Below are positions 1-12,662 of a stretch of DNA of 12,662 nucleotides, piece by piece (positions within the stretch are counted from its first letter, which is position 1; every line of letters begins with the position of its first letter). Both the position numbers and the translations under genes were made by a program. Source of the DNA: a virus (Duplodnaviria; Heunggongvirae; Uroviricota; Caudoviricetes). The stretch lies in IMG/VR virus record IMGVR_UViG_3300029873_000363, positions 1-12,662 of that record; one strand, written 5' to 3'. The notes below the pieces were generated by a model. It had not been told where the DNA came from and did not search any database. It saw only the letters and a program-made list of their open reading frames with translations.

Positions 1-249
1 ATGCGTATTGAAATCTGCATAGCCAAAGAAAAAATGACTAAAATGCCAACCGGTGCTGTGGATGCGTTAAAGGAAGAATTAACCCGACGCATCAGTAAAC
101 GTTATGACGATGTAGAGGTGATCGTAAAAGCCACCAGCAACGATGGCCTTTCTGTTACGCGCACCGCCGATAAAGATTCAGCTAAAACTTTTGTTCAGGA
201 GACTCTGAAAGATACCTGGAAGTCTGCTGACGAGTGGTTTTTTCACTAA
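1..249 (+). CDS. DinI-like protein (SOS/RecA modulator family), 82 aa
   Basis: ORF begins at window position 1 with MRIEI...; the translation has the DinI-family signature as I remember it (MRIE N-terminus, ~80 aa, acidic C-terminus ending ...[11 protein letters not shown], cf. DinI ...TWESADDWF). The upstream promoter and any LexA box lie outside the window. Confidence 0.75.
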
Positions 250-574
250 TTAACACGTAAAATCGGTAACGGCTGGAAATCATTCAATACTCGCACTATC
301 GAAAGTTCGCTAGCCAGCCGTGGCACGTTCTTGCATACGATGTGCTACGGTTTCATTCATCTCCGACCGGAAACTTCTTATACAAAGTCGATACGCCAAC
401 ATCATAAATGATCGCCACATTCTAGCGAGGAACTCCTGATGCAATTAGTCGCCCGGCCTGCGCCCATTGTTCTGGTGTTTGTTACTATGAGTGTGCAGAA
501 AAATATCGTATAATGCTCTCCTCAGCATCCGTAAAGTATCACGAACTTAGCTTTTAAATAACAAACAACCAGAT

Positions 575-604
575 TTTACACTTCATTAAATTTAGGACTA
601 ATAT
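575..604 (+). promoter_or_regulatory. Putative sigma70 promoter for the acetyltransferase gene
   Basis: TTTACA at 575-580 (-35-like), 18-bp spacer, TAATAT at 599-604 (-10-like), followed by an AAGGAG Shine-Dalgarno at 622-627 and a GTG start at 634. Read by eye only. Confidence 0.3.
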
Positions 605-633
605 GGTCGAAAGTAATAATTAAGGAGATTATC

Positions 634-1206
634 GTGTTATCTTACTTAATAGCAATTCATTTTGTTTTACTTGGGAATTCTTCTGATTTAAAAAGCTTTT
701 GGAAATCTGAAGTAATACGGCGGGAGTATATGGATATCTGGAGGCTTTTCAGAGAAAAAAAACAGCGTAACAGGAATTTCCTTTTCTGGTGGCGGCTGGC
801 TAACGAAATGTATATTAATGGTAATAAATTACATAAGAAAGCTGCTAAAAAGTTAAACAATAAAATAATTAACAAATTTGGTTGCGAGATTGGACTGGGA
901 GCAAAAATTGGAAAAGGGCTAACAATTCCTCATCACGTTGGAATTGTTGTTCATTTTGCTGTTGATGCTGGTGAAAATTTGGTGTTACGACAGAATACTA
1001 CGATTGGACAGATAGATGGTGACATACCTGGTTCAAGAGTAAAAATTGGTAGTAACGTTGATATCGGAGCTAATTGTTGCATCATTGGATTATCACGTAA
1101 AATCGGGGATAATGTAAAAATAGGCGCAATGTCTTTTATAAATAAAGATATACCATCAAACTGCACATATATAACTAAAAAGAGCGGTGTTGTATTGTAT
1201 AAATAG
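634..1206 (+). CDS. Hexapeptide-repeat (left-handed beta-helix) acetyltransferase, serine-acetyltransferase/WcaB/NodL-like family
   Basis: GTG start at 634 with a strong AAGGAG SD 6 nt upstream. The C-terminal half shows tandem [LIV]-G-x4 hexapeptide repeats (AKIGKGLTIPHHVGIVV..., VKIGSNVDIGANCCIIG..., KIGDNVKIGAMSF) that align with the CysE/WcaB catalytic domain. The gene is visibly AT-rich compared with the flanking tail genes. An alternative in-frame ATG start exists at 730. Confidence 0.7.
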   Translation: MLSYLIAIHFVLLGNSSDLKSFWKSEVIRREYMDIWRLFREKKQRNRNFLFWWRLANEMYINGNKLHKKAAKKLNNKIINKFGCEIGLGAKIGKGLTIPHHVGIVVHFAVDAGENLVLRQNTTIGQIDGDIPGSRVKIGSNVDIGANCCIIGLSRKIGDNVKIGAMSFINKDIPSNCTYITKKSGVVLYK

Positions 1207-1214
1207 AGCACATA

Positions 1215-1254
1215 AAGCCATCGATATTTCTATCGATGGCTTTTTCTTTTTATT
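1215..1254. terminator. Rho-independent terminator, probably bidirectional, between convergent genes
   Basis: Perfect inverted repeat AAAGCCATCGATA (1215-1227) / TATCGATGGCTTT (1231-1243) followed by a T-tract TTTTTCTTTTTATT on the plus strand. It sits immediately 3' of the acetyltransferase stop (1204-1206) and overlaps the tfa stop (1250-1252, minus). Confidence 0.6.
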
Positions 1255-1828
1255 GTGGGGCGACTGGCCACTCAATATCCGCTGCTACTGTTGTATCAAC
1301 ACGGTTCAGCAACACCCGATACTTTTTCCAGGCTTCCAGCAACGAGTTTTCTTCCTCCGTTGCGATTTCCAGATCTGCAGCATCCTGAAGCGGCGCAATA
1401 TGCTCACTGGCTACCTGCATCAGGTTGTTTTTTGTTTCTTCCGCCTCCCGGATCCGGAACAGTTTTTCTGCTTCCGTATCCTTCACCCAGGCTGTGCCGT
1501 TCCACTTCTGAAACTCCCCTTCCGGCGATAACCAGGTAACATTTTCCGGTAACGGACCGAGTTCAGAAATAAATAACGCGTCGCCGGAAGCCACGTCATA
1601 AACCGTTTTACCCCGATGGTCTTCAACGAGATGCCACGATGACTCATCACTGTTGAAAACAGCCACGAAGCCAGCCGGAATATCTGGCGGTGCAATATCG
1701 GTACTGTTTGCTGGCAGACCTGTATGAGGCGGAATATATGCGTCACCTTCACCAATAAATTCATTAGTTCCGGCCAGCAGATTATAAATTTTTATGGTCC
1801 GTGGTTGTTCAGTCATTCTAAAATCCAT
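1250..1828 (-). CDS. tfa: Tail fiber assembly protein Tfa (lambda Tfa homolog)
   Basis: Translation ...[60 protein letters not shown]... matches lambda Tfa as I remember it. The ORF track starts at a GTG (1834), but the ATG at 1828 preceded by GAGGTG is the likelier start (MDFRMTEQ... vs lambda MAFRMSEQ...). Confidence 0.9.
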
Positions 1829-1836
1829 GTTCACCT

Positions 1837-2727
1837 CTACTTAATATCAGAGACAGAATATTGTTTATTGAGCGTATGGGTGGGAGCACCAATAACGATG
1901 CTACTTCCGTGGCTATGTGCGCCAGAGGTGAGATTGCCTACGGGATTTTCTGGATTAAACCGGTGTGTATGCGAATCAGGGCGAGAGCGATTATTAGTCA
2001 GCACGTCATCAGCCTGATGCACATGGCTAATACAGAACTGCCCGGAACGTGAGCAATACGTCCGATAATCGCCGCATCCAATATATTTAGTATCCGCATA
2101 ACGGCAAACAGAATTACCCGGACAGTATGCATATGTGCCAAATACTGCCGACTGGCGGGATTGTGCGTATTCCCAGTTAATTGATTCTGTTTTTTTATTA
2201 AAGTTATCCCATGCCTGCTTCATCTGCCGGGCAACACTTTCAAACGGCACCTGACCACATCCGGCTCCCATTGCAGGGAATACCACAGTTTTTATTTTCC
2301 TGTCTGTCGTTGCGTGTTTATTGTGCTGAAAGATGGCAAGCAGAGCGGCCCAGGTTGCGTTATATACAGCGTCTGTTCCGTCAATTGTCAGCTGAACACG
2401 CATTGTTGGCGCATGTACCAGCCAGGGGTGATGATTATGCCCCGTTTCAATTACAAATGCAGAACCTACAGGCTGTTCGCCTAAATATTCACGAAGAATA
2501 TGATTCTGAACGCGGGACTGTAACTGAGTACCGAAGAATGCGGTAATGGCGGCATCAACGCCGCCATCCATCAGGCCGAAACTATTTGCCGCACTTACCA
2601 TGCAGTCAAATTCTCTGATTGTTTCAAATGGCTTTCCGACAATATTCACATTATCTGCGTTTGCAAATACCCGCTTAAATGCTTCCGCCATTTCTGTTAC
2701 TGGTGCAGAAAGAATGAGCGTAATCAT
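1837..2727 (-). CDS. Hypothetical protein with macro-domain-like N-terminus and Cys/His-rich C-terminus, inserted between stf and tfa
   Basis: 296-aa ORF whose ATG overlaps the stf stop (ATGA, revcomp of 2724-2727) and whose TAG stop (1837-1839) lies 8 nt before the tfa ATG. The N-terminal ~170 aa carry macro-domain-like motifs: [21 protein letters not shown] (cf. D-x-IVNAAN-x-L-x-GGGVdgAI), GSAFVIETG...WLVHAP, and [14 protein letters not shown] (cf. AFPxISTGxxGxP). The C-terminal ~100 aa have five Cys and several His ([39 protein letters not shown]...SGAHSHGSS). Confidence 0.6.
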
Positions 2728-5393
2728 GCAAGCCTCACAATATAGTTAAATGCGATGTTTTTGACGGTGTTTTCCGCGTTACCAGCAGCGTTAACGGTGA
2801 TGGTGTGTCCATGTGAACCAATCGCAACGGAGTGCGCATGAGCACCAATTGGAACAGAGTGCGCATGGTTACCTGTAGTGCTTGTGGCACCAGACCAGGT
2901 TCTGGAAGCGTTAAAGTTTACAGGAACACCATAAGTAAATTGAGAGCCCGTAAATCCATGGGCTGGCGCAGAGCCACCCAGTGTAAATGCTCCACTTGCT
3001 GTATAGAAATTACCGCTATCACTTCTGAAGTAACCGAGAGTACCGGTAATTTCCATAGTGCCTCGGCTGTGGTTATGGTCACCAGTGGCATTTGAAGACT
3101 TAGTACCATAATCAAACGACGACGTGGTTTTCGTCCCCAAATCCGTACTGGATGCACTGGCGCTGTGGGCGTGCGATTTAATGCCGTCCTGTTCCTGAGA
3201 CAATACGGCACGACCACTGGCAGGTTTGCCCTTAATCGTCCAGCCACGCATATCAGGGATCACGCCTGACGGATAAGCGGCTGCAAGTTTCGGGTAGGCA
3301 GATTTGTCAAAAGTCTGCCCCTGCATCAGGGCATAACCAGACGGAACGGTATCCGATGGCCACGGGATTGGTGCGCCAGGCGGATAAAACTGCTCTGATG
3401 GCGTATAGAGTGAATAAACTGTACCGTCCGTTAACCCTTCCGGCTTATTAGCAGAATATGCTGGTGACGTATGAATCGTCACGCTGGCATTACTGGTATA
3501 ATCCCATTGAATATTTACACCAGTCGCATAATTTCCGATTGCAACGTAAATATCGTAAGTATCACCAGATGTATTGACCCAGGCAAAATTTGTAAACCCT
3601 GTCGATGTGCGCTGCCATAAAGCACCAGTAATCCCCTTCGGATTACCATTACCTGCACGCAAAACAAGTTCAGATATACCTGCCTGTTGAGGTGAACCGA
3701 CGTTAAATCCAGCGCCACCAATCAACGTAATTGAAACAACAGAACTCGCCTGTGGCATGGTTACCGTTGCTAATTTGAACCAACCAGCACCACCGCTGAA
3801 TGACATTGTTGTTGAGTTAAGCGTACCAATATCTTTCGGCGTCAGTGTTATATCCTCCGAAAGCGCCTTACCATTCACCTTACGGTCAGAAGGTACCCGA
3901 TCATTCGCATTGTCATTCGCTGCTTTAACTGCCTTCGGTGTCGCGGCAAGCGTTTCAGACGTACTGTTGGTCGCACTGCTGAGCTGTACTATCCCCTTTT
4001 TCGTCGTGCTCGCATCCTCAAGCGCCACGGCGGATGCAATATCCTCTGCCCGTTTTGCCGCTGTCTCAGCGCGCGTTGCTGCGGATTCTGCCGTACTTTT
4101 GCTCTGTGCTGCCGCTGTCGCACTGCCAGCAGCCTCTGTCGCCTTTGTGGATGCCGTCGTGGCGCTGCTCTTCGCTGCTGACGCCTGTCTGGTCGCCTCA
4201 TCTTTTGAAGCAGACGCCGATGATGCCGATGACGCCGCCGAACTGGCGGACGATGCCGCTGCCGTTTTTGAGGATTCTGCGCTGGTTTCCGACGCTTTCG
4301 CGTTCGTTTCGGATGTCTTCGCTGAGGAAGCAGACCTCGCTGCTGCGCTGGCCTGTTCAGTGGCTTCGCCAGTCTTCGTTGTGGCTGTTGAAGCGGATGA
4401 TGCGGCGCTTTCTGCCGATTTTCCGGCGGCGGTGGCACTGACTGAGGCCTGCCCGGCACTTATTGATGCGGCACTGGCGGACGACGCAGCCGCTGTTTTT
4501 GAATCTGCCGCAGCTGAGGCACTCTGTCCCGCTGCCGTTTCAGAAGACCTGGCGTTCGTCTCGGACGTTTTGGCCGCCTTCGCAGAATTTGCTGTCGCCG
4601 TTGCCGAGGAAGCTGCGCTGCTGGCGCTCGAGGCTGCGCTCGTTTCTGATGATTTTGCCGCCTCTTTTGAAGCCGACGCATCCCGGGCTGAGGTGGCAGC
4701 TTCTGACGCTTTCGTGGTCGCGGTGGATGCAGAAGTGGCTGCTGATTGTTGTGACGCTGCGGCATTCGTTTCTGACGTTTTCGCCGCAGCGGCACTGGTG
4801 GCCGCCGCGCTTTTTGAGGACTCTGCAGCGGCAGCACTTTTTTCCGCTTCAGTGGCCTTTGTTGATGCCGTTTCTGCGCTGGAAGACGCTGACTGAGCCG
4901 ACGACGCGGCCTGTCCGGCTGACGTGCTGGCTGCGCGTGCTGAGCCTGCAGCATCAGTCGCATGGGTTGCCGCCTCACGGGCTGATGTGCTGGCATCGCC
5001 GGCTGACTTCTTCGCGGCTGCCGTGTTCTGTGCCACTGCGGACGCGTTACGCTCCACCTCTTCCACCATCACTTCAAAACGGCGCAGTGCCTCCGGTCGG
5101 ACATCATCCTCCGTCATGGCACCGAGAAAATCATTCAGCGTACCTGGTCTGGAACCTTCATAGACGGTAATGGTCCCGGCATGTGAAGGCGGAAAACCTT
5201 CAACCAGCAGGGTGACGCTGTACTGACCATGCTCAACATCCATGCTGTAACGCCCGGCTTCATCCGGATTTTCAGATGCCAGCGTGTTCACCACCACCGT
5301 GGTACTGTTACGTTTTGCTTTCAGCTGGATTGTGCAGTTCTGTACCGGTTTTCCTGTGCCGTCTTTCAGTACACCTGAAATTTTTACTGCCAT
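2724..5393 (-). CDS. stf: Side tail fiber protein Stf (lambda Stf homolog), 889 aa
   Basis: N-terminus [37 protein letters not shown]... is lambda-Stf-like. A long Ala/Ser/Thr-rich repetitive shaft follows. The C-terminus has the conserved tail-fiber tip motifs (GAPIPWPSD..., [25 protein letters not shown], repeated HxH: [26 protein letters not shown]) and ends ...[11 protein letters not shown]. The ORF is intact here. Confidence 0.9.
3986..5066 (-). repeat. Low-complexity Ala/Ser/Thr-rich repetitive region of the Stf shaft
   Basis: Stf residues ~110-470 are degenerate repeats such as [21 protein letters not shown]. The corresponding GC-rich DNA yields long spurious ORFs on other frames and the opposite strand (Ala-rich and Arg/Pro-rich artefacts). 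Confidence 0.5.
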
Positions 5394-5402
5394 ATTCCCC
5401 CC

Positions 5403-5430
5403 ACAAAAAAGCCCGCCTGAACCGGCGGGC
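5403..5430 (-). terminator. Rho-independent terminator downstream of lom
   Basis: Stem GCCCGCC (5411-5417) / GGCGGGC (5424-5430) with a 6-nt loop; on the minus strand the hairpin is followed by TTTTTTGTGG (complement of the A-run at 5405-5410). It lies 28 nt 3' of the lom stop and about 10 nt 5' of the stf start. Confidence 0.6.
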
Positions 5431-5457
5431 TGTCATAACACTGTGTTACCTGGCTAA

Positions 5458-6057
5458 TCAGAATTTATAACCGACACCAACGATGAAACTGTTGGTACGC
5501 CAGTCACCGCTGCCGGAGCCTTCATAAGCGACATCAACGGCCACGGATTCGGTCGGGTTAAACTGCACGCCAGCCCCCCACGCCAGAGACGTGTTGCTGT
5601 GGCGACCGTCATCACTTCCGGTCAGCACATCGTGCGTTTTCCCCGTATTGTCGGTCACCTGCAGATAATCCCCGGAGAAAGTCGACACACGGCTGTAAGC
5701 CACACCCGCCATCGCATACGCGCTGAACCATTCATTCACGCGCACAGACGGCCCCGCCATCACGCTGAACCAGCGGTTACGCACGGAATCTTCATGCCAG
5801 CGGGTATCGCTGTAATGGGTCAGCTGGCGATTCTTGTCTCCTGCATAGCTGAATGACGTCACCATCCCCAGTGTGTCCGTAAACTCATAACGGTATTTCA
5901 CGTTAATCCCGTTCAGATCATCGCTGCCGGGAACGTTCGTCGAGGCATGAAGATACCCCGCGCTCAGCGTGGACTGATGTTCAGATGCCCATGCAGGCGC
6001 ACCGGATACGGCCAGACAAATGGCTGCGGAAAAAATGGCGGCATAAAGTTTACGCAT
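5458..6057 (-). CDS. lom: Outer-membrane protein Lom (Ail/OmpX/PagC family beta-barrel), lysogenic-conversion gene
   Basis: Translation MRKLYAAIFSAAICLAVSGAPAWASEHQSTLSAGYLHAS... has a signal peptide (cleavage after AWA), alternating beta-strand pattern and C-terminal ...GVGYKF. It closely resembles lambda Lom as I remember it. RBS GAGAGG precedes the ATG. Confidence 0.92.
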   Translation of the reverse strand: MRKLYAAIFSAAICLAVSGAPAWASEHQSTLSAGYLHASTNVPGSDDLNGINVKYRYEFTDTLGMVTSFSYAGDKNRQLTHYSDTRWHEDSVRNRWFSVMAGPSVRVNEWFSAYAMAGVAYSRVSTFSGDYLQVTDNTGKTHDVLTGSDDGRHSNTSLAWGAGVQFNPTESVAVDVAYEGSGSGDWRTNSFIVGVGYKF

Positions 6058-6081
6058 AATTACCTCTCGCTTTTCTGCAAT

Positions 6082-6108
6082 AAAAAAGGCACCATTTCTG
6101 GTGCCCTT
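6082..6108 (-). terminator. Hairpin terminator between J and lom
   Basis: Imperfect inverted repeat GGCACCA (6088-6094) / TGGTGCC (6099-6105); on the minus strand it is followed by TTTTTTATTG (complement of the A-run at 6082-6087), directly 3' of the J stop. Confidence 0.45.
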
Positions 6109-6126
6109 ATATGGGTTATAACAATT

Positions 6127-9100
6127 TCAACGAATACTGATGCCGGAAGCGGCTTTTTTGGTCACAATCACCGTACAGTCGGTGATATTACCTGCCCGCT
6201 GATTGCCTTTATGGAAAACCTTAAACTCCAGAGTGACGCTTCCCCTGCCACTCGGCATATCAATAACCGCACTGTAGCTACCGGGAATGGCCCCTTTAGT
6301 TTCTCTGGATGCGATTAATACACCGTTTTTGCGAACTTCAAAACCATAACCCGTGTATCTTGTACCTCCCGGGTTATTACCACTTCCCGGATCGCTATAC
6401 GCTATTCCGTTAAAGATAATGGGCGGAATAATGATTTGACGGTCAAAGTTATGATCATCGCTGATGGTGACTGTAACCGTCCCGTTTGGTGTTTCCGTAT
6501 TACCCCACGTACCAGCCTGTTTCGGGAATGATTTGGATACAGCTTTAACGAAGTCACCTCTGACCTGAGTCGCCTCCAGCATGCCCTTAATCGTACAGTT
6601 TTCATTTACCGTGACATTGTTGAGCGTCCCGGCGTTCGCATTCACACTGCCACTGATATCCGCATTTTTAGCGGTCAGCTTTCCGTCCGGTGTCAGGGAA
6701 AATGCCGGTGGATTTCCACCGCTGGTAATGGTGGGGGCCGTCAGGCGTTTCAGGAACACTTCGTTCATGAATATCTGATCGCCCTGACCAACAAACATCG
6801 GCTTTGTGTTGCCATTCGCAGGATTAATCATCGCAATCCGGTCAGCAGCCAGAAGCACCTGACTCTGCATACCTGCTGGCGTATTCTCAATACCGGCTCC
6901 GATACCCGCAATATAAAGGCGTCCGTCCTTCATCTGCTGCAGTTTCACGGCCCACATGCTGTTCAGGTTATTATTTGTATCAACCTGAACTTTCTGTATC
7001 TGCTGGATTGCCGCGCTCTGATTTTCCAGTTTTTTATTGACGGTCTGCGTGATTTCATTGCTGACATTCGTAATGGACGTCCTGATTTCAGCCAGATCAG
7101 GCGCAAGCTGACCGTTATCAATCTGCGTCCACAGCTCCTGGGCCAGATGTGTTTTCCCGATTTCTCCTTTGAAAAAATCCAGGTAACCTTCCGCATCATC
7201 GCTCGCCCGACCGACAGCCTCCACGAATGCCGATTTGCTGACTGTGTTCACACTGCGAACGTAAAAATAATAATCATGGCCCGGCTTAATATTGATACTG
7301 GCGGCTATCCAGTACAGCGCCGTACCAAGATAGCGGGCTGTGGTTTCAACCTGCCTGATATCCGCAATCCGTTTTTCCGAGAACCAGAACTCAAACTGTA
7401 CCGTCGGGTCATAAACGGCAAGATGCGGCGTGGCGGTTATCTGAAAATAGCCCGGCGTCAGCTCAATCCTCGACGGTGCTGCCGGTGCGGCAATCCGGAA
7501 CGATACCGACGCCGGGTCGCCCTGCTGCCCCCACGCATTTACCGCCCGGACTGTCAGCCTGTAGTTCCCCAGCGCCAGTTGCCTGAAGCGGTATGTGGTT
7601 TCCGTCGTCCGGGCCGTGCTGACCAGCCGCTCACTGCCGTCATCCGCTGCCACGGTCAGGCGAAGCATAAAGCTCACCCCCTTCACCACCTTCGGCGTGT
7701 CCCAGCGCGCCAGTACCTGATACTCCCCGCTGTCTGCGGTGACTTCTGCGGTCAGGTGCTGCACCGCTGGCGGCGTGACACCATTTACCGTGCCGCTCTG
7801 GTCGCCGTCAAAGTGCGCCCCGTTATCCACGATGGCCTCTTTTTCCGGTACATGCTGCACGGCGGTGATGGCATACGTGCCGTCGTCGTTCTCACGGATA
7901 CTCACGCAGCGGAACAGGCGCTGGCGCAACGTCGGCAGCTTCAGCCCCCATACGCTGTATTCAGCAACGCCGTCAGGAACACGGCTCACTTTCACCTTCA
8001 CGCCGTCGGTGACGGACTGAACCTCCACGCTGACCGGACTCCCCTGCCCGTCAACCAGGCTTATCAGCGTGGTGCCGGAAGATGGCAGCGTGATTTCACG
8101 GTCGAGCGTCAGCGTCCGGGTCTGGCTGTTTACCGCCAGCACGCGCCCGCCGGTGCGGATACCGGCATAGTCATCATCGCAGATTTCAATGACATCGCCC
8201 GGTACATGGCGAAGCCCTTCGGCACCCACGCTGAAGTCCACGGTCTGCGTTTCCAGCAGTTCTGTTTTAATCAGCCACAGCCCGGCGCGGTGTGCCTGCC
8301 CCCGACTGGTACAGCCAAAGGCATCCATCTTCGTGACGTTACGACCGTAACGGGCAATGGCCTGCGTGTCCTCCACAAGCTCTGTCGCCGTCTCCCAGCC
8401 GTTATCCGGGTCAATCCAGTTCACCTCAACGGCATTATGGCGGTCTTTCAGGGCGCTGAAGCTGTAGCGGAACGGCGCGCCATCATCCGGCATCACCACA
8501 TTACTGCGGTTATAGGTCCACACCTTATCTGATGGCCGGTCCTGCACGAACGTCAGCGTCTGCCCGTTCCATACCGGCATACAGCGCATCGCCGAGCAGA
8601 AATCACTGAGAACATCCCACGCCTTACGCTGTGTGGTCAGCCAGGCATTACAGGTGATGCGCGGCTCCGTGCCGCCAAAACCGTCCGGCACCGACTGGTC
8701 GCAACACTGGCCGATGACATACAGCGCCCATTTATCCACATCTGCCGCACCAAGACGTTTACCCATGCCGTAGCGCGGGTGGGTCAGCATATCCCACAGA
8801 CACCAGGCCATGTTGTTGCTGTATGCTGGCTTAAACGTTCCGTCCCAGATACCGCTGTATTGCCGCGTCTGCGGGTTATAGTTCGACGGCACCTGCAGAA
8901 TGCGCCCGCGAAGATGATAATTACGGCTCACCTGCTGGCTGCCGAACTGCTCCGAATCCACCTGTACGCCGACCAGTGCCGTGTTCGGGTAGCACTGTTT
9001 CACATCGATGATTTCGGTGTATGACGACCAGAGCGTTTTGTTCTGCAGCTGGTCTGTGGTGCTGTCCGGCGTCATCCTGCGCATCCGGATATTAAACGGG

Positions 9101-9624
9101 CGCGGCGGCAGGTTATCCACCACCACCGAGGCCAGATACTGCGAGGTGGTTTTGCCCTTAATGGTGATGTCTTTTTCCGTCACCCAGCCACCATTACGCT
9201 GTATCTGAACCAGCAGGCGAACTTCCGACGGATTCCTGTCCCCCTTTGAGGTGGTTTCCACCAGTGCCTGCACACCGAAGGTAAAGCGCAGACGGTCGAT
9301 GTTTGCAGACGTAATGGTGCGGGTGATCGGCGTGTCATATTTCACTTCCGTACCCAGCACCGTCTCGGAGCCGGAGGATTCAAACCCCTCCGGCGGTGTC
9401 TGCTCCTGCTCACCGGCACGGAACACCACCGTGACACCGGAGATGTTGGTATTCCCCTCAGTGTCCAGCACCGGCGTACTGTTCAGCAGCACGCTTTTTA
9501 ATCCATCCACCGGACCTTCAACCGGCCCTTCGCTGATGGCATCGATCACACTCAGCAACTGCGTGGACTTCAGGTTGTCCTTCGCTTCGCGCGGGGTATG
9601 CCCCTTACTGCTGCCTTTACCCAT
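6127..9624 (-). CDS. J: Central tail fiber / host-specificity protein J (lambda J homolog), 1165 aa
   Basis: N-terminus [34 protein letters not shown]... and most of the first ~800 aa match lambda J as I remember it, including the fibronectin-like central region. RBS GAGGA precedes the ATG at 9624. The C-terminal ~350 aa diverge. Confidence 0.93.
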
Positions 9625-9646
9625 TCCTCACGCTCCATAAACGACA

Positions 9647-9666
9647 AAACCGCCCGGAGGCGGTTT
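9647..9666 (-). other. Short GC-rich stem-loop in the I-J intergenic region
   Basis: AAACCGCC (9647-9654) / GGCGGTTT (9659-9666) with a 4-nt loop; on the minus strand it is followed by TTTTGTCGTTTAT. Possible weak attenuator or RNA-stability element. Confidence 0.3.
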
Positions 9667-9684
9667 CACATAAAACATTTTGCC

Positions 9685-10332
9685 TCAGCGACCAATCACC
9701 ACAACCTGACCACCGTCCCCTTCGTCTGCCGTGCTGATCTCCTGAGAAACCACACGTGATCCCACGCGCATTTCACCGTACAGAACAGGCAGAACATTGC
9801 CCAGGGCAACCATGTTATCCAGTGACGAGAAATACGTGTTCTGCTTACCGTTATCCGTGCTGGTCGTTGTTGCGGTACTGGCTTTCGGTGCCAGCATCTG
9901 CGCCACACCGCCAAGGATCATACTGGCCCCCGCAGCATACATGCCCGATAAAGCCGCAGCTCCCAGCCAGCCTGCAGGGTTCCACCACGCCACTGCAATC
10001 AGCGCCGCACCCAGCACCGCCTGAAACACACCGCCACTTTTTGCTCCCGCAAGACGCGGAACGATGTGGATCACGGCACCATTTTTCAGCGGCTCATTAA
10101 GACGGGATGATAATTCGGTTTCTCCTGCATCCCGCCCGGCAATCCGTACCTGGTACCAGCCGTCGCTCAGTTTCTGACGAAACGCCGGGATCTGCATGGC
10201 CAGCGCCCGGATGGCTTCGGACCCCGTTTTCACTCGAAGGTCGATGCGGCGGCCAAATCGTTGTAAATCCCCGTAAAGGCAGATGCGTGCCATTCCCGGT
10301 GACGCCAGAGGGAGTGTGTGCGTCGCTGCCAT
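9685..10332 (-). CDS. I: Tail tip assembly protein I (lambda I homolog)
   Basis: Translation MAATHTLPLASPGMARICLYGDLQRFGRRIDLRVKTGSEAIRALA... with C-terminal ...NVLPVLYGEMRVGSRVVSQEISTADEGDGGQVVVIGR matches lambda I as I remember it. Its start overlaps the 3' end of K. Confidence 0.9.
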   Translation of the reverse strand: MAATHTLPLASPGMARICLYGDLQRFGRRIDLRVKTGSEAIRALAMQIPAFRQKLSDGWYQVRIAGRDAGETELSSRLNEPLKNGAVIHIVPRLAGAKSGGVFQAVLGAALIAVAWWNPAGWLGAAALSGMYAAGASMILGGVAQMLAPKASTATTTSTDNGKQNTYFSSLDNMVALGNVLPVLYGEMRVGSRVVSQEISTADEGDGGQVVVIGR

Positions 10333-10973
10333 TTGTCGGTGTACCTCTCTCGTTTGCTCAGTTGTTCAGGAATATGGTGCAGCAGCTCGCTGTCACCACA
10401 GTAAATGGCGGCATGATTCGGCACCGATGAACCAAAACAGCACAGCAGCACANNNNNNNNNNNNNNNNNNNNNNNNNNNNNNNNATACAGCCCTGTGGCC
10501 TCCAGATTATCCAGATAGAGATTCTGACCGTGACGCCACCAGTCATCCCCGCGATGAAAATCCGGCATCTCAATCCCCGCCAGATGGTAAGCATCCCGGA
10601 ACAGCGTGTAACAGTCCGTCACCCCGTGCTCAAAGCGCCGCCCGGAAAGATGTGGCACACAGCGGAACTTGTGAATCGCCCCCCGGCAAACCAGCCACCA
10701 CGGCAAATTACTCTGCACCTGCAGCCGCCGGTCGGTCTCACTCAGCCAGGGCAGACCACCGGGGTGGCTGTGGACCAGCGCCACAATCTCACCCTGCATC
10801 TCTGCCCGCAGCCAGTCCTCCGGCGACATCCGGAAATACTCCTCCGGCTCACCGGAGATATTCACGCAGGGAAAATATCTTTCCCCCTCCGGTGTTCTCA
10901 CCACGAAGCCGCACGACTCCGCTGGCGCACATCGCCGGGCGTGCGCCAGAATCGCTGATTCTGTCTGTGTCAT
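10230..10973 (-). CDS. K: Tail tip assembly protein K (lambda K homolog; MPN/JAMM-like plus NlpC/P60-like motifs), interrupted by an assembly gap
   Basis: MTQTESAILAHARRCAPAESCGFVV... with a JAMM-like HSHPGG...SETD motif and a downstream Cys/His region (TDCYTLFRDAYHLAG). The ORF reads through 34 Ns (about 11 X residues), so the true sequence and length across 10454-10487 are unverified. Confidence 0.8.
   Translation of the reverse strand: MTQTESAILAHARRCAPAESCGFVVRTPEGERYFPCVNISGEPEEYFRMSPEDWLRAEMQGEIVALVHSHPGGLPWLSETDRRLQVQSNLPWWLVCRGAIHKFRCVPHLSGRRFEHGVTDCYTLFRDAYHLAGIEMPDFHRGDDWWRHGQNLYLDNLEATGLYXXXXXXXXXXXVLLCCFGSSVPNHAAIYCGDSELLHHIPEQLSKRERYTDKWQRRTHSLWRHREWHASAFTGIYNDLAAASTFE
10454..10487. 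other. Assembly gap (34 N) inside gene K
   Basis: Run of n characters in the sequence. Confidence 1.
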
Positions 10974-10978
10974 GGGAT

Positions 10979-11677
10979 TTACTGCGAAAGTTTGTTAATG
11001 GAAAGGAAGCCGCCAAAGTTGCCGACGTTATTGCGAAACTTACAGCCACTCAGGCATTTGCTGCATTTATCCTTCGTGATATCGGACGTCGGCTGATCAT
11101 ATTCATCCGCGACTGCCGGACCGTGATAACCGCACTCATCACCGCGATAGGTCCAGGTGCAGGTGTTGGCCAGCATGATACGTCCAGGAAAAACAGCACC
11201 GTCCGTTTCCGTCGGCGTGGACAGTACAAAAGAGGCACTCACCGCGCTCAGTTCGCTGCACTGCTCAATGCGCCAGCTGCTGATCACCTCCTGCTCCGGA
11301 TCGGCGTCACTGTTTCCGTTGACGAAGTTCACCGCATCCAGAAAACGGGCGTAAACCTTACGCCGGACCACCGTTCCGCCGACCAGACTCTGCAGATCTT
11401 CCGCCATCCCGGTGACCATACCGTACAGGTTAGAAACCGTCAGCGTGGGGCGCGTACTGGTGCCTTTGCCATTCAGTTCAAAACCACTCCCCTGAATGGG
11501 ATACGGCTGATACTGCCGCCCCTGCCAGGTGACCGGCTCACCTTTTTCGTTCTGCTCATTACAGAAAAAATAACGTTCTCCACCGACCTCTGTCAGGTCG
11601 ATTTCCCAGAGCACCACGCTGGCCGACTGCTCCGTACGGGTGCATTCATTCAGTGTTTCCTGTCGGATATCCTGCAT
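10979..11677 (-). CDS. L: Minor tail protein L (lambda L homolog)
   Basis: Translation MQDIRQETLNECTRTEQSASVVLWEIDLTEVGGERYFFCNEQNEKGEPVTWQGRQYQPYPIQGSGFELNGKG... with a C-terminal Cys cluster (CSKCLSGC) matches lambda L as I remember it. Its start overlaps the M stop. Confidence 0.9.
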   Translation of the reverse strand: MQDIRQETLNECTRTEQSASVVLWEIDLTEVGGERYFFCNEQNEKGEPVTWQGRQYQPYPIQGSGFELNGKGTSTRPTLTVSNLYGMVTGMAEDLQSLVGGTVVRRKVYARFLDAVNFVNGNSDADPEQEVISSWRIEQCSELSAVSASFVLSTPTETDGAVFPGRIMLANTCTWTYRGDECGYHGPAVADEYDQPTSDITKDKCSKCLSGCKFRNNVGNFGGFLSINKLSQ

Positions 11678-12006
11678 CAGTTCACCACCTGTTCAAACTC
11701 TGCGCTGAACTCAACACGCAGCATACTGACCCGCGACGACCATTTTGCGCAGGTCACCTTTATCTGCCGGTAGCCATAAGGCGGCGTCCACAGAAAGGCC
11801 TTCCAGCCCCCGTGCTCAGCCAGAAACGACTCCAGCGCCGTGGCCTCCCAACGGGGAACAGAAAGCGTCACGCTGTACGTTTTCAGGTCAGTGTTCAGCC
11901 CAGCAGGCGCTCGCTGGGAATAGCCATCACCAAAGCGCACCTTTCTTACGGAAGGGGCCGAAGCCACATCCATACCGGGTTTCACTTTCCAGCGGAAGGT
12001 TTTCAT
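11677..12006 (-). CDS. M: Minor tail protein M (lambda M homolog), 109 aa
   Basis: Translation MKTFRWKVKPGMDVASAPSVRKVRFGDGYSQRAPAGLNTDLKTYSVTLSVPRWEATALESFLAEHGGWKAFLWTPPYGYRQIKVTCAKWSSRV... matches lambda M as I remember it. Its start overlaps the H stop. Confidence 0.9.
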   Translation of the reverse strand: MKTFRWKVKPGMDVASAPSVRKVRFGDGYSQRAPAGLNTDLKTYSVTLSVPRWEATALESFLAEHGGWKAFLWTPPYGYRQIKVTCAKWSSRVSMLRVEFSAEFEQVVN

Positions 12007-12662
12007 CGTCCACCTCCGGAGAACAGACCACCATCGCGCATCTGCCCGGTCACAACATCCATTGCCGCCTTACGGGCTACGTCATAAACAGCCTTCAGTG
12101 CCTGTGGCCCTATCTGACCGTTCGTGCCGTCGTTGTTAATCACCACATGGTTATTCTGCTCAAACGTCCCGGACGCCTGCGACCGGCTGTCCGCCATGCT
12201 GCCCGGTGTACCGACATAACCGCCGGTGGCATAGCCGCGCATCAGCCGGTAGAGATTCCCCACGCCAATCCGGCTGGTTGCCTCCTTCGTGAAGACGAAT
12301 TCACCGCGGTGAACAATTCCCGCTGGCTCATATTTGCCGCCGGTTCCCGTAAATCCTCCGGTTGCAAAATGGAATTTCGCCGCAGCGGCCTGAATGGCTG
12401 TACCGCCTGACGCGGATGCGCCGCCACCAACAGCCCCGCCAATGGCGCTGCCGATACTCCCGACAATCCCCACCATTGCCTGCTTAAGCAGAATTTCTGT
12501 CAGCATGGAGAGCACCGAACGGGTGAATCCCCGCCAGTTCTGTTCGCTGCCGGTCAGCATCGCTGCCATATTCTGTGCAATACCGTCAAAGGTCTGCGTG
12601 GCCGCGTTTTTAACCTGCGAAAAACTGTCCGTCGCACTTTCCGCCCACTCGCCCCAGCCGGA
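12003..12662 (-). CDS. H: Tail tape measure protein H, C-terminal part (5' end lies beyond the window)
   Basis: The minus-strand frame is open from the window edge (12662) to the stop at 12003-12005. The translation ...SGWGEWAESATDSFSQVKNAATQTFDGIAQNMAAMLTGSEQNWRGFTRSV...GGAVGGGASASGGTAIQAAAAKFHFATGGFTGTGGKYEPAGIVHRGEFVF... matches the C-terminus of lambda H as I remember it. Confidence 0.88.
   Translation of the reverse strand, partial: SGWGEWAESATDSFSQVKNAATQTFDGIAQNMAAMLTGSEQNWRGFTRSVLSMLTEILLKQAMVGIVGSIGSAIGGAVGGGASASGGTAIQAAAAKFHFATGGFTGTGGKYEPAGIVHRGEFVFTKEATSRIGVGNLYRLMRGYATGGYVGTPGSMADSRSQASGTFEQNNHVVINNDGTNGQIGPQALKAVYDVARKAAMDVVTGQMRDGGLFSGGGR

Follow-up and report, generated by a model that had tools for sequence, protein, structure and literature searches.

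An acetyltransferase gene carried beside tfa in lambdoid, P2-like and P1-like prophages as a candidate modifier of envelope glycans

Several phage genes that alter the cell surface are kept beside the genes for adsorption. The llp gene of T5 lies next to the gene for pb5, and cor of phi80/N15-type phages lies near the tail genes; both are surface-masking and independently expressed, and their products, lipoproteins or membrane proteins, act by blocking FhuA directly. The enzymes of serotype-converting phages, Oac and OacB of Shigella and GtrC and OafA of Salmonella, O-acetylate the LPS O-antigen, altering phage adsorption and antigenicity. The fibre tip and tfa themselves are reportedly a horizontally exchanged unit among such phages. 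NeuO, from the K1 prophage CUS-3, is phase-variable through 5' heptanucleotide repeats and has a His/Trp active site in a β-helix branch different from that of the enzyme described here. This prophage-borne, left-handed β-helix O-acetyltransferase has as its substrate the polysialic acid of the K1 capsule, a surface glycan that serves phages as a receptor, and gives protection from K1 phages (PMC3046976, PMC9659370, PMC13001214). The Oac/OacB and GtrC/OafA proteins are integral-membrane acyltransferase-3 proteins of the periplasmic side (PMC9558356, PMC8952252).

Here we present an analysis of an acetyltransferase gene in a 12,662-nucleotide stretch of DNA from a tailed phage (hereafter referred to as the window). 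Its role has been called unknown (PMC9603915), and it has been listed as generic 'fitness' cargo (PMC6456863). A search of the full-text literature returned no functional study, the gene being mentioned only as cargo of unknown purpose, and the main text of an O157 proteome paper does not report the protein. Among the systems described above, NeuO offers the best functional analogy: both are prophage-borne, soluble, acetyl-CoA-dependent β-helix enzymes encoded outside the host polysaccharide locus. They differ in that NeuO is phase-variable, whereas a search for NeuO-like tandem repeats at 500–1300 found none and all 61 of 61 copies of the acetyltransferase gene are in frame. The acetyltransferase family is also not restricted to K1 strains, and NeuO is not among the PDB sequence matches of the protein at E ≤ 1e-3. 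As with oac and oafA, the gene is prophage cargo near the attachment end or tail genes, but it encodes a soluble β-helix enzyme that must act in the cytoplasm. As with llp and cor, a gene that may alter the surface is kept by the adsorption genes, but the llp and cor products are not enzymes. Compared with the exchangeable fibre modules (Stf–Tfa, P2 H–G, P1 S–U and Mu S–U), the difference here is that a cargo gene lies inside the exchanged unit, the edge of which (window position 552) falls upstream of the promoter region of that gene.

The gene, its signals and its setting

The coding sequence (634..1206, + strand; 190 amino acids; phrog_2154) has identical coordinates in RefSeq, where it is labelled 'serine acetyltransferase' (WP_000954193.1); the open reading frame picked out in an earlier, sequence-only reading of this DNA is real. 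That reading had also credited the gene with a strong Shine–Dalgarno sequence, a putative promoter and a terminator of its own, and a candidate for each was found. The start codon is GTG at 634, and AAGGAG at 622–627 lies 6 bases 5' of it. The upstream control region of the cassette (552..633, + strand) comprises this site and promoter-like hexamers, and its left edge is where homology to P2-like copies begins, by blastn against the loci L002, L004, L085 and L088. A consensus scan identified a promoter-like site at 575–604, made up of TTTACA (575–580), an 18-nt spacer and TAATAT (599–604); six such sites occur in the region against 3.4 ± 2.1 expected, which makes the match weak evidence taken alone. 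The P2-like copies have TTGAAT-17-TATAAT about 20 nt further upstream together with an identical Shine–Dalgarno sequence, the best hexamers lying at different positions in lambdoid and P2-like copies, whereas in the P1-like copies the upstream sequence is unrelated and the start codon is ATG. The promoter is a candidate identified by consensus matching and may be active in the lysogen.

At the other end, the hairpin terminator (1214..1253, unstranded) lies within the 43-nt gap between the acetyltransferase gene and the convergent tfa gene. The hairpin itself (1214–1243) has a 13-bp stem and a 4-nt loop, followed by TTTTTCTTTTT; the stem is followed by a T-run on the + strand, and the − strand has a weaker U-tract. 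Its energy is −20.7 kcal/mol (z = −4.3; further z = −6.0), none of 200 shuffles was equally stable, and the stem is kept in every one of the 11 different downstream sequences of the copies compared. These features point to a strong terminator common to both genes. A Qrr-like match from an Rfam scan of positions 1–3000 overlaps the terminator and the last part of the coding sequence; it reaches 29.6 bits where the gathering score is 50, and we attribute it to chance.

The GC content of the gene is 0.339 (GC3 0.277), compared with 0.487 for tfa, 0.543 for the fibre gene, 0.56 for J and 0.53 for the whole window. The lower G+C noted from the letters held when the GC comparison was run (0.34 against 0.49–0.56 for the tail genes), and the deviation from the surroundings is strong; members of the family are also lower in GC than their flanks in 20 of 20 other loci. 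The prophage is lambdoid and adjoins yecD in E. coli BEC1-S17-ESBL-09. The acetyltransferase gene is flanked by a DinI-like gene and by tfa, a lambda-type tail fibre assembly gene (1250..1834, − strand; Caudo_TAP, Pfam E = 2.3e-42) whose product is 93% identical to Tfa of the lambda-like phage HK630. Being on the + strand, it converges on tfa, the last gene of the J–lom–stf–tfa late operon, and thus has the orientation opposite to that operon that had been described. The side tail fibre gene shares its distal portion, at the 3' end and encoding the C terminus (2724..3390, − strand), with the P2-like and P1-like loci in which this acetyltransferase–tfa cassette occurs: by blastn, window positions 2720–2849 and 3100–3390 are 81–96% identical to L003, L004, L085 and L088, in which the matching fibre segment comes directly after tfa.

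The position between tfa and the attachment end, which we take to be the equivalent of the lambda b region, agrees with the site proposed earlier. The idea of a host housekeeping gene at the prophage boundary did not survive: the DinI-like gene and phage remnants separate the acetyltransferase gene from yecD, and the gene travels with phages and phage-plasmids. Its composition is deviant and its presence among related phages patchy, as in morons, and the best reading of the gene is as a moron, that is, self-contained cargo, ordinary in kind, with an unusually faithful linkage. We do not equate the site in P2-like prophages with the Z/fun site of P2, as the tail operons of these prophages are convergent, unlike in P2 itself.

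Fold and active-site residues of the protein

The AlphaFold model of the protein (pLDDT 96.3) consists of an N-terminal helical domain (residues 1–82) and a β-helix domain of coiled β-strands (residues 83–180). Foldseek matched it to 107 PDB chains at E ≤ 1e-3, of which the best 50 are serine acetyltransferases only, the top matches having TM scores of 0.70–0.75. The fold assignment is secure on account of the model and these matches, and the CysE/WcaB-type hexapeptide acyltransferase recognized in the sequence-only reading is accordingly a left-handed β-helix protein of the CysE/WcaB branch. The family models EpsC, CysE, WcaB and Hexapep all matched below their cut-offs: 76 bits against 150 for EpsC; 62.4 against 210.65 and 39.8 against 397 for the CysE models TIGR01172 and NF008349; 53–54 against about 195 for the WcaB models (TIGR04016 and NF007564); and, marginally, 26.2 against a gathering score of 27 for Pfam Hexapep, although precomputed PF00132 matches exist for most homologues. 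The top three curated models are thus SAT-like, and two of them (EpsC and WcaB, with CysE between them) are named for polysaccharide biosynthesis.

WcaB, of the colanic acid pathway, acetylates polysaccharide sugars at the cytoplasmic stage. WcaB and EpsC resemble the acetyltransferase as short SAT-like enzymes with some of the best-scoring models; the scores are, however, well under the equivalog cut-offs, and the E. coli gene lies outside the polysaccharide (wca) cluster and stands alone in phages. CysE (TIGR01172, EC 2.3.1.30) binds serine and cysteine through Asp92, Asp157, Arg192 and His193, and its C-terminal tail, which ends in Ile, binds CysK. It shares with the acetyltransferase a helical N-terminal domain, a left-handed β-helix and equivalents of His158 and Asp143, but the acetyltransferase is about 80 residues shorter and comes from mobile, AT-rich cargo, whereas cysE is a core gene.

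To map residues, an alignment of 107 family sequences was combined with E. coli CysE, the sequence of which is identical to PDB 1T3D. His158 of CysE aligns with His100, which is kept in 106 of 107 members, and Asp143 aligns with an acidic residue at position 85 in 107 of 107 (Glu here, Asp in many relatives); His100 and Glu85 are thus the putative catalytic residues. By contrast, the serine-binding ligands are not retained. Asp157 aligns with Pro, Ala or Gly, Arg192 and His193 with variable positions, and the Asp92–Pro93 segment falls in an alignment gap, being absent from the acetyltransferase. The protein ends about 10 residues past the β-helix (...VVLYK), and a counterpart of CysE residues ~245–273 is absent. 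The family has invariant motifs of its own (FWWRLANEMY, RQNTTIG and IGAMSF). Without the ligands for serine, the Asp92 region and the tail that would bind CysK, the protein is probably misnamed in the databases as 'serine acetyltransferase', and its acceptor is probably not L-serine.

Distribution and linkage to tfa

The gene is present in 530 of 5426 complete E. coli genomes (about one in ten), including O157:H7, O111:H8 and O104:H4 strains. It is under purifying selection: 61 of 61 copies are intact and of equal length, with a median dN/dS of 0.12. The acetyltransferase gene abuts tfa in 573 of 575 E. coli records, as counted by comparing a query of the gene joined to tfa (coverage at least 80%; 573 records) with the gene alone (575 records). 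The converse does not hold, as E. coli genomes contain 599 places with the acetyltransferase gene and 13,963 tfa-like places, about 4% of which carry it.

The arrangement reaches well beyond the close copies. In viral contigs, the gene converges on tfa in 57 of 57 close copies and in 10 of 19 copies at 43–69% identity, and the same convergence occurs in phiNP (47%), in Hafnia phage yong2 (35%) and in a Salmonella Mu-like prophage. Compared with the copies in the window, the acetyltransferase and tfa lose identity in parallel tiers (93/89, 65/46 and 45/40%, respectively). A cassette of candidate promoter, acetyltransferase gene, terminator, tfa and fibre tip is common to lambdoid, P2-like and P1-like phages. 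Among 84 genome-collection loci (L001–L084), which are, among the matches listed, mostly remote relatives with close ones under-sampled, a single-sequence search detected tfa in the E. coli loci L001–L004 and not in the distant chromosomal relatives L005–L084. In four loci (L085–L087 and L089), a SAM methyltransferase gene takes this place and converges on tfa in the same way. The tail-fibre operon ends at a general hot spot for cargo, and the linkage to tfa could therefore be architectural rather than functional.

Candidate acceptors and competing explanations

The neighbourhoods of four relatives outside the close phage copies contain genes for surface glycans. The waa LPS-core operon of Leminorella grimontii (GT8, WaaY, an MptE-like protein and the acetyltransferase, in that order) ends with the gene for a 48%-identical homologue, which is convergent on the gene for the WaaL ligase. 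A Xenorhabdus prophage carries a relative 59 nt before a same-strand GT25 LPS-type glycosyltransferase gene, and the pair converges on a tail fibre gene. The Rosenbergiella relative is divergent from a gene for an Acyl_transf_3+SGNH, OafA-like sugar O-acetyltransferase, and the Intestinirhabdus relative adjoins ugd/arn. The remaining chromosomal relatives are for the most part orphans whose neighbourhoods are uninformative; annotation of 20 flanking open reading frames in nine chromosomal loci gave mostly uninformative results except for the Leminorella waa operon. The four relatives, about 45–50% identical to the protein, suggest that the most likely acceptor is a sugar of an envelope glycan. 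Of the two roles that the sequence-only reading had left side by side, these loci favour surface polysaccharide modification over inactivation of a small molecule. The near-obligate linkage to tfa, the mobility of the cassette, the missing serine-binding residues and the relatives in glycan loci go beyond what that reading contained.

We tentatively prefer the reading, at a probability that we would put slightly short of even, that the gene encodes a lysogen-expressed sugar O-acetyltransferase that modifies an envelope glycan and moves as a block with tfa and the fibre tip. The enzyme would be cytoplasmic and acetyl-CoA-dependent, with the SAT fold and probably trimeric. His100, oriented by Glu85, would act as the general base and deprotonate the acceptor hydroxyl, which would then attack acetyl-CoA. 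The acceptor glycan would be one that is built on the cytoplasmic side of the inner membrane, and the leading candidates are the LPS core and other oligosaccharides linked to a lipid or a nucleotide. Expression in the lysogen would lead to O-acetylation of the glycan and to a surface changed for phages and possibly for the immune system, with lysogenic conversion or superinfection exclusion as the expected phenotype. The acetyltransferase gene, tfa and the fibre tip are inherited as one block that recombines among lambdoid, P2-like and P1-like phages, and more distant members of the family occupy this site in other phages, Mu-like ones included. The receptor of the lambda Stf fibre is a protein, OmpC, and not LPS. 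As the linked Tfa is of lambda type, masking of the receptor of the phage's own fibre is therefore no simple fit.

Three other explanations were weighed against this one. That the enzyme acetylates a non-glycan target inside the cell, with a role in defence, counter-defence or detoxification, and shares with tfa only a cargo hot spot, is possible though on the unlikely side; the target might be a small molecule (an antibiotic, a toxin or a signalling nucleotide) or a phage or host protein. Relatives do occur where defence genes gather: in the P2-like phage ESSI2_ev040 one lies beside an abortive-infection gene and an integrase gene at the phage end, in Pantoea a relative has IS21 and a Wadjet JetD gene nearby, and in phiNP the relative follows HicAB. 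The many orphan single-gene islands and the SAM methyltransferase cargo are also consistent with such a role. However, a scan with PADLOC-DB 2.0 matched no defence family at E ≤ 0.01; CatB (chloramphenicol) and Vat (streptogramin) acetyltransferases are not among the sequence-level PDB matches, in which galactoside and maltose O-acetyltransferases are only weak matches (E = 1e-5 to 1e-6) that rank after 15 serine acetyltransferases. The four relatives within or adjoining LPS or surface-glycan genes also stand against it, as does the joint divergence of the acetyltransferase and tfa to about 40% identity, which is more than would be expected from a shared hot spot.

The closest solved structures and sequence matches are all CysE, the catalytic His and acid are kept, and the short N terminus and missing C-terminal tail would remove hexamerization, CysK binding and part of the cysteine feedback; all this would suit a feedback-insensitive serine O-acetyltransferase, an auxiliary metabolic gene of the lysogen or of lytic growth that increases the supply of O-acetylserine and cysteine or induces the CysB regulon. 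We nevertheless rejected it as the leading explanation because the substrate-binding residues are missing across the 107 members, and consider it very unlikely given also the deletion of Asp92–Pro93, the TIGR01172 score and the motifs particular to the family. Moreover, the contexts examined include a single sulfur-assimilation neighbour, a SulP sulfate permease gene beside one distant relative (L018; 42% over 113 residues), against several with LPS or glycan genes. We assign only a slight probability to an action on the phage adsorption apparatus, in which the enzyme would O-acetylate the tail fibre, Tfa or a metabolite of fibre assembly and the tight linkage to tfa would reflect a virion function. 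An adjacency that is near-absolute over four phage architectures, with both genes diverging together, would be expected from it, but the gene opposes the late operon, a terminator stands between the two, and the promoter-like region upstream of the gene is its own. The carriage at about 4% of tfa-like loci implies that the acetyltransferase is dispensable for fibre assembly. The gene is also intact in a decayed P2-like prophage of O157:H7 in which the fibre gene is lost, and relatives are found on an EPEC EAF-type plasmid and in phage-free chromosomal LPS loci.

The preferred reading, an envelope-glycan O-acetyltransferase, can be extended to a wider one that we regard as doubtful: that the acetyltransferase joins tfa and the fibre tip in a single 'recognise and mask' module whose parts co-evolve, general across lambdoid, P2-, P1- and Mu-like phages. 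Each fibre-specificity allele would then travel with an enzyme that edits the matching receptor landscape (the LPS core or a co-receptor glycan), and one recombination event would bring a new host range together with the matching superinfection exclusion. If the coupling is only architectural, the gene simply adds to the uncharacterized morons. Being strict and ancient, the coupling to tfa provides a testable idea, namely that host-range determinants and a surface-editing enzyme are exchanged as one cassette. About a tenth of complete E. coli genomes carry the gene under a metabolic annotation that is probably wrong. If the LPS core or another envelope glycan is O-acetylated by its product, pathogenic E. 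coli would have unrecognized variation in their surface and phage receptors, with a bearing on phage therapy host range, on typing and possibly on antigenicity.

Gene layout and integrity

The window matches the E. coli BEC1-S17-ESBL-09 chromosome at 100% identity and takes in the tail end of a lambdoid prophage whose insertion adjoins yecD. It carries a DinI-like gene (1–249, + strand), short phage remnants (246–480, −), the acetyltransferase gene (634–1206, +; 190 residues; WP_000954193.1), the tail fibre assembly gene tfa (1250–1834, −), a macro-domain gene (1837–2727, −), the side tail fibre gene (2724–5393, −), lom (5458–6057, −) and J (6127–9624, −), with more tail genes beyond. This order places the acetyltransferase gene between tfa and the attachment end, at the site where lambda has its b region, in agreement with the sequence-only reading; phage DNA separates it from yecD, which argues against a host gene at the prophage boundary. 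The same order, DinI–HicAB–acetyltransferase, is seen in phiNP. Within the remnants between the DinI-like and acetyltransferase genes, RefSeq annotates a 31-residue 'capsid protein' and an HTH pseudogene, and positions 257–364 show around 90% identity to the region just downstream of the HK97 and HK106 tail-fibre genes and to many Stx phage ends. These elements look like leftovers of earlier cargo at the same site.

The acetyltransferase open reading frame is real, and RefSeq gives identical coordinates. Its GC content is 0.339 (GC3 0.277) versus 0.487 (tfa), 0.543 (fibre gene) and 0.56 (J), bearing out the compositional difference noticed earlier, and it lies on the plus strand, opposite to the late operon (tfa, fibre gene, lom and J, all −), as had been described. 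The gene was also said to have its own expression signals. A strong ribosome-binding site (AAGGAG, six bases before the GTG start codon at 634) and a terminator are indeed present: the 43-nt gap to tfa holds a 13-bp hairpin followed by a T-run. On either strand this hairpin is far more stable than shuffled sequence (z = −4.3 and −6.0), and it is kept in all fetched copies of the gene. A promoter of its own is plausible: promoter-like hexamers (TTTACA-18-TAATAT) lie at 575–604, although shuffled sequence still yields about half as many such matches, and P2-like copies have a better site (TTGAAT-17-TATAAT) about 20 nt further upstream. The reading frame is intact in all 61 fetched copies (at least 78% nucleotide identity), and dN/dS among 31 distinct sequences has a median of 0.12 and a maximum of 0.29; the gene is under purifying selection.

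Coupling to tfa and carriage by different phages

The acetyltransferase gene is present in 530 of 5,426 complete E. coli genomes, O157:H7, O111:H8 and O104:H4 strains among them. Its carriers comprise the lambdoid prophage of the window, P2-type contractile-tail prophages (O104:H4, O157:H7) and P1-like phage-plasmids. A query of the gene together with tfa was covered to at least 80% in 573 records, versus 575 for the gene alone; it thus abuts tfa in essentially all cases. Only about 4% of 13,963 tfa-like places carry it. By blastn, the block common to carriers runs from position 552 through the acetyltransferase gene and terminator into tfa; the macro-domain gene is not part of it, and homology picks up again within the fibre gene's 3′ end, so that promoter region, acetyltransferase gene, terminator, tfa and fibre tip move as a single cassette. 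In O157:H7 EDL933 and TW14359, the gene is intact within a decayed P2-type-tail prophage, which has a frameshifted tape-measure gene and, in place of the fibre gene, an IS3-family element adjoining a truncated tfa.

Among IMG/VR contigs, each of the 57 close copies whose downstream sequence is available converges on a gene with the Pfam Caudo_TAP domain, the family of tfa. So do 10 of 19 relatives at 43–69% identity, with gaps of 16–87 nt, and in five more of that set a tfa gene on the same strand lies about 0.7 kb upstream. The acetyltransferase–tfa arrangement recurs in phiNP (47% identity), Hafnia yong2 (35%) and a Salmonella Mu-like prophage. Identities of the two proteins to the window copies drop in parallel tiers (about 93/90, 65/46 and 45/40%), suggesting a long-standing linkage of the pair, not repeated assembly. 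Four loci with P2-type tails (L085–L087 and L089, around 5600–7250) encode, in order, the acetyltransferase, an 87-residue tfa fragment, a SAM-dependent methyltransferase and full tfa, that is, two tandem cassettes of a cargo gene converging on tfa. The arrangement suggests that cassettes are exchanged when tfa genes recombine internally, and that a further decorating enzyme uses this architecture too.

Other features lie in or near the cassette. The macro-domain gene encodes 296 residues (Pfam Macro, E = 5e-19; phrog_2613; phrog_14717, 'tail protein'; weak DarG-like match, E = 0.0045). It overlaps the stop codon of the fibre gene at its start and ends 2 nt from where tfa begins, making it part of the late operon. 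It is missing from the P2-like and P1-like copies of the fibre-tip/tfa cassette, and 128 of 5,426 E. coli genomes carry it; in Salmonella phage Gifsy-1, a macro-domain ORF is annotated beside a Tfa homologue. Possible roles of its product are ADP-ribose-related counter-defence or an enzymatic function in the virion. Within the 3′ third of the tfa coding sequence lies a full-length match to Rfam IS009 (RF02111; 1287–1485, −; 219.6 bits versus a gathering score of 117; E = 6e-55). The match could mean that tfa-derived sequence went into building the family, or that processing of the tfa 3′ end yields an sRNA. IS009 is reportedly among the phage-associated RNAs of a 2026 preprint. In the fibre gene, GC rises abruptly to 0.59–0.64 at about 3900–5100 (−) with very strong AT skew (−0.34 to −0.50), coinciding with a 379-residue antisense ORF (3757–4896, +); this probably reflects a repetitive, compositionally biased segment of the fibre shaft.

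Fold, active site and acceptor

Profiles place the protein in the CysE/WcaB branch of hexapeptide acyltransferases, as first proposed, below every curated cut-off (EpsC 76 bits, CysE 62, WcaB 54, Pfam Hexapep 26.2 versus 27); its PHROGs family, phrog_2154, is labelled 'unknown function'. An AlphaFold model built from 107 homologues has a pLDDT of 96.3, and the best PDB matches listed for it are all serine acetyltransferases (TM 0.70–0.75), spanning the helical N-domain and the β-helix. We added E. coli CysE, verified as identical to PDB 1T3D, to the family alignment. CysE His158 corresponds to H100 (kept in 106 of 107 members) and Asp143 to D/E85 (107 of 107). Of the residues that hold serine or cysteine, Asp157 is replaced by P/A/G, Arg192 and His193 fall at variable positions, and the Asp92–Pro93 segment is deleted. 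The C-terminal CysK-binding tail is absent, and the motifs FWWRLANEMY, RQNTTIG and IGAMSF are invariant and family-specific. The protein is thus predicted to be an active acetyl-CoA-dependent acetyltransferase with the serine acetyltransferase fold; serine itself is very probably not its acceptor. The name 'serine acetyltransferase' in databases is a fold-level transfer and probably wrong.

As the E. coli copies stand alone, relatives elsewhere were examined for substrate clues. A 48%-identical member in Leminorella grimontii carries every family motif and closes the LPS-core operon (GT8, WaaY, MptE-like protein, acetyltransferase), facing the WaaL ligase gene in convergent orientation. Xenorhabdus bovienii prophages have a 47%-identical member with a family-25 (LPS/LOS-type) glycosyltransferase gene 59 nt behind it on the same strand, and the two converge on the tail fibre gene. 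The Rosenbergiella member is divergent from an OafA-type Acyl_transf_3+SGNH protein, and that of Intestinirhabdus adjoins ugd and the arn operon. These four informative contexts, from proteins only about half identical to the window's, speak uniformly for modification of an envelope glycan, LPS core being the foremost candidate.

Other relatives are orphans at island edges, sit behind the bfp operon on an EPEC plasmid, or lie close to defence genes. On EPEC EAF-type plasmids (L096–L101), a 51%-identical member directly downstream of the bundle-forming pilus (bfp) genes is surrounded by IS66 elements and effector fragments; the family is thus also carried by virulence plasmids without phage context. 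In Escherichia phage ESSI2_ev040 (26.5–30.6 kb), a 40%-identical member lies at the genome end, past the integrase and an 'abortive infection family protein', a position known to accumulate anti-phage genes in P2-like phages.

Proposed function and alternatives

We tentatively propose a lysogen-expressed sugar O-acetyltransferase that modifies an envelope glycan. Transcription would start at the gene's own promoter, run towards tfa and be halted by the hairpin common to both convergent genes. Like every solved enzyme of this fold, the product would form a trimer, with acetyl-CoA bound between its subunits; a sugar hydroxyl of a glycan, lipid-linked or nucleotide-linked, would be activated at the cytoplasmic membrane face by His100, itself polarised by Glu85, and the exported O-acetyl group would alter the cell surface. 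The reality of the gene, its fold and the case against a serine acetyltransferase are much firmer than substrate and phenotype.

An intracellular role in defence, counter-defence or detoxification, with no glycan involved, would fit the hot-spot locations and orphan contexts of relatives; we consider it unlikely, as the protein has no PADLOC match, and chloramphenicol and streptogramin acetyltransferases are missing among its PDB sequence matches. The fold and database name would suit a genuine serine acetyltransferase acting as an auxiliary metabolic gene, a reading that the absent substrate ligands and missed family cut-offs make highly improbable. Adjacency to tfa might instead reflect a virion-directed role on the fibre or Tfa, which we rate marginally lower still: the gene is oriented opposite to the late operon, 96% of tfa loci are without it, and it survives where the fibre gene is gone.

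Envelope O-acetylation from a prophage has a well-studied precedent in NeuO, a prophage-encoded β-helix enzyme that acetylates the K1 capsule and confers protection from K1 phages (PMC3046976, PMC9659370, PMC13001214). The window's Tfa is 93% identical to that of the lambda-like phage HK630. Since the receptor of lambda-type side fibres is OmpC, masking of the fibre's own receptor would require an LPS co-receptor, or the benefit concerns other phages.

The gene is already annotated everywhere and has been mentioned in passing, its presence being called unexplained in one of the two papers (PMC9603915, PMC6456863), and a prophage moron for a surface-modifying acetyltransferase is a familiar kind of thing. 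What appear to be new are the proposed use of a serine acetyltransferase-fold branch for surface modification, the recognition that the existing annotation is probably wrong, the near-obligate, ancient coupling to tfa across lambdoid, P2-, P1- and Mu-like phages, and the location of the gene within an exchangeable fibre-tip/tfa cassette. Should fibre and acetyltransferase form a joint receptor-editing module that recognises and masks, the finding would gain interest.

Follow-up and report, generated by a model that had tools for sequence, protein, structure and literature searches.

The window, that is, the whole stretch of 12,662 nucleotides of viral DNA that was analysed, carries a side tail fibre gene (stf), a macro-domain gene and a tail fibre assembly gene (tfa) in succession on the minus strand, with an acetyltransferase gene converging on them from the plus strand. 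The features of this locus are as follows:

634–1206, plus strand: low-GC hexapeptide-type 'serine acetyltransferase' gene, convergent with tfa
1214–1243, no strand assigned: bidirectional terminator-like hairpin, closing both the stf-macro-tfa unit and the convergent acetyltransferase gene
1250–1828, minus strand: tail fibre assembly protein Tfa, 192 aa, 95.3% identical to TfaR of K-12
1829–1836, minus strand: 8-nt spacer AGGTGAAC with SD, from the macro stop to the tfa ATG
1837–2727, minus strand: macro-domain ORF, 296 aa plus stop (RefSeq WP_077557264.1, 'macro domain-containing protein'; Pfam Macro; PHROG 2613, E 6e-141)
1840–2004, minus strand: His-rich tail, residues 242–296, with HxH repeats (alignment; shuffle test; AF2 pLDDT <50)
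2005–2133, minus strand: Cys4 module, residues 199–241, AYCPx4Cx16Cx6C...HQxDD (alignment; AF2 beta-hairpin plus helix, pLDDT 66–81)
2143–2727, minus strand: macro domain proper, residues 1–195, the extent common to stand-alone homologues of about 200 aa (also Pfam, AF2 and Foldseek)
2221–2598, minus strand: Pfam match, residues 44–169
2245–2277, minus strand: loop-2 (diphosphate-binding) motif, residues 151–161, from P151, with G158 invariant
2554–2586, minus strand: loop-1 motif N48-SFGLMD-G55-G56-V57-D58 (hhalign to YmdB; near-invariant in 69 sequences)
2724–2727, minus strand: ATGA overlap of the stf stop and the macro start, an identical 4-nt overlap in 85/85 loci
2724–5393, minus strand: side tail fibre gene stf, 889 aa, with phage_tail_N and Collar domains and a C-terminal HxH needle
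2727–2861, minus strand: last 45 stf codons, HxH repeats of 9-aa period, the conserved upstream recombination anchor of the cassette

The sequence-only reading had placed a 296-aa ORF between stf and tfa, with an ATGA overlap at its start and a gap of 8 nt to tfa, and this arrangement was confirmed at 1837–2727; the strand of the ORF (minus) had not been given. The plus strand reads TCAT at 2724–2727, i.e. ATGA on the coding strand, and the macro ATG (2727–2725) overlaps the stf TGA (2726–2724). The SD for the macro gene, GAGG, lies within the final stf codons (GTG AGG CTT GCA), and at the other end the macro stop codon TAG is at 1839–1837 and the RefSeq tfa ATG at 1828–1826. Between stf and tfa, no terminator-like hairpin splitting the unit was found, and promoter-like sites did not exceed those of shuffled sequences. 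Translation of the macro protein is coupled to that of Stf and Tfa and, since the gene lacks its own promoter and terminator, it is made late. A programmed frameshift joining Stf to the macro protein was considered and rejected, as there is no slippery heptamer ahead of the ATGA, and the last stf codons contain an ordinary SD. A match to Caudo_TAP (PF02413, E 2.3e-42) was obtained for the downstream ORF at 1250–1828 only, and the macro ORF matched none of the Pfam Caudo_TAP/Tfa chaperone families. Within stf, a 27-nt tandem repeat was found at 2810–2867, and the region at about 2863–3099 differs between cassettes. The acetyltransferase gene is a frequent, non-obligate companion of the cassette (18/68 loci). 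Stf and Tfa show no co-adaptation to the macro protein.

That the ORF encodes a macro domain, as had been proposed from three motif blocks, was borne out by Pfam, AF2 and Foldseek. Pfam Macro (PF01661) matched with an E value of 5.4e-19 and 68.7 bits (cut-off 22), covering the full model (1–118). The AF2 model of the ORF had a pLDDT of 84 overall and of >95 for residues 1–200, and it was matched by Foldseek with a probability of 1.0 to >200 solved macro-domain chains, displaying the three-layer alpha/beta/alpha macro fold. The motif blocks themselves are present at residues 41–61, 88–107 and 148–161. Alignment of the family profile with E. coli YmdB by hhalign (probability 95.4%, E 1.8e-8) placed D41, N48 and G55-G56-V57-D58 on D18, N25 and G32-G33-V34-D35 of YmdB, D41 being the adenine-contacting Asp just upstream of the loop-1 motif. 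In addition, D41, N48, G55-G56-V57 and G154-x-G156-x-G158 align with YmdB, TTHA0132 and Ymx7. The adenine- and distal-ribose-contacting residues were conserved in these alignments, and the macro domain retains its ADP-ribose-contacting residues. N48 and D58 are the equivalents of YmdB N25 and D35, which we take to be the catalytic residues of MacroD-type hydrolases. Loop 2 reads GCGQVP in place of the GVYGYP of YmdB and lacks the MacroD-type aromatic residue (Y); because this aromatic is missing, the protein could be a non-enzymatic binder. Across 57 distinct alleles, dN/dS was 0.08 in the macro domain, 0.17 in the Cys module and 0.41 in the tail, and purifying selection on the macro domain is thus strong.

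The nearest characterised relative is yeast Ymx7 (YMR087W; PDB 1NJR, 1TXZ, 1TY8), an ADP-ribose-1''-monophosphatase of the Macro_2-like clade. Its structure 1NJR was the top PDB fold match (Foldseek E 2.4e-11, 201 columns, rmsd 2.9) and also the best sequence-profile match of the family profile (E 6.5e-16). Shared with Ymx7 are VS(A/P)(A/G)NS(F/Y)G..GG(V/F)D, H.PT...P and PG..TG..G.VP; identity is, however, about 20%, and Ymx7 is a eukaryotic housekeeping protein without a Cys/His extension or a phage context. Pfam Macro_2 (PF14519) remained below its cut-off on the window protein (24.6 bits versus 27; residues 42–101 only), and several close homologues do have a precomputed PF14519 match. Of the MacroD-type hydrolases (E. 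coli YmdB, human MacroD1/2 and OiMacroD), YmdB has the N-x6-G-G-V-D loop and the adenine Asp in common with the window protein, and the mutant names N30/G37/D40 of Oceanobacillus OiMacroD have the same +7/+10 spacing; NCBIfam YmdB-type equivalogs scored 20–48 bits on the window protein against cut-offs of 200–315. Among viral folds (BFVD), the top matches were macros of giant viruses and jumbo phages belonging to the same clade as the window protein.

The expectation that stf is normally followed directly by tfa agrees with the Rac prophage of K-12, where no macro gene lies between stfR and tfaR, the stfR 3′ end being 99.2% identical to that of the window stf and Tfa 95.3% identical. The macro gene was present in 128/5,426 complete E. 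coli genomes versus 3,893/5,426 (72%) for the same stf 3′ end. Together with K-12 Rac, these counts uphold the suggestion that the gene is a variable insertion at the stf/tfa junction, outside the canonical lambda tail module. Where it occurs, the order fibre-ATGA-macro-tfa was kept in all loci (85/85), and in most of these Tfa starts at −11 to +24 nt. The macro gene is therefore a precise, optional and very stable insertion between the stf stop and the start of the chaperone gene. Carriers include lambdoid (the window, Gifsy-1), P2-like (Chuche, SEN4/5, L006, L185) and P1-like elements; the unit moves among these three types, with the conserved fibre C-terminus and the Tfa N-terminus as anchors. 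Gifsy-1 STM2588.1n, the SEN4/SEN5 and Chuche homologues and PHROG 2613 belong to the family of the window protein, with 61–94% identity and the order fibre-macro-tfa, and the Gifsy-1, SEN and Chuche proteins differ from it in allele only (300, 289, 274 or 269 aa versus 296 here); macro-domain annotations for them already exist. Stand-alone homologues were found among small accessory ORFs on jumbo-phage contigs, and a homologue in Microcystis phage Mae-JY35 is flanked by a virion structural protein on one side and a DNA-ejection protein on the other. In bacteria, the gene neighbourhoods of 69 stand-alone homologues, from Chloroflexi and cyanobacteria, had no conserved partner and no ART, TIR or SIR2, and are therefore uninformative on the substrate. 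When the viral scan was repeated with distant homologues as seeds, the loci recovered were for the most part the enterobacterial ones already found.

An extension of about 100 aa follows the macro domain and is restricted to the enterobacterial fibre-linked clade, the stand-alone homologues being without it. Its first part, the Cys4 module, contains C202, C208, C225 and C232, which are invariant in the alignment and may form a metal site. The second part, the His-rich tail, has the HxH repeats HTH and HSH, a third being degenerate (PTH) in the window allele. When compared with the C-terminus of the cognate fibre, the tail beat composition-preserving shuffles in 46 of 47 loci (500 shuffles per locus, p<=0.01), with a median z of 4.9; the window allele gave 19/1000 in this test. 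The HxH metal-binding needle of the T4 gp37/lambda Stf type has a counterpart in the IGAHxH-type repeats of the family, and in some macro alleles the repeat period is 9 aa, as in the fibre. In contrast to the gp37/Stf needle, the macro tail has just 2–4 repeats, and homology is undetectable by Pfam, PHROG or BLAST. Residues 177–296, the C-terminal 120 aa, gave no Pfam or PHROG match outside the protein's own family and no fibre match, and BLASTP of the macro protein against its own stf gave an E value of 0.04. When the last 101 aa were compared with 5.8 billion proteins, two short fragments were all that was returned, making the extension a module without other known context. An origin of the tail by recent duplication of the fibre 3′ end was rejected, since macro and stf share no DNA similarity (best match 17 nt). 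The sequence-only reading had overlooked this fibre-like extension.

A counter-defence role of the macro protein is plausible. Tentatively, and with some reserve, we favour a late-made ADP-ribose hydrolase or binder that is tethered to the fibre/chaperone complex and counters ADP-ribose-based immunity. In the producing cell's cytoplasm, the macro protein would bind a derivative of ADP-ribose and would probably hydrolyse a 1''-linked substituent, which might be a phosphate, an acyl group, an amino acid or a nucleic acid. The fibre-like and presumably metal-binding tail would dock it on the Stf/Tfa assembly complex, or allow it to be handled together with this complex; such a tether is suggested by motif similarity, and the AF2 model of the tail is unconfident. 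The pay-off would be that an ADP-ribose weapon of the host or of a competitor, either an ADP-ribosyltransferase toxin or a TIR/ADPr-derived signal, could be neutralised at the time and place of fibre production. Late expression is, however, poor timing for most counter-defence jobs.

The sequence-only reading had suggested reversal of ADP-ribosylation by host toxins such as those of the DarT type, or else binding of ADP-ribose-derived signals; in its specific form, the first of these would be a protein of the DarG/AdfM type, an antitoxin mimic that strips DarT-made ADP-ribose from phage DNA. Proven anti-DarT2 macrodomains are T4 Tk.4 and PhiKZ gp104 (AdfM) (PMC13309987; bioRxiv 10.1101/2025.11.20.689424); as stand-alone macro folds of phages that counter ADP-ribosylating defence, the AdfM proteins (T4 Tk.4; PhiKZ gp104/PhiPA3 gp108) are a precedent for the role proposed here, and DarG macrodomains were among the Foldseek matches (5M3I, 5M3E; E about 3e-6 to 9e-6). 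The protein is, however, not DarG-like. The NCBIfam DarG model (NF048014) scored 12.5 bits against a cut-off of 250, the PADLOC DarG model failed as well with 14.5 bits over 39 residues, and a homologue of Tk.4, from phage 133, ranked only 32nd in BFVD (E 8.6e-5). The active site of DarG2/AdfM is of the Asn/Lys type (PMC13309987), whereas the window protein has the N...GGVD motif of the MacroD/Ymx7 type, and the DarG2-like AdfM proteins are encoded outside the tail module, whereas the window protein is encoded within it. PhiPA3 has a member of the window protein's clade, gp271, that is distinct from its AdfM gp108. Expression from a late fibre operon also comes after the time at which DNA replication needs protection; both this late expression in step with the fibre and the fibre-like C-terminal extension sit uneasily with a plain anti-DarT reading, which we regard as improbable. 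It is unlikely, but less so, that the protein is an accessory of the virion, its HxH tail trimerising or docking on the Stf needle so that the side tail fibre carries the macro domain along; this domain would act or bind outside the cell at adsorption, or otherwise be brought to the next host. The strict synteny of fibre, macro and chaperone genes with translational coupling would fit such a location, as would the restriction of the fibre-like HxH tail to the fibre-linked clade, the position of the Mae-JY35 homologue beside virion structural and DNA-ejection genes and the many database entries of the family named 'phage tail protein', although these names are uncurated. Side fibres, however, stay outside the cell, several different receptor-binding tips occur with the macro gene (the variable stf region at about 2863–3099), and the ADP-ribose-contacting residues are shared with cytoplasmic homologues that are about 45–50% identical; we know of no ADP-ribose-like ligand on enterobacterial surfaces. 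A fibre-borne deacetylase opposing LPS modification by the neighbouring acetyltransferase was likewise judged unlikely, given the conservation of the adenine- and diphosphate-binding residues with cytoplasmic homologues.

The identical junction in every locus would also fit a single ancient insertion of a hitch-hiking passenger, or of a gene of benefit to the lysogen, that was spread by recombination between the conserved flanks; the enzyme might serve the host or prophage, for instance by undoing ADP-ribosylation that superinfecting T-even phages or toxins bring about. The flanks, which act as recombination anchors, are highly conserved, and lom and the acetyltransferase gene in the neighbourhood are classic morons. 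The macro gene, however, lacks a promoter and a terminator of its own and is coupled in translation on both sides, and hitch-hiking leaves the clade-specific fibre-like tail unexplained, which makes this origin rather doubtful. Least probable of all is a helper of fibre assembly, either a further chaperone or a factor that loads metal into the Fe/Zn-binding HxH needle, with the macro domain serving only as a scaffold or nucleotide sensor. Its location between the fibre and chaperone genes and the metal binding suggested by the Cys4 and HxH extension would suit such a helper; against it, near-identical Stf C-termini and Tfa occur without the macro gene in most genomes, including K-12 Rac, the macro ORF has no Caudo_TAP similarity, and its catalytic-type macro motifs are strongly constrained.

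A 2026 preprint (bioRxiv 10.64898/2026.06.04.730250) reports that side tail fibres, folded with their chaperones, determine sensitivity towards type II Thoeris, a system in which a macro domain reads the signal His-ADPR. The macro protein is produced together with a fibre and chaperone of this kind and may be tethered to them through its HxH tail. A further and rather improbable reading is a cassette of trigger and antidote, in which the macro protein would cleave or sequester a 1''-linked ADP-ribose immune signal (His-ADPR or gcADPR), or free the fibre complex of ADP-ribose, at the place where the alarm arises. If this were true, host-range cassettes would carry their own immune silencer among lambdoid, P2-like and P1-like phages.

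As a gene, the ORF is not undescribed: its RefSeq/PGAP name is 'macro domain-containing protein', the Gifsy-1 record mentions a Pfam macro match, and PHROG 2613, labelled as of unknown function, covers it. No functional study was found in a literature search on the gene family, Gifsy-1 STM2588 and 'Appr-1-p' combined with tail fibres. New here are the precise and optional insertion, the fixed order fibre-macro-tfa, the clade-specific Cys4 and HxH tail and the dN/dS values. Phage macrodomains have only recently been shown to be counter-defence enzymes, and the known cases are DarG-like and lie outside the tail module; here, a Ymx7-like macro clade is fixed in the tail-fibre/chaperone unit of three unrelated lineages of temperate phages, with a clade-specific Cys/His tail that mimics the metal-binding repeat of the fibre itself. 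Should the protein be merely a housekeeping-type ADP-ribose phosphatase without a phenotype, it would be an ordinary accessory gene that is already annotated. If, however, its target is an ADP-ribose-derived signal or adduct, the protein would represent a new enzymatic class of anti-immune proteins, and the cassettes by which these phages swap host range would also ferry anti-immunity cargo.

The window is the terminal tail part of a lambdoid prophage, and its whole 12,662 bp are 100% identical to positions 2844190-2856851 of the chromosome of E. coli BEC1-S17-ESBL-09 (NZ_AP022298.1). The gene order on the minus strand is L, K, I, J, lom, stf, macro ORF, tfa. The macro gene and its surroundings comprise the following features:

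1-249, plus strand, DinI-like gene beyond the end of the tail operon
634-1206, plus strand, low-GC hexapeptide-type 'serine acetyltransferase' gene, convergent with tfa and likewise beyond the operon end
1214-1243, bidirectional hairpin closing the unit 3' of tfa
1837-2727, minus strand, macro ORF of 296 aa
2810-2867, 27-nt tandem repeat (2.1 copies) in stf, encoding the 9-aa HxH needle repeat of the fibre
5431-5410, strong hairpin upstream of stf

The 296-aa ORF reported in the sequence-only reading, which had omitted the minus strand, was present with both of its described junctions. The stf TGA (2726-2724) and the macro ATG (2727-2725) overlap as ATGA, and a gap of 8 nt, AGGTGAAC, separates the macro TAG (1839-1837) from the tfa ATG at 1828. 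From the start of stf to the end of tfa, no terminator-like hairpin splitting the unit was found, and promoter-like matches were no more frequent than in shuffles. The macro gene is expressed late and is coupled to Stf and Tfa.

Several neighbouring elements were also observed. The acetyltransferase gene (GC 0.32-0.35, promoter-like site at 575-604) looks like an LPS/O-antigen-modifying moron beside the host-range cassette; it is carried by 18 of 68 related loci and accompanies macro-tfa into a P2-like prophage (L006), while in locus L004, as elsewhere among the loci, the same spot is occupied by other acetyl- or glycosyltransferases. At the prophage end, next to the DinI-like gene, short remnants (246-478, minus strand) are annotated as part of a 'capsid protein' and as a helix-turn-helix pseudogene. 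The lom gene (5458-6057) is flanked by strong terminator-like hairpins (5410-5431 and 6085-6108, minus strand), consistent with a self-contained moron. Residues ~100-500 of stf (window ~3900-5100) form a long Ala/Ser/Thr-rich low-complexity stretch, the composition of which (GC about 0.6, AT skew -0.34 to -0.50) is far from that of the rest of the gene. Outside the window, at 22202-23308 of the same prophage (L001), an IS200C transposase lies within the gpU tail-terminator gene, so this prophage is probably defective; its macro gene is intact.

The macro domain proposed earlier was confirmed by profile and structure comparisons. Pfam Macro matched at E 5.4e-19 (68.7 bits, cut-off 22), while Macro_2 remained sub-threshold at 24.6 bits, and the AF2 model, built on a 69-sequence alignment, reached pLDDT >95 over residues 1-200. 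The best solved-structure match was 1NJR, yeast Ymx7 (E 2.4e-11, 201 columns), an ADP-ribose-1''-monophosphatase that was also matched by the family profile at E 6.5e-16; macroH2A, TTHA0132, OiMacroD, PARP9/14 macro domains, DarG, MacroD2 and YmdB followed. The three quoted motif blocks were located at residues 41-61, 88-107 and 148-161. An hhalign comparison with E. coli YmdB (probability 95.4%) paired D41/D18, N48/N25, G55-G56-V57-D58/G32-G33-V34-D35 and T62/H39, and N48, G51, G56, D58 and G158 were (near-)invariant across the 69 sequences. Judging from these alignments, ligand-contacting and Asn/Asp catalytic-type residues are retained. The segment aligned with YmdB loop 2 (PAISTGVYGYP) differs in sequence and therefore lacks the MacroD-type aromatic residue. 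A YmdB/MacroD orthologue was ruled out, the NCBIfam equivalogs scoring 20-48 bits against cut-offs of 200-315.

Clustered at 50% identity, the wider family (E<1e-3) comprises 2,270 clusters. Judged from two alignments (A2 and A3, 51 wider-family members) and the top 150 matches, it consists mostly of stand-alone proteins of ~200 aa that match residues 2-195, and it includes some eukaryotic fusions; within this set, only the enterobacterial fibre-linked clade carries a C-terminal extension, in three parts:

residues 176-198, linker
residues 199-241, Cys module with four invariant cysteines (AYCPx4C...Cx6C...HQxDD)
C-terminal end, variable, His-rich tail that carries HxH repeats and closes with LNxxYxSxxK

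Over 57 distinct alleles, dN/dS (NG86) was lowest in the macro domain (0.08), followed by the Cys module (0.17), and reached 0.41 in the tail and 0.43 in the linker; the macro fold is conserved and under selection, with its ADP-ribose-contacting residues intact. The Cys module was modelled as a hairpin and helix (pLDDT 66-81), and the prediction for the tail was unconfident. The fibre encoded directly upstream carries an HxH needle repeat at its C-terminus, which the tail resembles: with 500 composition-preserving shuffles per locus pair, the local alignment beat the shuffles (p<=0.01) in 46 of 47 distinct pairs (median z 4.9; window allele, 19/1000). In some Salmonella alleles the tail repeat has a period of 9 aa, as in the fibre. 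No DNA-level similarity was found between the two regions, and the extension alone matched no other protein context. The 27-nt stf repeat is likely a substrate for recombination among fibre genes. A P2-like locus (L185, 2068-2970) encodes a 300-aa macro protein with a wholly different Cys/His-rich extension (CGC..CDCGCG..CRCG plus HxH), terminating in GAHxHGVKK as in an Erwinia-type allele.

The 4-nt ATGA overlap with the upstream fibre ORF was found in all 85 loci examined (80 IMG/VR contigs, Gifsy-1, Chuche, a linear plasmid-prophage, a P1-like plasmid and a P2-like prophage). Wherever the upstream ORF was readable, the fibre ended in ...GNAExTV(K/R)NI(A/V)(F/Y)NYIVRLA, and in most loci a ~190-aa Tfa started -11 to +24 nt from the macro stop. 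Lambdoid siphoviruses, P2-like myoviruses (as H-macro-G) and P1-like plasmids all show this gene order. Window 552-2862 takes in the convergent acetyltransferase, tfa, macro and the final 45 codons of stf, and is 92.6% identical to a P2-like prophage; the stf segment just upstream (window ~2863-3099), presumably the receptor-binding tip, is not conserved. This segment (stf residues ~765-843) is hypervariable, with flanking blocks that share 83-94% identity with other E. coli cassettes, and several versions of it are linked to the macro gene. Among 5,426 complete E. coli genomes, 128 carried the macro gene and 3,893 the last 122 nt of stf, mostly at >=95% identity. In K-12 Rac, tfaR lies directly 3' of stfR (TfaR 95.3% identical to the window Tfa), and the sole difference at the junction is about 0.9 kb (macro and a new SD) in the window in place of AATGGC. 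The suggested variable insertion thus held: from the junctions in the 85 loci, the genome counts and the Rac comparison, the macro gene is a precise, optional and long-lived insertion. Occasional copies are pseudogenised by a frameshift or internal stop (L004, 5001-5892; L056, 3904-4632), one example being a P1-like plasmid with fibre genes likewise fragmented.

The function had been called undescribed. The gene itself is already labelled: as 'macro domain-containing protein' in RefSeq (WP_077557264.1), as 'contains pfam01661, Macro' in the Gifsy-1 record (STM2588.1n) and as PHROG 2613, 'unknown function'. Homologues at E<1e-5 number 1,721 and go by either of two names, 'macro domain-containing protein' and 'phage tail protein'; the best 120 of these belong to Escherichia, Salmonella, Citrobacter, Enterobacter and Erwinia. 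Full-text literature searches found no functional work. New here are the Ymx7-like clade, the precise invariant placement, the three-lineage spread and the putatively fibre-mimicking tail.

Around stand-alone homologues in Chloroflexi and cyanobacteria no conserved neighbour was found, and neither ART, TIR nor SIR2 turned up when 136 flanking proteins were scanned with Pfam. Homologues on jumbo-phage contigs lie within arrays of small ORFs. In Microcystis phage Mae-JY35 (L088, 3935-4492) the gene for a 185-aa stand-alone homologue (PHROG 2613, E 2e-51) overlaps each of its neighbours by 4 nt; one of these encodes a virion structural protein, the other a DNA-ejection protein. This placement hints that the clade's linkage to virion genes extends beyond enterobacterial fibres.

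A DarG-like anti-DarT enzyme, as first proposed, now seems improbable. AdfM of T4 and chimalliviruses is a DarG2-like anti-DarT2 DNA de-ADP-ribosylase (PMC13309987; bioRxiv 10.1101/2025.11.20.689424); the macro protein is not of DarG type, scoring low with DarG profiles (NCBIfam, 12.5 bits where 250 are required; PADLOC, 14.5 bits over 39 residues). The nearest predicted viral structures were giant-virus and jumbo-phage macros (Noxifer, PhiPA3 gp271), and the phage 133 homologue of T4 Tk.4 (AdfM) ranked 32nd. We infer that the His-rich tail is a putative metal-binding, fibre-mimicking module; a virion-borne fibre accessory is a rather unlikely role for the whole protein. The fibre and chaperone need no macro gene, and a helper for fibre assembly or metal loading is the least probable of the roles weighed. 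The gene moves with the host-range cassette via homologous flanks; that it is a lysogen-benefit or hitch-hiking passenger is doubtful, given little more weight than a helper.

Type II Thoeris sensitivity was recently reported to be set by folded side-fibre/chaperone complexes, and the reader of its signal, His-ADPR, is a macro domain (bioRxiv 10.64898/2026.06.04.730250). A trigger-antidote cassette, in which the fibre-coexpressed enzyme would destroy or sequester a Thoeris-type ADP-ribose signal, is a long shot on a par with the DarG-like enzyme. The role that we favour, tentatively and at somewhat less than an even chance, is as follows: the macro protein would bind, and probably hydrolyse, 1''-substituted ADP-ribose species within the producing cell while tethered to, or handled together with, the fibre/chaperone complex, and may thereby neutralise an ADP-ribose-based weapon.

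Follow-up and report, generated by a model that had tools for sequence, protein, structure and literature searches.

The present analysis suggests that a gene lodged between stf and tfa, the genes for the side tail fibre and for its chaperone, in a lambdoid Escherichia coli prophage encodes a macro-domain protein whose C-terminal extension ends in repeats of the kind that build the needle of the neighbouring fibre tip. We consider it possible, at somewhat less than an even chance, that this tail forms a fibre-type, metal-stapled trimerization stalk on a late-expressed ADP-ribose enzyme. In the literature we found no description of the fibre-locus macro protein, its C-terminal module or its role, and no virion-proteomics report on the protein.

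The window, that is, the whole 12,662-nt stretch of DNA that was analysed, is the tail end of a lambdoid E. coli prophage and is 100% identical to NZ_AP022298. Its minus-strand genes are H (3′ end), M, L, K, I, J, lom, stf, the macro ORF, and tfa. The macro ORF and the genes around it are as follows:

2724 to 5393, minus strand: Stf, side tail fibre, 889 aa (PF08400 and PF07484, Collar)
1837 to 2727, minus strand: macro-domain ORF, 296 aa (PF01661, E = 5.4e-19; phrog_2613, E = 6e-141)
1250 to 1828, minus strand: Tfa, tail fibre assembly chaperone (PF02413, E = 2.3e-42; RefSeq annotation)
634 to 1206, plus strand: hexapeptide acetyltransferase gene, low GC
1 to 249, plus strand: dinI-like gene

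The macro ORF, labelled "macro domain-containing protein" in RefSeq and similar in GC to its neighbours, is closely joined to the genes on both sides. Its ATG (2725–2727) overlaps the stf TGA (2724–2726) as ATGA, its stop codon lies at 1837–1839, and the annotated tfa ATG (1826–1828), preceded by AGGTGA, begins 8 nt past that stop. Inspection of the sequence at the ATGA overlap, CTTGCATGA, revealed no slippery heptamer for a Stf–macro frameshift fusion. An independent promoter for the macro gene is rejected, because there is no promoter-like site between stf and the macro ORF and the number of such sites in the region (8) is not above the shuffled expectation (4.9 ± 2.4).

The same arrangement recurs across phages. 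The stop codon of a fibre ending in …VRLA overlaps the macro ATG as ATGA in 70 of 70 IMG/VR loci, the tfa start lies within −10 to +25 nt of the macro end in 68 of 72, and in the tail the macro frame is uninterrupted at 72 of the 73 loci with a macro ORF. The fibre–macro–tfa order is found in lambdoid (the window and Gifsy-1), P2-like (SEN5 and Chuche), and P1-like elements, and the family amounts to about 1,700 protein clusters, with STM2588.1n in Gifsy-1 of Salmonella LT2 among its members. Among 5426 complete E. coli genomes the macro gene is present in 128 and the window-type tfa in 5236. In O104:H4 the same fibre tip (99.7% nucleotide identity over 652 nt) directly abuts tfa with no macro gene, and the Tfa copies of macro-less loci are ~97% identical. 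Because the same tip and so similar a Tfa function without it, the macro gene lies outside the fibre assembly pathway, and a requirement for its product in fibre assembly is rejected. The macro gene is an optional, self-contained cassette, cut cleanly at the stf stop on one side and at the tfa start on the other. Decayed copies occur, namely a remnant in SEN34 and a frameshifted copy at locus L137. Of the P1-like plasmid copies flagged as "frameshifted," at least one (L007) is an intact 289-aa ORF, and the flag reflects comparison with a longer 296–300-aa variant.

Within the ORF, the macro domain is followed by a cysteine knot and a histidine-repeat tail, with the repeats of the tail placed as shown here:

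2143 to 2727, minus strand: macro domain proper, aa 1–195 (AF2 pLDDT 71–97; Foldseek match to 1NJR, E = 4.8e-10)
2008 to 2136, minus strand: Cys4 knot, aa 198–240, with invariant Cys columns (five short β-strands predicted by AF2, pLDDT 59–68)
1840 to 2007, minus strand: variable His-repeat tail, aa 241–296 (AF2 pLDDT 26–45)
1963 to 1977, minus strand: repeat 1, D251-S-H253-T-H255, with G changed to D relative to the family consensus (PDSHTH against PGSHIH)
1909 to 1923, minus strand: repeat 2, G269-A-H271-S-H273, the sole canonical G-x-H-x-H of the window copy (SGAHSHG)
1873 to 1890, minus strand: repeat 3, I-G280-A-P282-T-H284-T, degenerate through a change of H to P (relatives have IGAHTHT or IGAHSHT)

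The macro domain is recognized by PF01661 over the full length of the profile (positions 1–118 of 118; aa 44–169) with 68.7 bits against a gathering cut-off of 22; the Poa1p-like Macro_2 profile, PF14519, remains below its gathering score (24.6 bits against 27) and covers aa 42–101 only. AF2 was run in monomer mode, first on a shallow 20-sequence alignment, which gave a poor model throughout, and then on 82 sequences, which gave a confident macro domain but not a confident tail. The predicted fold is the three-layer α/β/α macro fold. Its best Foldseek match in the PDB is yeast Ymx7/Poa1p, an ADP-ribose-1″-phosphatase, and of 176 PDB matches at E ≤ 0.001 the 50 listed are all macro domains or designs on a macro-domain scaffold; the matches listed from the PDB and BFVD cover the macro domain and not the C-terminus. 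In common with Poa1p/Ymx7 and the MacroD/YmdB-type proteins, the domain has the N-x6-G-G-V-D and G-x-G-x-G loops, which bind ADP-ribose in characterized members: N48 and G55-G56-V57-D58 are invariant among 20 diverse family members, and the second loop reads G154-A-G-C-G158. However, identity to any solved structure is 17–26%, and the C-terminal extension is unique to the family. The His that follows GGVDxAI in MacroD1 and YmdB is a Thr in the macro ORF. The domain evolves under purifying selection (dN/dS 0.08–0.20). From these sequence features we infer that the protein binds or hydrolyses ADP-ribose or an ADP-ribose derivative.

Other attempts to place the protein brought less. It is a member of phrog_2613 over aa 1–266, a PHROG entry without an assigned function whose 274-position profile ends before the last 30 aa. 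PADLOC returned a sub-threshold DarG match (E = 0.0045, 14.5 bits), in which no stretch passes alone. Membership in a defence system is rejected on that ground, and a DarTG antitoxin is likewise rejected since the flanking genes are stf and tfa and there is no DarT-like neighbour. Standalone homologues of ~200 aa occur in many phyla (Chloroflexota, Cyanobacteria, Acidobacteriota, Bacteroidota, and others), with ~50% identity over aa 1–195 and a C-terminal W-x-Y-A-x2-R-Q … G-G-D motif, but they have neither the Cys4 knot nor the His repeats, nor a phage tail context. They also lack a conserved neighbourhood that might give a clue to the substrate, the best neighbour cluster being present in 11 of 63 loci.

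The first-pass annotation had described the last ~100 aa of the protein as containing five cysteines and several His-x-His motifs, and the translation bears this out: the last 97 aa (1837–2130, minus strand) hold 5 Cys, 7 His, and 3 HxH sites, H235-V-H237, H253-T-H255, and H271-S-H273, along with a degenerate P-T-H-T. At least three HxH arise in 0.44% of 100,000 shuffles of these residues. Furthermore, in unrelated ORFs totalling 208,205 residues, G-x-H-x-H has a background frequency of 4.8e-5 per residue, corresponding to 0.0026 expected per 55-aa tail. The HxH/Cys feature is real and family-wide and no accident of composition. Exhaustive HMMER searching of 1.84 billion representatives found the knot and tail in family members alone, apart from one spurious, repetitive 1109-aa protein, which rejects occurrence of the C-terminal domain in other protein contexts; a word-index search for it elsewhere returned 3 fragments of the same family.

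The first part of the extension follows the pattern Y-C202-P-x4-C208-x2-A-x3-Y-I-G-x-G-D-Y-R-T-x-C225-x3-G-x2-C232-I-S-x2-H-Q. C202, C208, C225, and C232 are invariant in 20 of 20 diverse family members, while the fifth cysteine, C218, varies (C/F/L/S/Q); dN/dS for the segment is 0.13–0.5. The spacings within C202/C208 and C225/C232 (5 and 6 residues) are atypical for a zinc ribbon or a Cys4 zinc knuckle, and the segment has no Pfam, PDB, or fold match. In the AF2 monomer model it is a small, β-rich mini-domain of moderate confidence, and it is probably a structural Zn site. G219-D220 of the knot aligns with the GGD of RQxxIRFGGDxGF, the C-terminal motif of the standalone homologues, whose GGDxGF falls on C218-G219-D220, which makes the knot an outgrowth of the subfamily's native C-terminus rather than fibre sequence.

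The second part, the tail, varies far more in sequence (dN/dS 0.36–1.2) and yet keeps its motif. Nearly all of 55 unique family tails have 1–3 G-x-H-x-H, several abundant Salmonella forms retaining a single one. Across 15 divergent tails with a mean column identity of 34%, H1, Q2, H17, H19, and H48 are invariant and G15 and G44 nearly so. In Izhakiella copies the Cys linker is replaced by an unrelated Cys-rich sequence, and GRHNH, GAHTH, GCHDH, and GAHHH are kept. Inside single clades, variability is lower in the motif columns than elsewhere, though not significantly so (Fisher p 0.26–0.57). The window copy has one canonical and two degenerate members of the tandem, hydrophobically flanked G-x-H-x-H series that is typical of gp37/Stf-type tips, and the two degenerate motifs could reflect relaxed constraint. 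Its HVH at 235–237 is not a conserved motif, as relatives have xxHQ. Against the fibre-tip idea, the first-pass annotation had set the prediction of a zinc ribbon or another fold unrelated to fibre tips; the structure prediction went halfway towards this, with the β-rich mini-domain of moderate confidence for the Cys part and no monomeric fold for the HxH tail. That AF2 in monomer mode folds the macro domain confidently but not the tail would fit a segment able to fold only on oligomerization, without being evidence for such folding.

The adjacent Stf had also been said to carry HxH motifs at its C-terminus, and indeed it has 5 of them, against 0 in J, Tfa, Lom, I, L, M, and the acetyltransferase. 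The C-terminal ~235 aa of Stf are of the T4 gp37 type, with collar, Fe-His needle, and head (phmmer to 2XGF, E = 1.7e-79). In gp37, 7 Fe ions are held by the HxH motifs, whose histidines are indispensable (PMC6957217; PMC11705849). The T4 gp37 tip and the lambda Stf/P2 gpH-type tips have the same tandem Φ-I-G-x-H-x-H-[TS]-[VI]-x-[IL] repeats, spaced 9–12 residues apart, as returning strands of the needle, where HxH from three chains coordinates one Fe octahedrally. The upstream Stf repeats, Φ-I-G-A-H-x-H-T-V-x-I, are matched by the macro tail repeats. To compare the two beyond the defining residues, 38 fibre repeats, stripped of their G/H/H positions, served to build a PSSM, and 47 macro repeats were scored with it; they averaged +2.84, against −6.19 ± 4.70 for composition-matched controls. 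Both sets of repeats favour Ile at −1, Ala at +1, and Thr after the second His, followed by Val/Ile, any residue, and Ile/Leu. For the repeats, then, the first-pass annotation was right to compare the HxH motifs with those of tail fibre tips.

This likeness does not extend to the remainder of the tip. Alignment of the tails to fibre C-termini with hhalign gave a probability of 91.9% (E = 6.9e-7), but over 12 columns only; BLASTP of the macro C-terminus against Stf of the same locus gave an 18-aa match (E = 0.04), and phmmer of the macro C-terminal 107 aa against the PDB found nothing at E ≤ 10. No gp37/Stf-type tip homology beyond the motif and no Collar domain was detected in the macro ORF. 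Compared with the gp37 tip, the tail has no collar, head, outgoing strands, or 11-residue terminus and just 1–4 repeats, and it is mounted on an enzyme domain instead of a fibre shaft. Judged by sequence, the kinship is confined to the motif and may represent convergence on a metal-binding motif.

Collectively, these observations can be drawn together in a tentative model. An optional mobile cassette, placed exactly between the gp37-type fibre stop and the tfa start, supplies a Poa1p/MacroD-like macro domain that would bind or hydrolyse ADP-ribose or a derivative and that carries a lineage-specific C-terminal extension. The first part of the extension is a Cys4 mini-domain, probably a structural Zn site, that grew out of the subfamily's own C-terminus; the second consists of 1–4 copies of Φ-I-G-A-H-x-H-[TS]-[VI]-x-[IL], the repeat of the neighbouring needle's returning strands. 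Because the repeats are those of the fibre needle, in which each metal is held by HxH from three chains, the tail may be a metal-stapled homotrimerization stalk, the folding of which is possibly assisted by Tfa. The macro protein would be made late, its translation coupled to that of Stf, without being required for fibre assembly. The geometry speaks against the stalk, since the gp37 needle has six strands (three out and three back) and a tail running in one direction would have no evident structural precedent.

Among the alternatives, one that seems to us fairly unlikely is an enzyme confined to the cytoplasm, late or of the moron type, which could act, for instance, as an ADP-ribose hydrolase in counter-defence or scavenge signals derived from ADP-ribose, and whose C-terminus would be a generic Zn- or metal-binding or regulatory appendage. 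Here the stf–tfa position would matter only in that the conserved flanks, the 3′ end of stf and the 5′ end of tfa, permit spread by homologous recombination and protect the gene from loss, in keeping with an optional cassette whose edges are clean at the stf stop and tfa start. Strong conservation of the macro domain but not of the tail, together with the derivation of the knot from the subfamily's own C-terminus, fits such an enzyme, as do general proposals that phage macro domains degrade ADP-ribose-derived signals or reverse ADP-ribosylation (PMC7824862; PMC12487901). It leaves unexplained, however, why the tail carries the extended fibre consensus I-G-A-H-x-H-T-V-x-I and not just any His-rich sequence, and why the repeats persist despite the swap of the Cys linker. 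Moreover, expression coupled to the late tail genes fits early counter-defence poorly, and the DarG match is sub-threshold, with no DarT-like gene alongside. A different account of the tail itself starts from the recombination remnant of a fibre-tip module that the first-pass annotation had offered as an alternative: here the recombination that brought in the macro gene would have left behind part of a fibre C-terminus, which has no function and is decaying. A dN/dS of ~1 in some pairs, variable tail length and degenerate motifs in the clade of the window, the decayed copies noted above, and a weak resemblance, by eye, of LNPEYLSGVKNDV to a 12-residue fibre stretch would all suit decay. Yet the motif His and Gly are retained in Escherichia, Salmonella, Erwinia, Enterobacter, Citrobacter, and Izhakiella while the rest diverges, the frame remains open through the tail at all but one locus, and no macro tail ends in the 11-residue C-terminus of Stf-type fibres. 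At the nucleotide level, a megablast query made of the macro tail and the tfa 5′ end, run on the 5426 E. coli genomes, showed that the homology of macro-less loci ends exactly at the tfa ATG, and when 9 tails were compared with 9 fibre 3′ ends by blastn-short the highest score was 30.2 bits, near the ≤28.2 bits of codon-shuffled controls. On these nucleotide results a recent fibre-remnant origin is rejected. The Cys part goes back to the macro subfamily rather than to a fibre, and we regard the remnant reading in general as very unlikely.

The first-pass annotation had also raised the idea that the protein is virion-associated, docked to the fibre or chaperoned by Tfa. In this reading the tail would attach it to the side tail fibre directly or via Tfa, and the macro domain would bind or hydrolyse its substrate at the cell surface or during entry. 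The position between fibre and chaperone genes, invariant in three phage architectures and translationally coupled on both sides, argues for docking, as do the fibre-type tail repeats and the absence of the extension from non-phage homologues. There is precedent too: the T2-type gp38 adhesins and Mu Tfa are encoded just 3′ of fibre genes and stay on the tip, as a docked macro protein would (gp38 is cited in PMC6957217). On the other hand, the "tail protein" names given to family members in databases are propagated annotation, and in the gp37-type needle the three chains form a closed trimer and run back to the collar at their C-termini, which leaves no evident place for additional strands. The same tip and the same kind of Tfa work in the absence of the macro gene, which is rare beside the window-type tfa in E. 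coli, and known macro substrates are intracellular. Docking is therefore, in our estimation, unlikely. Quite unlikely is a stronger form, in which the macro protein of lambdoid, P2-like, and P1-like phages would be a Tfa-folded, metal-stapled trimer carried on the side tail fibre, so that an ADP-ribose enzyme is displayed or delivered by the appendage and the needle repeat has been co-opted as a portable docking and trimerization tag for cargo. The metal-stapled stalk on a late-expressed ADP-ribose enzyme remains the reading that we favour.

Like a gp37-type fibre gene, the macro gene lies directly upstream of a Tfa/gp38-type chaperone gene. The Tfa/gpG/gpU chaperones and T2-type gp38 adhesins occupy the same gene position, with translational coupling to the fibre gene, and move from phage to unrelated phage together with the fibre tip, as the macro gene does. 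In contrast to these accessory proteins, the macro ORF is unrelated to PF02413 and gp38 in either sequence or fold (the PF02413 Caudo_TAP profile of fibre chaperones gave no match), is dispensable for the module, and has an enzyme-type domain.

The macro gene is common and resides within one of the most studied phage loci, and its C-terminal module is apparently undescribed. Gifsy-1 in Salmonella LT2 is a standard model that carries the gene. Should the His repeats prove to be a tag for trimerization or docking that depends on metal and can be transferred, the repeat of the gp37-type needle would be reusable outside fibres, which would be useful for engineering and for recognizing other "cargo" proteins in fibre modules. 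Furthermore, if the macro domain is active, late or virion-linked processing of ADP-ribose would tie fibre modules to the conflicts between phage and host over ADP-ribose and NAD.

Among the 73 loci where a macro ORF was found, only one copy of the macro gene, which lies between stf and tfa, in an IMG/VR virus (L137; UViG 2529292735_000009), is disrupted, a frameshift leaving 242 aa and losing the frame ahead of the Cys4 knot. Salmonella phage SEN34 carries a decayed, orphan remnant (~3990-4160 of that locus) split over two frames, with a mid-domain piece in one and the knot through the first GAHSH (WYASARQ...YIGAHSHAKRN*) in the other; an O-acetyltransferase lies alongside, and there is no tfa downstream. 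RefSeq also marks the macro genes of two P1-like plasmids (L006 and L007) as "frameshifted." However, the L007 ORF is intact, encoding 289 aa with the C terminus ...HTTNKQ, and the RefSeq flag on both plasmids appears to be a product of comparison with the longer variant of 296-300 aa, which continues through YSVSDIK.

Databases attach the label "phage tail protein" to many members of this macro subfamily, among them jumbo-phage copies and copies on the chromosomes of Chloroflexota and Cyanobacteria. The name probably spread from the enterobacterial fibre-locus copies, and it is no evidence for a structural role. Two features of the window itself affect the reading of its ORFs:

~3750-5170, central shaft region of stf, Ala/Ser/Thr-rich, 58-64% GC, strong AT skew
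10453-10484, 32 consecutive N in the gene for gpK (tail tip, NlpC/P60-like)

Long spurious ORFs (379, 235, 178, and 156 aa) arise from the shaft region in alternative frames as well as on its complementary strand, and several overlapping ORFs contain X residues when translated across the N run.

Beyond tfa, the window carries a moron and a terminator:

634-1206, + strand, hexapeptide acetyltransferase moron, EpsC/CysE/WcaB-like, scoring under every curated cut-off
1214-1243, bidirectional terminator with a 13-bp stem, between the acetyltransferase gene and tfa

The acetyltransferase gene is low in GC (32-35%) and convergent with tfa across this terminator; of 5426 E. coli genomes, 530 carry it. 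Sugar or LPS acetyl-/glycosyltransferase genes also lie directly beyond tfa in both P1-like plasmids, and the SEN34 remnant likewise adjoins such a gene. Transferase genes may lie near macro cassettes by chance, as neighbours within a moron hot spot, or because the cassettes are tied to surface-polysaccharide modification.

The C-terminal parts of the macro protein may have a history of their own. In Izhakiella australiensis, which has three copies per genome, at contig ends, the variants (L012-L014; 300 aa) carry an unrelated, far more Cys-rich linker (CGC...CDCGCG...CRC...C) in place of the Cys4 knot, yet their G-x-H-x-H repeats and GVKK end are retained. Between two of these copies, L012 and L013, dS is 0.41 in the macro domain and 0.06 in the knot, and between the Erwinia loci L010 and L011 the values are 1.7 and 0.22. 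The higher dS of the macro domain implies that the gene is mosaic, with putative recombination breakpoints at the macro/knot boundary. Given such breakpoints, it may be tfa, and not the enzyme domain, with which the knot and His-repeat tail are transferred.

Follow-up and report, generated by a model that had tools for sequence, protein, structure and literature searches.

Which outer-membrane receptor does a lambdoid phage recognize when the C-terminal third of its J protein departs from that of lambda, and how did such a protein come together? The question is raised by a 12,662-nucleotide stretch of viral DNA (hereafter the window; IMG/VR record IMGVR_UViG_3300029873_000363). A first-pass annotation, made from the sequence without database searches, had proposed that a lambda-like J protein encoded here carries a swapped C-terminus over positions 6130-7200 (minus strand), and that the swap implies a receptor other than LamB. 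This span corresponds to codons ~809-1165 of the J open reading frame (ORF). Comparison with related genes reveals that the divergent C-terminal third consists of three blocks, namely a shaft, a conserved fibre segment as well as the receptor-binding domain (RBD), rather than of one.

The J gene and its prophage setting

The window is 100% identical to positions 2844190-2856851 of the chromosome of Escherichia coli BEC1-S17-ESBL-09 (NZ_AP022298), where it adjoins yecD and aspS, and it represents the tail-tip end of a lambdoid prophage. Genes on the minus strand are ordered as the 3′ end of H, M, L, K, I, J, lom, stf, a macro-domain ORF and tfa. The lambda tail-tip synteny H-M-L-K-I-J-lom-stf-tfa is thereby recovered from the ORFs, from RefSeq annotation and from Pfam matches for I, Lom, the Stf N-terminus and Tfa.

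The complete J gene (tip attachment or central tail fibre protein) spans positions 6127-9624 on the minus strand and, according to the ORF list and its translation, encodes 1165 amino acids plus a stop codon. Its product is named 'phage attachment tail tip protein J' in RefSeq (WP_077557472.1). The full gpJ series of Pfam domains is present (Phage-tail_3, FNIII-A_GpJ, Ig_J, Ig_J_second, Phage_Tail_Tip and Ig_GpJ_C), and the matches to PF13550, PF24801, PF24421, PF24489, PF09327 and PF12421 all exceed their curated cut-offs and follow the lambda order. The protein possesses the hub domains, two Ig/FNIII domains, the tail tip fibre and a C-terminal Ig-like RBD, and it is homologous from end to end to lambda J and to the solved gpJ structures. 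BLASTP aligns it with lambda J (NP_040600; lambda genome NC_001416) at 82% identity over 1165 amino acids, and its last 345 residues match the solved lambda J chains 8iyk_J and 8xcj_Z with E values of ~1e-89 to 1e-90. These Pfam and PDB sequence matches fix the fold family. In lambda gpJ, cryo-EM has resolved hub domains, FNIII-1, FNIII-2, a shaft that is alpha-helical, a beta-prism central straight fibre and an RBD (PMC11101478). Domain order, synteny and fold family in the window are those of lambda J (NP_040600; 8IYK, 8XCJ, 8XCK), whereas lambda J has a shaft that is 28 residues shorter and an RBD that is only ~41% identical, and binds LamB. Three plus-strand ORFs over the span highlighted by the first-pass annotation (5947-6318, 6581-6778 and 7147-8532) lie antisense to J, a gene with full-length lambda J homology.

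Is this J still a working adsorption protein? Where the prophage ends close to yecD it holds remnants of genes, namely an HTH pseudogene and 96 nt of a 'capsid protein', and the tail module alone is visible in the window, as might be expected if the prophage were defective and J, although intact in appearance, a relic that no longer takes part in adsorption. However, all tail genes, H to tfa inclusive, are uninterrupted ORFs that Pfam matches over their full length, J is interrupted by neither a frameshift nor a stop codon, and close alleles are carried by the plaque-forming phages phi458 and cdtI. We therefore regard a relic as rather unlikely, although the idea deserves to be kept in mind, and read J as an intact lambdoid tail protein.

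Several other features of the window were recorded. The side tail fibre gene stf (2724-5393, minus strand; 889 amino acids), identified from the ORF list and the Pfam Stf N-terminus, contains at ~3750-5000 a low-complexity stretch of ~330 residues rich in Ala, Ser and Thr (GC content 0.60-0.62, AT skew about -0.4), which gives rise to spurious ORFs of considerable length in the remaining frames; no regular DNA array was detected in this Ala/Ser/Thr-rich region by Tandem Repeats Finder. Between stf and tfa lies the macro-domain ORF (1837-2727, minus strand; 296 amino acids), whose start overlaps the stf stop codon and whose residues 44-169 match Pfam Macro (E=5e-19). Over its entire length it matches phrog_2613, a family of unknown function, and its macro domain additionally matches a PHROG labelled 'tail protein'. 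The arrangement of stf, macro-domain ORF and tfa is annotated by RefSeq in many E. coli prophages. The last ~35 residues of this ORF carry an HxH-type motif, and their similarity to the HxH repeats at the Stf C-terminus is not significant (E=0.25). Macro domains bind or hydrolyse ADP-ribose.

At the prophage end adjoining yecD, a DinI-like gene (1-249) and a low-GC gene (GC content 0.33-0.34) resembling hexapeptide-repeat serine acetyltransferases (634-1206; matching phrog_2154, of unknown function) are both on the plus strand, opposite to the tail genes. They look like cargo (moron) genes. Within the K gene (C40 peptidase), 32 N at positions 10453-10484 appear as X in the translation; they are masked in the supplied sequence, and K is annotated as intact in the matching NZ_AP022298.

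Mosaic blocks and their junctions

Two alignments were used to delimit the segments of J. The first, at the protein level, combined the window J with those of lambda, 434B, lambda h434 imm21, cdtI, phi458, Stx2a_WGPS6, Stx2c_2409 and phage 21. The second compared seven J genes at the nucleotide level, with mismatches counted per 40 nt. Together they reveal J as an assembly of segments of three types, those of lambda, phage 21 and phage 434.

The lambda-type N-terminal block, which alignment and Pfam place at amino acids 1-820 (7165-9624, minus strand), comprises the hub and the two Ig/FNIII domains. It differs from lambda J by 21 substitutions (97.4% identity), bearing out the early impression that the first ~800 residues are lambda-like. 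This block is 96-99% identical to J of lambda, 434, 21, cdtI and phi458, and 72-83% identical to J of WGPS6 and Stx2c_2409.

Immediately after the residues GYLDFFKG, which end at amino acid 820, identity to lambda J collapses. Over successive 30-residue windows it falls from 28/30 (amino acids 781-810) to 15/30 and then to 3/30, and at the DNA level it drops from 58/60 to 21/60 at position ~7164. The nucleotide alignment places this first junction, from lambda-type to 21-type sequence, within the 13-nt stretch ATTTTTTCAAAGG (coding strand; 7166-7178, minus strand; amino acids 816-820), which is common to all J genes compared. In columns 321-360 of the nucleotide alignment the window has no mismatch to lambda and nine to phage 21, whereas from column 363 onward there are 16-38 mismatches per 40 nt to lambda and only 1-6 to phage 21. 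The end of Ig_J_second (amino acid 818) falls two residues short of the junction. Thus, the sharp drop in identity anticipated for a mosaic J is indeed present, and the departure from lambda J, previously placed after residue ~810, begins at amino acid 821. It is not continuous from there, as the region of amino acids ~950-1000 is again similar to lambda J (see below).

The second block (amino acids 821 to ~949; 6778-7165, minus strand) is assigned by alignment to the phage 21 type and comprises a Q/N-rich alpha-helical shaft and the upper part of the beta-prism fibre. Across residues 821-945 it shows 95-97% identity with J of phage 21, cdtI, phi458 and WGPS6, but only 28-58% identity, with a gap of 28 residues, with J of lambda, 434 and Stx2c_2409. 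The match to phage 21 is gapless and includes the 28 residues that are absent in lambda and 434; the alignment puts the corresponding 28 extra codons (84 nt) at ~7002-7120.

Q and N together account for 24-26% of amino acids 821-895 compared to 10.4% of the whole protein, in agreement with the Q/N richness described earlier for this region, and the first of two peptides quoted in that description is found at amino acid 853. Although coiled-coil-like heptads had also been proposed, hydrophobic periodicity at 3.5 residues is not significant in the Q/N segment (the observed power is reached in 854 of 5000 shuffles), and the best a/d register is just 52% hydrophobic. The segment is nevertheless predicted to be helical, with AF2 helices at amino acids 826-836 and 842-877 (pLDDT 61-75). 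This single-sequence model of the last 345 residues is poor (mean pLDDT 44.8), and solely its helix call for amino acids ~826-877 was used. The Q/N-rich segment is an alpha-helical shaft corresponding to that of lambda, not a receptor-recognition region.

A conserved lower fibre segment follows (amino acids ~950-1000; 6625-6777, minus strand). It lies inside Phage_Tail_Tip (amino acids 872-1000) and is flanked by junction 2 (~6748-6777, minus strand) and junction 3 (~6621-6632, minus strand), both located in the nucleotide alignment. Within the block of amino acids 946-1010 that contains it, identity to all eight J proteins compared is 86-98%, and its DNA is identical to that of lambda at 52-59 of every 60 positions, with 0-5 mismatches per 40 nt. 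Between junction 2 and the stop codon, mismatches of the window to cdtI and phi458 number only 0-2 per 40 nt.

The lower fibre segment also retains F952 (6769-6771, minus strand), the equivalent of F924 in lambda J. The lambda residue triggers HepS, an abortive-infection nuclease encoded by a prophage, and Gifsy prophages have Ile instead (PMC13043305). Conservation of F952 predicts that the window J would likewise trigger HepS.

The final block (amino acids 1001-1165; 6130-6624, minus strand) is an RBD of the phage 434 type. It contains Ig_GpJ_C (amino acids 1029-1164), which Pfam describes as a 'C-terminal receptor binding domain'. The RBD is identical to that of phi458, and differs by one substitution from that of Stx2c_2409, by two from that of cdtI and by ten from that of 434B and lambda h434 (V1006I, E1008Q, S1032A, Q1036K, A1037V, N1047D, S1077D, D1078N, R1127G and R1143W). 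Over amino acids 1011-1165, identity is 95% to 434B and lambda h434 and 99-100% to cdtI, phi458 and Stx2c_2409, compared to ~41-43% to lambda and phage 21. The final ~155 residues, at ~41% identity, are thus far from the near-copy of lambda J that, for the first-pass annotation, would have argued against a swap. The second peptide quoted there begins at amino acid 1058, with two letters transposed (the sequence reads HNFDRQ, not NHFDRQ).

The last 161 residues are 93.8% identical to the J C-terminus of 434 and lambda h434 imm21. When these residues were compared by tblastn with 50,697 phage records, 74 matched at 90% identity or more and 169 at less than 60%, with none between; other RBD allele types are 36-45% identical to that of the window. 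The RBD therefore clusters with that of phage 434 J, apart from those of lambda, phage 21 and the other types.

Could the C-terminal divergence have arisen within the lambda lineage by point mutation under diversifying selection, without recombination? Selection on host range is known to act on J C-termini (PMC11336670), and the divergent regions still align with lambda J. However, the shift in identity is abrupt, occurring inside 13 nt, and a nearly identical island separates two divergent blocks, each of which is 94-97% identical to a different named phage. The first of these blocks also carries the 84-nt length difference, and RBD identities are strictly bimodal. Point mutation on its own, an explanation to which we give next to no credence, is excluded by how sharply the junctions fall, by the island of conservation, by the donor types identified and by the bimodal distribution of identities.

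All of this favours recombination among existing alleles, and the junctions of J coincide with domain boundaries. We read the span as the last third of a complete lambdoid J gene that homologous recombination would have put together from three allele pools, with crossovers located in brief conserved sequences where the second Ig domain ends and within the conserved lower fibre segment. The proposal of a C-terminal swap holds in that the allele differs from that of lambda; it does not hold as a single event, as J contains three junctions and two of its modules were exchanged independently.

Receptor choice

Since the RBD is of the 434 type, the receptor of this J is most likely the porin OmpC instead of LamB, as judged by sequence relationship. 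With its J gene exchanged for that of 434, lambda binds OmpC, which 434 itself uses as receptor (PMC3509688; PMC11101478), and the h434 host-range allele, defined genetically, is present in the lambda h434 imm21 hybrid OM418627 (PMC9119081). The J proteins of 434 and lambda h434 (UMO75362.1, UNA07266.1), which represent the classical OmpC-specific host-range allele, share with the window a lambda-type N-terminus (97-99% identity). Unlike the window J, 434 J is 1137 amino acids long, its shaft being the short one of the lambda type. The 434-type segment transferred into lambda h434 also includes lom, stf and tfa, and the assignment of OmpC use to J therefore rests on statements in the literature.

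Phage 21 separates the contributions of shaft and RBD. Its J protein (UMO75436.1) combines a lambda-type N-terminus with the same long Q/N-rich shaft and upper fibre as in the window, but its RBD is just 43% identical to that of the window, and the native receptor of this phage is LamB (PMC11336670). The shaft type that is found here with a 434-type RBD is thus paired in phage 21 with a LamB-binding domain, which indicates that the shaft does not set receptor choice and that the receptor is determined by the last ~165 residues only. The view that the divergent region serves in receptor recognition accordingly applies to the RBD, which is of a type linked to another outer-membrane receptor; the Q/N segment belongs to the shaft.

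The ten RBD substitutions relative to 434 might instead confer a different or broader specificity, such as for OmpC variants of natural isolates, for OmpF, or for two receptors. The sub-allele defined by zero to two substitutions is common to phi458, cdtI and Stx2c/Stx1a phages of pathogenic strains. Moreover, in phage 21 single J substitutions can add OmpC as a receptor, and further mutations extend the range to OmpF (PMC11336670). The sub-allele may, unlike laboratory 434, recognize OmpC variants typical of natural and pathogenic E. coli or a second porin, and the shaft may adjust its reach. Yet RBD identity to 434 is 94%, where other types reach 36-45%, which argues for the same receptor class, and phi458, with an identical RBD, is recorded on the K-12 strain MC1061, just as 434 is grown on laboratory E. 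coli. We found no receptor data in the literature for phi458 or for the PhiR/mEp332 phages. An altered specificity seems to us improbable, and OmpC is retained as the most likely receptor.

Another phage was considered as receptor evidence and dropped. The Stx phage phi330, whose need for OmpC is proven by knockout and complementation (PMC12502783), has as its nearest genome WGPS6, which shares the window RBD, but its own RBD is of a different type. The J-like fibre of phi330 (XYY30176.1) is a lambdoid J homologue with the long 21-like shaft that is also present in the window. Identity between the two is 57% over the last 345 amino acids and much lower within the RBD; that of phi330 resembles those of phage 21 and PDB entry 9wca. 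The phi330 J gene (L010 17482-20607) is annotated as encoding 1042 amino acids and is apparently truncated at the N-terminus; a small ORF stands separately upstream of it. The solved chain 9wca ('A8 gpJ 713') and phi330 thus have in common a third type of J RBD, which resembles that of phage 21. OmpC is therefore used by at least two RBD types, at ~45% identity, and RBD type and receptor do not map one to one.

By analogy with lambda gpJ, we infer that J assembles as a homotrimer at the tail tip and that this trimer opens once the receptor is bound. Three RBDs would dock on a trimeric porin, and binding would be relayed up the beta-prism fibre and the helical shaft so that the tail tip opens. 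We consider it highly probable that J is a recombined mosaic of lambda-, 21- and 434-type segments that would dock in this way, with OmpC favoured over LamB as the porin.

A widespread allele and its consequences

The same three-part architecture occurs in phages already sequenced. The J proteins of phi458 (UYE91775.1; 97.9% identity over the full length, with an identical RBD) and cdtI (YP_001272531.1; 97.6%, with two RBD differences) are likewise 1165 amino acids long. Each differs from the window J by ~25 scattered substitutions, most of which fall in the first 820 residues or in the shaft, and the genes downstream of lom in both phages are unlike those of the window.

The combination of long shaft and RBD is present in 1174 of 5426 complete E. 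coli genomes, or about a fifth, where a genome was counted if a match covered at least 80% of window positions 6130-7164. Other E. coli genomes match this query over positions 360-1035 only or 1-570 only, a pattern consistent with independent assortment of shaft and RBD modules. Lambdoid phages are a textbook case of modular exchange. Given its occurrence in sequenced phages and in roughly one in five complete E. coli genomes, the J allele of the window is an ordinary one, already known, widespread and derived from ordinary modular exchange.

The gene carries little weight as a discovery. It illustrates cleanly how a phage receptor-binding protein can recombine at its domain boundaries, and a practical rule for annotation follows. 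Because the Q/N-rich shaft is exchanged independently, receptors of lambdoid J proteins should be predicted from the last ~165 residues only. The 21-type shaft, longer by 28 residues, may tune the reach of the tip through O-antigen or capsule, and if so the pairing of shaft and RBD would be functional rather than neutral. Finally, the predicted dependence on OmpC of a prophage carried by an ESBL E. coli strain bears on which bacteria could act as recipients and on patterns of superinfection.
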